Shown here: piece by piece, positions 1 through 64,000 of the stretch
How the letters are laid out: each line of letters begins with the position of its first letter
How positions within the stretch are numbered: the first letter of the stretch is position 1
Source: Octopus vulgaris
Taxonomy: Eukaryota
Reading direction: 5' to 3'
Assembly: GCA_951406725.2 (NCBI GenBank)
Contig: OX597822.1
Location: 3,162,001 to 3,226,000, forward strand
Length of the DNA stretch: 64,000 nt
Translations under genes and position numbers: made by a program
The notes under the pieces: model-generated
Told to the model about the DNA's origin: nothing
Database searches by the model: none
The model's input: only the letters and a program-made list of their open reading frames with translations

Positions 1-164
1 TTATTATTATTATTATTGCTATTATTATATATCAATAATGCTCTGCACGCTCTGCACATCTCTGCACATCTCGAATCATGCGGAAGGGAGTGAAAGGGTT
101 TCAAATCCATTTAATTCCAAACATGAGTTGCGAATTACATTTTAAATTCACTCACTAGTATACA

Positions 165-246
165 TGTATACCTACCTACCTACCTACCTACCTACCTACC
201 TGCCTGCCTACTTATCTACCTACATATATACATACATACTTATGTG

Positions 247-292
<46 letters not shown>

Positions 293-342
293 GTGTGTGT
301 GTGTGTGTTATATACATATAATCAAACAGATACGTGTACATA

Positions 343-387
<45 letters not shown>

Positions 388-403
388 ATGTGTGTATATA
401 TAT
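165..403. repeat. Compound microsatellite (TACC)n/(TA)n/(TG)n
   Basis: Directly visible simple repeats. Confidence 0.95.
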
Positions 404-490
404 AAGGATTAGATCGTTAATTTAAAAATAAAATAACGATTTTATGAAGTGGTTATCATGGAAAAAATAACCTTCAAAGGTAATAATTAT

Positions 491-705
491 TAAAATTATA
501 AATTAGGGGATCTATGAGATACCACCACGCTAAAAATAGCAGCCATGATCTGACTCTAAATCTCTAAAACCACCTTAATTGCCCATATATCAACACAGAG
601 AGAAAACAAAGAAACAAGATGAAACTAGTAAAAAATTAAGGTGGTTTTAGAGTCAGATCATGGCTGCTATTTTCAGCATGGTGGTATCTCGTAGATACCC
701 TAATT

Positions 706-714
<9 letters not shown>
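491..714. mobile_element. Fold-back element next to (TA)n, related to the HHR/(TA)n element group
   Basis: Arms ~491-580 and ~633-714 are reverse complements; motif ggctgctattttcagc at 662-677; accct at 697-701 just before (TA)n; no intact HHR seen. Confidence 0.6.
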
Positions 715-781
<67 letters not shown>

Positions 782-1125
782 TATACACATACGTAAGTGT
801 AAAACGAAGTGGACAAATGTAGTACTTGAAGACAAAAGGTACTTACATAACACATAAAGCATACGTACATACATACACAGATACATACGTACATACATAC
901 ATTACATACATACATATATACATACATACATACATACACACATACATACACAGATATATACGTACATACATACATACATACATACATACATACATACACA
1001 CACACATACATACATACATACATACAAACATACATACATACATACATTCATACATACATACATACATACATCCATACATACATACATACATACATACATA
1101 CATACATACATACATACATACATGT
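715..1125. repeat. (TA)n and (CATA)n microsatellites
   Basis: Directly visible. Confidence 0.95.
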
Positions 1126-1199
1126 AAAGATATAAATTACAGAAAAACTATCCTTGTTTAATATCAGGTGAAATCTCTAATTTCAAGTGCTGCTGATTT

Positions 1200-2560
1200 T
1201 TGGTCCTATTTTTATCTTTATATTACTATGCAGGACCACACGCAGACTCTCTGGCAGTCACACTCTCACACCGTTAAAAAATGACCCTGAGATATATATT
1301 AATTACAAAAGATAAGAAAATTAACTTCGTGTGGCTAAACTGAAACTTCACATTCGTCATGTCAGGCGAGAAATCAACGCGTGGGATGAAAATTCTTGCT
1401 ATCTTATTGCAACATGTTATTTCTGCACGAAGAGTTTCTTTAACGATAAGCAGCGTTCAGTTACTAAGACTATTCTAGATTGAGGATATGAACTACCTGC
1501 ATAATTTAGCTAACATTCACTTTGAAATTATGAGACACATTCCGGATGGAATTGGCTCATATATGAATTTCACAGGAAGCTTTCAATCCACATTGTCATC
1601 ATATTAAAAAATAGAATTCTTCATATTTCCTATTTGAATTTATACCTATTTCTTATGCTATTTCATATTTGAATTTATTACACCTGCTACTACTTCTATT
1701 TCATATTTGAATTTATCCCTACATTTGTATTCCTCTGATATAAGAAGTAAAAACTGAAAAATGTGTTTGCTAAGTTTTAATGCGTCCTTATGCTTTGCAG
1801 CACGTAAAATCTTCCTGGACAACTAACTCATTGCTGGTATTGATTGAATCTCCAAAAATATTACTCACAATATCTATCTTTATTGTATTGATTCCTAATG
1901 GTGTGGGAAGCCCGGCATCATAAAATCCCTGTTTGTCTTGTTAAAGTTCCATTACCAATGCTTAAGATCCAACTGTTAAATTCTTTTGTCTATTTTGTCT
2001 AGCAGGAATCATATTGACTGTGAGATGGACTACTTCCACGCTTTTCGCTAATGGAAAAGTTTTTAATGAATGATTCTATTATGGTGACTTTAACGATTAA
2101 TTTGGCATCTGACGAAGGCCTTCACCAAGTACCAAGTAAAAATGTCTTTCTGCGAAAAAGGTGACCGGTCAACGCAATCTCTTTTATAAACTGGTCAATT
2201 AAACACTGTATATCACTTGATAAAGTAGAGACTTTCTCAATAATGATATGAGATATGTCATAAACACGCTGTGCACCATAGTATCATTTCTTCATTGATA
2301 AATTTGTTCCTATCACTGGAACGGAACTGGAAGCTTAAAGCCTTGGTGCGCAATTCGTCATTCTTTGAGCAAATCAACAGCTACTCTAGTTGTTACGAGA
2401 CAAAAAAAATCCGAACTTTCTTTGTATCGAGCGGATGAGTACGTTGTAAAGGTAGGTTTTTCTCCAGGTTCACCAGATCCGTCTTAGAAGAAAACTCCTT
2501 GTGTTTTTTGGCATTAATAGTGACCTGATTTATCTCAGAATCAGTATTTTGTATGGAATT
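1200..2560 (-). mobile_element. Degenerate Helitron PIF1-type helicase fragment
   Basis: Frameshifted minus-strand translations in the expected order: DGSGEPGxKTYLYNVL (Walker A-like), VAVDLLKE*RIAHQGFKLP, TFLLGEGLRQMP (GGDFRQILP-like), EFNSWILSIGNG, IFIPRVD. Confidence 0.75.
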
Positions 2561-2609
2561 AAGAGTATTCTTCCATTAGCATTTCATTGTTGCTTCAACG
2601 TATTTACTT

Positions 2610-2922
2610 GAGACGCATAACTAACTGGCAATCCGTCGGTTATGATGACGAGTGTTTCCGATGATCCGATCAACCGAACAGTCTACTTGGGAAATTCCGC
2701 AGACACGAGAACTTTTAACCTAGTTCTTAGGAAGAATTAACACAAAACATGAAAAGACTGGCTCTTTGAATAACAGGGACAATTCATTTTTGTCCAGCTG
2801 AATGCACCAGAACAACGTAAAATAAATGTCTTGCTCATGGACACAACATACCATCGAGAACTGAACTCATGAGTCTACGATCGTAAGTTGAATACTCTTA
2901 GCCACTTAGCCATACGCCTTCA
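2610..2922 (-). mobile_element. tRNA-derived SINE (family 3, head tgaaggcgYRtggct)
   Basis: Homologous to 54255-54580; A/B box-like head and gtgtccWtgagcaagaca body. Confidence 0.75.
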
Positions 2923-3289
2923 CGTTTAGGATCCATAATTAACTATTGGACATCAATCTGGTAGGCAAAATAGGGTACAATTAAAAGCAGAAAACTCTCT
3001 TGGGTAGAATCCTGAAAACTCTTCTATATATGTATTTGAATGCGTTTGATACCATTTTATAAGATCTTTTGGTTGGTTGAATGTCCATTTTTTGCATAGG
3101 TTTGTTTGCTTCATACGACATGGTTTGTCAACAACGCAGCTACTTCCAGACATCTCATCTATTCATTTCCTTTAGTAAGGTGCGTGTGAACTCCTAGAAA
3201 TTTCAAACGTTGGCACCGGGAGCATGCTTTTGTAATAGAAGATGAATTCGCTCAATGTCCCTGACAGAATAAATCCTTGGTATTACTTT

Positions 3290-3527
3290 AAGGCAACGAG
3301 CTGGCAGAGTCGTTAACACTCCGGACGAAATGCTTAGCGGTATTTCGTCTGTTGTTACGTTGTGAGTTCAAATTCCGCCGTGGTCGACTTTGCCTTTCAT
3401 CCTTTCGCGGTCGATAAATTAAGTACCAGTTGCGTACTGGGGTCGATGTAATCGACCTAATCTGTTTGTCTGTCCTTGTTTGTCCCCTCTATGTTTAGCC
3501 TCTTGTGGGTAGTAAAGGAATAGGAAT
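3290..3527 (+). mobile_element. tRNA-derived SINE (family 1, Nin/Deu-like core)
   Basis: aaggcaacgagctggcaga...gagttcaaattcc (B box)...gcctttcatcctttc...aagtacc; more than 10 copies in the window. Confidence 0.9.
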
Positions 3528-3865
3528 AATTTAATTTTCAGTTTTTCTTTCTTTCTTCCTTTCTTTTTCTGTTTTTTTTCCCTGTCGACCTGTCGCCTTC
3601 TTGGAATGGTATACACAACCGTTTCCTGATTTACCTAGCTGATGCGAAAAATAATCCACTACTTGTGATTTCCACCGGTGATAAAATTAACAAAAGCGTC
3701 GAAAAATAATTGTGAAAATATCTGTGAAACTTCTTGGTTGTTATCTAATATAATTAATATATTATAAATACTCGTATTCGCTGGCAATCAGAAATCACGG
3801 GTAGACAAAACTATACATCAACCATATTAGCGCCAGGCAGCTTCTGCCCTTCTATACACATAATG

Positions 3866-3924
<59 letters not shown>

Positions 3925-3927
<3 letters not shown>

Positions 3928-4035
3928 AGCCACTACACATATTCTTTTTTCTTTCCTTGTTTCTCTCTGTGTTCCTTTCTGTGGGAGAGCGTAGGCTCGA
4001 AACGTAAAAGACTTTTTCAATTCCTGTTATACTAA
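3925..4035 (+). mobile_element. Short HHR-like repeat (gagcgtaggctc family)
   Basis: Homologous to 34640-34826, 62628-62800 and 63565-63630(-); gagc-gtag-gctc-gaaacgta hairpin. Confidence 0.7.
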
Positions 4036-4390
4036 TAACTCCTTTATCGTCATTGCCCAGGTCTTCAGCTGCCCGCCCGTGCATTTGCGCCAGCTGGGAA
4101 GTGGATTTGGGAGGAGGACATCGCGAATCAGCTCACCCTCTGGACGCTGGGCCGCATGACCGAACCACCTTAAGCGCCGTTGTAAAAGCACTAAAGAGAA
4201 GGGCTGGAGATTCAGGTGATGAAGACCGGCTGTAGGAAGCCGATCAATGCATCGGCAGCGAAGAATGCGGCGGAGACAGTCATTGTCGAACACCTCCAGC
4301 CTTCGTTGATCGACTACCCTCATAGGCCGTGTTTCACAACCATAGTCTATGAGGGTAATCCCAACTTGGATCAGCATTGGTCTTAATGAT
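4036..4390 (-). mobile_element. RTE-clade LINE ORF2 C-terminal fragment
   Basis: RRLEVFDNDCLRRIL...LQRRLRWFGHAAQRPEG...RKCTGGQLKTW is typical of RTE C-termini. Confidence 0.85.
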
Positions 4391-5425
4391 ACAATATATA
4401 TTGTTTTTTGTTTCCTTTTGGTTTGTTTCCTTTTGATGTCCATTGTGTAGGTTTCCCGCGATTTGGCTTTGCCTTGTTTTGTTATTAAGTTGTTTTTTTT
4501 CACACATTTCTCCCATGCTTGTTTTATTAACTCAAGAATTTGCACCTTGGGACGTTTAAGATATCCACTGTGTTGAAAATACAAGATGAACAACTTCCGG
4601 CCAAACAAATCGCTTTCGATACACGTAAGAAGCATAGGACTTAAAGAAAACACTTCGTTTATCAAACTATCCAATTTGTATCAACATTGTCATATTTTCA
4701 GAAATTAGAAACTAGCTGAAAATTGTAACAACTCAAAAGATCAACAACATCCTACATGAAAATGGTATCATGCAGCCAGCTTCATCATCGTTCTACGCAC
4801 ACCTTTAAATATTTTAGAAAGGTTTATATTTGATATCAATAAGCCACACGGCTTTCCTTTCAAATCACAGAATGGATTGAAACCAATCCAATTAACCACT
4901 GCACATTTCATTAACCTGATACAGAAAATACAATATGGTTTTGACATTGGAAAAAAATAAAACCTCTTGTTCTAATAATGGTTGACGTCAGCAAAAGTTT
5001 CGGCTTCATTCCATGCAAACGATTCGTACAAAGAATAGTGAAGAGTGCCATAAGAAGACAGTAAATAAATATATAAAATATAATTTACAAGGATTTACAG
5101 TTTCAGCTAGAACAAGCAATTTCAAGAATGGAGTATCACTTAGATAAAGTAATTTGCATATAATAACGTAATCGGTCGTCTAATTTATCTACGCTGCTAG
5201 TAATAGGGGGTTTGAATGCGCGCAGCTTTGTGAATAGGGTTTTGGAGCCCACGATCTTTCTATTCCAGAAAAGAACGTTCAGTTGTGTCCTCTAGAAAGG
5301 AACTTCTTTATCTGTTGAGGTCCGTCGATAGAAGGTAGCAGCGACTCTTCTCCGCCCTACGATACACAGAGAATCTCAGTGTCTTTCCAGGCACTGGTAT
5401 CGCAAATAGCCAGTGGGCTTATTCG

Positions 5426-5875
5426 AAAATAATTACTAGTATCAGAAGCAGTATTAATGCCAAAAGATAATGCATATCCCCACGTAAAAGTGGTTGTTAT
5501 GCTAGAATACAGAATACTGCGTTACTTACCACGAGAGAGAATCTCTTATATAGACATGTGGTGTGTAAAAACGCTCGTGTTTATTACGCTTGGAAGGAAA
5601 TAATTGTCTGCTACAGCCGGTGGAACGACCGGATCGCATTATTTCATCCTTCCTTGACCTTCTCAATGGCAGACGTTCGTGACTATTACCGCCGTTCCGG
5701 CGGTAGTAGCGGACGATTATCTCCCGCTTTCGACACGCGTGCTTATATCTACCACAAGGTTCTCTCATGGCAAATAATGCAGTATTCTGTGTTCTAACAC
5801 AACACCCACTTTTAAGTGGGGATAAATAATATCTTTTGGTGTTAATACTTAATCCGTCGCTATTAATTATTTTTC
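5426..5875. mobile_element. MITE-like fold-back element
   Basis: ~130 bp diverged terminal inverted arms (5426-5560 / 5745-5875) around a more GC-rich centre. Confidence 0.6.
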
Positions 5876-5993
5876 ACTACCTACATATGTCTATGAAGAC
5901 TGGACTGCTGTTACAAAAAGTGTTTAATTATGGACACGATGCACATTGGATTCAAACAGTCGTCAGTACATTTCTTTGCTAGCTACTTTTTCC

Positions 5994-6042
<49 letters not shown>

Positions 6043-6825
6043 TGTTATTGTTATCGTTATTGTTGTTGTTACTGTTATTTCTGGTAATGTCGTGATGGCA
6101 GTTTATACGTTTCAAATTCCGATACACAAAACGAAAGAGAAACCGTATAATAGAAAATTAGATGTATGTTTATTAGTATTACTAATATTATTGATATTGT
6201 TGTTATAGTGGTTCTTTATAGGGTTTTATTGTTGTTATTGATGTTGTTATAATTTTATTACTAACATCGTTTTTTTTTTGTATTTATATAAATTTTCGTA
6301 TTATTGTTTTATTTTATAATTCATATAACTTTTGTTTTGGAAATTAAGAAATTTCAGCCACAAAACACGAAACAACCACGATTACTGACAAGATATTTAA
6401 ATGTTCAAGTTGTGTTTTGTTTAGTTTGTTGCTGTTGTTGTTTTTGTTGTTGCCGTCTCCAGCAGTGTTCACTTAAAAACCATTGTCTGTGACCAAGTGT
6501 TGTATATTAATTCAATAGACAGACACGTTATCCACCTGACATCGATGCAAACGAATAAATATAATTAGCCAAACAAATGTAAATTGTTTAACATTGTTGA
6601 CCAACTCTCCAGACATACCAGTAATTGCTTGGATATGTAATGCGTTCTGAAGTGTAACCAAGAAAGGCATTACCTATTTGAAATCCACTGTAGCAGTTTC
6701 GATTCCTTACTGGACCTAACACTGCAGGGAGTTCTCCAACTATTGTACTCTTTTATACTCTTTTGTTTCAGTCGTTTGATATATACCCACATACACACGC
6801 ACACACTCATATATATGTATGTATG

Positions 6826-6890
<65 letters not shown>

Positions 6891-6891
6891 C

Positions 6892-7112
6892 ATATACCGG
6901 AGTAAATACATAAATGTGAAACAAGGTGGAAAAAAGAGTACTCAAATACCAGTGGTAGAGTAATATGCTTTATTTAAAGCAGCAGAACATTCAACAAAAC
7001 CTGTTACTCTGAGTTTCCCGTTGCCGTTCAAAAACTGTCCGATGAACGGCAACGGGAAACTCAGAGTAACAGGTTTTGTTGAATTTTCTGCTGCTTTAAA
7101 TAAAGTATATTG
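6892..7112. mobile_element. (TA)n-anchored fold-back element with HHR-like motif
   Basis: Near-perfect inverted arms 6962-7030 / 7044-7112. Confidence 0.75.
7035..7072 (+). ncRNA. Minimal type I hammerhead-like motif (variant core)
   Basis: ctgt-CCGATGA-a-cg gcaa cg-g-GAAA-ctc a gag-TA-acag: stem I ctgt/acag, GNRA-capped stem II, palindromic stem III, GUA site; U4 is C. Confidence 0.55.
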
Positions 7113-7378
7113 CCCAGTGGTTAGGGCAGTGGACTCGCGCTCGGTGTTGTGTGTGTTTATTGAGCGAAAACAGCTAAAAGCTCCACGAGGCTCCGGCAGG
7201 GGCTGGTGGCGAGCCCAGCTGTACTCTTTGGCCCCAACTTTCTCTCACTCTGTCTTCCTGTTTCTTGAGTAACGCTGCGACGGACTGGCGCCCCTTCCAG
7301 CTGGGGGGAACACATACGCCAAAGAAGCCGGGAAACCGAGCCCATGAACCTGGCTAGGCTTGTAAAAGGCGACGTTTA
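7112..7378 (+). mobile_element. tRNA-derived SINE with V-domain-like 3' part
   Basis: Head gcccagtggttagggcagtggactc; gctgcgacggactggcgccccttccag body; decayed relative at ~8805-8995. Confidence 0.55.
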
Positions 7379-7380
7379 TC

Positions 7381-7419
<39 letters not shown>

Positions 7420-7981
7420 TACAAACACTCACATAATATACCCACTTATGAAAAGTTCTTAATTCTTCTTATTCATTTTTCTCGTTGTCCTTCACATTCT
7501 TGCCATGTAATATTCACCAGAAGATATTAACTTTGCGACAACATTTCTCTATAGATGGTATGTTTATATCAAATATTTTCAACCTGTTTGGTTTTACTCT
7601 AACAATATATAACGTCTAGATAGATATTTACCAATATTTCTCTCGCTATATTGTTGCAATCTTTTCAAAGTTAATATCGATTTCTTCAGTACACATTTTC
7701 ACAGATTTTCAGAAGAGAGACATGAAACACGAGAGTATGTTAAAGTTAATGCTTGTCTCTAAGATATTACTCGGTGTGGGTGAGTGCTTGTGTCCGTGTG
7801 TGTGTGTGTGTGTGTGTATGAGCGTTCTCCGGGAAAGAATTAATTCGTATATCGAGGCATTTCTGTACTCGTGTGTGTGTGTGTGTTTTGAAGTAATCCT
7901 TTTCAACTGGAGATATATGTACGAAATGTTTCTTAGGTTTGTTGTTTGCTCCATCAGATTGCAGATTTTATTTCACCGATG

Positions 7982-8019
<38 letters not shown>

Positions 8020-8729
8020 GGTTTGGAGTTGATGTACATGTATTTTATATTAGAAGATATGAGGTACTCAGATATCCGGATGGTTTTGTATTTACAGATA
8101 TTTATTTGTATATTACATGTTTTTATACATCATATATTATATAACAGCGCTTTCGTCCATTCTAGTGGAGTTTTCAAATTGAACTAAGTTCTTGGGGAAA
8201 GTTTGACCATTTTTATAGTGTTATTGAGTGTGTAGTGGTGGGGATAGATATGAGATAGTACAAGAGGGTGATGAATGGGTTGAAAGTGAGAGAAAGCATG
8301 TGTGTGTGTATCTGTTTGTATCTGAAAGAGGTGTTAAAGAAAAAGAAGGAAAGGAAGAAAAGGGAGAGAAAGAAAAAATGTTTTGTTGGTCTCTTTTGTG
8401 GCTGGTCAGGATGATTACTCCAAGGGGAACAAAATGTCACTTTTCAAAATATTGTCTGGATTTCTTTTTTACCATTGTCTAGTGAATGTGTGTGTGTGTG
8501 TGTGTTTGTATCTTCGTTTTCTTTAATGCCCCTTTCAGATACAAACACCACCACCACCACAACCAGAACCAGCGCTTGCCAACCGGTGCTGGCTTGTTAA
8601 CGTCACCATACATTAACGGCAACAGCGTCCGATGAAATAATTACTAAATGAAAAAAAAAGAAAAAATACCAGTATCTCAGCTGGACTACAGCCTTAGACA
8701 TGATTTTTGAGATAATTGAATGTACAGGA

Positions 8730-8764
<35 letters not shown>

Positions 8765-9137
8765 TATCTTCGTTTTCTTTAATGCCCCTTTCAGATACAA
8801 ACACCAGATCATCCTTTCGAATCACGGACCAGGCAGTGTGTTGGGTACCTGAACAAAAATATAACACTACATTACCTGTTGCTCTAGTATACTCAACTGT
8901 AAATCAGTACGTAAGCGACTGACAGGCGTCCCGCTCTGGGAGGGCGTTATGATCTGGGTCCCCCATACGGCACGGAAACCGGGAAACCCTCCGTGTACTT
9001 AGAATCGAAGCAATAATGTAGTACTGGTGGTGGGGAACTTACTTTACTTTTACTTTCCTCAACGCCAGTCTGGACTTCACAATGCGCCTTTTGTTTGAAG
9101 AATCAACTATTAACTCATTGAAGGATATCTCTTATCA

Positions 9138-9715
<578 letters not shown>

Positions 9716-10500
9716 CGGATGTCAAACTAAATGAAAGTCTCAGTCATCTGCCAAAATAGATCTGCAAACAGCGGAATACAAAAGAAAGTCAGTTACTATT
9801 AAACCATATCCTGCCGTGTCATCCTCACCACCAACACCACGGCCACCACTACCATCAGCAACAAGAAAGCCGCCATCGCCACCACCATCGCTACCACCTC
9901 CAAAACCATACATTTTCTCAATGGTTTAATCATCGTTCGTGAAATATTTTAAATTATGTTGATGTCTGAATTCATTCGGGATTTTATTCACAGAATACAT
10001 GTAACGAATGCCAGTCGAAATGAATGTAATAATATTCAAAGGCAGGTTTTAATGAGTTTCACGATTACAGACGATCTCCGCAGACGATAAAAACCGGAAA
10101 CGGAAATTAAATGTTAGAACTTCTAATCGAAAATTATTATACATATCATATACACCTAACCTATACAAAAAGCTAGTGCAACAACATATAGATATTCATG
10201 CACATATATGAATTGTGTAGATGTATATACACATGTATGAATGTATATACGTTTGTATGTACATAGGTTTGTGTTTGTGTGTGTATTTGTGTATACACGC
10301 ACAATACATACACACACATATATAATGGCATGTATATACCCACAAATGTATGTGTTTCTGTATATATATATGTATAAATGTATGCATGTATGTGTGTATA
10401 CATATATATGTAGCAGTGGATAGATATATGTAGGTATAATCTATGTATGCACACGCATGCATGTATGTATGGATGGATGACTGGCTTGGCAGACAAATGA

Positions 10501-10507
<7 letters not shown>

Positions 10508-10598
<91 letters not shown>

Positions 10599-10651
10599 TG
10601 TATATATACATATACATATATATGTATATATATATATATACATATACATAT

Positions 10652-10684
<33 letters not shown>

Positions 10685-10697
10685 CATACACACACAC

Positions 10698-10782
<85 letters not shown>
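10508..10782. repeat. (TA)n/(GA)n microsatellite
   Basis: Directly visible. Confidence 0.95.
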
Positions 10783-10786
<4 letters not shown>

Positions 10787-10972
10787 TGCTAGCAACAGGA
10801 GCAGGCTTTGTAACGAATATTAATCCAGCTTAACATGGATGCGTTGTTTTACACGTCGTAAGCTGCATTAGTCGCCAAGAGAAATGATTCCATATAGACG
10901 TTTACTGTTGAATAGCATAGATTGTATGAAGAGATGAAATTTCGTCTGCAAGGATGAATGCAATGATCCACT

Positions 10973-11129
10973 TCATCGAGGGATTTCTGGGTAATTTTTA
11001 CTCGTCAGCGGAAGAAATCTAATCATCGAATGCCAGGCCGAACTCTCGTTGAACCGACGCAGTTTAACACTGACTAAATAACCAGTAGTATCATAAAAAG
11101 CAGCTGTTGTCATCAGGGTAATCCTGGAT
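10973..11129 (-). CDS. Candidate terminal coding exon of an unidentified gene
   Basis: Non-repetitive; acceptor ctcatag|A; open frame SRITLMTTAAFYDTTGYLVSVKLRRF...PEIPR*; phase matches the candidate exon at 13052-13193. Confidence 0.35.
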
Positions 11130-11261
11130 CTATGAGATTCTATACTTGGCCCTTGTGTCATCCATGTATTTATAAACTTCCTGTACTCTCTTTGCAATTT
11201 TCGTCCTCATCCATAGCCACCAGCAAATGAAATTAATCATTATTATCATTATTATCATAGT

Positions 11262-11478
11262 TGGTGATGAGCTAGCAGAATTGTTAGCACGTTGGGTAAA
11301 ATGTTTAGCGGTATTTCGTTCATCTTTACGCTCCCAGTTCAAATTCCACCGAGGTCGTCTTTGTTTTTCATCCTTCTGGGGGCGATAAATTAAGTAACAG
11401 TTGCGTAATGGGGTCGATGTAATCGATTAATCCACTCCCCCAAAATGGTTGCCCTTGCAGCAAAGTTTGAGACTATTA

Positions 11479-11480
<2 letters not shown>
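11262..11480 (+). mobile_element. SINE family 1 (variant tail ending in (ATT)n)
   Basis: Homology to 13384-13615 head and core. Confidence 0.85.
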
Positions 11481-11513
<33 letters not shown>

Positions 11514-11515
<2 letters not shown>

Positions 11516-11975
11516 TGTGTGAGAGAGCAGTGCATGCCACCAAAGTGACACTGGGGTAAAATATATGAAGCCCAGTATACCCATCATGACTACCCATCTG
11601 ATAAGGATACTCTAGGCACATGCATCACAACCATTTATGCGTCACATGGTGATCTCATATCAAGATAAATAGCGCATGACCTTGTAGGTGGGACCCAGTT
11701 AGAATTTTCTTCACGTTGAGTAGCCCATCCCGCTCAAAAGGTCCCTGAATAAGGATTGTTTAAGCATATTGAACGAACCACCCATTTTTCCAAAGGTAAA
11801 TTATCCAAACCTCTAAGAATTCCTTTCAACACACGGTTATGATGCTCCCCCACTACTTCTGCTCATGATCAGAGATACACATATCGTCAGCCACTAAGGG
11901 ACATGCTCAACTCGTTATGGTCAAACAACTGACAAGCAAATCTGTGGTATTGAGCAGAATATTTGCTGTAGCCCT
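11514..11975 (-). mobile_element. Interspersed repeat, probably a non-LTR retrotransposon 3' end in (AAT)n
   Basis: Complex-sequence block flanked on both sides by (ATT)n; no ORF recognised. Confidence 0.4.
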
Positions 11976-12162
<187 letters not shown>

Positions 12163-12459
12163 TAACTCAGGAACTCAGGGTGTAGAGAAATTGGTCACAG
12201 TACTAAAAGAAGACAAAATAGTTGCCGTGTTATTTCTCATAACACTTTAAAAAAAAAAAAACTAATTAAATATTATACAACTTCAGTATCAGAAGCCCTG
12301 AAATGCCGTTGACGTCATTTGAACTTCCCTTCTGCCACAGACTGCATCATCCCTTTTCATTTTCCCCCTTCCTTTTAACTCTAACACTTGTACTATGGGG
12401 AGACATCGAGGTGTTCTTATCTATAGACCACTTTCTAATTATCACTGCAGCGTGTGTGT

Positions 12460-12493
<34 letters not shown>

Positions 12494-13051
12494 CTGTGTG
12501 TGTGGGCTTGAGTGGATGTTGGTGTATGTGTATACATATATATATATGTATATGCATATGTGTATTGCGTATGCATGTATATACATGTTCAAGCATATAT
12601 AAGCAAATGCACATATATATGTATATAAATATATATATATACACATACATATACACATATTCATGTATCTATCTATATATATATATATGTGTGTGTGTGT
12701 GTATATATATATGTGTGTGTGTGTGTGTGTATGAGTGTGTGTGTGCTTGTGTGCATGAGTAAGTTTACATATATATGTATAGTATATGTATATATAAATA
12801 TATACATTTACGTTTATATTCATATTTATATAATGTATGTATGTATACGTATATATATGTATTTTTGTATGTGTGTGTGCGAGTGTGAAGACATGTGTGT
12901 GTTTGTGTATGCGTGGGTGAAAATTCATACCTTGATTTGTAGATGACCTAAGCAGCTACAAATAAATATATAAAAAAAGAAAGAAATTGCAAGAAAGAAA
13001 AAGAAAAAGAAAGAATGACAGAAAGAAAGAAAGAAAACAGAGGAAGATTAC

Positions 13052-13193
13052 TCATAGACTTTGCTTGGGTCGCGACGGTTTATTCTGAAAGAGCAATATT
13101 TGCCACAGACCACACACTGATGTAGACGGATAGCAGGATTGGTCGGGTGAGTCTTGTAGGCTCCAGTTTTGAAATGGATTGCAATACAGATTC
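13052..13193 (-). CDS. Candidate internal coding exon (142 bp)
   Basis: ttttcag| acceptor, |gtaatc donor; open frame ICIAIHFKTGAYKTHPTNPAIRLHQCVVCGKYCSFRINRRDPSKVY. Confidence 0.35.
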
Positions 13194-13338
13194 CTGAAAA
13201 TTCAAACGTCCTGTAGCCACCCCACTCAACACTGGCTTCCCTCTTTGCATTGCTTATATATACACATACACACATATATGTGTGTGTGCACGTGTGTGCG
13301 TGTGTGCTCACATCTACGTATATATATACATACATACA

Positions 13339-13374
<36 letters not shown>

Positions 13375-13383
13375 TATATGTAA

Positions 13384-13611
13384 AAGGCGGCGAGCTGGCA
13401 GAAACGTTAGCACGCCGGGCGACCTGCGTAGCCGTATTTCGTCTGTCGTTACGTTCCGAGTTCAAATTCCGCCGAGGTTGACTTTGCCTTTCATTCTTTC
13501 GGGGTCGATAAATTAAGTACCAGTTACGCACTGGGGTCGATGTAATCGACTTAATCCCTTTGTCTGTCCTTGTTTGTCCCCTCTGTGTTTAGCCCCTTGT
13601 GGGTAGTAAAG

Positions 13612-13615
<4 letters not shown>
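13384..13615 (+). mobile_element. SINE family 1, full length
   Basis: aaggcggcgagctggcagaaacgttagc...gagttcaaattccgcc...gggtagtaaagaaata. Confidence 0.92.
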
Positions 13616-13667
<52 letters not shown>

Positions 13668-13684
13668 ATCTATGTATATAACAT

Positions 13685-14757
13685 AGATAACTTAGATTGG
13701 TTTCGGCCATTATCGGCCCAGGCCATGGCTAACTCAATAGCACCACCTGGAAAAGTCGTTTAGTTAATTATTTTGGGACACCATGGACCACTCGAGCAGA
13801 GAGTTGTTGTTGGTTGAGACGTATCCAGGTGTAGGGTGTTTATCCGGTATTTCCTGGAGGAATTTGCCCAGGTACCGTTTGAAAGTTGTAGATGTTTTTT
13901 TACTTTAATTTCTTTTGGCATAACATAGAAACGTGCAGGACAATTTGCAGTGAAGAAATTGTGTCACAATCTTCTTATGTGATGTGATCTCGACCTTTGT
14001 AGGGAACGCATTGCACGGGGCCTAGTCTTGGGTAAATTGTAAACATAATGCCAATATCATTTGGATAATATTGGTGGAATATTTTCCACATGGTGCAAAT
14101 AATGTATCACTCACGGCGACTTTGCAGAGAATCGAGCTTCAGCTGTTTAAGTCGAGCACAATAATTAAGTCCCATCACGCCATTAATTCTTTGTGATTAA
14201 TCTTTGTGGCGCTTCGATCCTCATTATGTCTTGCTTTTTTTTGTAGAGAGACTACAATGGGTAGCAGTATTCGAGGTGGGGGCCTAGCGAATGTGAAGAA
14301 GTGAAGGATGATGGTTTCATGATCCCTAGATTGGAAAGTTCTGAGGATCCATGAGCACATTCTGTGGGCAACATCGACAGTTTTGTTGATGTACACACTC
14401 CAACTAAGGTTGCTGTCGGCAATTACACCTAAGTTTCTGATATCCGACGGTTCAAGTAGGTCTCCCGACGGTATTGTATGTGGTTGTTTGAGCGTACCCT
14501 CTCTCCCAAAGTGGATGACCTCAAATATTTCTTCCTCCAACTGCATATTGATTTTTTTTTTGTGCTCACTGGTTTCAAGGGAATCTGCAATGTCATTGAT
14601 ATAGACACTAAAAGAAAGTGGACCCAGCACAGTACTCTGCGGGACACCGCTGATGAATTTTACTGGTCTTGAGTGGATGCCATCAACCACAACATGGTGG
14701 GTCCTGTTTGTTAGGAAATACCTAATCTATTGAAGTAGGTTTCCATCGACTCCATCG
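13685..14757 (-). mobile_element. CR1/L2-like LINE, 5'-truncated (RT C-terminal part plus 3' UTR)
   Basis: SGVPQSTVLGPLSFSVYINDI; RNLGVIADSNLSWSVYINK...WILRTF. Confidence 0.9.
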
Positions 14758-14761
14758 GAAT

Positions 14762-14958
14762 GTGGACAAATTTCTTCAAGGAATACCAGATAAGCCACCT
14801 ATACTTTGATACGGCTCACTCAACAAGAATTCCCTACTCCAATGGACCAAGGTACCACAAAACCTGATTTGAAAAGGATTTAGCTAATCCTGTCAGGTGG
14901 TGCTGTTAAGTTAGACAAGGCAGGGACCAATCTTTGGTCGAATCATATCTAAGTTATA
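14762..14958 (+). mobile_element. 3' end of a related CR1-like LINE in opposite orientation
   Basis: Diverged reverse-complement match to 13685-13870 (caggtggtgct...tctaagttat). Confidence 0.7.
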
Positions 14959-15099
14959 AATATATATATATATATATATCACAATCAAGGAACGGCCATA
15001 ATAGGCCATTCACCCACTAGAAATAACAGCCAAAAGCTTTAACCGCAAAATAACATTAATACCGTAAACCAGGAGAAAATTGAAAAACTTTTACCCTGT

Positions 15100-15208
15100 A
15101 ATTTCTTAGACGATGCACCGTTTCATCTACCGTTTAATGGTAAACTAACCTGATTAAATTAAATCAAGCCAATCCACCATAGGCCCTTAGACTCATCAGT
15201 AAGAAATA
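15100..15208 (-). ncRNA. Type I hammerhead ribozyme (inverted copy)
   Basis: Reverse complement of 15722-15828. Confidence 0.8.
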
Positions 15209-15721
15209 GCCAAATCGGAACAGATATTTTTCACGAGGCATTCCTCTTGCTACCTCGGCAATATCTGACCTAAAATTTTCAAATCGTCGCTTTCGCGCCA
15301 AATTTATCGGCAGCAAATAAATATAAGCCACCGATTCCGTTACGGAACTAACCAGAAAATTCATAATTAATCAATATAGGGTGGCAAAAAATTTTGTAGA
15401 ATTCTTTTGCCACCAGCGGCCTAGTAGGAAAAAATTAAATAGTCATAAACGTAATAGTCATGTTGAACGTAAAAATGGTTTATGACTATTTAATTTTTTC
15501 CTACTAGGCCGCTGGTGGCAAAAGAATTCTACAAAATTTTTTTGCCACCCTATATTGATTAATTATGAATTTTCTGGTTAGTTCCGTAACGGAATCGGTG
15601 GCTTATATTTATTTGCTGCCGATAAATTTGGCGCGAGTGCGACGATTTGAAAATTTTAGGTCAGATATTGCCGAGGTAGCAAGAGGAATGCCTCGTGAAA
15701 AATATCTGTTCCGATTTGGCT

Positions 15722-15828
15722 ATTTCTTACTGATGAGTCTAAGGGCCTATGGTGGATTGGCTTGATTTAATTTAATCAGGTTAGTTTACCATTAAACGGT
15801 AGATGAAACGGTGCATCGTCTAAGAAAT
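15722..15828 (+). ncRNA. Type I hammerhead ribozyme with long stem II
   Basis: atttctta-CTGATGA-gtcta...tagat-GAAA-cggtgcatcg-TC-taagaaat: 8-bp stem I, canonical core, predicted cleavage after 15820. Confidence 0.88.
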
Positions 15829-16211
15829 TACAGGGTAAAATTTTTTCAATTTTCTCCTGGTTTACGGTATTAATGTTATTTTGCGGTTAAAGCTTTTGGC
15901 TGTTATTTCTAGTGGGTGAATGGCCTATTATGGCCGTTCCTTGATTGTGATGTTGAACGTAAAAATGGTTTATGACTATTTAATTTTTTCCTACTAGGCC
16001 GCTGGTGGCAAAAGAATTCTACAAAATTTTTTTGCCACCCTATATTGATTAATTATGAATTTTCTGGTTAGTTCCGTAACGGAATCGGTGGCTTATATTT
16101 ATTTGCTGCCGATAAATTTGGCGCGAGTGCGACGATTTGAAAATTTTAGGTCAGATATTGCCGAGGTAGCAAGAGGAATGCCTCGTGAAAAATATCTGTT
16201 CCGATTTGGCT

Positions 16212-16318
16212 ATTTCTTACTGATGAGTCTAAGGGCCTATGGTGGATTGGCTTGATTTAATTTAATCAGGTTAGTTTACCATTAAACGGTAGATGAAACG
16301 GTGCATCGTCTAAGAAAT
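16212..16318 (+). ncRNA. Type I hammerhead ribozyme (second tandem copy)
   Basis: Same as 15722-15828; predicted cleavage after 16310. Confidence 0.88.
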
Positions 16319-16666
16319 TACAGGGTAAAAGTTTTTCAATTTTCTCCTGGTTTACGGTATTAATGTTATTTTGCGGTTAAAGCTTTTGGCTGTTATTTCT
16401 AGTGGGTGAATGGCCTATTATGGCCGTTCCTTGATTGTGATGTTGAACGTAAAAATGGTTTATGACTATTTAATTTTTTCCTACTAGGCCGCTGGTGGCA
16501 AAAGAATTCTACAAAATTTTTTTGCCACCCTATATTGATTAATTATATATATATATATATATTAATCATGGATAAAATATTTATAAGATTTTAAAATGTA
16601 ACCAGTATGTAATGAACCATATACTTAATAATTAATACAAGTATATATAATTAATTAAATATGACA

Positions 16667-17482
16667 ATAATAATAAGGGCACTAATGACTAGCGCCACAT
16701 GCTAGAAATAGACGCCAAATGATTCTAAGCACTAGAGTTACATGCTTCGTTAGCAAGGACTGAAAGCAAGGAAAGAGAATAAATAAGATTTCCTAAAAGA
16801 GGTTTAAGAATAGATCGATTTCTGGTTTAGAGATGTAAAACCTACCTTCATCAGTATAGTTTGACAAATTGTACATAATTATATACATTTACACATACCA
16901 ATAGGAATATTGCGTATCCATAATCATATATACATGTGTTCGCATTTATATACGAGCTAAACTTAATTTATTCACCTCAACACCTGCATATATGACCGAA
17001 AATGATACTGCAGTGAATATTCTATATCAATTATTACGTCTATATTGCATTACATGCTGGCTACGTGCTAAAATATTATAAAGATTTTACCTTTCATTAT
17101 TAAAGGAATAAGTACAAATTGCTCTGACCAGAATATTCACTGCGGTATTATTTTCGTATATGCAGGTGTTGAGGTGGATAAATTAGATTTAGCTCGTATA
17201 TAAATGTGAACATTTGTATATACGATTATGGATAAGCGATATTCGTATTGATATATATATATAAATGTTTATAATTATATACAATAGGTCAAGGTTGGAT
17301 ATAGGCGAATTTACATCTCTAAGTCAGAAAACGATCTATTCTTAAACCTCTTTTAAGAAATCTTATTTATTCACTTTCCTCGCTTTCAGTCCGTGCTAAT
17401 GTAGCCAAGTAACTGTAGTTCATAGAACCATTTGGCATCTATTTCTAGCACGTGGTGCTATTTATCAGTGTCCTTATTATTA
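16667..17482. mobile_element. Older fold-back element with HHR remnant
   Basis: Diverged inverted arms ~16667-17023 / ~17131-17482; minus-strand CTGATGA-a-ggt...acc-a-GAAA-tcga-TC at ~16808-16860; shared motif at 17434-17449. Confidence 0.7.
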
Positions 17483-17497
17483 CAATTATACATATAT

Positions 17498-17605
17498 AAA
17501 CGTTAAACCCTCCTTCTTTCCTTCTTTCCTGAGCGTCCAATAATACTATATTTGTTCCACGTCCTCGCGTTGTTGTGTTGTTTGTACTTTCTTGTTTGGA
17601 TTAAC

Positions 17606-17607
<2 letters not shown>
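17498..17607 (+). mobile_element. 3' part of gagctccgctc HHR-like repeat
   Basis: Homologous to 23198-23310; ends in (TA)n. Confidence 0.75.
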
Positions 17608-17655
<48 letters not shown>

Positions 17656-17789
17656 TATAAATATATGCATATATACATATATGTATATACCAACATCTAT
17701 ATGCCTATATGTATATACCAACATATAAATGCCTATATGGGTACAGGACATTAAAAAAAAACGTTGAAAGAATGAGAAATGAGAACAGA

Positions 17790-18275
17790 CTTTGACATGA
17801 AACTAGAATATTTTATGTCTGTTGTGCAAGCCATATACCTGAAATATGTTCCAGAGCACAAGGCCACAACAAATAGCAACAATATTCCAAGGGAGAGGAA
17901 GATCCTCATGAGATGACGGACGAAGGTTGCAAATCGACTCTACCTTCATCTCAAAAGGAACGAATGGTCCTGCCTAAAAACAACACTGATGGAGATTGGA
18001 AAAAGCCTGCAACAATCCTAAATAGGGAAAGATCAAATAAAGAATCCTGGGTTATAAAAACATTAAGTCAAACGCAAAGGCCTTCTTTCATTCCGCCAAT
18101 GAAACAGCATCAGTACTCTGCAAGATAGGACCCCTCTTCCAAAAGGATGGCTCCCTCACTCACAGATAGTCCAACCAAGATCAGTGAGGTAATGAATGAC
18201 CAGTTGAAAAGTGTCTTTACCACCCCGTTGGAATACAGACGAGTGAACGAACCAGTGGAGGCAGTTACGATGGAA
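17790..18275 (+). mobile_element. Decayed CR1-like LINE ORF2 fragment
   Basis: PLFQKDGS...MNDQLKSVFTTP resembles the region upstream of CR1 RT. Confidence 0.5.
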
Positions 18276-18489
18276 TAGAAAGGAGAGAGAGAGAGAGAGA
18301 GAGATAGGCAGAAAAGAGATAGAATAAGAGTGCGCATCGTAATTATTAAGAAAAAAACTTACTTGGAAAAGGATGCATGGCGTTCGATCATATAATAATG
18401 TAAATAATATTCAAATATATGCATACATATATATATATATACACACACACATACATACATATATATATATGTATATATATGTATATATG

Positions 18490-18547
<58 letters not shown>

Positions 18548-18549
18548 GC

Positions 18550-19940
18550 ATTTTTCATACGATCACATTATTTTTGTTTCATTTTCTTATTTTGGAGCTT
18601 ACTCTATACAATTGTTGTTAAATTCGTATCGATTTTGCCTTTCAAAAATAAGTTTCAATGAGAACCATAGTAGATACCTCATGCTATATGAATTCAAAGG
18701 GGGGTTCTCTGTAATTGAAGCATCGAGAAATATTTGTCCTATCATTGAAAATGAAGCTGTAAGTTTCGAAACGTATCACCGATGGTTTGGCCAGTTACGT
18801 GGGACCACTTTTCTCTTGTAGATTTTCCTCAATCTGGACGCCCAAATTCTTATTTCTTTATTGCCCACAAGGGGCTAAACATAGAGAGGACAAACAAGGA
18901 CAGACAAAGGGATTAAGTCGATTATATCGACCCCAGTGCGTAACTGGTACTTATTTAATCGACCCCGAAAGGATGAAAGGCAAAGTCGACCACGGCGGAA
19001 TTTGAACACAGAACGTAGCAGCAGACAAAATTCCTATTTCTATTTCTCTACTACCCACAAGGGGCTAAACACACTGAGGACAAACAAGGACAGACAAGGG
19101 TTATTTCGATTACATCGACCCCAGTGTGTAACTGGTACTTAATTTATCGACCCATAAAGGATGAAAGGCAAAGTCGACCTCGGCGGAATTTGAACTCAGA
19201 ACGTAACGGCAGACGAAATACGGCTACGCATTTCGCCCGGCGTGCTAACGTTTCTGCCAGCTCGCCGCTTTAAATTTGGACGCCCAAATTCTGTTAGTAA
19301 TTGACTGTTTGAAAAAACTAGTGAAAAATCCCTCAAATTTAAAGTTAACAACACACGAATTCGCAAAATAGTTCAATTCAAGTCACATTTTGATCATAGG
19401 AAAAAAAAAAAAACAATCATGAAGCAGGAAAATTTTCTGAACTTGGTCGTTGGATATCAATGAAAGGGTTGCCCTCTGCACATCATTGAAGAGTAGATTT
19501 GCTAACGATCCTTTCCTGGGTAAAATCCTCACAACTGATGTCAATGGATAGCACTCATCAAAACAGGATAAACCCTCACCAAACCAGAAGTACCCCCGGA
19601 GAAAGTTAAGCCCTGTGCCTGATGCGATTTGAAATGCGTTATCTACCACGAAGAGTTAAACCAAAGCGAAAAGGTTAATGAGAGGAAGTATTACCGTCAA
19701 ATTGGAAACATTGTACAAAATTGTGAAGTAGAGTGCAAATTATTGATCAACCGTAAAGGATTGTTGCTTTTACTCAATTGTGCAAGACCACATATTAATC
19801 AAGTAACGGAGAAAAAGATTATGGCACTAGATATGACAGATCTGGCACATACTCCTTACTCCCTTGACCTTGCTCCCTCTGATTATCCTCTTTTCATGTA
19901 ATTGCAACGTTATTTAGAGACATTTATATCCAATTATGTT
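18550..19940 (+). mobile_element. Decayed mariner transposon interrupted by a SINE dimer
   Basis: YLMLYEFKGG..EASRNIC; PFLGKILTTD; NCARPH; HTPYSLDLAPSDYPLF. Confidence 0.85.
18851..19272 (-). mobile_element. SINE family 1 dimer with target-site duplication
   Basis: TSD tggacgcccaaattct at 18835-18850 and 19277-19292. Confidence 0.9.
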
Positions 19941-20032
19941 GCTCAGGGACGCACACGTGCACACACACACACACACACACGCTTTACCCAAGATGTAGAT
20001 TTCTATAGCAGACTGGTATTACAAAACAAATA

Positions 20033-20668
20033 TATTTCTTTACTACCCACAAGGGGCTAAACATAGAGGGGGCAAGCAGGGACAGACAAACGGATTAAGT
20101 CGATTATATCGACCCCAGTGCGTAACTGGTACTTAACTTATCGACCCCGAAAGGATAAAAAGCAAAGTTGACCTCCGCAGAATTTGAACTCAGGACGTAA
20201 CGGCAGACGAAATATCGCTAAGCATTTCACCCGGCGCGCTAACGTTTCTTATTTCTTTACTACCCACAATGGGGTAAACACAGAGAAGACAAACAAGGAC
20301 AGACAAACGGATTAGGTCGATTATATCGACCCCAGTGCGTAACTAGTACTTATTTAACCGACCCCGAAAGGATGAAAGGCAAAGTTGACCTCGGCGGAAT
20401 TTGAACTCACAACGTAACGACAGACGAAATACCGATTTCTTTATTACCCACAAGGGGCTACACATAGAGGGGACAAACAAGGACAGACATAGGTATTAAG
20501 TCGATTATATCGACCCCCAGTGCGTAACTGGTACTTATTTAATCGACCCCGAAATGATGAAAGGCAAAGTCGACCTCGGCGGAATTTGAACTCACAACGT
20601 AACGGCAGACGAAATACTGCAAAGCATTTCACTCGGCGTGCTAACGTTTCTGCCAGCTCGCCGCCCTT
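20033..20668 (-). mobile_element. SINE family 1 trimer
   Basis: One complete head and three tandem bodies. Confidence 0.9.
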
Positions 20669-20910
20669 TACAAAACACAAATAGGTAAATTATCAGACAT
20701 ATTTTATGCATGTATGGAGGCATGGGTATGAATGTATTAGGAATTCTACTCTTGAAACGCGAGACTTGGGGTTCAATCTCACATAGGGCCATATGATCAT
20801 GGCTCATGTAAGCTTCTTTCTTTTTATAACTTTATCAGCTATAAAGCCCCTTGCACCCGGAGTTGAGTGCCAGTGTGATATATCGCTTCAGAAAGAGAGA
20901 GAGAGAAAGA

Positions 20911-20963
<53 letters not shown>

Positions 20964-22489
20964 TAGAAACTAGATTATCTACTGATAATCTAGTTTCGAT
21001 GCCTGTCTAGCGGCTTTCAGGTAACTTGTTTATATAGTGTCATTCCGTTTTGTCTATGGCGAAGTCATTTAAATTTCACTTGTTTCGGCAATGTAAGAAT
21101 AAAGAGATAACTATTGTGGAATAATTAACTCTAATCAGTGAGCGATCTATATAATTAGCTTGAATCAGTGGGTGTTCTATATAATTGACTTCAAATACTG
21201 ATTTCGATTAACGACACATGCCATGCTTCGGTTCACTTCGCTTTTAGGAATTCGCGCAATCAATGCTAAAATCATTAATAGACATTATTGCAGTCTGGAG
21301 AACATCGCTGTAGAACCATGCAGTATTAGTGAGAAGGCGTCAGGAGGCTTTGTATTTTCAATTTTTTTTAAAGTACTTTATTGTACACAATTTTGTGGTG
21401 AAAGGCAGAGGGTGACATTCTTTTGTAAGGGTGCGATCACCGGTGAGAGAAACAGAACAGTTCTCGAGTATATCAGACCAGAGACCTTGTAAGAATATTT
21501 CAAGCGTAAAGAATTCTGACAGCTGCACGTGTTATGTGGTGTTGTTAAACCAAGCTATGCATCAATTCCATCACTCGTTAAGCTTTCGACATTCCAACAC
21601 TGTCTAGTGTCTATGGTCTACGCACTTACCTTTCAGTAACCATCGAACCTATGTACCGTTGTGCGTAGTGTTGCAGGTAACACGTGAGAATGCGTGGGTA
21701 ATATATCGACATGAACTATGATGTACAGACTATAGCTATTAATATTTTAGCATAGTCATATAATTACAATGTGAAAGAACGTGGCTTCGCGGTTAGGGGT
21801 GTTTGGCTTATGATCATATGGGCGTAGGTTCACACCCTGGATTGGGCGGCACATTGTGTCCTCAAGTAAGGTATTTCATTTCACGTTGATCTCACCTAAA
21901 CATATCTAATGAGTACGAAGGGGTTGCTGACACAGCTCTCTCTACTTCCTAGATAATCTGCTGAGTCAAAGTCGAAAGGGTCGATAGTGTGCCTGTGGCT
22001 GTTCGCAGCCACATATGTATCTAAAACCCATTTGGTAAAACACGATGGATGTTACCACGTCATATTCACTTGTCCTTGTCAGTTCTGGCTGATAGTACCT
22101 ATATGGTTTCGAATTTATAGAAAAAGGGAAGTGGACAGATTCAGTCCAATTACGTTATAGCTACTTAATTTATCGATATTGGGCTGAGTTGACAAAATCT
22201 ACTAATGATATATTTAAAACTTAGAACGTTGAGGGGCAAGGTACCTGTTGATATCAATTCCAGAGCATAACTGGTACATATATGTTGTATATCAGTTAAA
22301 TATAAAACCAAACTGTGCATTTTTGCGTATTTTAACTGAATGCGAAGGAAGATTTTGTTCGGCGCACTGTTGGTACACTATCCACCAATCTGTACGGAAA
22401 ATAGTATTTTTAGTACAAAACTGGCAGCGGATTATCAGATAAAAAGAGTATTAGTTTCTTCATAGCGATGGTGGTGGTGCTGGAAATTA

Positions 22490-22653
22490 TAGGCGTAAGA
22501 GTGGATGTGTGGTAAGTAGCTTGCTTACCAACCACATGGTTCTGGTTTCAGTCCCACTGCGTGGCACTTTGGGCAAGTGTCATCTTCTCTAGCCTCAGGC
22601 CGAAAATGCCTGGTGAGTGGATTTGGTAAATGGAAACTTGAAGAAGCCCGTCG

Positions 22654-22687
<34 letters not shown>

Positions 22688-22830
22688 TATATATTTGTAT
22701 ATACTAGTGCGTGTGTTCCTGTGTTTGTCCTCCCACACCATCGCTTGAAAAGCAATGCTGGTATGGTTAGGTTCCCGTAACTTAGCGGTCAGGCCAAAGA
22801 TGTTGATAGAATAAGTACTATGCATGGGCA
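22490..22830 (+). mobile_element. SINE family 2 (CORE-like) with internal (TA)n
   Basis: gtggtaagtagcttgcttaccaaccacatggttc...gcactttgggcaagtg...gaagcccgtcg-(TA)n-gtgtttgtcctccc. Confidence 0.85.
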
Positions 22831-23013
22831 CAGTCAAGGAAAGGAATAAAAGAATACAAAGAAATATAGGTATGCAAAAACTTATCCTATATCTATATAT
22901 CTAACTTTGTATAAATACACATACACACACGTACGAGCGTGTGTGAATGTATGCACCTCTGCATACACAGAATATAATAGATGGATAGACAAAAATATAC
23001 ATATATACATACA

Positions 23014-23048
<35 letters not shown>

Positions 23049-23094
23049 TATATATATATATATATATATACATTTTCATATATATATATACATT

Positions 23095-23310
23095 TCAAAA
23101 TATGACCGCGTGTGTACCGTTGGCGATCTATTTTCCTCCGTCTTGCCTTCTTTGGATCTTTCCTTTTCCTATGTTTCTGACGAAGAGCTCCGCTCAAAAC
23201 GTTAAACCCTCTTTCTTTCCTTCCTTCCTGAGCGTCCAATAATACTATATTTGTTCCACGTCCTCGTGTTGTTGTGTTTTCTCTTTGTGTTTGCATGTTT
23301 TGTTTAACTA
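23095..23310 (+). mobile_element. Short HHR-like repeat (gagctccgctc family)
   Basis: gttt-CTGACGA-a-gagc tcc gctc-(a)AAA-cg-TT-aaac; homologs at 32462-32660 and 40918-41125(-). Confidence 0.75.
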
Positions 23311-23327
23311 TATAGATATATATATAT

Positions 23328-23984
23328 AGTTTTTACCGAGTATGGTCGTTTTCCATACCGAAAAACTACTAGGTGAAATTTGTTGATTTTATTAAATTAA
23401 TTATCTTTCACCCTAAATCTGTAATGATTATTTCACTCCCCTACGACAAAACTACGAATCTTTTTTCGGCAGTACTATTTAGTGATTCACATGGTAGAAA
23501 AATTTCGAGGGAAGTGCGAATTCACTCGTCTATATCAATGTGGATATGCTGATTAGCTTTTATATGTTCCGATGACGATTGGTCGGAAATATAAGGGGTA
23601 AGTTCCTAGCATCTTCAGATTTATTTATCGAAATATTATGTCGATGAAGGAAATGAATCTTATGATTCTAATCCAGAAACGCGTCCATAATTAATCGAAG
23701 ACTGTTTGATTTAATTATTTTTCTTCTTTTTTTGCCAAATATTGTTATCTGTGCAGACATATTTTTGTAGAAAAAGGAAATAGTAGTCCTTTAGCTGCTA
23801 TTTCTAAAATTGTCGGTATGTGGTCAAGCAACTTGTTGCAAAACCCTTATTGTTATAATTATATATAAAAAATACTTTTTGTATAAGTTTTTACCGAATA
23901 TGGTCGTTTTGCATACCGAAAAACTACTAGGTGAAATTTGTTGATTTTATTAAATTAATTATCTTTCACCCTATATCTGTAATG

Positions 23985-23990
<6 letters not shown>
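23328..23990 (+). mobile_element. Retrozyme-like element, 559 bp unit x1.2, flanked by (TA)n
   Basis: ~103 bp direct repeat (23328-23431 / 23887-23990); HHR fold at 23635-23691; shared motif at 23793-23807. Confidence 0.8.
23635..23691 (+). ncRNA. Type I hammerhead-like motif, altered core
   Basis: attatg-TCGATGA-a-gga..gaatc ttat gattc..tcc-a-GAAA-cgcg-TC-cataat; TC in place of CT at core positions 3-4. Confidence 0.65.
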
Positions 23991-24063
<73 letters not shown>

Positions 24064-24245
24064 ACATAGATCAGCTGCTGGCTTCATAGTTAGAAAGCTA
24101 CGTAGGTATATAGAGAGGCAAATATATAATCACGTAGGCACCTAAGATAGGTAAATGGATACAGAAAAGAACAAAAAGGATAAAGGTAGTCGTGTATACG
24201 TACAAAAATATCTCTCTATTTATATATAAGCATATGTATATGTAC

Positions 24246-24333
<88 letters not shown>

Positions 24334-25080
24334 ATGTATCTATATATATATATGTATTTACATATTAGCAATAAACACACATGAATACACAAGTGTATAT
24401 GTTTACGTAGATATATACATACATATATATGTGTATATATATATATATACATATATTTTTATATATATATATACATATGTGTGTGTGTGTGTATATTCGT
24501 ATGTGTAGGTGTATTGTACGGTGGGGCGGGTGTTGTGTACATGTTTGTAATACTCACACACTCATAGCCGGGAGAGGAGGCTATAAAAGAAGGAAAAATA
24601 GAAAGAACGAGAAAAAAATTTAAGAAATGGGGGTAAAGAAAAGAAAGAACAAAAAAATCACGAAGAAACACAAAAATACACAAACATAGAAATATATACA
24701 AATAAATAAACACAGAAACCAAAAGACAAATAGACAAACAAAAAATGATAGAGATGCTGTCGAGACATCTCGAAGACTTGATGAAAAAACAACGAACTCG
24801 GCGTACGAATTCATTCTTATATGAATCTACCAACATTTGAGGCTTTTGCGGGGTTTTATTTTTTGCTGTTGTTTTTTGATATTATACTTCAAGCATTTTA
24901 TTTTATTTCTTTTTTTGGCTTTCAAAATTATTTACTAATTCTTCCGTTTTTTTCTTCGTCCTATCCTTTATTCTGCTCCCTACTTAATGCGTTTTTCAGT
25001 ACATACCTTTCTGCTACAGGTGAACTGAAATCAAGAAATGAGTCCATTCCAAGATATTGAATAAGTTATCTAGCTATTTG

Positions 25081-25165
<85 letters not shown>

Positions 25166-25373
25166 GTGCGTCTGCGTCTGACCGCCTGTCTCTCTTATAT
25201 GTACATTTATATATATGTATATATAATTACATATATAAAAACATATACACACATGTACATACATATCTACTACACATACATATATATATATGTATATATA
25301 TTAAATACACATATAAATATATATATATGCATACGTACATATATATATATAATACACATATATGTATACATAC

Positions 25374-25432
<59 letters not shown>

Positions 25433-26355
25433 TGTGTGCGCGCGAGTACGTGCGTGTAAATGTGTTTCTGTGGGTGTGTAAGATTATTATTAAAATGACA
25501 AACAATCTTAAAGGACTTACGAAAACGAAAAAAAAAAAAATGAAAAAGCGTTATTGAGTTAGATGAAATAGCATAAAGTAAATAAATACGAGGAGGAATC
25601 GTCTGGAAATTGGCCAACAAAAGAAACGCAGAGGAAAAATAATGAAAATAACGAAAGCAGAAAAAAAAGTGTAAAACACTCAAAATACAACAAAAATAGT
25701 TTAAATACGCCCCCTGTAGCGAAAATTATTCTCAGTTGGGCATTGAAAGACAAAAACCAAACTGATGTCGTAAACACCATAGCTATGCCTCTGTTGATAC
25801 AGTACAGCTACAGTTGTTGTCATTGAGATGATGAATGAGGTACTGGAATCGCACTTTAATATTTGGAAACTGTTCGTATTAAACAGCGCTCAACTCTCAT
25901 AAGTAGCGTAGATGTATAACATTTATTATTACACCCACCTATCATCCGCCAAATAGGAAGCAAAAAAAACAAAAACTTCAGAAAAACACAAATAGATATA
26001 TTCAAATGACTTAGAGCAAGCAGAAGCCAATTATAAAACTGACAATGTTGTGATTGGTATATATATATTTTTGACAAAGAAAAGTGGAAACTGATGAAAA
26101 TGATATATATTAGGGCGATTGTAGGAAGAATATCTATTATTATAAATTCACGTAGAGAAATCTGATAAATGTTTGTTTATCTTTTGTAAGAATATTATTA
26201 TATAGAAATCATATTTAGTTTCTGATATAGACTCATACCAATATTTCGCTTAATATTCAGTAAAGTTTGTACTTTGTTAACGAGATCAGAATAAAGTACA
26301 AGCTCAGAAAATCCTATCGAGAATAATCTCTTGTACTTGAAAGATATTTGTCTTG

Positions 26356-26681
26356 TACACTTGCTCCTCGACTTACGACCAAGTTCCGTTCCGGCTGACA
26401 GGTCGTAAGTCGATCTGGTCATACGTCGGATTTATATTTTTTAACACTTATTTTCCTTCATGCAACTGATGCTTGAAAGCGACTGAGTGAGAGATAGTGG
26501 CAGGCAGTTGATGCCTGGGTCTGAGGGAGGCCTGCATTGCCAGATGCTGCCATAGTTATCGAACGCGCAGCTGCCCTGCATTCAACAATCGATTTTTATT
26601 AATTTATTTCTTTATTTTCATTTTTTGTGGTCGTTAGTGAGGATGGTCGTAAGTCGCATAGGTCGTTATTCGAAGAGATGT
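26356..26681. mobile_element. Tigger/pogo-like MITE
   Basis: Imperfect TIRs tacacttgctcctcgacttacgacc / ggtcgttattcgaagagatgta; TA flanks; internal ggtcgtaagtcg repeats. Confidence 0.6.
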
Positions 26682-28244
26682 AATTAAAAAATAGTTGTCG
26701 TTAATTAATTTTAAACAAGCACAGAAATTAGGAATGATTAAAATAAAACTTCTTCCATTTATGTTTAACATGTTTGTGCACTCTCAAACGTAGAGATACA
26801 TTTACTGCGCTATCGTTTCTTGGAAAAAGAATCATAGGCAATGGGTGTCAAAACACGTCCAACTGGTCTATGATCAGCTTTGACAAAATTTTGCATGCGA
26901 TAGTAAATTTAGTATTATTAATTACATATAAGACGAGTCGTTCTTAGTGGGTTTGAACGACGAGTGAGTTGAGGATATGTTGCTGCGAAGTAAAAAGAGG
27001 CAGAAACACGTGTTCTACATTCTGATGTCATCATTCAAGGCTTTGGCATATACCTACATACATACATACATACATACATACATACATACATACATACAAG
27101 TACCTATCATCGTAGGTGCATTAGGTTATGTACCAAAAAGTACCAACAAATTTGCACAAAAGCCTAGAAATTGTCTGTTTTAGGAGAAAGGGCAAACGAA
27201 ACGCGAACTCTCCAAATCCAGTTTATTAGTGGCACAGTGAAGATTTGTAAGACATTCCAAAAATTCTCCATCTGAGATTCTTGCGTGAATAGATGCGTAC
27301 CCTTGGGTATATACATCGACAGTTCGACCTACGCACCAACTCAACCGAATATTTACAAACACCGGGAACTCTCTTAGCTCAAAATCTCTTTTCGCTTTAT
27401 TAGTGACGGACTCGAACTCTCTCAAGAACTTAAATAAGACTCAAAGAAAATCATGCATACATACGTATACGAAACACACACATACACACACACACTCACA
27501 CGCACGCACGTACGCACCATGCACGCAAAATCATTAATGTCATGCATATATGTTTCTAGTAACGCGCGTTAGTGTGAGACGATATTGACAATTGTTCTTG
27601 TTCTAAAGTGCGATTTCAAATTGATTGTGAGATAAAAACAATACTATTTATACAATAAGTGAAGTGAAACGAAATATCCCATTTAGTTAAGAAGCGACTG
27701 GGCTGTTAAATCACTCTGCAAATAGTACTAAAATCTCAACAGTAGTCTTTAAAAAATAGCATCATGTCATTTAAAGAGAAACTTACGAAATGAGCATTAT
27801 AGCATTAATTTCTTCATGAAAACGAGAAAATATTTCAAGAATTTCTAGGTTAGTAGGCAAAGAGAAAATAAACATATTTTATACTCAAATGGAAATGGAA
27901 GCATGGTCACGCATGTCAAAATATTTACTTGTGTGTCTGCATGTGTTTAATCTAACCCATGTGCACAGGCGCGCGCACACGCACACTCACAGACACACTT
28001 CCTTTCTTGCTGCTCTTCCATTTTCTGTCACCCTCATCTTCATTTATTTATTCTTGCTCTGAAAATACAGCATATTTAAAGGGTTGTGGAGAAGAATTTA
28101 CAAAGTACATAATAATTTGTTTTTTACTTGAGAATTTCAGCAAATTTTAAATTGCACTTTTTCACCAAAAAATTATGCACTCCGAATAATATACAAGTAA
28201 CATTCCATTTTCAAAAAGACCGACTTATTCCACTAAAGCAGTAT

Positions 28245-29400
28245 ATATCGGGCTGAATAAAAAGTAAGCAACGTTTTGAAACATGAAATTCATCACAATA
28301 TACTCCAACAATGCGGAAATTTTATTCCTCAAAGTAAAGACCATTACAATCAACACATTTTTGCCAACGAGTTACAAGTTTGTTTATTCCGGTGACATAA
28401 AAATCTGGACTTCTGGATCTCTGATGAACTCTTTGGACGCATCGGTTTGATTTGTCAACTTTTTCTCTCGCAGGAAACCATCAAGGTGCTTGAAAAATAA
28501 AGTAGTCGTCGGTAGGAGTAAGGTCTGAGAAATAAGCTGGGTGGTGAAGAACTTCGTAGCCAAGTTTCTTCATCTTCTAGATTGTCATTAGTGAAATGCA
28601 TGGTCGAATATCGTCATGAAGAATGATGGACTCTCTTCTGTTGACCAGCCTGGGACGAAGGAGTTGTACCATTTTTTCGTTCATTTTGGCAATTTCATGG
28701 CGATATGTTTTTGAAGTAATGATTTTCCGGGTATTAAGAAGTTATAGTGGATGAGTCCTGCAGCACACCACCAAAACTGTTGAAGAGTTTGGGTTTTTTG
28801 AAGAGTTTGGGTTTAGGGAAGGTTTTCGGTTCCTCATTTTGGCCCAGCCACTGCGAAGAACGTTCTTTTATTATTGTACAGAATCAAATTTTAATGACAA
28901 GTTACAATACGGTCGAGAAATGGATCGGTCTTGTTACGGAGAAGAAGCGACGAGCAAATTTCAAATCTGCCCATTTTCTGAGTTTCCTTCAAATCTTGTG
29001 GTACTCATTTTGCGAGCTTTTTTTTATTTTCCGATCGCATGCAAATGGTTGCAGGAGGTTTTCTGGTTAACATGAAGTTCTGGCTAACATGAAGTGGTTT
29101 TACGTGGATCTTTCTCAATGAGGGTTTTTAATTGTCTGCAATCAATGGCAGATTTGCGTCCACTACGTTCACGATCTTCAAGGTTCAGGTTTCCACTGCG
29201 AAATGGTTTAAACCATTTTCGAGCTGACCACTCACTGGTCATTTCCTCACCAAATGTTTCGTTGATATCGCGAACAGTTTCAGCTGCTTTTCGCCCTTTT
29301 TAGAAGTTGAATAGCAAAATTGCTCGAATATCGCACTCTGACAGATCCATTTCAGATTATTGTAACAACAATGAAAAACAAAATCAATGTTAGTTTATTG
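28245..29400 (-). mobile_element. Decayed mariner (cecropia/Hsmar1-like); transposase pseudogene 28322-29350
   Basis: MDLSECDIRAILLFNF*KGRKAAETVRDINETFGE...WFKPFRSGNLNLEDRERSGR; LHHPAYFSDLTPTDDY; TIR-like end at 28245. Confidence 0.88.
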
Positions 29401-29589
29401 ATACATTTGGAGAAAACTCTGTATGTATTATTAGACAATTGCAAAGAAATGGTTAAAAAGAATTCAAAACTCTACAAAAATCCGATACAAATTCTTCATG
29501 GATCAAAACGTGGCTCTCGCAGGAAACCATCAGGAAACCTGATATAACACAAGAGACGCACTATGCCTTAGCCAAATAAGATAATAGCA

Positions 29590-29874
29590 TCTCACACAAG
29601 TGACCTTCGACCAGATCTAAATATTATTAAACGTTTATGATGCATTTTAGAAAAATAAGTAAGGAGTCGATATCCTCCACAATCATCACTACAAGAACTG
29701 GATACTTTTTTAGCTGAAGAATGGACAAAAATTCTTTTGGAAACAATTCAAACTTTGTACGAGTCAATATCTCATGGAATTCAAGTTGTAATTACTGCCA
29801 AGGGCAGTCCTACCCCATATGAAAATAAATTTGCTTGAAATATAAGGCGTTTCCATAATTTTGTCCAACCCCTG
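29590..29874 (+). mobile_element. Tc1-like transposon 3' end
   Basis: PDLNII...EEWTKILLETIQTLYESI...AKGSPTPY*, then TIR ttttgtccaacccctg-TA. Confidence 0.8.
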
Positions 29875-29887
29875 TATATGTATGTAC

Positions 29888-29943
<56 letters not shown>

Positions 29944-30072
29944 ATGTATTTATATATATGTATACATGAAGATATGTATTTATATTTATATCTATATATG
30001 TATGTATCCATATGTATGCATATACATGTATGTATATATATGTATGTATATATGCGTATATATAGGTATATG

Positions 30073-30113
<41 letters not shown>

Positions 30114-30114
30114 T

Positions 30115-30310
30115 GTGAGTGTGTCTGTGTTTCTACCCCCCCCCCCCATTGCTTGACAACCGGTGTTGCTGTGTTTACGTTCCCATAACTTAGCGGTACT
30201 GATGGAATAAATACTAGGCTTACAAAGCATAAATCCTGTGGTCGACTTTTTCTACCATAGGGGATGCTTCAGCATGGCCGCCTTCACATGAATGAAACAA
30301 TTAAAACAGA
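30115..30310 (+). mobile_element. SINE family 2, 3' half
   Basis: Homologous to 35540-35760 and 22720-22830. Confidence 0.75.
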
Positions 30311-31134
30311 AAAAAAACTATGCTATTTTAATCCTGAGCAAGGCCAGGTTTTCTCTGCTAGTATAAATATATATATATATATATATATACCACACACAAA
30401 CATACACCTGTATGTATATAAGCATGCAAATATTGATAGAAAAATACATACATTCACAGGTATATGTATGTAAACATATGTGTGTGTGGGGGGGGGGCGT
30501 GTGTGTATGTGTATGTATATATACACACTCAAACACGTATATACAGAAACAGTTAACAAAAATCTATAACATCACAGTAGCTTTGTAGGATACACAGTTT
30601 TAAACATTTATGAGCACATTGATTTAAATACATATATACATACATACATACATATATACATACATACATAAATACATACAGATGTACATACATACATACA
30701 TACATACATACATACATACTACGTAGTTAACATACATGCATGCAAAGCTCAATCCGGAATAATAGCTTGTTTAATGGGTATTTGTAAATAATTTTTTCTC
30801 AACGTTATATATAATTTAAATTATCGAATTATTTTTGTGAAGAAGAATTACACATGAAACCTAAACAATGATAATACGAGCAGATAATGGAGAAATTTCT
30901 GATATGGTATAGGAATACAAGGTGAATAATAGATGATAGTAAGAGACGTATTGTTTAGTCGTTTCTATAAGATCTATTGTGATGCGTTGTTCTGATGAAT
31001 TTAGACAAACTATAAACGGATAAACCGCCATTGATATATACAGACTTTTGCAAATATGCACATACGTTTACATGGGTTTTGTGTTTATATATAATGTTTT
31101 CATTATATGTGTAAATGTTTACTAATACCCAGTT

Positions 31135-31522
<388 letters not shown>

Positions 31523-32160
31523 TAGCTAACTAACGATGTGTTTCCTTACACACCTACATGTACACAGACATGCATATATACAGATGCGTATGTATATCTG
31601 GCAAACGTTGGTTTAATTCTGTTCATTCTGATTGCATACCTTATTGGTTGGTTACTTCTACTGGGGGTAGATTAATGTGAATAAGAATTACGTGTAGTGT
31701 AGGCAGATAAGGGAGGTAAACGTGTAGGATGTGAAGGTAAGTTAAACGATAGGAGAAAATACATATTTGCAGTTTGTGAGATAAAGACATAATAGAGACA
31801 ATTATTTTGGTGTGATAGATGGGGCCTTAATATTCAGGGGTCCGTTATACTTGAAAGGAAAGGAAAGGTATTTTCAAATGTATCTTATTAGGGCACAATT
31901 ACTAGGAGGAAATCTTTGGCGTAACTTCTCAAGATTTATTTTTATCTGAAGCTAATTTAGTGTTAATTAGGGTTCACGAAGGATGGTCATAAATAAAATG
32001 GTTTGATTTGTAATATACTTGAGATAACCTTTGAAGTTATTGTTTGTGTTAGTGGCTTTCTTCAAGAAAGTTTAAACTCGCTGTTATATAAGGATTTGGA
32101 CAGAGATTTTGCTACTATGAAATATATATACTGCGTTAATGTAATTTGTTTTAATTGTAG

Positions 32161-32228
<68 letters not shown>

Positions 32229-32282
32229 ATATTGTGGTAAAATTATTAATTACTAATCAATATATATGTATATATATGTATA

Positions 32283-32386
<104 letters not shown>

Positions 32387-32389
32387 TAC

Positions 32390-32448
<59 letters not shown>

Positions 32449-32461
32449 TATACATACACAA

Positions 32462-32660
32462 TATGAGACCGCGTGTGTATAGGCGATTTTGTTTCTCGGT
32501 CTTCCCTTCTTTGGACTTTTCTATATTTCTGACGAAGAGCTCCGCTCGAAACACGTATTTTTTTTTCTTTCCTTTCTTGAGCGTCAAATAAATACTGTAT
32601 TTATTCCACGTCCTCGCGTTGTTATCTTTTATTGCTTGTTCATGTTTAGATTAACTGCAT
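32462..32660 (+). mobile_element. Short HHR-like repeat (gagctccgctc family)
   Basis: CTGACGA-a-gagc tcc gctc-GAAA at ~32529-32551. Confidence 0.75.
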
Positions 32661-32669
32661 ATATATATA

Positions 32670-33055
32670 CTAGCAGTATCGCCCGGCGTTGCTCAGGTTT
32701 GTAAGGGAAATAACTATAAAGCATTTTTAGAGAGTTATGGCCAAAAAATAGCAAAAAAATGGAAAAAAAAATGATGGTAAATTTTTTTTGAGAGTGAAAA
32801 AAGGGGGAGTTGCGTCCCCTAGACGGTCCGTGGTTTGTGTTTCTGATTCTCGACCCCATGTCGAATTTATCGATTTTTTTCAGAACTGGGGGAACTTTTC
32901 AAAATTTTCGCTGCGTTAGTTTTGAATTATGACATTGGGCTATGTGTGTGTCAAGTTTCATCAGAATCGGTTGAAAGCCGTGGTCAGGGTGAGGGTACAA
33001 CCAAACAGACACACAGAAACACACACAGACAAACTGCCGTTTATATAGAGAGAGA
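32670..33055 (-). mobile_element. Non-autonomous Helitron
   Basis: Minus strand starts A|TCTCTCTATAT and ends with a GC hairpin remnant plus CTAG|T; ends shared with 61717-62083. Confidence 0.7.
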
Positions 33056-33069
33056 TACATATATGTATG

Positions 33070-33101
<32 letters not shown>

Positions 33102-33358
33102 CATACATAAATATACACACAGACATATATAGATATACATACATATACATGCATAAACATATATACACCTATATATGTACATGCACACACATATACATAT
33201 ATATATATATCCACACATATGTGTAAACACATACGCATGTGTCTATATGTGTGTCGAATGTTTACAGGAAATTATATATGTACATGTTTAGGTGTGTGTA
33301 TATATCTATATATATTTTATATACATTTGTATATATATACATATGTGTGTGTATGTGT

Positions 33359-33389
<31 letters not shown>

Positions 33390-33429
33390 AAGCTGCTGGA
33401 GACAGATGATACCCCGCTGGAAGGCCACA

Positions 33430-33770
33430 TGTTGCTGGAAGGCCACATGTGCGAATGCAGTTTTTGGCTCCATGCCATATCCCCGGAAAGAGACAGAAGT
33501 GAACATTTTGGAGAACTGCTACAACTTTACCAGCTCCAGTTTCTGGTCTCCTAATTACGCTGATTGTAATTCCATGGATTTCTATGTGTGGGGCGGAGTT
33601 TAGAAATACATCAACTGCCGCTCCTGCGACACCAAAACCAAAACCAAGTGAGTGATCGAGCATCTTCCCAGGGACACAGTGAGGAAACTATGTCCCGTCC
33701 TCTGGATCCGTCTTGAAGCTGTGCTGATAACTGAGGGCGGATACTTTGAGTAAACTGTTATCTCGCAGAC
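33430..33770 (+). mobile_element. Tc1/mariner (DD37D-like) transposase fragment
   Basis: FWSPNYADCNSMDFYVWG resembles WPPNSPDLNPLDYYVWG. Confidence 0.7.
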
Positions 33771-34023
33771 ATCTACCTTACATTTTTGATTTTCTTAAGA
33801 TACTTTCATATTTGGATGAAATATTGCGTTATTGTGATTCTTTTCCTTTAATATATATGAGAACGGAGTACGCCATCTCTACACCTTTAATATATATGGA
33901 TATATATATATATATAAATATATATATATATGTGTGTGGGTGTGTGCGTGTGTGTGTGTGTAGAAAGAATAGAAAAGGTGATAAACGCTCCAATGTTATT
34001 AAATAATTTATGACTTCATATCT

Positions 34024-34107
34024 CCTACACATGTTTCGATGGAGGCATACAAGTTACGTCCGACAGGATGAGTAATGGTCAGCTATGCATCAATCCCTTC
34101 AGGGAGG
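34024..34107 (-). ncRNA. Degenerate hammerhead-like motif
   Basis: cctcc-CTGAAGG-gat...atc-GAAA-catg-T-gtagg; core and cleavage triplet damaged. Confidence 0.35.
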
Positions 34108-34639
34108 ATATAAATAAGAGTACTCATCAAAAAGACATTTTAACAGATAGATGAAGCCCCCAAATATGTGACGTATATATATGCATATGCAAACACGCGC
34201 GCATACACACATAAAGGCAACATGTGTTTAGATAAACATATATTTCATACTAATATTACATATATATATATAAGTAAACACACACATATTGATATATCCA
34301 TATATTTACCCATACAAACATACATATATACACATGCGCACATAGGTATACGAACATATACATATACACACATACGTATACATATATATATATATATATT
34401 ATATATATATATATTATATATATACATACCTATACACATACATATGCACATACATATACATATATGCACACTTCCATATACATGTACATACAAACACATC
34501 TACACACACATATATATACTCACAACACATACATATGCTAACGTTAATGGACGTATACGACTACGTACTTACACACATAATCACACTTACACATACACGT
34601 ACAAGAGCATACACAACCCAGAGAAAAATAGATAGATAG

Positions 34640-34825
34640 ATTAGCCACTACACACATATTTTCTCTCCTTGTTTCTCTCCTTGTTTTTTCTGTGTCCCTT
34701 TCCGTAGAAGAGCGTAGGCTCGAAACGTAAAAGTCTTTTTCTATTCCTGAGCGTAATACTAATACATCTGTGTGTTTTGTACACCACCTGTCTTCGTCTA
34801 TTGTTTTTTTTCTTAAACTTTCCCT

Positions 34826-34826
<1 letters not shown>
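34640..34826 (+). mobile_element. Short HHR-like repeat (gagcgtaggctc family)
   Basis: Homologous to 3925-4035 and 62628-62800; in a (TAGA)n context. Confidence 0.75.
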
Positions 34827-34869
<43 letters not shown>

Positions 34870-35478
34870 GTGTACAAATAATAACACATGGATAGTGGTT
34901 CATTCTCTACAGCTGTTTCAGCCGCGTTTTGTTTTATTGGTGAATAGAGTTATTACACCAGTGGACACATGCTACGAATTAAACATTAAAAAATATTCCA
35001 CGAATCCAAGTATGTACCATTTTATGACTCTCCGGCGTTCTTCAAAACTTGTATTAGCATACAGACATACACAATGATACACATAGGCATACATATTCTA
35101 ACTTAGAAGTTTTGCCTTCAACATTTTCTCCGACACTTCATGTAAGAACTGAAAAAGAAAAGATTAGAAATATTTGGAAAAGGAATGAATATAAAAAGGC
35201 GATTGGATTATTTTCGGTATTTTATTGATTATCAACATCCACAAAACACATACATCTTATTTTTCTACGCTATCTCAGAATTCAAATATCTTTAATGTGT
35301 AGGGCAGCAAAATCCTCTGTAGACAATACGTTTGGGAATTTTCTGTGAGATCGTAAACATTGTAGCGTGTACACACAGTGCTATGTATGAGTACAATACC
35401 AACTCAATGAAGGCGGAGTTTCGTTTCCCTCGATTTTCTTTCTGTACGTGAAGAAACAATTTGCTATCTCTTCAATGT

Positions 35479-35527
<49 letters not shown>

Positions 35528-35539
35528 GTGTGTGTATAT

Positions 35540-35760
35540 GTTTATGTGTTGGTGTTTCTCCTCCCAACATCGCTTGACAACCGACGGTGGTGTGTTTGCG
35601 TCCCCGTAACTTAGCGGTTCGGCAATAGAGACCGATAGAATAAGTACTAGGCTTACAAAGAATAAGTCTCGGGGGCGATTTGCTCGACTAAAGGCAGTGC
35701 TCCAGCATGGTCGCATTCAAATGTCTGAAACAAGTACAAGAGTAAAAGACTAAAAGACAT
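35540..35760 (+). mobile_element. SINE family 2, 3' half
   Basis: catcgcttgacaaccga...gctccagcatggtcgc...gaaacaagta. Confidence 0.8.
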
Positions 35761-35911
35761 ACAAAAAGAGGAGGTTTAAAATAAAAGATTCTTGCACTTG
35801 TATTTAATATGTTGGGTACACTTCACTGCACATATATACAATGAATGATCTTCTTATATAGGAAAAATGTTCCATATCATCATCTTGGATAACACAATAT
35901 TGAAAGAGTCT

Positions 35912-36492
35912 GAAGGCGGCGAGCTAGCACAAACGTTAGCACGCCGGGCGAAATGCTTAGCGGTATTTCGTCTGTCTTTACGTTCTGAGTTCAAATTCCG
36001 CCGAGGTCGACTTTGCCTTTCATCCTTTCGGGGCCGATTAAATAAGTACCAGTTACGCACTGGGGTCGATATAGTCGACTTAATCCATTTGTCTGTCCTT
36101 GTTTGTCCCTTCTGTGTTTAGCACCTTGTGGGTAGTAAAGAAATAGCTATTTCGTCTGCCGCTAGGTTCTGAGTTCAAATTCCGTCGATGTCGACTTTGC
36201 CTTTCATTCTTTCGGGGTCGATTAAATAAGTACCAGTTACGCACTGGGGTCGATGTAATCGACTTAACCCGTTTGTCTATCCTTGTTTGTCCTCTCAGTG
36301 TTTAGCCCCTTGTGGGTAGTAAAGAAATAGGTATTTCGTCTGTCTGAGTTCAAATTCCGCCGAAGTCGACTTTGCCTTTCAACCTTTTCAGCGATGATAA
36401 ATTATGTAACAGTTGCGTACTAGGGTCGATCTAAACGACTGACACCCTACCCAAAAATTTCGGGCCTCGTGCTTAGAGTAAGAAAGAATATT
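35912..36492 (+). mobile_element. SINE family 1 trimer
   Basis: One head; bodies restart at ~36147 and ~36330. Confidence 0.9.
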
Positions 36493-37074
36493 GAAAAAGT
36501 CAGTGGGACTACAAATGCTACAGAATCGTCTTCGATAACCGCCCTTCGCGATTTCACATCAGCAACATGACAATATGCACGTGAATCTAAGTGTGTGTGT
36601 GTGGGGGGGGCATGCATGTGTGTGTTTATGTGCGTACATATATATACATATATAGACACACACACACACTCATATATATGTATATATTTATAAATATTTG
36701 CATGTATACATGCTTATCATATACATTCATACATACATTCATATATATTACTTTTTGGGAATTAGTTCTCGAAGTGCACATAGAGGCATTAATAATAACA
36801 TATAGATATGCTATTATTTATAAATAAAAAGATGCCATTGAATAGATAAAGTCGAAGGTGACCCTTAGGACACAAACCTACATCCTCCAAAGACATGACA
36901 GGCGTCATGACGCCAACACCATCGATCGATCCATCCATCCATCGATCCATCCATCCATCCATCCATCCATCCATCCATCTCTACGTGCGTACATAATACT
37001 TACATACATATGTATATATTACATATATACATACGTGCAAACATATATACATAAATTAATACATACGTAGATAC

Positions 37075-37105
<31 letters not shown>

Positions 37106-37237
37106 CATACATACATACATACATCTATGTATACATGCATACACACTAGTATGAAGAAGTTCGTGCATGTTTACATTACTTGAAGTTTTACAGACAGGAA
37201 CAGAACATAACATAAAATAAAGAACAGTGAAAAACGC

Positions 37238-37380
<143 letters not shown>

Positions 37381-37422
37381 TTTTCCACTGTTCTTTATTC
37401 TATGTTATATTCATTATATAAC

Positions 37423-37468
<46 letters not shown>

Positions 37469-38556
37469 ATGCATGCATGTATGTATACATAACGCCTGAT
37501 CGCCCGTCAGACATCCGTTCTCTTTCCTTTTTGTTTCTTTTATTCTCCAGTTATTTTCTGCTATTTTCTGCTCCCGTGGATTCTCCTAAAGGAATCCACG
37601 GGAGCATAAAACTCTGAATAGCGTCAAAGTGAATGGTAAGCATAGAATGATTAAATATACTCTTGTTGATAGATGAAGAATTATTTTCGTCTGTTTCTCT
37701 GTTTATACATGGAAGCCCGTATATCATATTTCATATATTCCGATGTATTCACGCATGTGTTCATACGGGCATTTATTACAAGTGTGTCCGCCGCCTGTAT
37801 GTCAATCTAAGTAGTTTGCTCAGTAACTGGTCGCATATTATGATTACATTGCGTGAATGGATCTTGTTTAAAGCGATATTATGCAATTATCCAGAGCATC
37901 AAAGATTTAACCTCCAGCAGCTGATAATAGCTTTGTTATTGCAGATGGGAAAAGATCAATGTGCAGAGGAAAAACCCAATCGAACGATACTGAAAGTGTT
38001 ACCATGTAATCGATGCATTACTTCGTCTTCCCAAACAAATCAAGTTAAGACTTGCAGATGTAAGACTATTAAATAGGTTATACATACGTGTTTGTGTGTG
38101 TGTGTCTGTGTGTGTGTTTGTGTGTCTAAACGTACTCAGATATATGCATGTGCATGTGTATATGTATGTAAATATATACATGTGTGTGTGTGTGTGTATA
38201 TTTCTATGCAAATACATTATTATGGAGTATACCCAAAGATTATAGCCTTCGTTCCCTTCGAAAATTTATTCAATTAATTTATAAAAATTTAGTAAATTAA
38301 TGAGACAGTACTAAAAATCTATCGCATTTATTACATAACCTCCACGTGGACAGTAACACGGGGATCAACTGGTTGATCCTCTTGCAGGTGAATAAAACAG
38401 TAACGGCGTCGTCAATTTGACCCCTTTAATTGTCCTCATTGAGGTTGCATAATTAACATGACACACCTCGACAACTGTCTCCTGTATTTAGTAAATTTAA
38501 AGTGTTCCAGTAACTTACGAACGCAAAAACGGTTAGTCTTTGAACATACCCTAGAG

Positions 38557-39022
38557 CAGGCTTGGCGAACTCAAATTACAGTCCACTTTAATGACAGACA
38601 GCTTTTGAGGGCCCCTGGTATATTTTATGCACTAATAGTCAAATAATCAAATTATAGAATCAAGAATTTTTTATATTTTCATTTCATAGTATATATTGCC
38701 ACTTAAATTTGGCTAACTCTTAAAAGTTGATGCTACTGTAGCTTGCAGTAGCATCAACCCTTAAGGGTTAACCACATTTAAATGGCATATATACTTCACG
38801 ATGTCGTGCAGCTACTGTTAATACCTCGCTCAGAGATTTATAAAATGTTAGGCTATTGCTTTATTGCCACTTATAAATTTAAAATTAATTTTGAAACGTA
38901 TGTTTTACACAATAAATTTATTTGGAAATTAAACGCAATACTTCAAGAAAGTTTCAAGCGGGATACAAGATAAAAGTCTGCGGGCCGCATGCGGCTCCAG
39001 GGCTTCAGGCTGGCCAGCCCTG
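38557..39022. mobile_element. Non-autonomous hAT (Charlie-like) element
   Basis: Ends CAGG.../...CCCTG; 8-bp TSD ccctagag (38549-38556) / ccctaaag (39023-39030); subterminal gggccgcatgcggc. Confidence 0.8.
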
Positions 39023-39045
39023 CCCTAAAGTAACATTTATTATAT

Positions 39046-39079
<34 letters not shown>

Positions 39080-39082
39080 GTA

Positions 39083-39857
39083 TAAAACACATTGAGAGGC
39101 TTCCATCATAGGAATGCCTTGCGCTAGAAACAACAGTTAAAGTCTAAGCCACTAATTAGGGATAAATTCTCGAAGGGAATGAAAAATAAAAACATTTACC
39201 ATCTAATTCAATTGAATTAGATGGTAAATGTTCTTTCTAGCGCAAGGCATTCCTATGATGGAAGTCTCTTAATGTGTTTTAATGTACACTGTATTTTATA
39301 TGAATAATATATAGTCTTTTGACTAAATTTTTTGCGCTAGACTACTGGTAGTAAAAATTGCTATAATTTTTATTACCCTGATATTATTTATTATGTTTAA
39401 TGATTTCTGGTAAATTTGTTCGAAGTTTTTACCGGCATCCTCTCCGTTGCCGACAATAGACTGCGACTGCGCAGTGGATTTGAAAAAAATTAAAATGTAC
39501 AAGCAATGAGTTTACATGCGGAATCGATCTCGCTGTGTGTATATTTATTCTAAGGCTACCCGCTGAAGAAGACGACCTCAGTAAATTTTAATTTTACTGA
39601 TATAAGTCAGAAACCATGGTCCGGGAATTGAATTAGATGGTAAATGTTTTTTTACTTTTCATTCCCTTCGAGAATTTATTCCTAATTAGTGACTTGGACT
39701 TTAACTGTTGTTTCTAGCGCAAGGCATTCCTATGATGGAAGCCTCTTAATGTGTTTTAATGTACACGGTATTTTATATGAATAATATATAGTCTTTTGAC
39801 TAAATTTTTTGCGCTAGACCACTGGTAGTAAAAATTGCTATAATTTTTATTACCCTG

Positions 39858-39863
<6 letters not shown>
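39083..39863 (+). mobile_element. Retrozyme-like element, 477 bp unit, partial tandem with 5' inversion
   Basis: 39083-39212 is the reverse complement of 39626-39757; direct repeat 39235-39386 / 39712-39863; HHR at 39559-39625; ends in (TA)n. Confidence 0.85.
39559..39625 (+). ncRNA. Type I hammerhead ribozyme
   Basis: cccg-CTGAAGA-a-gac..tcagtaaa/tttactga..gtc-a-GAAA-ccatgg-TC-cggg; predicted cleavage after 39621. Confidence 0.78.
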
Positions 39864-39892
<29 letters not shown>

Positions 39893-40118
39893 GAAATATT
39901 AAAATTACTAAGTCTCTCTAAAAGAGAACAGCGGCAGCGTTCCCGGAAAATAATAGTTATCGCCATACTAATATGGCATTCTTATAAAAATAAGAATAAA
40001 GCTGTCCGCTTATTAGCTCCATGAGGCCATCGCCTTAAGTTAGCTATTTGATACACAAACTGTATCCATATAACCTTCGAACAAGGGAGGTCAGTCGCTC
40101 CACACTACTTGACCGGCA

Positions 40119-40160
40119 GCTACAGACGCGTTTCGGGGTATTGCCTCTTTTCAATGCAGC
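40119..40160 (-). ncRNA. Minimal type I hammerhead with U3-A8 core
   Basis: gctgca-TTGAAAA-gagg caata cccc-GAAA-cgcg-TC-tgtagc. Confidence 0.75.
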
Positions 40161-40480
40161 GTCGCCAGCCAGTAGGTGTCGCTTCCGACAATCTCTGTTC
40201 GATGGTTTTATTTACCTAGTTTCAGTGGAATACATCCACTTGTTTTCAATAATAGAAATATTAAAATTACTAAGTCTCTCTAAAAGAGAACAGCGGCAGC
40301 GTTCCCGGAAAATAATAGTTATCGCCATACTAATATGGCATTCTTATAAAAATAAGAATAAAGCTGTCCGCTTATTAGCTCCATGAGGCCATCGCCTTAA
40401 GTTAGCTATTTGATACACAAACTGTATCCATATAACCTTCGAACAAGGGAGGTCAGTCGCTCCACACTACTTGACCGGCA

Positions 40481-40522
40481 GCTACAGACGCGTTTCGGGG
40501 TATTGCCTCTTTTCAATGCAGC
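40481..40522 (-). ncRNA. Minimal type I hammerhead with U3-A8 core (copy 2)
   Basis: Same as 40119-40160. Confidence 0.75.
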
Positions 40523-40843
40523 GTCGCCAGCCAGTAGGTGTCGCTTCCGACAATCTCTGTTCGATGGTTTTATTTACCTAGTTTCAGTGGAATACATCCA
40601 CTTGTTTTCAATAATAGAAATATTAAAATTACTAAGTCTCTCTAAAAGAGAACAGCGGCAGCGTTCCCGGAAAATAATAGTTATCGCCATACTAATATGG
40701 CATTCTTATAAAAATAAGAATAAAGCTGTCCGCTTATTAGCTCCATGAGGCCATCGCCTTAAGTTAGCTATTTGATACACAAACTGTATCCATATAACCT
40801 TCGAACAAGGGAGGTCAGTCGCTCCACACTACTTGGCCGGCAG

Positions 40844-40879
40844 CTACAGACGCGTTTCAGGGTATTGCCCCTTTTCAAT

Positions 40880-40883
<4 letters not shown>
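40844..40883 (-). ncRNA. Minimal type I hammerhead with U3-A8 core (copy 3)
   Basis: ctaca-TTGAAAA-gggg caata ccct-GAAA-cgcg-TC-tgtag; substitutions keep the stems paired. Confidence 0.78.
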
Positions 40884-40917
<34 letters not shown>

Positions 40918-40919
<2 letters not shown>

Positions 40920-41123
40920 TTAATCCAAACAAGAAAGCACAAAAAAAAAACACAACAACGCGAGGACATGGAACAAATATAGTATTATTGGACGCTCAGG
41001 AAAGAAGGAGGGTTTAACGTTTCTAGCGGAGCTCTTCGTCGGAAACATAGGAGAAGGAAAGATCCAGAGACGGGAAGACAGAGGAAAAAAAATCGCCAAT
41101 GGTACACATGCAGTAACATTTTG

Positions 41124-41125
<2 letters not shown>
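40918..41125 (-). mobile_element. Short HHR-like repeat (gagctccgctc family)
   Basis: Reverse-complement homolog of 23095-23310. Confidence 0.8.
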
Positions 41126-41165
<40 letters not shown>

Positions 41166-41707
41166 TCGTGTCCAAATGTGGAGCCTTCAACTTATTCTAT
41201 GCAGAGGGGATTTTGAATCCAATATTTACGTTAATATTCGAAGCGTTATATGTGTGCTTGGGGATCCATTTCCCAACGAGAATTGTTTCTGTTCTTTCGA
41301 AGGTTTATAGATTCTTATGGCATCAAAAATAAGTGTTCGTGTGTATGTGTGTATTTGTGTGTGTATATGTGTGAGTGTGTGTATATACATGTGTCTTGAG
41401 AGCAATGGACACAAAATAAAAGACAACACAGATGGACAAGTTTTAACAAATATTCTTTTCCCTCAGTCGCCGGGCAAAATCCAGAGCGGCATATGAAATA
41501 CTTCGCGTGTTAATTATTTTCATAAAGTTTCTTTAGATATTTCGTAACGGTTGCAAATTTTAATATATATATCCAGTAGTTTTGAGGAATCAAGCAAGTC
41601 GATTAGATAGGCCTCGGTGCTCAACTGGTACTTGTTTCATCGACCACGAAAAGATAAAAGCAAAATCGACCTAAGCGAAATTGGAAAGGTCAGAACTGAC
41701 TACTTTT

Positions 41708-41737
41708 GCTGCTCTGCTGCTGCTGCTGCTGTTACTG

Positions 41738-41806
<69 letters not shown>

Positions 41807-41810
41807 TGAT

Positions 41811-41858
<48 letters not shown>

Positions 41859-41865
41859 AACAACA

Positions 41866-41925
<60 letters not shown>

Positions 41926-41943
41926 GCTACTACTACTACTACT
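41708..41943. repeat. (GCT)n/(ACT)n microsatellite
   Basis: Directly visible. Confidence 0.95.
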
Positions 41944-41974
41944 CTGCTACCTCGCCGCTTTTTAGAATGTAAAT

Positions 41975-42460
41975 ATTGGTTTCGTATTCTGGTACAGAGC
42001 TAGAAATTTCGGGGAAGATCCTCGGTCGATTACATCGGCCCCAGGGCAGGAGTAGTTCTTATTTCATGGATCCCGAAAGAATGAAAGATAAAATCGACCT
42101 CGGCGAAATTGGAACTCGCAAAGTAAATAGGAACAAAATGCCTCTAAAAATTTTTTGTACGGAGTGTTACCGACTCTGCCAGCACAACGCCTCAGTTTAT
42201 TCATAACTAAAAGGACTCGCCGTATCGTGGCCAGCATTCTACTGTTTCTGATGGTGAAATAATTATTGGTCTCAAATTTTGGCACAATGCCAGCAATTTC
42301 GGGAGAGGAGTTAAGTCAATTGCATTGACCGCAGTGTTCAGCTGTTACTCATTTTATCGATCTCGATAGGATGAATAGTAAAGTCGACTTCCACAGCATT
42401 TGAACCTCTGAAAGTAAAGACGGACGAAATGCCGCTCAGCACTCTGAACGGCTTGCTAAG
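41975..42460 (-). mobile_element. Two decayed SINE family 1 copies
   Basis: cgacctcggcgaaattggaactc and ggatgaatagtaaagtcgac...acgaaatgccgct match family 1. Confidence 0.75.
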
Positions 42461-42603
42461 GATGATGTAATAACTGTTGCTATGGAAACAAGTATGGTAA
42501 CATCTTTGGCCTCGTCTTCACAATCGTGTATTACTATTGAAAGGTCAGAACTGACAACCGTTGCTGCTGCTGCTGCTACTACTACTACTGCTACTACTAC
42601 TAC

Positions 42604-42668
<65 letters not shown>

Positions 42669-42805
42669 ATACTACTTCTTTTGCTGGATACTCCTTCTTA
42701 GTTTCCTATAGTCTGTTGCCTTTCCCTTTTCCTGACAACGTCAGGAGAAGGGAAAGGCAATGTCTCTATAAGTGGGACAATTCTTAATATACACCCACAT
42801 ACAAG

Positions 42806-42990
42806 TATTATAATGATAATAACAATAATAATAACAATAATAATAACAATAGTAATAATAATAATAATAATAATAGTAATGATGATGATGATGACGATGT
42901 TGATGACGACGACAACAACAACAACAGCAATAATAATAATAAAAATAATAGTAATAATTAAAATAATAATAATAATAATAGTAATAAAAA

Positions 42991-43060
<70 letters not shown>

Positions 43061-43087
43061 AATAATAGTAATAAAAATAATAATGAA

Positions 43088-43146
<59 letters not shown>

Positions 43147-43156
43147 TAGTAATAAA

Positions 43157-43227
<71 letters not shown>

Positions 43228-43272
43228 TGATCATAATAATAACAACAACAATAATAATTATAATGATAATAA
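42806..43272. repeat. (AAT)n microsatellite
   Basis: Directly visible. Confidence 0.95.
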
Positions 43273-44060
43273 GATAGATAAAAAGATGTATAGATAGATG
43301 TATAGATAGATAGGTAGATAGATAGACAGATTGAAAGATAGATAGATATACACACACTATATATGTATATACACACACTAAAGCATAAATACAATGATAT
43401 ATACATACATAAGTACACATACCCTTTCTTAGGTAAATATATGAATCACGCATATGTTTGTGTGCACGTGTATATATACGTACCCTCGTATACATTTCTC
43501 TCTCTCTCTCTCTACACACACATATATATATATATATGTATGTATGTATATATGTATGTATGTATAACAGCCACTCTATCAGTTATATGACGGTAAAAAC
43601 GGTTAAACTGTTTGCTTTTATTGATAAAGATACGTTGAGAATAATGAAAATATTTGTCTAGCTTTGCTGCCGACTATTCACATTTCGGTCTTTTGTCTTA
43701 TACTGTTGTAATATGACATTGAACAAACACCATCCTGGTTTAGCTTGTCAATTGTTTAACGTGTGTTCGATTCTGGTTGCCAGGCGAACAAGATATGTAC
43801 ACAGTGCACAGTGTTGACATTGAAGTGTACAATATAGGGAGGAAAATTAATAAATGTTCATTGCAATCACTGTTTACCTATGTATGTATATATATGCAAG
43901 TCTGTCTGTCTGTATGTATGTGTGTGTATGTATGTATATTTGTATGTATGTACGTATGTATGTATGCATATATGTGTGTATGTATAAGTCTATCTATCTA
44001 TCTATCTATAATTTGATGCACATATGTCTACCTATATGAGCATATATATATATATATATA

Positions 44061-44603
44061 AATAATAATATTAGGGAGTAAATCCAAACTTACAAGGAAA
44101 AATTAGATTTAGGATTAAATCTAATTTCACAGTATAAATATAAATTAAATTAGAGATAAAACCACTATTAGGCAAATCAAACAATTAAAAACGTAAACCA
44201 AAACATAAAATTAAAAATAATTAATATAATACACAAAATATATAAAATATAAAATTTAAAAATTTAAATGATTTAAATTTAGAATTAAAATTCTTAATTT
44301 ATATTTATACTTTTTTTTATTAAATAACTATGAAAAAGTATTAAAAAGATTAATATAAGATAAAAAGTACATAGTGGTTTTACTTTTTATCTTATATTAA
44401 ACTTTTTAATAATTTTTGATAGTTATATATATTTTTTTTAAAATTCTAAATATAATTAATAATTTTAATTTTAAATTTGAATAATTTAAATTAAATTTTT
44501 TTTAAATATATTTTGTGTATTATATTAATTATTTTTATTTTTATATTTTGGTTTATGTTTTTCATTGTTTGATTTGCCTAATAGTGGTTTTATCTCTAAT
44601 TTA
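44061..44603. mobile_element. AT-rich fold-back element between (TA)n tracts
   Basis: Arms ~44146-44375 / ~44378-44602; terminal 44068-44115 matches the reverse complement of 49270-49318. Confidence 0.65.
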
Positions 44604-44626
44604 TATATATATATATATTATTATAT

Positions 44627-44720
<94 letters not shown>

Positions 44721-44729
44721 TGTGATTTT

Positions 44730-44790
<61 letters not shown>

Positions 44791-44791
44791 G

Positions 44792-44835
<44 letters not shown>

Positions 44836-44838
<3 letters not shown>

Positions 44839-45139
44839 CCCTCCATTTTTGTTTCCGTTCGGTTACCTTGTATATCTGCACTGTCATATTTTTGTCCCCA
44901 ACTTTGACCATCCATAAATCCTACATTTTAGTTTAGAATTTATGGGACCAAGAGCCTTTTGAAGACTTGAAATGATAGACAACCGCCAACTGATGAAGGG
45001 TCTCTCCTTTGTGTTAACTTGTCTTGTTTACCGTTTTTTCCTCGTTGTTTAAATATTTCACTCGTTTTTCTTTCGTTTTTTTTTTACGTATTCCATGTTA
45101 TTTGCGCCGTTGATGTCGTCTTATATCTATACATGCATG

Positions 45140-45194
<55 letters not shown>

Positions 45195-45715
45195 ATATTA
45201 TTCTTTAATTGAACGCGACGCGTAAGTTTATGTTCACTTTTCTGATGCCACTCTCTACTCTCTACTCTTTTCTTCTTCCATCCTTCCCCTGTTCCCTTCC
45301 CTACCTTCCTTCACCGTATTTTATCTGTCTCTCTCTCTCGTTGCTCACACGTGACATCGTCCATTTTTCTTTTCCTCACGTGACCATCTTTTTTCCTGCA
45401 CCGACGTTAAAATGTTTCTTCCGGTGTTCACTATTTTCTTCTCGCTCTGGTCTAACGACCTTCCATGTTTGTTTTCGTTCGGTTTCCTTCTATGTTTCCC
45501 TCGTTATTTTTTGTTCCCAACTTTGACCCTCCATAAATCCTAATTTTATTTTAGAATTTATAGGAACAGCTGACTTTGAAGGCTCATATTGTCGTTGAAT
45601 GCTCGAAATGAGGATTAGAGAGACAGCCGAAAGCTGTGTTTACTTGTCCTGTTTTCCATTTTTCCTGTTGTTTACGTATTTCATGTTATTTGCACTGTTG
45701 GTGACATCATGACCT
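44836..45715 (+). repeat. Two diverged copies of a (TA)n-associated interspersed repeat
   Basis: 44836-45130 matches 45457-45715; inverted fragment at 49507-49607. Confidence 0.7.
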
Positions 45716-45776
45716 ATATATTCATGTATATATATATACTTGTAAATTATATATATATTACATTATTATATATATA

Positions 45777-45817
<41 letters not shown>

Positions 45818-46699
45818 ATGTGTCACGAAACACGTGTAGTCTATTTACTAATTATATACTATTTATTTTTTATTTCGTACTTTATTTAGTTCTAGGTAAA
45901 TGTTTTATTGCATCTTTAATGTTTTTCTATATGGTATGATTTAAGTATATCATTGCAGAATTGCTACATGGTGGTTCTTCTCTAATTTATATACATGTAT
46001 TATATATATATATGTTCTGTGCGTGTATGTATATACATATACAATACGAATATTCCACTGAACGTTTTAATAATTCCTTATGGAAACTATCTTCAACATT
46101 TTCTTGAGAATGTATATATATGTTGTAATATTTTGTGCCCAATATTTTAATGAACTTGTTAAACTTTTTTAGGTTCTTAACATGCTCTTGTTACCAAAGA
46201 ATGTATATACGTATATATGTGTGTATGTATATATATATATGTGTGTGTGTATATATATATATATGTATATACATACATACATATTCATATATTGTGTGCA
46301 TGTGTGTATGTATATCTGCTTGTGTGTGTGCGTTGCGTGTGTGTGTCTTCAATTAATGATAGCGCTTGGATATGATTGTCGCAAAGCGAAATTTTTATCT
46401 AATGCGGTAAACATAGAGTTGAGTAAGATTTCTTAGAAAGCCGAACCTTAGGAATGATGACAGCCGCTACACTGTTCCGTGCTTCCGTTTTATCAGGCGA
46501 CTAGTGATACTCATGAGTATGAGTATGCTTATAGAAAAGGAATTATGCCCATAAAATATATAATAATTTGTACTACGGTTACGCGTAAAACAATTATACA
46601 GGCTTAGAACTGAACACAAGCATTAAACGTAAAATGAGCAAAATATAAAGATGCTACATGTGGGAAGGAAAGTAAAGTCGTAAATATAATTAAAGTTGG

Positions 46700-46905
46700 G
46701 ACTAAGCACCTGAAGACATATGTTTCTGTGTCTGTCTTCAGGTGCTTAGTCCCAGCTGGCGGGGGTGATTGCCTCCCCTTTGCAAATATAAGGTCACAGA
46801 AAATGTGTCAACGCCGACAGGAGACGTCGATGTTTCCTAGGGCTAAATGGCGGTGGTGTAATTCCCTTACGGGACTGTCACATTGAGTTGACGGTATACG
46901 ACCAC
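46700..46905. mobile_element. 206 bp insertion with 14-bp TSD and terminal fold-back
   Basis: tataattaaagttg at 46686-46699 and 46906-46919; hairpin at 46696-46757. Confidence 0.65.
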
Positions 46906-47489
46906 TATAATTAAAGTTGTTTACGCCATAAGAATTTATAACCTTCCAGATAAGGTGAAAAATATATATTTACTCCTCTCGGAATAAATATAACGCTATA
47001 AACAATAACATGTTAGTTAAAATAAACCCCATTGCATGGAAAGACAAATTCGAAGGCCGCCCGTGGGACGTCAATAATTTTTTTTATAGAACGTAAAACT
47101 TTTGGTTTGTTGTGTTCTTGTGATTGCAATAAAACGAATGACATAAAAATTCTGTGGAAGAAAACATGAAAACATATTCGCCTATTTGTAAGACTGGCGG
47201 TGTGGTGTGTGATGAAGCTTGTGTGCAGACATAATTCATTGGCAATATATTGTTTAAATGAAATTTAGCAATCAGCAGAATAATTAATAAATTATATATC
47301 ACAACATTCTATACTTTCTCAGATGAAATGTTTGCAACGTACCTGTTAATAACCAACTCCGCCCATAAGAAAAAAGTACAAAAATATAATAACTTGTAAA
47401 TCAGTTTAACACTGGGAAATTTTAATTATGTAACGTAAAGAAGCAATACAAATATAATGAGAATCATTCATTAAATATTGGTTATTAAA

Positions 47490-48600
47490 CTAATGAGACA
47501 TCTGGCTTTGATGTGATTCAGAAATTTCATTTAGTTGTGGTGGAATATTTCACAAAGCTATGTGTAATTCTATTTCTTCAGATAAGAGATGATGTAGCCT
47601 CGTTTTGATGTTCGTTAATGAAGAGAACGCCAAATATGTATAAATATGTGGCATAAAACATCAATAATACTTTTAAAGCTTTTTTCTGCAATCCGTGAAT
47701 ATTCTTTTATATCGTTATGCAGCCGTAAGATGATTACTACTGTAGGAATCTTCAAATAATGATGGAATTATTATACCCGCTAAACATTATTGATGGCGGA
47801 AGAAAAATAATGGAATACTGTGTCTTGTTGCAGAGTTAAATGTTCGCGCATTAATATCTGTTTTATAGTTCCGTGTGTCTGCATTGCAAAATCACGGCGA
47901 AAGTTTTCTCTCTCCATGGCGTATTTTTTTTCCCTATGATAACTGATTTGGGGAGAAGGCGTCTATTTTTTTCCATCGTAACAAATGACTTGTATTCACG
48001 GTAAGGATCCGTTTAGAATATTTAATAGACCGTATACTTCTGTGAGTCTGCATTGCAAAACACGCTTAAGTCTGTTTTCTCAATGACGCTTGTTTTATTT
48101 ACCTAATATCGAATATCTGGAGAAAGCATCTATCTTACTCGTTGAAGCAACTGATATACTGGTTGTCCCAGTATCAATTCATTAAGACAGTCTCCAAATT
48201 GAAATAAATCCGCAAAATCCTAACCTAATCTAACACACAAACCATTGAATGTTAAATGACGAGCCTAAGAAGGATTTCTCTCTCTGATAAACAACCCCAT
48301 ATCTTTTTTCAACGTGCAAATGAAGTTGCAATAGGATTCGGGAAATGTTTGAAGAAGTATGACTGTAGAATTCTATAAGGATAATTATTCTCCCAACTCA
48401 ATTTCCACAGTGAAGATTTTTCCATGTCTGTATACACATGAATTTGTTAAATACGAATGTTCACCACAACTTTAGTTTAATTATCGATACTTAGTTTGTC
48501 TTTAGGTAATTGACTAGTTTTAGCTTAATAAAAGTTTGCACACACCAGTAAGTTTATTTGCCGCAAATATAAAAGAACAATAGTTCTTAGTGGTCTATGA
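47490..48600 (-). mobile_element. Decayed hAT (Charlie/Buster-like) transposase
   Basis: Frameshifted IKEYSRIAEK/ALKVLLMFYATYL/AFSSLTNIKTRL...AL*NIPPQLNEISESHQSQMSH* matches the hAT C-terminal dimerisation domain; upstream boundary approximate. Confidence 0.65.
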
Positions 48601-48760
48601 AAGATGCTTTGCGTATCAATAGCTGAAAAAACATAACGATGCAGAAACACGTGGCCTTCGGGTAATGTCATTCACAAACCTGTACGGGATTCTTTCGCAC
48701 ACAAAAAACATGAATGCTTTAAATTATACATGCATAACTTTTCATGCACATACACACACA

Positions 48761-48796
<36 letters not shown>

Positions 48797-48804
<8 letters not shown>

Positions 48805-48940
48805 TGTCCCAAAAGTTCGTAGAAAGTCTTGGAAAATAATGGTCTTTATTTTGAGGAATAATTTTGTTGTTTTTGTTAGTACTTGGCGAGTAAAAGTTCA
48901 ATTTTCGCAAGTGCTTACGAACTTTTGGGACAACCTAATA
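48797..48940. mobile_element. Mariner-type MITE
   Basis: TIRs aggttgtcccaaaagttcgta / tacgaacttttgggacaacct; TA context. Confidence 0.85.
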
Positions 48941-48944
48941 TAAG

Positions 48945-49313
48945 AATTAGAAAAAAAACCCACCTTTTATCAATTCAATTACACCTTCTACAAAATTACA
49001 TATAATAAAAAATATTAGAATTAAAATAACAATAATATACCGATGATTAAGTAAATTGCAAAATAATTATAAAAACGTATATATACCAAATATATACGTT
49101 TTATTATTATTTTGCAATTTACTTAATCATTAGTATATTATTGTTATTTTGATTTTAATATTTCAATTATATGTAATTTTCTAGATGGTGTAATTGAATT
49201 GATAAAAGGTGTTTTTTTTCTAATTTATATATATATATATATATTATATTTTGTTAAATTTGGTTTAGAATTTCTAAATTGAATTTTTCCCTGTAAGTTA
49301 GGAATAATATTCC

Positions 49314-49318
<5 letters not shown>
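48945..49318. mobile_element. AT-rich palindrome plus conserved (TA)n-joined terminus
   Basis: Arms 48945-49086 / 49090-49227; terminus related to 44068-44115. Confidence 0.65.
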
Positions 49319-49376
<58 letters not shown>

Positions 49377-49685
49377 TAGGAAATGGATGTGTTACGTTCA
49401 ATTAAATGAAAATATAAATAATATGTACACACATACACAAACACATGCGCACACACACACATATACATGAAATACGAAAACAAAAGAGTTGAATACATAA
49501 TCAACGAAAGAAACAAAGGAAAAACAGGACAAGTTAGATAAAGAATGACCCTTCATCTGTTGTCGGCCGTCCTTCTACTCCTCATTTCGAGCATTGAACA
49601 ACATGTTCGTATTTCATGTTGCTTACGGTTTGTGACGTCCTGTACCCATATATGCATATATATGTGTGTGTATGTGTGTACATAT

Positions 49686-49735
<50 letters not shown>

Positions 49736-49965
49736 GCTTATATATATATATGCTTATATATATTATTTATATTATATAATATATATATATTAATATTTAG
49801 CCAAAGCAGCAGAGTGGCTCTAGACAAAGAGTTTTGTGCGTAAGCGCAACAAAGTTTCATAAGTGTTAAACATTTGTTACGGATGTTGGCACGTTAACTG
49901 ACGAAATGATACTAAGCTTTCTGCTCGGCCTGCCACCGATTCTGCGGCATTCCGATTTATTAGAG

Positions 49966-50024
<59 letters not shown>

Positions 50025-50041
50025 CATATATACATACATAT

Positions 50042-50095
<54 letters not shown>

Positions 50096-50107
50096 GTGTA
50101 TGTATAT

Positions 50108-50300
50108 ATTCTAATCTAGGTAAAAGGCCCGAAGTTTTTGGGGAGGAGCCAGTCGATTAGTCGATTAGATCGACTCCAGTACGCAACTGGTACATAACTT
50201 ATCGACCCTGAAAGGATGAAATGCAAAGTTGATCTCGGTGACAGACGAAATACCGTTAAGCATTTCGCCCTGCATGCTAACGTTTCTGCCAGCTCCCCTT
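50108..50300 (-). mobile_element. SINE family 1 with internal deletion
   Basis: Homology to family 1 head and core. Confidence 0.85.
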
Positions 50301-50564
50301 ATATGTATATATATATATAATACAAAATGGAACAAGAACGCAAAACATCGGACAACTAGGTGATACAAAAAGGGACAACAAAACATCCGGATAAACGATA
50401 CAAAGAAAACATGGACGGGTCATTCACAGTTTTCTATCTTCAGTCAAGAACCAGATTATACTCGCAATTTCGGCTGATTATACTTGAGATTGCTCTAATC
50501 TGGCCAGCCCCAAGGAAAAACTAAGCTAACAGCATTAGATTCCTTGGAAGAAATCACCGAATGT

Positions 50565-50609
<45 letters not shown>

Positions 50610-50610
<1 letters not shown>

Positions 50611-50875
50611 CACATGTTTGCTAGAAAGAAGCGTTAAAACTCTCTAAAGCCACGCATCTCTCACTATATGTAAACACGCTGATGATCTTTAAGTGCCATT
50701 CGGCACATAAAGTGAAATCGACTGATACTGGGATATCTATTCTTCTCTTTGTGGTTTTACAAATGGGGAGTACAGTTTCTTAGTATCTTTGCTACGTTCT
50801 TCGTGCGTGTTTACATATAGTGAGAAATTCATGGCTTTGGACAGTTTTAACTCTTCTTTCTAGCAAACAGGTGTA
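50610..50875 (+). mobile_element. Fold-back element with HHR remnant and shared motif
   Basis: Arms 50610-50679 / 50805-50875; CTGATGA-t-cttta-gtgcc/ggcac-taaag-t-GAAA-tcga at 50679-50722; motif at 50849-50864. Confidence 0.65.
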
Positions 50876-51004
50876 TATTGTATCTTGAATTTTGATAATA
50901 TATATTTTGCCTAATTTGGTCACGTTCGCTGGCCACTTTATCATTATTTTTATAAAGATAATGATAACTTCTTTGAAATTTGTGTTCGGCTAGCCATGAC
51001 CTTT

Positions 51005-52050
51005 CTTTCACCTTGCTGTGTTTTATGACGCTGGGAAGGTGGTTTATATAGGCTATAAAGAGAAGCAGGCCCAAAACTATCCCCCGAGGCACACCACTGG
51101 TGACATTTGTTGGGCCTGAATGGATTCCACCGATCACAACATGTGCTCTGTTCTCCAGGAAATACTCAATCCAGTGTAGCAGTTTCGCACGGATGCCAAC
51201 ATTTGACAATTTTGACTGTAGGATATTATGGTTGACTCTGTCGAACGCTTTACTGAAGTCAAGACATATGACATCAGAGTTCGAACCTGATCCCAAGGCT
51301 TTAAGGATATCATCGATATGGTGTAAAAGCTGTGTTAGTCCCTGCAGCAGCGAAAGCCATGCTGGTTTGAATTTAGGAGATTGTGGCTCTCCAGGAAGTC
51401 AGCTATCCTTGATCTCACCACTCTTTCAAACACTTTAATGATATGGGAGGTGAGTGGGATTAGGCGACAGTTGACTAAGAGAGATCTGTTTCCCCGTTTG
51501 AAAACCAGGATGACACAATGGGATAAGAGCTGCTTCAGTATATAACCTTCACCTAAATAATTTCTCCAGAGGTTGGTTAGAGAGGAATGCAAGTTGGGTT
51601 CTACATTCCTTCAGGAGACGAGCGGGGAATCTATCAGAGCCTATAGCAGAATAGTATCTGATCTCATTTATTGCTGCTATGATTATCTGAAACAGTAAAG
51701 GTTATGTCCGAGATTATATGTTGGGAGTCGACTTCGTTCACAACCCTTACTTCATTATCAGTGGTATCACAAAAGACAGAGCAGTATTGTTTCCGCAGTA
51801 CTTCTGCGATTCCATGTTGGAGAATGCCGTTATCATCGTTCAATGGACCAACGGGTGAGACAGCGGTGCTATGCTTATTTGCAAATGAATAGAACCCTTT
51901 TGGGTTCTGCTTGATTTTTTTTGATTACCCACTGTTCCTCTGCAGGTCTTTGATTTTCAGTGCAAGTTTTCATGTTGGTCTGCAGATGAAGTCTTGCCAA
52001 TTCCAGCCTTTTCATTGTTGTTGAATGTGGATGTTGTATGTGGGAGTATT
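51005..52050 (-). mobile_element. CR1-like LINE RT fragment
   Basis: NCRLIPLTSHIIKVFERVV...NQHGFR; DVICLDFSKAFDRVNH; SGVPRGIVLGLLLFIAYIN. Confidence 0.9.
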
Positions 52051-52149
52051 TTAATTGGCTGATTTTTCATTAAGACTTTTGATACCCTTGATGAGTTTTA
52101 AAATCATATATTTGTATAATATGTCTGTATTTATATATGTAAAGGTATA

Positions 52150-53023
52150 CGAGGGGCGTTCAATAAGTAATGCCCCTGACCTACTTCCCATAGCAGTAGA
52201 GCAACGAAACTTAGCACAGTTATTAGTCTTTTTCTACGTAGGAATCACCCAGAGTTACGCATTTCTCCCATCGTTTGATGCAGCGCTGGAGACCGTTTTT
52301 GTAGAAGACCCCAGCTTGGTCCTCCAACCACGACGTGACTTTAGAAATCAAGGCTGCATTATCTGTGAAATGCTTTCCTTTCAAAAACAACTTCATGGCT
52401 GAGAAGAGGTGAAAATCAGAGGGTGCAAGGTCAGGAGCGTAGGAGGGATGGGGGAGGAGTTCATAGCAGCACGCCTGTGCTTCTGATCTGGCGACACGCG
52501 AGTTGTGGACCAGAGCGTTGTCCTGCAGGAGGAGGATGCCTTTGCTGATCTTGCCCCACCTCTTGATTTTGATAGCTTCACTTAATTTCCTCAAAAGTGA
52601 AGCATAATAGGCTCCTGTAATTGTGGTACCCTTTGCCAGGAAATCTGTCATCACTACTCCGTCCTGGTCCCAGAAGACTGGGAGCTGTTTCCACAGAGTT
52701 CCGACCATATTTGAATTCACGATGCCAGCGTTTTACAAGGTCATATGATGGGGCATCATCACCATAAGTTACTTTCATTTCATCAAAAGTCTCCCGTGGT
52801 GTGCGTCCTTTCAAATACAAAAACCGGATCACTGCTCGACACTCAACAGGCTCCATTTCACACTTGACTCAGTTCAAACACCTGTAAATCAGAAACCACA
52901 ATTAGCACAGAGCTGTAATTAGCCACTTAATCTATAGAGGTATAGATAATTGCAAATGCAAAATTTCAGCTAGATCAAACAAATGCAAGTGGGTCAGAGG
53001 CATTACTTATTGAACGTCCCTCG
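52150..53023 (-). mobile_element. Mariner element with both TIRs and internally deleted transposase (52223-52856)
   Basis: TIRs cgaggggcgttcaataagtaatgcc / ggcattacttattgaacgtccctcg with TA TSD; HTH N-terminus joined directly to VFWDQDG...LLQDNA...HPSYAPDLAPSDFHLF. Confidence 0.95.
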
Positions 53024-53080
53024 TATATACATAAGAGTGAAAAATTGCATAGACACACATAGGTACACACATCTATTTAA

Positions 53081-53440
<360 letters not shown>

Positions 53441-54254
53441 CACTCAGCACAGCAGTCATCAATGCCAACTTTTGTACTTTTAAAGATACTTTATCATGTG
53501 ACACTACAATTCAGATAGAGATAGATTTTGTCTCTTAATGTGATTGATGCTAAAAGTAAACTATTAGCGCCTCTAGTGGCCAAACCAGCTTGAAGTCATG
53601 TCATTTACTTAGCATATTATATTAATAACGATCAGTTTTTTTTTTCATATTTCTTTTTATTATAATTGTATACTTTTCTATATGTTTTGATGATTATTTT
53701 TCCAGAGAAGGATTTTTTTTCAAGTCATAGCTTTGTTTTGCTTGTTTTCGTTTTCTTTTTCTGTGTTTCCTTATTTTTTTTTACTCAGATGCTTTGAGAA
53801 TAGTCACCTAGCAGCAGCGCTGAATAATCATCATGATATGTATATAAAACTGAATAGAAGAAAGAGAACACTCACACACACATACACACACACACACACA
53901 CACATAAACATACACGCGCAAATAAATAAATAAAATGACAACGTTTAGAGACAGTGAATGAGAAAGAGAGGAAGAAATTGAGCAAAGAGGGAAACGGAGA
54001 CAGAAGAGAAAGTGGGAAGAGGGAAATGAGGAGAGCATGAAAATGGAAGAGGAAGAGAAAGTAAGACAGAGATTTACAAAGGTGTATAGAAAGTAAAACT
54101 GGATGCATACCAAAATCCATCTATCCAGCCATCCATCTATGCATGCATACATACATACATAAATACATACATACATACATACATACATACATACATACAT
54201 ACATACATACATACATAATGCATACATACATCCAGCTATCCATCCATACATACA

Positions 54255-54580
54255 TAGGAGCACTCCGTCGGTTACGACGACGAGGGTCCCAGCTGATAAT
54301 ATCAACGGAACAGCTTGCGCGTGATATTAACGTGCAAGTGACTGAGCACTCCACAGACACGTGTACCCTTAACGTAGTTCTCAAAAAGACTCAGCGTGAC
54401 ACAGAGTGTGGCAAGGCTGGCCCTTTGAAATACTGGTACAACTCATTTTTGCCAGCTGAGTGGAATGGAGCAACGTGAAATAAAGTGTCTTGCTCAAGGA
54501 CACAACGCGTCGCCAGTAATTGAGCTCACGACCCTACAATCGTGAGCCGAATTCCCTAATCACTAAGCCACGCGCCTTCA
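54255..54580 (-). mobile_element. SINE family 3, full length
   Basis: tgaaggcgcgtggcttagtgattagg...gtgtccttgagcaagacactttatttcacgttgctcc. Confidence 0.85.
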
Positions 54581-54609
54581 CACACACATACATACATACT
54601 TACATACAT

Positions 54610-54850
54610 ATCCCATAGGCTCTGGGATATTTAACACACTACCTAAATAACAATCATAAGAAATTAGGCTTCTCAAAACCAGATGGAAGAAAGCTAATTC
54701 GAAGACTACAGATCCAATCCATCACTGGAACTGTAAAATTATTAAAAATTTTCCAGAAGTTTATAATTTAAATATATATGAGCATGTCTAGATATGCAAC
54801 TATATGCATGAGAATACATAGATAAATCAAAACATACAATTCTGTACACA
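54610..54850 (+). mobile_element. Probable RLE-type (R4/Dong/NeSL-like) non-LTR 3' end in (CATA)n
   Basis: LGFSKPDGRKLIRRLQIQSITGTVKLLKIFQKF*; related VPIIVGALGYVPK fragment at ~27098-27140, also after (CATA)n. Confidence 0.5.
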
Positions 54851-54864
54851 TTCTAAGAACCCCT

Positions 54865-55192
54865 TCGGTCACGACACAGACCATGGGATTGTACCTAGAA
54901 AGTTACTCTCCCAGGTACAAGTCCGGGCAAGGTTGTTTATGGAATACCAGCAGTCGCCCATGCATACCGGCCTCCCCTCTCCACGCCACCAGTGTTATCC
55001 AATGGAAAGGCAAAGGGGCCGATACAGCTTGGCACCTGTGACGTCACAACTCATTTCTACAGCTGAGTAAAGTGGAGCAACGTGAAATAAAGTGTCTTGC
55101 TCAAGAACAAAACACGCAGCCCGGTCTGTAATTCGAGCTCACAACCTCACGATCGTAAGCTCAATGCTCTAACCATTGAGCCATGCGCCTTC
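54865..55192 (-). mobile_element. SINE family 3 with alternative tail
   Basis: Same head and body as 54255-54580, different 3' half. Confidence 0.8.
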
Positions 55193-55782
55193 AAACATAC
55201 ATACATACATACATACATACATACATACATACATACATACATACAAATATAACCTGTTGTTGATGTTGAGCTTCCACTGAAGGAGCCTTGAATCTAGGTT
55301 AGAAACTTTCTCTATTGTCAAGAAATCTTGAAATCTTGAAATAAAACTCAACAATGACAAACATACAGACATATATACATGAGGTACAAAAACAACACAG
55401 TGCAAGGTAATTCAAAGACGTAACGAAATCCAAAGGTATGGTAAGCCATTGTAGGGAAATCCAAGAATTAGGTATTCCAAATCAAGGTCTAAAGGATATA
55501 GTAAATTCGTGAGAGCGCGCGATAATTGGCAATGTAACTACAGACGATATTGTCTTGTAGTATTTTTTCTCCTCTCTGGAACTTACTTCTTTCCTCATTC
55601 TGACGAAGATCCATGCCCGAAACGTTACACCCTCATCTTTTTCAGCGTGAACTTAATACATTCACTGTTTACTGTTTGTTGTTTTGTTTTATTGTTTTTC
55701 TCGATTTACATACATTCATACATGCATACATACATATATACATACATAAATAGATAGATACATACATACATACATACATACA

Positions 55783-55815
<33 letters not shown>

Positions 55816-56234
55816 CACGTGATCACGTGACCGACCAGACCATCAGATGTTGTTACACATCGCTGGTCACAATGCGTTCGCATTGTTTTAGTCTTCGAAT
55901 GACGCCACCCCGCTGGCTAAGCGAGCAGGCCAACATACATATATAGATACATAAATATATACATGCATACATACATGATGGCCGTCCACGCGTGACCGAG
56001 GAAGACCATTGCTGACCTTCAGGAACATTGTGCGCTCTAGGACTAACTTATATTTTGCATTTGCGGCTCCGTTGGTGGCTAATGAGCCCTGCTCTTGACA
56101 AGCATACATACATACATATATACATACATACATATATACATACATAAATACATACATGCATACATGTATACATACATACATACATACATACATACATACA
56201 TACATACATACATACATACACACATCCATAATTC

Positions 56235-56375
56235 TTTCTACTATTGGCACGAGGCCAGACATTTTGACGAGAGTGGGTTAGCGGATTACATGAACAGCTG
56301 AGTACACGACGGGTACCTATTTTATCGACCGCGAGGAAGATGAAAGGTAAAGTCGACCTCTGTTCAAGTTGAACT
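56235..56375 (-). mobile_element. Decayed SINE family 1 fragment
   Basis: ttttatcgaccgcgaggaagatgaaaggtaaagtcgacctc. Confidence 0.7.
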
Positions 56376-56499
56376 AATTACGTTATAAATATGCATTCTT
56401 TCTCTTATTCTTTTGATGGTCACAGCGTAGGACCACGGCCATGCTAGAGCACTGCTTTAATTAATTTTCTTTTAGTTTTGTTTTCGTTTTGTAGCTGGA

Positions 56500-59160
<2,661 letters not shown>

Positions 59161-59706
59161 ATGCTATCCATGGTTTATATAAATCCGTGCTGAGGAAAGA
59201 TTCAAATCTTTCAAATTCATTAATTACACTTTTTAATTTTGGGCAAAGCAAATTTCACTCAGCTTCATTTCATTTTCCCACATTTTCCCAAAGTCCACTT
59301 TACCTTTCCTTGTGCCTGTGTGCCTGTATGTGTGTGTGTGTGGAGTGTTTGGTACTTTGTGTAATCTAAAACAAACGTACACCCGCGCAGACGTGCATAC
59401 ACAAATGCACGTGCCTACGCAAGCTTCTCTCTGTCTCCTTTCCTCTCTCTCTTTCTCCCTCCCCCTCTCTCTCTCTCTCTCTCTGTCATCCACTTCTCTG
59501 TTTATTTATATTTGCTCTGTAAATACAACATATTTAAATGGATCTTGTGAAAATTTAGATAGCAAATAATTATTTGTTATTCACTTGAGATTTTTCAGCA
59601 GTATTTAACTGCAGTTATTCATAACCGTTATACGAAAGCGCTCACGCAATATGCTATAACAATCAGCAAGAAGGCTTAATCCAGGTCGCATGCAATATGT
59701 AAGGTA

Positions 59707-59784
<78 letters not shown>

Positions 59785-60044
59785 ATATATATATATCTAT
59801 CTATCTATCTATCTATCTGTCTGTCTGTCTGTTTGTCTGTCTGCCTGTCTATCTGTCGGTTAGACTATCTGTCTGTATATTTAGCTACCTATCTGCTTTT
59901 ATATCTACTTCTATATCCGTAAACATTTTACATATCCTTAAATTTTTATATCCATAAAACCATTACAGAAAATTGAACCTACTTATATACTGTGTTATCC
60001 TTTTTCCTATCTCTCTCTCTCTCCCTATATATATACATATATAT

Positions 60045-60080
60045 CAGTACCGGTTTCAGTTATTGAGACTTTTTCAACTG
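60045..60080 (-). ncRNA. Minimal type I hammerhead with U3-A8 core
   Basis: cag-TTGAAAA-agt ctcaata act-GAAA-ccgg-TA-ctg, abutting (TA)n. Confidence 0.65.
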
Positions 60081-60934
60081 TAAATATGGAAAACAATTAA
60101 GTTTGGGAAGAATGAAAATAAAAGTTTTTAAAAGAATATTTGCATAGTATTCTAATACAAGGGGCACTTTCCTTGTTTCTGCCTGTCTCTGTCTCTCTTG
60201 TTTACTCTTGTGGGTTCGAGGTCGTTGTGAATTCTTGGCAGGGAAGAAGAAGAAGAAGAAGAAGAAGAAGAAGAAGAAGAAGAAGAGAAAGAAGGAGGAG
60301 AAGAAGAAGGATGCGGGAGTGCCATGATAGTAGTAGGATGTTAAATGCGGGAGTGCCCTGAACGTGACTTGTTGTTGTAGTGGTTGAATTCTTGAGACAT
60401 CTCCTTTGAATGTATTGTTTATAAAATTTGCTTAGGTGTTATTCTAAAGAGCAATAGTGGTAAAGTTAGGAAGGAGGTGGTGGTGGAGAGGAACAAGACG
60501 AAGAAGAAGGAGAAATAGGAGGGAGAATAAGAAAGGAATGAAGGTGGTATGATAGTAGTAGGATGTTAAATGGTAAAGTGACATTAAAGTGGTTCGTTGT
60601 GGATCATAGCAGTGATTGGGACCGTTTTTTAATGAATTCTTGGGAATCTCTTGAGTGTATCATTTTTAATATTTGTTTGTGTTATTCTAAGGCCGTGGTG
60701 GATATGTCGTTTGTTGTCGATACGTTCAAAAGGAGTCTGTATTTTGTAATAAAGAGAATATCTTTACTAATTCGTTGGGTACAGGTTATATCGTTCCTGA
60801 ATTAGAAGCCCGCGCCCTTAACCACTCGTAGTGAGTGAATTTTAGGGCTTATAAATCCATCCCATGCAGCTATAGCAGGTTATACAACCTCCTAATCAGA
60901 CCGAGTACAGATATGAGTAGCATATGGGAATAGG

Positions 60935-60935
<1 letters not shown>

Positions 60936-61011
<76 letters not shown>

Positions 61012-61127
61012 TAGTAATAGTAATACTACTACTACTACCACTACTACTACTACTCCTACTACTCCTACTACTCCTCCTCCTCCTCCTCCTCCTACTACTA
61101 CTACTACTTTTACTACTACCACTACTA

Positions 61128-61202
<75 letters not shown>
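60936..61202. repeat. (AAT)n/(ACT)n/(CCT)n microsatellite
   Basis: Directly visible. Confidence 0.95.
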
Positions 61203-61224
61203 GCAACGACAACAATAACATCGA

Positions 61225-61540
61225 AAAATACCTTAGGAGTGAGAACCCAGGTTCGTAATTTCCCCAAGATACCTGATGGAGGTTGGAGGGTATATCAGCC
61301 GAAACGTTGTTAACAACAAACAAGATGAGGACATTTCGTTTTTGGATTTGGTTTGCAAGATTCTTTATATGAGTTCGTGTGTTGAAGCATATTCAAGACT
61401 ATTGAAAAGGTTGCAAGACGCAACGAAAATTTGAGGAAAATAAGAAAAAAAGAAAGTGGAAATTTTACCGGTGAGTGTGTTAAATAATAAGGCACCAGAA
61501 GATGAGGACAAATATCCGTCAAATGTAAATAATGCACATA
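61225..61540 (+). mobile_element. Repeat with degenerate HHR-like motif, split by an insertion with 12-bp TSD
   Basis: CTGATGG-a-ggttg...cagcc-GAAA-cg-TT at ~61273-61308; aagatgaggaca duplicated at 61322-61333 and 61499-61510. Confidence 0.5.
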
Positions 61541-61716
61541 TATATTGTCATACATACATGCATACATACATATATGCATATATATATTTATATATATGCG
61601 TGTATGTATGTATGAATGTATGTATGACAATATGTATGTATCTTTATAAATGTAATGATCAATGAAATTCCAACATTTTCACGTTTTATTACAATTTCTA
61701 CAATCTTATAGTATTA

Positions 61717-62083
61717 CTAGCAGTATGACCCGGCAATTCCTGGTCATAATGCTAGTGCATGCATATGCAGCTGCGTGCGTTCGCACATACACGCAAGTAC
61801 TGTCCAAATCTCCGACCAATCACGTACAGCTAGCTGGCATTCAATTGGTGTAACAAGTTTCGGGCATTTTGATTGGGTTTTGGATAGAAATTTCACAAAA
61901 AGTAACTTCTATTGACTTTTTAATGGCTTTGCGGTGGGAGTGGGGAACGGTAAAGATATGCACGACCACCCTTGGACGGTTTTGAATGACCATAGAAAGG
62001 GCGATCCCTCTGACTGAAAAATTGTGGATTTGTATAAAGGACACACACACAGACAGACATTTTGGCGTTTATATATAGAGAGA
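61717..62083 (-). mobile_element. Non-autonomous Helitron
   Basis: TC start and CTAG end on the minus strand, A|T insertion; ends shared with 32670-33055. Confidence 0.7.
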
Positions 62084-62178
62084 TGATAATAGTATATTAA
62101 ATACCTATTGGGATAAAATTTGTACTTTCATGCGTTTAGTTTACGCATTCATCAGGTGTATGTAGTAGTAGTAGTGGT

Positions 62179-62260
<82 letters not shown>

Positions 62261-62540
62261 ACAGTCGTGTTCTATAATTAGCAATTGCAGTATAATCATG
62301 AGATTTGTATTTTAAATACCTTCTGATAGTCTCCAACAGGCTGAATGTTACGAACTGCAAAATCACCAATCATTATGTGGCTTAGGTGTCATGGTTCGGT
62401 GAACGCACCAACTAAATTTAAATTGCATTTCGAGCAGTCAGTATGTGGCTTACAAGTCACGGTTTAATGAGTGTGTCTACTTGGTTAGCATTTATCCCGC
62501 TCTTTTTAACGAAATATTTTGGCCAATTAGTATGTAGCTT

Positions 62541-62622
<82 letters not shown>

Positions 62623-62627
62623 GTCCG

Positions 62628-62800
62628 CTAGCCACTAAAGCATTTTTTGTTCTCTCTCTGTTAATTTTCGCATATTCCTTCTGTTGAAGAGCGTAGGCTC
62701 GAAACGTAAAAGTCTTTCTCACCTTCTCCACTGTTAAACTAATGCACCTGTTTGTTGTTTATACCCCTCTCTTCGTCTTTTGTTGTTTTGTAAATTCCGA
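62628..62800 (+). mobile_element. Short HHR-like repeat (gagcgtaggctc family)
   Basis: ctt-CTGTTGA-a-gagc gtag gctc-GAAA-cg-TA-aaag. Confidence 0.75.
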
Positions 62801-62973
62801 GTGCTGCCATGCTGGAGCACCGCCTTTAGTCGAGCAAGTCGACCCTAGGACTTTGGAAGCCTAGTACTTATACTATCCGTCTCTCTTGCTGAACCGCTAA
62901 ATTACGAGGACGTAAACACACCAGCATCGGTTGTCAAGCGATGTTGGGGGGACAAACACAGACACAAACATAT

Positions 62974-63004
<31 letters not shown>

Positions 63005-63175
63005 CATACATATATGCGACAGGCTTCTTTCAGTTTCCGTCTACCAAATCCACTCACAAGGCTTTGGTCGGCCCGAGGCTATAGTAGAAGACACTTGCCC
63101 AAGGTGCCACGCAGTGGGAATGAACCCGGAACCATGTGGTTGGTAAGCAAGCTACTTACCACCCAGCCACAGCTG
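62800..63175 (-). mobile_element. SINE family 2, full length with internal (TA)n(TG)n
   Basis: tRNA-like head, CORE-like gcaccttgggcaagtgtctt, internal microsatellite, conserved 3' half. Confidence 0.88.
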
Positions 63176-63179
63176 TATG

Positions 63180-63256
<77 letters not shown>

Positions 63257-64000
63257 CGCATTTTATTAACTGCCTCTTCAGCTTTTGTGGAGAGTTAGCA
63301 TCATCCCTGTGAATATTTCATGTCTTGACTTCTGTACGTGTAAAGTTTGATAGAAACGGTTGGTCTCAACACTGAATATCTTAAACATCGAAGCTGCTTG
63401 TATATTTGTTTCGGTTCTTGAAGTTCCCATTTTGAAATCTTGTTCCATCAATCCCCTTGAGAAATTTCTAGTTTCTGATAAAAAAAAAGTTTAACTCACA
63501 ACAGCGATAACACAACGATGAACAGAATTGCTATTCCTTAGTGCCTAGTTTAACAGTCGAGGAGGTGAGAAAGACGTTTACGTTTCAAGCCTACGCTCTT
63601 CAACAGAAAGGAATACGCAAAAATTAACAGAATTGTTATTCCTTAGTGCCTAGAACTGATATGATGATCAGTTTTTGATAATGCCATACAATTTAGACAA
63701 AGTTGCAGTCGAATATACCCACCTGATACTTATGTTTGGGACCTCGGAATTATAAAGGTAAAAATCGGCGTCACATGAATTTGAACTGAGAACATATTAG
63801 ACCATAATTAAATTCCAGAATGCATTCGTGGGTGAGGATTTGAGATACCATTATCCGTTGCATCTTTTGTGGACTGCGGGCATGTTTGAGCACCTCCTCG
63901 AACGATTTAACCGAACAAATCAACGCCTAGTCTTTATTTTTAAATTGAGGCACCTAATTCTATCGAACACACTTACCGAAGCGCTAGGTTAGGGAAACTT

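Follow-up and report, generated by a model that had tools for sequence, protein, structure and literature searches.

A young hammerhead-bearing repeat of Octopus vulgaris, probably a non-LTR retrozyme, lies in (TA)n microsatellites as two arms with two fixed 3' ends

A young, non-coding repeat of the Octopus vulgaris genome, built of 490-bp units that each carry a hammerhead ribozyme, is inserted in (TA)n microsatellites as two arms with two fixed ends. We are highly confident that the element is a retrozyme, and consider the fuller account probable, in which a non-LTR retrozyme was copied from both sides of a single break by a Penelope-type reverse transcriptase (RT). Its copies have a conserved ribozyme anatomy, target TA runs, end 3' at one of two positions, begin at variable 5' positions and consist of near-identical units. 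The class is already known and this family is an additional member of it; the more informative features are the strict pairing of the two 3' sites and an excess of 5' ends just past the predicted ribozyme cut. The preliminary description of this DNA had named neither the class of the element nor its Penelope-type ends.

Structure of the element

In the window (the whole 64,000-nt stretch of DNA that was analysed) the insertion occupies positions 14979-16546 and comprises an inverted, 5'-truncated arm followed by 2.2 tandem units of 490 bp, both within (TA)n, with the target microsatellite visible at 14960-14979 on the left and 16547-16562 on the right. The tandem arm (15460-16546, + strand, GC 36.7%) is made of two 490-bp units and a 107-nt tail (16440-16546) bounded by two fixed 3' ends, termed E1 and E2. 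It has a period of 490, 2.2 copies and 99% identity, the tandem copies differing at one base (15841 T, 16331 G). Numbering the monomer from 15460 as position 1, the predicted cut falls after 361, E1 is position 490 and E2 is at about position 107 of the next unit; we infer that both are sites at which reverse transcription starts. The inverted arm (14979-15449, - strand) runs from monomer position 490 down to 19 and has E1 as its 3' end; over 474 bp, 14978-15450 is 99.4% identical to copy 2, with two substitutions and a 1-nt gap. The array and inverted arm of the preliminary description are thus confirmed, as is the recent date that it gave to the insertion, the copies being 99-100% identical to dispersed loci. 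The arms are separated by a 10-nt junction (15450-15459), of which nine bases match the reverse complement of monomer positions ~23-32; this is likely a templated insertion, probably made during end joining.

There is no stop-to-stop frame of at least 100 aa within 14978-16546. We rejected as coding a 66-aa ATG frame (15565-15765, and its repeats), which opens at the E2 end and closes within stem II of the ribozyme: of 128 full units, 75 have it at 66 aa and 29 at no more than 26 aa, and some subfamilies have not retained it.

Several other repeats lie in the window. Just left of the insertion, 14175-14726 (- strand) holds a degraded frame of 183 aa, which from its motifs we take to be a fragment of a LINE-type reverse transcriptase, and copies of a tandem 185-217-bp repeat, presumably a common SINE-like repeat, lie at 18851-19219, 20033-20617 and 35964-36440. 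An older relative of the element at 39083-39868 has a 477-bp period, a short inverted arm and a type I hammerhead core at 39563. In its TA tail sits a second young array (39887-40880, - strand), with a 362-bp period and 2.7 copies at 99% identity, placed between (TA)n and (AG)n; its hammerhead is minimal, having CGCG as stem III and the U3-A8 variant of the core, and fragments of the array occur at other TA runs.

The hammerhead ribozyme and its conservation

The two + strand copies of the type I hammerhead lie at 15722-15828 and 16212-16318, with CTGATGA at 15730 and 16220, GAAA at 15805 and 16295, and GUC ending at 15820 and 16310, so that cuts are predicted after C15820 and C16310. A third copy is on the inverted arm (15101-15207, - strand), its core starting at 15199 and its cut predicted after 15109 by arithmetic from the + strand copy. 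In copy 1 an 8-bp stem I (15722-15729 with 15821-15828) encloses CUGAUGA (15730-15736), basal stem II (15737-15741 with 15800-15804), GAAA (15805-15808) and stem III (15808-15811 with 15816-15819, closed by a UGCA loop). The canonical core and 8-bp stem I of the preliminary description are thus present, but stem II opens with a G-U pair, G10.1-U11.1, instead of G-C. The halves of the core are separated by 68 nt, which include a 19-bp extension of stem II (15749-15792) with a 6-nt AU loop. In a base count 15749-15767 paired with 15774-15792 at 19 of 19 positions, 13 of them Watson-Crick and six G-U, exactly as had been claimed.

The preliminary description had proposed folding as a check, in which the + strand far surpassed its shuffles. 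As + strand RNA, 15722-15828 reached -34.2 kcal/mol (z -4.2, with none of 200 shuffles as good), against -15.8 kcal/mol for the - strand (z -1.6, 15 of 200 shuffles as good). The predicted cut-to-cut monomer of 490 nt (15821-16310, + strand), a putative circle on the basis of sequence and folding, gave -141.6 kcal/mol as a circle (z -5.3 against 40 shuffles; - strand z -2.8). The minimum-energy fold of the ribozyme sequesters CUGAUGA, and the catalytic fold is weaker by about 4 kcal/mol (-30.0 against -34.2). The monomeric ribozyme is predicted not to fold correctly and to require a dimer. Stem III (15808-15819) is quasi-palindromic and is a putative double-hammerhead element, with a predicted energy of -17.5 kcal/mol as a 12-bp intermolecular duplex and -0.2 as a hairpin. 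All 45 positions of the Rfam Hammerhead_1 model (RF00163) aligned to the ribozyme, at 22 bits and an E-value of 0.0086. Because of the long stem II insertion this falls below the 34-bit gathering score, and a scan of the window with Rfam at the gathering threshold returned no matches.

Variation among copies of the family was surveyed at 11 core positions in 187 copies from 66 loci. Variants common to several loci occur only at N7 (T in 40, C in 12, A in eight and G in seven loci) and H17 (C in 34, A in 33), the positions that a hammerhead leaves free, and the other nine positions carry three single-locus changes in total. Basal stem II changes from A-U to G-C in 10 loci of the 66, and shows A-C in four, T-T in three and A-A in three. 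The window copy was also compared with 19 copies of a sister family (20 rows). There 94.8% of cells in the comparison are paired, against 26-48% in slid controls, and double-sided changes number three in stem I and one in stem III; the shuffle control in this comparison ignores relatedness, and a single row carries most of the changes between families. Since the shared core variants are limited to N7 and H17 and compensatory changes occur in stems I and III, comparison of the copies indicates that the type I hammerhead is under selection at the level of RNA. In the sister family CCGAUGA prevails, a U4C change of the core, which counts against our preferred explanation.

The preliminary description had also argued that the stem II extension is selected as RNA structure, and this stands in part: the stem is specific to the + strand and is conserved, yet perfection is not required of it. 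No variant common to at least three loci occurs at positions 296-328 in the 66 loci. Pair 294/329 is A-A in 30 of the 66 loci and T-T in four, and among 14 extension pairs tested in the sister comparison seven have one-side variants, one has a double-sided change and one is broken in 19 of 20 rows; it is because pair 294/329 is broken in 30 loci and the sister family breaks one of its 14 pairs that perfect pairing appears dispensable. Judged from these copies, the long stem is conserved with its G-U pairs included. In the third family a comparable internal loop is topped by a shorter extension. In stem III the loop changes from TGCA to TATA in eight loci with the palindrome kept, and the 12-bp duplex is retained in six of 11 haplotypes, the remaining five each being confined to one locus; stem III is palindromic in the sister and third families too.

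An origin of the long stem as a MITE-like inverted repeat or a DNA palindrome since decayed, beside a hammerhead core arisen by chance, we regard as exceedingly improbable. The sub-gathering Rfam score and the extension pair broken in 30 of 66 loci would fit such an origin. Yet the six G-U pairs are accompanied by no A-C on the + strand, for which decay blind to strand gives by arithmetic at most 1 in 64, the core varies where it is free to vary, the stems show compensatory changes, and the ends of the element fit no terminal inverted repeat.

Distribution in the genome

The unit has 1334 candidate hits in the 2.8-Gb genome, the best 40 at 99-100% identity. Exact junctions number at least 429 for E1 with (TA) and at least 703 for E2 with (TA) genome-wide, and reversed-pattern controls gave none. 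In the first 19 loci examined, arms begin 5' at varying positions, and their 3' ends, in TA runs, fall at 490 (E1) or at about 107 of the next unit (E2). Neither the insertion in the window nor 19 further loci contain an RT or GIY-YIG ORF between or inside the arms. A larger set of 74 loci on one contig, contig 1, was defined from junction lists, four entries being skipped as already covered; the copies in it are about 84% to 100% identical to the window unit, and arms reach 3522 bp. A TA junction was required for entry into the contig-1 set and not for the first 19-locus set, and in both the target is a (TA)n microsatellite.

The sister family is ~70% identical to the unit and has 2341 candidates, and a third relative has 3122, one of its copies lying at 39300-39868 of the window. 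By their sequences these families show what appear to be successive waves of one lineage. TA-targeting families are moreover found nested in one another's TA tails (L030, L036, L038, L089-L143), which yields clusters of retrozymes and Penelope-like 3' ends. The flanks of loci L030-L267 contain further, unrelated type I hammerheads with a long stem II and palindromic stem III, and a long stem II seems to be common among the repeats of this genome.

Pairing of the two 3' ends

Each arm ends at one of two fixed 3' ends, 107 nt apart, one per arm. Two back-to-back arms are present in 58 of the 74 contig-1 loci, the inverted arm being a by-product of integration. Among 59 arm pairs, 52 are E1 with E2 and seven have one unclassifiable end, with no case of E1 with E1 or E2 with E2; all 52 classifiable inverted pairs therefore join the two different ends. 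In the junction lists of contigs 1 and 2, a sample that overlaps the contig-1 set, 21 of 21 pairs are likewise E1 with E2. The loci were picked on one junction only, which left the partner end free. The 3' ends lie +129 and +236 from the cut here, and +141/+234 and +155/+247 in two sister families. In the empty-site check, no assembled contig bridged the left junction.

This arrangement is reminiscent of Penelope-like elements. In vitro, AT-rich DNA is nicked on both strands by a Penelope-like protein, whose RT begins cDNA at two internal sites lying at either limit of the genomic tail (PMC11167929). Inverted, 5'-truncated Penelope-like copies with a tail at one end and a (TA)n bias have been described in the accessible text of PMC8557442. 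Based on these observations we hold, with good confidence, that the two ends reflect priming at two sites in the Penelope manner.

5' ends and the nature of the template

From 138 arms we set aside eight lacking an E1 or E2 end and one at a locus edge, leaving 129; a set of 121, which also omits eight arms with 5' ends at positions 1-7, was used for the scan, the remapping, the AT control and the counts by approach. The 5' ends accumulate at positions 362-390, the 29 nt past the predicted cut (25 of 129 arms against 7.4 expected). The excess persists after remapping to subfamily copies (24 against 6.9), and none of 200 simulations of the scan was as strong. At E1 there is no second pile-up (7 against 8.6 expected). 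We infer run-off from cut RNA with some trimming, and think it moderately probable that some cut linear templates were used. Self-cleavage of the transcript is accordingly putative, from the conservation of the core and this pile-up of 5' ends.

The pile-up might instead be unrelated to cleavage, arising from microhomology at the A/T run 378-390 or from stalling of the RT at the hairpin 371-401, which we consider less likely than not. Many pile-up junctions are at 378-390, which is T-rich, self-complementary and offers microhomology; 11 of the 24 remapped ends lie there, and several are joins of a T run to an A run. The excess is also poorly replicated in young copies and sister families: among contig-1 copies it is slight where identity to the window unit is 95% or more (4 of 43, against 21 of 78 in older copies), and 4 of 43 and 5 of 42 ends in the sister families are within 29 nt of the cut, while a first, non-random young set had 7 of 31 at 362-390. 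Against this, 13 ends are at 362-377, where 3.6 are expected (6 against 3.4 at 346-361), other AT-rich positions are without excess (13 against 15.9), and so is the stronger stem II hairpin (4 against 7.1 in the bin 301-330). Furthermore, the excess is found mainly at the first approach to the cut (20 against 4.4, later 5 against 2.5), and unpaired arms show it too (3 against 0.3).

A cut linear monomer allows just 129 or 236 nt of cDNA. The cut is crossed by 80 of the 129 arms, at least twice by 30 and seven times by one, and because of this most templates would have been circles or uncut multimers. Likely the templates were a mix of these with cut linear RNA. The preliminary description had predicted release of a 490-nt monomer, and this is plausible, but most integrated arms read through the cut. 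We somewhat favour the origin of long arms by rolling-circle synthesis on a monomer circle.

The divergence of units bears on the template as well, being 0.75% within an arm, 0.99% between arms and 5.3% between loci. In many arrays 14-26 differences from the window unit are fixed, and segregating sites are few or absent. Low divergence within insertions, together with such fixed differences, favours a bottleneck of one unit, as in rolling-circle synthesis. Of the 152 copies that have a sibling, 75 find their closest match in the same locus and 34 elsewhere, with a tie in 43. Rare variants shared within a locus number 41, of which 31 occur in only some copies, 12 of these coming from L225, a locus that holds two separate insertions. 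Not all arrays are homogeneous: ABAB patterns occur in L233 (850-2831), L256 (1874-3727) and the + arm of L199 (2418-4318), a period-3 variant in L202 (283-3804), and mixed alleles in L035, L042, L043, L047 and L048. It is possible that ABAB and period-3 arms came from dimer or trimer circular templates; the ABAB or mixed minority could come from errors of assembly, from exchange at a later stage, or from templates that were dimer circles or mixed linear RNAs.

Two other accounts of the arrays keep the same element. In one, two-site priming also operates and the template is always linear, namely read-through transcripts, left uncut or cut in part, of source arrays that are themselves homogeneous, with no circle ever copied. 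Its merits are that 5' ends gathered just past the cut are what linear cut RNA should give, that a mixed source array could be copied into mixed or ABAB arrays, and that in vitro the principal substrate is unprocessed RNA (PMC11167929). Its weakness is that linear copying with 5' truncation should only shorten arrays, whereas multi-unit arrays are present in several subfamilies; moreover, variants fixed across both arms (nine of 10 fully shared rare variants; L030, L043, L046) imply a one-unit bottleneck. We judge it doubtful that the template was always linear. In the other account insertions begin as at most one unit and tandem units arise later by unequal crossing-over or slippage. Local amplification has indeed been proposed for retrozyme arrays in the accessible part of 10.64898/2026.07.22.740005, and ABAB patterns fit duplication of a two-unit block. 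Arrays 98-100% identical to the window unit nevertheless already reach six units per arm, both arms can be multimeric, and the rate of stops is steady past the first cut (72 against 67.8 expected outside 362-390), as in continuous synthesis. Such later growth is therefore improbable in our estimation, and we retain the mixed templates proposed above.

Affinities with retrozymes and Penelope-like elements

Of the features that define retrozymes, those legible in the sequence are all found here: a hammerhead in each unit, a length of 490 bp, a GC content of 36.7% (under 45-50%), a lack of coding capacity, dispersed multiple copies and a self-paired monomer. In the available portions of PMC7229834 and 10.64898/2026.07.22.740005, metazoan non-LTR retrozymes are similarly low in GC, with a type I hammerhead in each of their tandem, non-coding units a few hundred bp long, are predicted to form highly self-paired circles, and co-occur with Penelope-like elements. 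The unit of 490 nt exceeds the 170-400 nt given in the former and is inside the 51-972 bp of the latter. The 68 nt between the core halves contrast with the canonical 4-bp helix II seen in those parts of the literature. A link between retrozymes and Penelope-like elements was proposed there from co-occurrence and similarity to pLTR sequences; we found no pLTR sequence link in the 90 loci sampled here from several families, whereas one is present in 24 of 57 Xenopus families. As far as the accessible text of the two sources extends, inverted arms, two fixed ends and 5'-end positions are not reported for retrozymes.

Dimeric hammerheads of newt, axolotl and Penelope-like elements share with this ribozyme a weak palindromic helix III and predicted pairing between copies, as described in the available parts of PMC4209133 and PMC7229834. 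Helix III here has 4 bp and a 4-nt loop against their usual 1-2 bp, and unlike them, on the same sources, helix II has a long G-U-rich extension. The accessible portion of a review (PMC7761336) has nothing on E1/E2 pairing or 5'-end footprints, and the main text of the octopus genome repeat annotation (PMC13282606), in the part available, makes no mention of ribozymes or retrozymes. We found no retrozyme paper that reports such footprints, and subscription papers and supplements could hold them.

Penelope-like elements with GIY-YIG domains, in the accessible parts of PMC8557442 and PMC11167929, resemble the family in their partial tandems, inverted 5'-truncated copy, tail at one end, two internal starts of reverse transcription, (TA)n or AT-rich targets and hammerheads near 3' ends. 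They encode RT and GIY-YIG, whereas the window element has neither; the tail is 107 nt here against the 30-40 nt noted in the available text of PMC8557442; and the hammerhead is full, against the minimal U3-A8 variants of the autonomous Penelope-like elements of this genome. The element is not an autonomous Penelope-like element, yet integrates like one.

These relationships point to a Penelope-like partner. Intact elements with RT and GIY-YIG are abundant in the genome, several of them ending in (TA)n with minimal hammerheads, and candidates include a very young family (18203) and a second family (30372), along with those of a GIY-YIG family search. None of the 40+20+30 loci picked by Penelope-like protein or GIY-YIG was an autonomous element with a 3' region homologous to the monomer. 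By blastn, the first and third partner sets had no monomer match in their own 3' regions, the few hits being nested retrozyme copies. The very young Penelope-like family just named (L088:418-4887 and others) has a 4.4-kb unit, a U3-A8 hammerhead and a tail of ~34 nt; in every long copy inspected its RT and GIY-YIG are split between overlapping frames of 446 and 784 aa, which suggests a frameshift or an intron.

The unit occurs in assembled contigs of four runs presumed to be RNA, with both TA-joined ends in two of the runs; these contigs carry no information on ends, strand, level or editing. Relative to the larger presumed-RNA run the element is no better represented than flanking repeats, which speaks neither for nor against expression, and the main A>G difference in the RNA-like contigs (16239) is a genomic variant in eight of 66 loci.

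Proposed mode of transposition

We propose that tandem transcripts would be cleaved at a slow rate, probably by a double hammerhead in which the palindromic stem III joins two copies, and that the monomers would likely be ligated into circles, as shown for other retrozymes. A Penelope-like GIY-YIG/RT protein would then nick both strands of a (TA)n run and cDNA would start internally, E1 being used at one end of the break and E2 at the other. Where the template was a cut linear RNA, synthesis would end by run-off close to the cut; on a circle or an uncut multimer it would continue, for up to seven units. The two cDNA ends would finally be joined head to head. Taken further, the family might constitute a fossil record of a dimeric Penelope-type RT, whose subunits obligately start at different sites at a (TA)n break, leave linear RNA at the hammerhead cut, and travel repeatedly round circles of monomers, or at times dimers, so as to write arrays directly; we offer this stronger version tentatively, giving it somewhat less than even weight.

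If true, it would provide genomic evidence that cleavage takes place in vivo and that, in an animal, target-primed reverse transcription can use a circle as template, and the long G-U stem II would be a damper of cleavage or a handle for protein binding. The in vitro Penelope assay already in use could take the 490-nt unit as a defined substrate, and the family's countable footprints, namely E1 with E2 pairing, the 5'-end excess and the homogeneity of arrays, bear on how retrozyme arrays are made and on whether the ribozyme cuts during transposition.

Follow-up and report, generated by a model that had tools for sequence, protein, structure and literature searches.

The window analysed here, a stretch of 64,000 nucleotides from Octopus vulgaris (contig OX597822.1), contains a tandem array of a non-coding 362-bp unit at 39887..40883, on the minus strand. 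It comprises 2.75 copies; its 5′ end is truncated inside the first hammerhead motif and its 3′ end lies at 39887. TRF places the 362-bp period at 39887-40880 (2.7 copies, 99% matches), and BLAST carries the last copy to 40883. The copies are named A (U3 at 40878; copy 3 of the initial annotation), B (U3 at 40516) and C (U3 at 40154). Between B and C there is no difference (100% identity), and A differs from B at 40870, 40859 and 40836, plus 40881 beside the 5′ junction of A. Both ends fall within strandless microsatellites, (AG/TC)17 at 40882..40916 for the 5′ junction and (AT)16 at 39858..39889, the likely target site, for the 3′ end; a search for a target-site duplication at the array ends returned none. 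The array and its minus-strand hammerhead motifs, as described in the initial annotation, are real, and there are three type I motifs with the core UUGAAAA (U3-A8).

No ORF is present in the array or between its units, and a tRNA gene search of the unit found none. The longest stop-free frame of the unit (115 codons) is antisense, and the 115-codon frames were rejected as genes because they have no further support and lie on the strand opposite to the structured one. Judged on reading frames and the tRNA gene search, the unit is non-coding and has no LTR, PBS or tRNA part. In this, and in having tandem units within ~150-450 bp (here 362 bp), each with a type I hammerhead (three motifs), the array agrees with non-LTR retrozymes. 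The ORF for reverse transcriptase (RT) and GIY-YIG between pseudo-LTRs (pLTRs) that marks autonomous Penelope-like elements is absent from the array.

Three other hammerhead-bearing repeats with a Penelope-style tandem, inverted or microsatellite-bound layout occur in the window, two of them directly beside the array, and the 362-bp unit shows no meaningful similarity to any of the three. A second hammerhead array, at 14978-16546, has a 490-bp unit in 2.2 tandem copies plus an inverted 5′ copy and ends on (AT)n, again a Penelope-style layout; its CUGAUGA core lies at 15730+, 16220+ and 15199-, with an 8-bp helix I, a 68-nt helix II region and a near-palindromic helix III. The repeat at 39083-39868 is arranged in incomplete tandem at a spacing of 477, with some of its parts inverted; its CUGAAGA hammerhead, at 39563+, is decayed, and it ends on the (AT)16 of the 362-bp array, tail to tail. 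Finally, a dispersed repeat of ~230 bp with a minimal hammerhead is found at 40918-41126 (-), directly upstream of the array, and at 23051-23309 (+), 32421-32656 (+) and 17495-17606 (+); two copies have a C3-G8 core, the copy beside the array has U4C, and the core is missing in the shortest. Additionally, a dispersed SINE-like repeat forms short tandem runs (units of ~185-217 bp) at 18851-19219, 20033-20617 and 35964-36440; such runs are typical of octopus genomes. The window as a whole is rich in microsatellites, and its dispersed repeats resemble those known from octopuses. Read by eye, broken frames at 4027-4680, 14175-14726, 50847-51398 and 52223-52732 (all -) resemble LINE reverse transcriptases and mariner transposase, and nothing resembling a Penelope ORF was apparent among the window's 68 ORFs of at least 110 aa.

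In each copy, the minus strand reads helix I, UUGAAAA, helix II (loop CAAUA), GAAA, CGCG, UC and helix I again. When this order is compared with C3 U4 G5 A6 N7 G8 A9, G12 A13 A14, A15.1-U16.1 and H17, only C3 and G8 deviate. The literal hammerhead consensus is thus missed at two bases (3 and 8), a variant that is accepted as natural in PMC3088659. C3 and G8 form an established tertiary pair (PMC3884650), and the proposal that UUGAAAA stands in place of CUGANGA, with U3-A8 keeping the 3-8 pair, holds in that all other type I core positions match. On the letters of the motif, then, C3-G8 is replaced by a putative pair-preserving U3-A8.

When both strands of the window were scanned with a relaxed descriptor of a hammerhead with the U3-A8 core, these three sites were the only matches; 30 locally shuffled windows gave none, so the motif is more than chance. 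By contrast, the Rfam hammerhead models gave no match at gathering score over the window and none at E up to 10 over 39700-41100, which bears out the prediction that standard searches miss a U3-A8 motif. Two other Rfam matches near the array (E 1.5 and 10) were set aside as unrelated chance matches.

Hammerhead B, with its extended helix I, occupies 40455..40545 on the minus strand. Helix I is formed by 40517-40522 and 40481-40486, the core from U3 to A9 by 40516-40510 (A8 at 40511), helix II by 40509-40497 with an A-C mismatch at 40508/40498, G12 to A15.1 by 40496-40493, helix III by 40493-40488 and C17 by 40487; the predicted cut lies between 40487 and 40486. Hammerhead C (40093..40183, minus; U3 at 40154) is identical, with a predicted cut between 40125 and 40124, and the 5′-truncated hammerhead A (40817..40883, minus; U3 at 40878) would be cut between 40849 and 40848. 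Helix I is open and has 6 bp plus a distal extension, helix II has four positions and helix III 1-2 bp, and in fold predictions five of the six helix I pairs reach a probability of 1.0. In canonical metazoan hammerheads, helices I, II and III measure 6, 4 and 1-2 bp and loop 3 is palindromic; the minimal form has a helix II of 7-8 bp, a helix I of 4-5 bp, an unpaired base before helix II and a poorly defined loop 1 (PMC4209133). Consequently, the earlier description of the motif as minimal was wrong: helix II has 4 bp, helix I has 6 bp and a distal helix, and no extra base precedes helix II, so that the form is the canonical metazoan type I.

Helix III is, as first noted, the exact palindrome ACGCGU. 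Within one copy its predicted pair probability is 0.0, whereas two ACGCGU strands are predicted to pair at -7.5 kcal/mol, and a double hammerhead formed through the paired strands of two copies is therefore likely on this model. Under the nearest-neighbour model, imposing the hammerhead fold on the two copies together carries a penalty of 21 kcal/mol. Dependence of cleavage on a dimer is probable, by analogy, but not certain, because axolotl motifs with a 1-bp helix III and a palindromic tetraloop cut poorly alone (6% as monomers, much better as dimers) but a coral motif cuts well alone (PMC7229834).

The unit belongs to a repeat family that extends far beyond this locus, as half or more of the sampled words of the array occur in each of 20 public runs, which come from 12 studies and carry 6 organism codes. 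None of these runs is listed as RNA; X9 may be an RNA run, but its contigs and its head-to-tail joint carry no information on transcription or circles. To survey it, the unit at 40335-40696 was compared with the contigs of four runs, of which 1821 (X1), 30 (X9), 1100 (X5) and 3 (X16) mapped; mapping was at 80% likeness or more, and relatives below 80% could carry C3-G8. Substitutions at 3% or more of the depth in a run were taken as family variants (25 are listed), and summed contig depths were not taken as copy numbers. No such variant occurs at any of the 13 core positions, in helix I or in helix III in any of the four runs. The initial annotation had allowed that the family consensus might be CUGANGA and this locus simply mutated; in fact, no other letter reaches 3% at U3 (40516) or A8 (40511) in the four runs, so U3-A8 is the core of the whole repeat family and not a product of local decay. 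The lack of variants over the 29 core and helix positions, among 25 listed substitutions, is not significant by itself (~0.12, calculated by hand). In X1, a subfamily has changed at N7 and 10.1 and kept U3 and A8 (one loose end, three contigs, full length perhaps from one).

The local copies, by contrast, differ from the family within the ribozyme. In B and C, helix II is interrupted by an A-C mismatch at 10.2/11.2, and the private changes of B are at 40508 and 40525. At 40508, the family letter is G in 99.97% of the X1 depth (228 of 731,280 lack it) and in all or nearly all of the depth in the other three runs; with this G, helix II consists of four G-C pairs. The predicted energy of the helix II hairpin is -5.3 kcal/mol in the family, -3.6 in copy A and +1.6 in copy B, where the pair probability falls to 0.04. 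At 40525, the family letter is U in 99.7-100% of the depth (99.7% in X1), and B and C have G. The family motif has a U-A-C internal loop (loop 1) in helix I and a C...A loop 2, and comparison with canonical type I motifs suggests that its U at 40525 may make the loop-loop contact. The loop contact of type I hammerheads includes a reverse Hoogsteen pair that is conserved (PMC6155905).

Copy A is cut off 5 nt before its core, and only 5 bp of its helix I are left because the 5′ strand of distal helix I, which carries the loop-1 strand, is missing. Its helix II is fully paired and has the family G, but with a G-U at 10.1/11.1 that is absent from the family variants listed at 3% or more. Its four differences from B thus amount to one family letter, one 25% family allele in X1 (C at 40836), this rare wobble and one change at the truncation junction. 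The earlier statement that this copy differs in stems I and II yet stays paired is right about the pairing, but each change is one-sided and none is compensatory, so they are not covariation. The three local copies are predicted to cut poorly, B and C through the helix II mismatch and the changed loop-1 U, and A through truncation and the G-U wobble. B and C carry two private ribozyme changes, so a cleavage assay confined to this locus might give a misleading answer. All three private changes of the locus fall in the 48-nt hammerhead of the 362-nt unit, a clustering with a probability of ~0.002 if random (0.016 for the 91-nt domain), in a post hoc calculation on one locus.

A generic U3-A8 pattern was also run against a metagenome collection, where it matched 116 loci from 38 of 64 parts. 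None of them is homologous to the 362-bp unit (one weak 35-nt match, at L063, lies in coding-like sequence), and the family-specific pattern found no stretch in the metagenome contigs. Three of the 116 have a helix I of at least 4 bp and a helix II of at least 3 bp, and a fourth (L005) is related to them; the remaining generic loci look like chance. These four form an unrelated U3-A8 type I family in AT-rich contigs (L087:296-338; L061, minus strand; L057:29-71 and 179-221; L005:597-637). L087, L061 and L057 have the same U3-A8 core with ACGCGUC and different helices, which indicates that the U3-A8 swap recurs. The two motif copies of L057 are 150 nt apart, and L005 has U3-A8 and C3-G8 motifs 160 nt apart. 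In L087 and L057, the motifs are followed by CACCCT-type repeats, as in the telomeric Athena elements (bioRxiv 10.1101/2021.04.23.441226).

These data bear on whether the hammerhead is alive at all. The repeat could be a satellite-like amplified sequence with a dead relic of a hammerhead, in which U3-A8 arose once in an ancestor and was then carried without selection for cutting. The lack of core variants is statistically weak, the local copies are damaged and the predicted helices II and III of B are unstable, all of which would be expected of a relic. Moreover, most tested Xenopus retrozymes stayed uncut (one of nine predicted dimers was cut in vitro; bioRxiv 10.64898/2026.07.22.740005), and Penelope insertion in vitro proceeds without need for a ribozyme (PMC11167929). 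However, a relic would have to combine two exact pair-keeping changes with other core bases, both helices and loop bases that are intact in the family, and it would not lead one to expect an X1 subfamily that changes N7 rather than U3 or A8, nor the same core with ACGCGUC in the unrelated L087, L061 and L057. We thus regard a dead hammerhead as improbable.

The predicted 362-nt monomer between two cut sites (40125..40486, minus) folds as a long rod closed by helix I of the hammerhead. As a circle, it has a minimum free energy of -119.2 kcal/mol (z -7.3, none of 100 shuffles as good), and the linear monomer has a z of -6.6. The antisense monomer (-98.1 kcal/mol, z -5.9) is also far better than its shuffles, and the hammerhead strand is 21 kcal/mol better. 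As predicted, then, the monomer is highly self-paired, as in non-LTR retrozymes. Of 11 pairs in the circle predicted for the window, 7 survive the family variants that reach 3% or more in X1, against 53% expected for random transitions; this is close to random, so the structure of the body has no clear covariation support, and covariation in it was discarded as an argument.

The head-to-tail joint of the unit (40696 to 40335, back 362) is present in all four runs, and X16 contains a 392-nt contig closing on itself; contigs of this kind cannot separate a DNA array from an RNA circle, nor show strand or ends. It might be argued that the tandem layout at the locus is partly an assembly artefact, with collapsed or duplicated reads of a high-copy repeat, as B and C are 100% identical and no contig spans the locus. 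Yet the same joints in four independent runs, the private letters common to B and C and the trace of X1 depth without the family letter at 40508 speak for a true array, and an artefact would alter the copy count only, not the motif. We consider it highly improbable.

A second regularity concerns the end of the element. Loose ends at 40611, the equivalent of the array end at 39887, occur in at least 14 contigs of X1, at least 14 of X5 and at least 2 of X16, with an (AT)n consensus beyond them in X1 and X5. Counted from the cut site, this point is nucleotide 238 of the 362-nt monomer, and the shared exit onto (AT)n means that the family has one 3′ end, away from the cut site. In X1 and X5 this end is followed by different flanks, which shows that the repeat is multi-copy and dispersed, as non-LTR retrozymes are. 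Among the 20 loose ends listed of 176, none leads into ORF-like sequence, and there are only microsatellite flanks and diverged subfamilies. One subfamily joint in X1 and X5, at the equivalent of 40335-40370, has one hairpin replaced by a related palindrome, apparently (read by eye) a two-sided stem change.

The 3′-terminal 41 nt of the element (39887..39927, minus) are the same as 40249-40289 and 40611-40651, and this piece is also found alone in one X16 contig. By analogy with the tail concept of PMC11167929, it may possibly be a Penelope-type "tail" or RT recognition site. A Penelope protein nicks AT-rich DNA and primes inside its RNA, with uncut RNA as its main substrate (PMC11167929), and Penelope-like elements show a (TA)n bias and tails of 30-40 nt (bioRxiv 10.1101/2021.04.23.441226). 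Priming of the Penelope type would be expected to leave an end like that of this family, on (AT)n and 238 nt beyond the cut.

A second, imperfect hammerhead-like motif (UUGAAAA, two extra bases, a 6-bp hairpin, GAAAC and GUA; 40575..40611 and 40213-40249, minus) starts exactly at this 3′-end point. It lacks a clean helix I, its A15.1 position (40582) varies in 27% of the X1 depth, and 9 of 20000 shuffles match a descriptor that was fitted after the motif had been seen. Its absent helix I and variable A15.1 led us to reject it, for now, as an active ribozyme, and it is probably a relic or a chance resemblance.

The same 3′ end opens a different account, in which an autonomous Penelope-like element has the unit as its pseudo-LTR, the copies are mostly 5′-truncated ends of this element and arrays arise by local DNA duplication, without a circular-RNA cycle. 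The fixed end on (AT)n and the 41-nt piece alone in X16 are as it would have them, the earliest animal examples of U3-A8 come from Penelope pLTRs (PMC4209133), and the identity of B and C is what a recent duplication would give. Furthermore, a derivation of animal retrozymes from Penelope pLTRs, that is, the same route, has been proposed (bioRxiv 10.64898/2026.07.22.740005). This account is at odds with the head-to-tail joints in four of four runs, with the 20 listed loose ends (of 176), none of which runs into an ORF-like sequence, and with a hammerhead that is canonical rather than minimal in a unit that folds as a whole into a rod. On balance, we find it unlikely.

We favour, at a probability of roughly 0.7, a reading in which the array is a head-to-tail, high-copy, non-coding repeat with a family-wide U3-A8 type I hammerhead, likely a non-LTR retrozyme copied into (AT)n by Penelope-like enzymes. 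Read-through RNA of the array would fold the canonical type I hammerhead, with U3 pairing A8 as C3 does G8. As helix III has only 1-2 bp, two neighbouring copies would likely pair their ACGCGU palindromes, cut after GUC and release 362-nt monomers, which a host ligase could circularise. A Penelope-type RT/endonuclease would then nick DNA at (AT)n and start copying from a constant point inside the RNA, 238 nt beyond the cut, so that a circle or an uncut multimer would give rise to a 5′-truncated tandem insertion. With regard to the template, the differences between copies A and B sit on both sides of the cut site and are confined to the first 45 nt of A, so a single circular template does not explain the array; the pattern is better accounted for by a template switch or by a heterogeneous multimer that stayed uncut.

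A bolder extension would make U3-A8 retrozymes a hidden class that has evolved repeatedly and escapes both Rfam and CUGANGA descriptors, in which multi-copy insertions are templated preferentially by the uncut RNAs of crippled ribozymes and the decayed second U3-A8 motif marks the RT start; we hold this to be doubtful. Surveys of retrozymes and Penelope hammerheads use literal-core descriptors (that of 2014, in the supplement of PMC4209133, has a literal "cuganga"), so a family such as this one is missed and retrozyme counts are too low. In this family, the C3-G8 tertiary pair of full-length type I ribozymes can also be tested on a variant that is natural and family-wide. The internal 3′ end, being fixed, connects retrozymes with priming of the Penelope type, a still hypothetical step of their life cycle. 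Each of these parts is known, and the advance stays a small one unless activity, a link between weak ribozymes and arrays, or abundant circles can be demonstrated.

The U3-A8 exchange itself is not new, having been published in 2011 (PMC3088659) and 2014 (PMC4209133). According to Perreault et al. (2011, PMC3088659), several natural hammerheads show a covariation of C3 and G8 to U3 and A8, and pairs of this kind had been proven active in vitro in earlier work. The pair swap is the same as in the array, but in the available parts of that paper it characterises rare variants and is not tied to a high-copy animal retroelement. Cervera and de la Peña (2014, PMC4209133) described ~1,300 U3-A8 hammerheads in Schistosoma Penelope elements. 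Those of the Cercyon elements of Schistosoma mansoni share a family-wide core covariation with the array in a Penelope context; they are a heterogeneous set of minimal motifs that mostly occur singly, with a short helix I, a long helix II and a loop 1 that is hard to define. The array, unlike them, has helices of 6, 4 and 1-2 bp, an extended helix I and near-identical tandem units.

In the literature searched, which leaves most subscription papers outside, U3-A8 wording was found only in PMC3088659 and PMC4209133, and combining octopus or cephalopod with hammerhead, retrozyme or Penelope returned no description of such a family; the passages of the review PMC6765202 on one related paper do not mention the core. 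Thus, the class of element is known and so is the rare core, while a canonical, high-copy tandem family with U3-A8 was not found in the literature searched.

As for insertion, the array resembles what Penelope-like elements leave (Poseidon of Anolis, PMC11167929; Neptune/Naiad) in its 5′ truncation, tandem layout and AT-rich or (TA)n target, as well as in a 3′ end at an internal RNA site and a terminal piece of 30-40 nt. It differs from them in having no ORF, and the Naiads, as far as described in bioRxiv 10.1101/2021.04.23.441226, lack hammerheads. The metazoan non-LTR retrozymes described by Cervera and de la Peña (2020, PMC7229834) measure 350-390 bp in mussel, 330/350 bp in axolotl and 220-245 bp in coral. 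The array departs from them in its U3-A8 core, unreported in the accessible passages of that work, and in its fixed 3′ end on (AT)n. Like them, it has a short non-coding tandem unit with a GC content below 50% and one canonical type I hammerhead per unit, a weak palindromic helix III, a strongly self-paired monomer and a high copy number.
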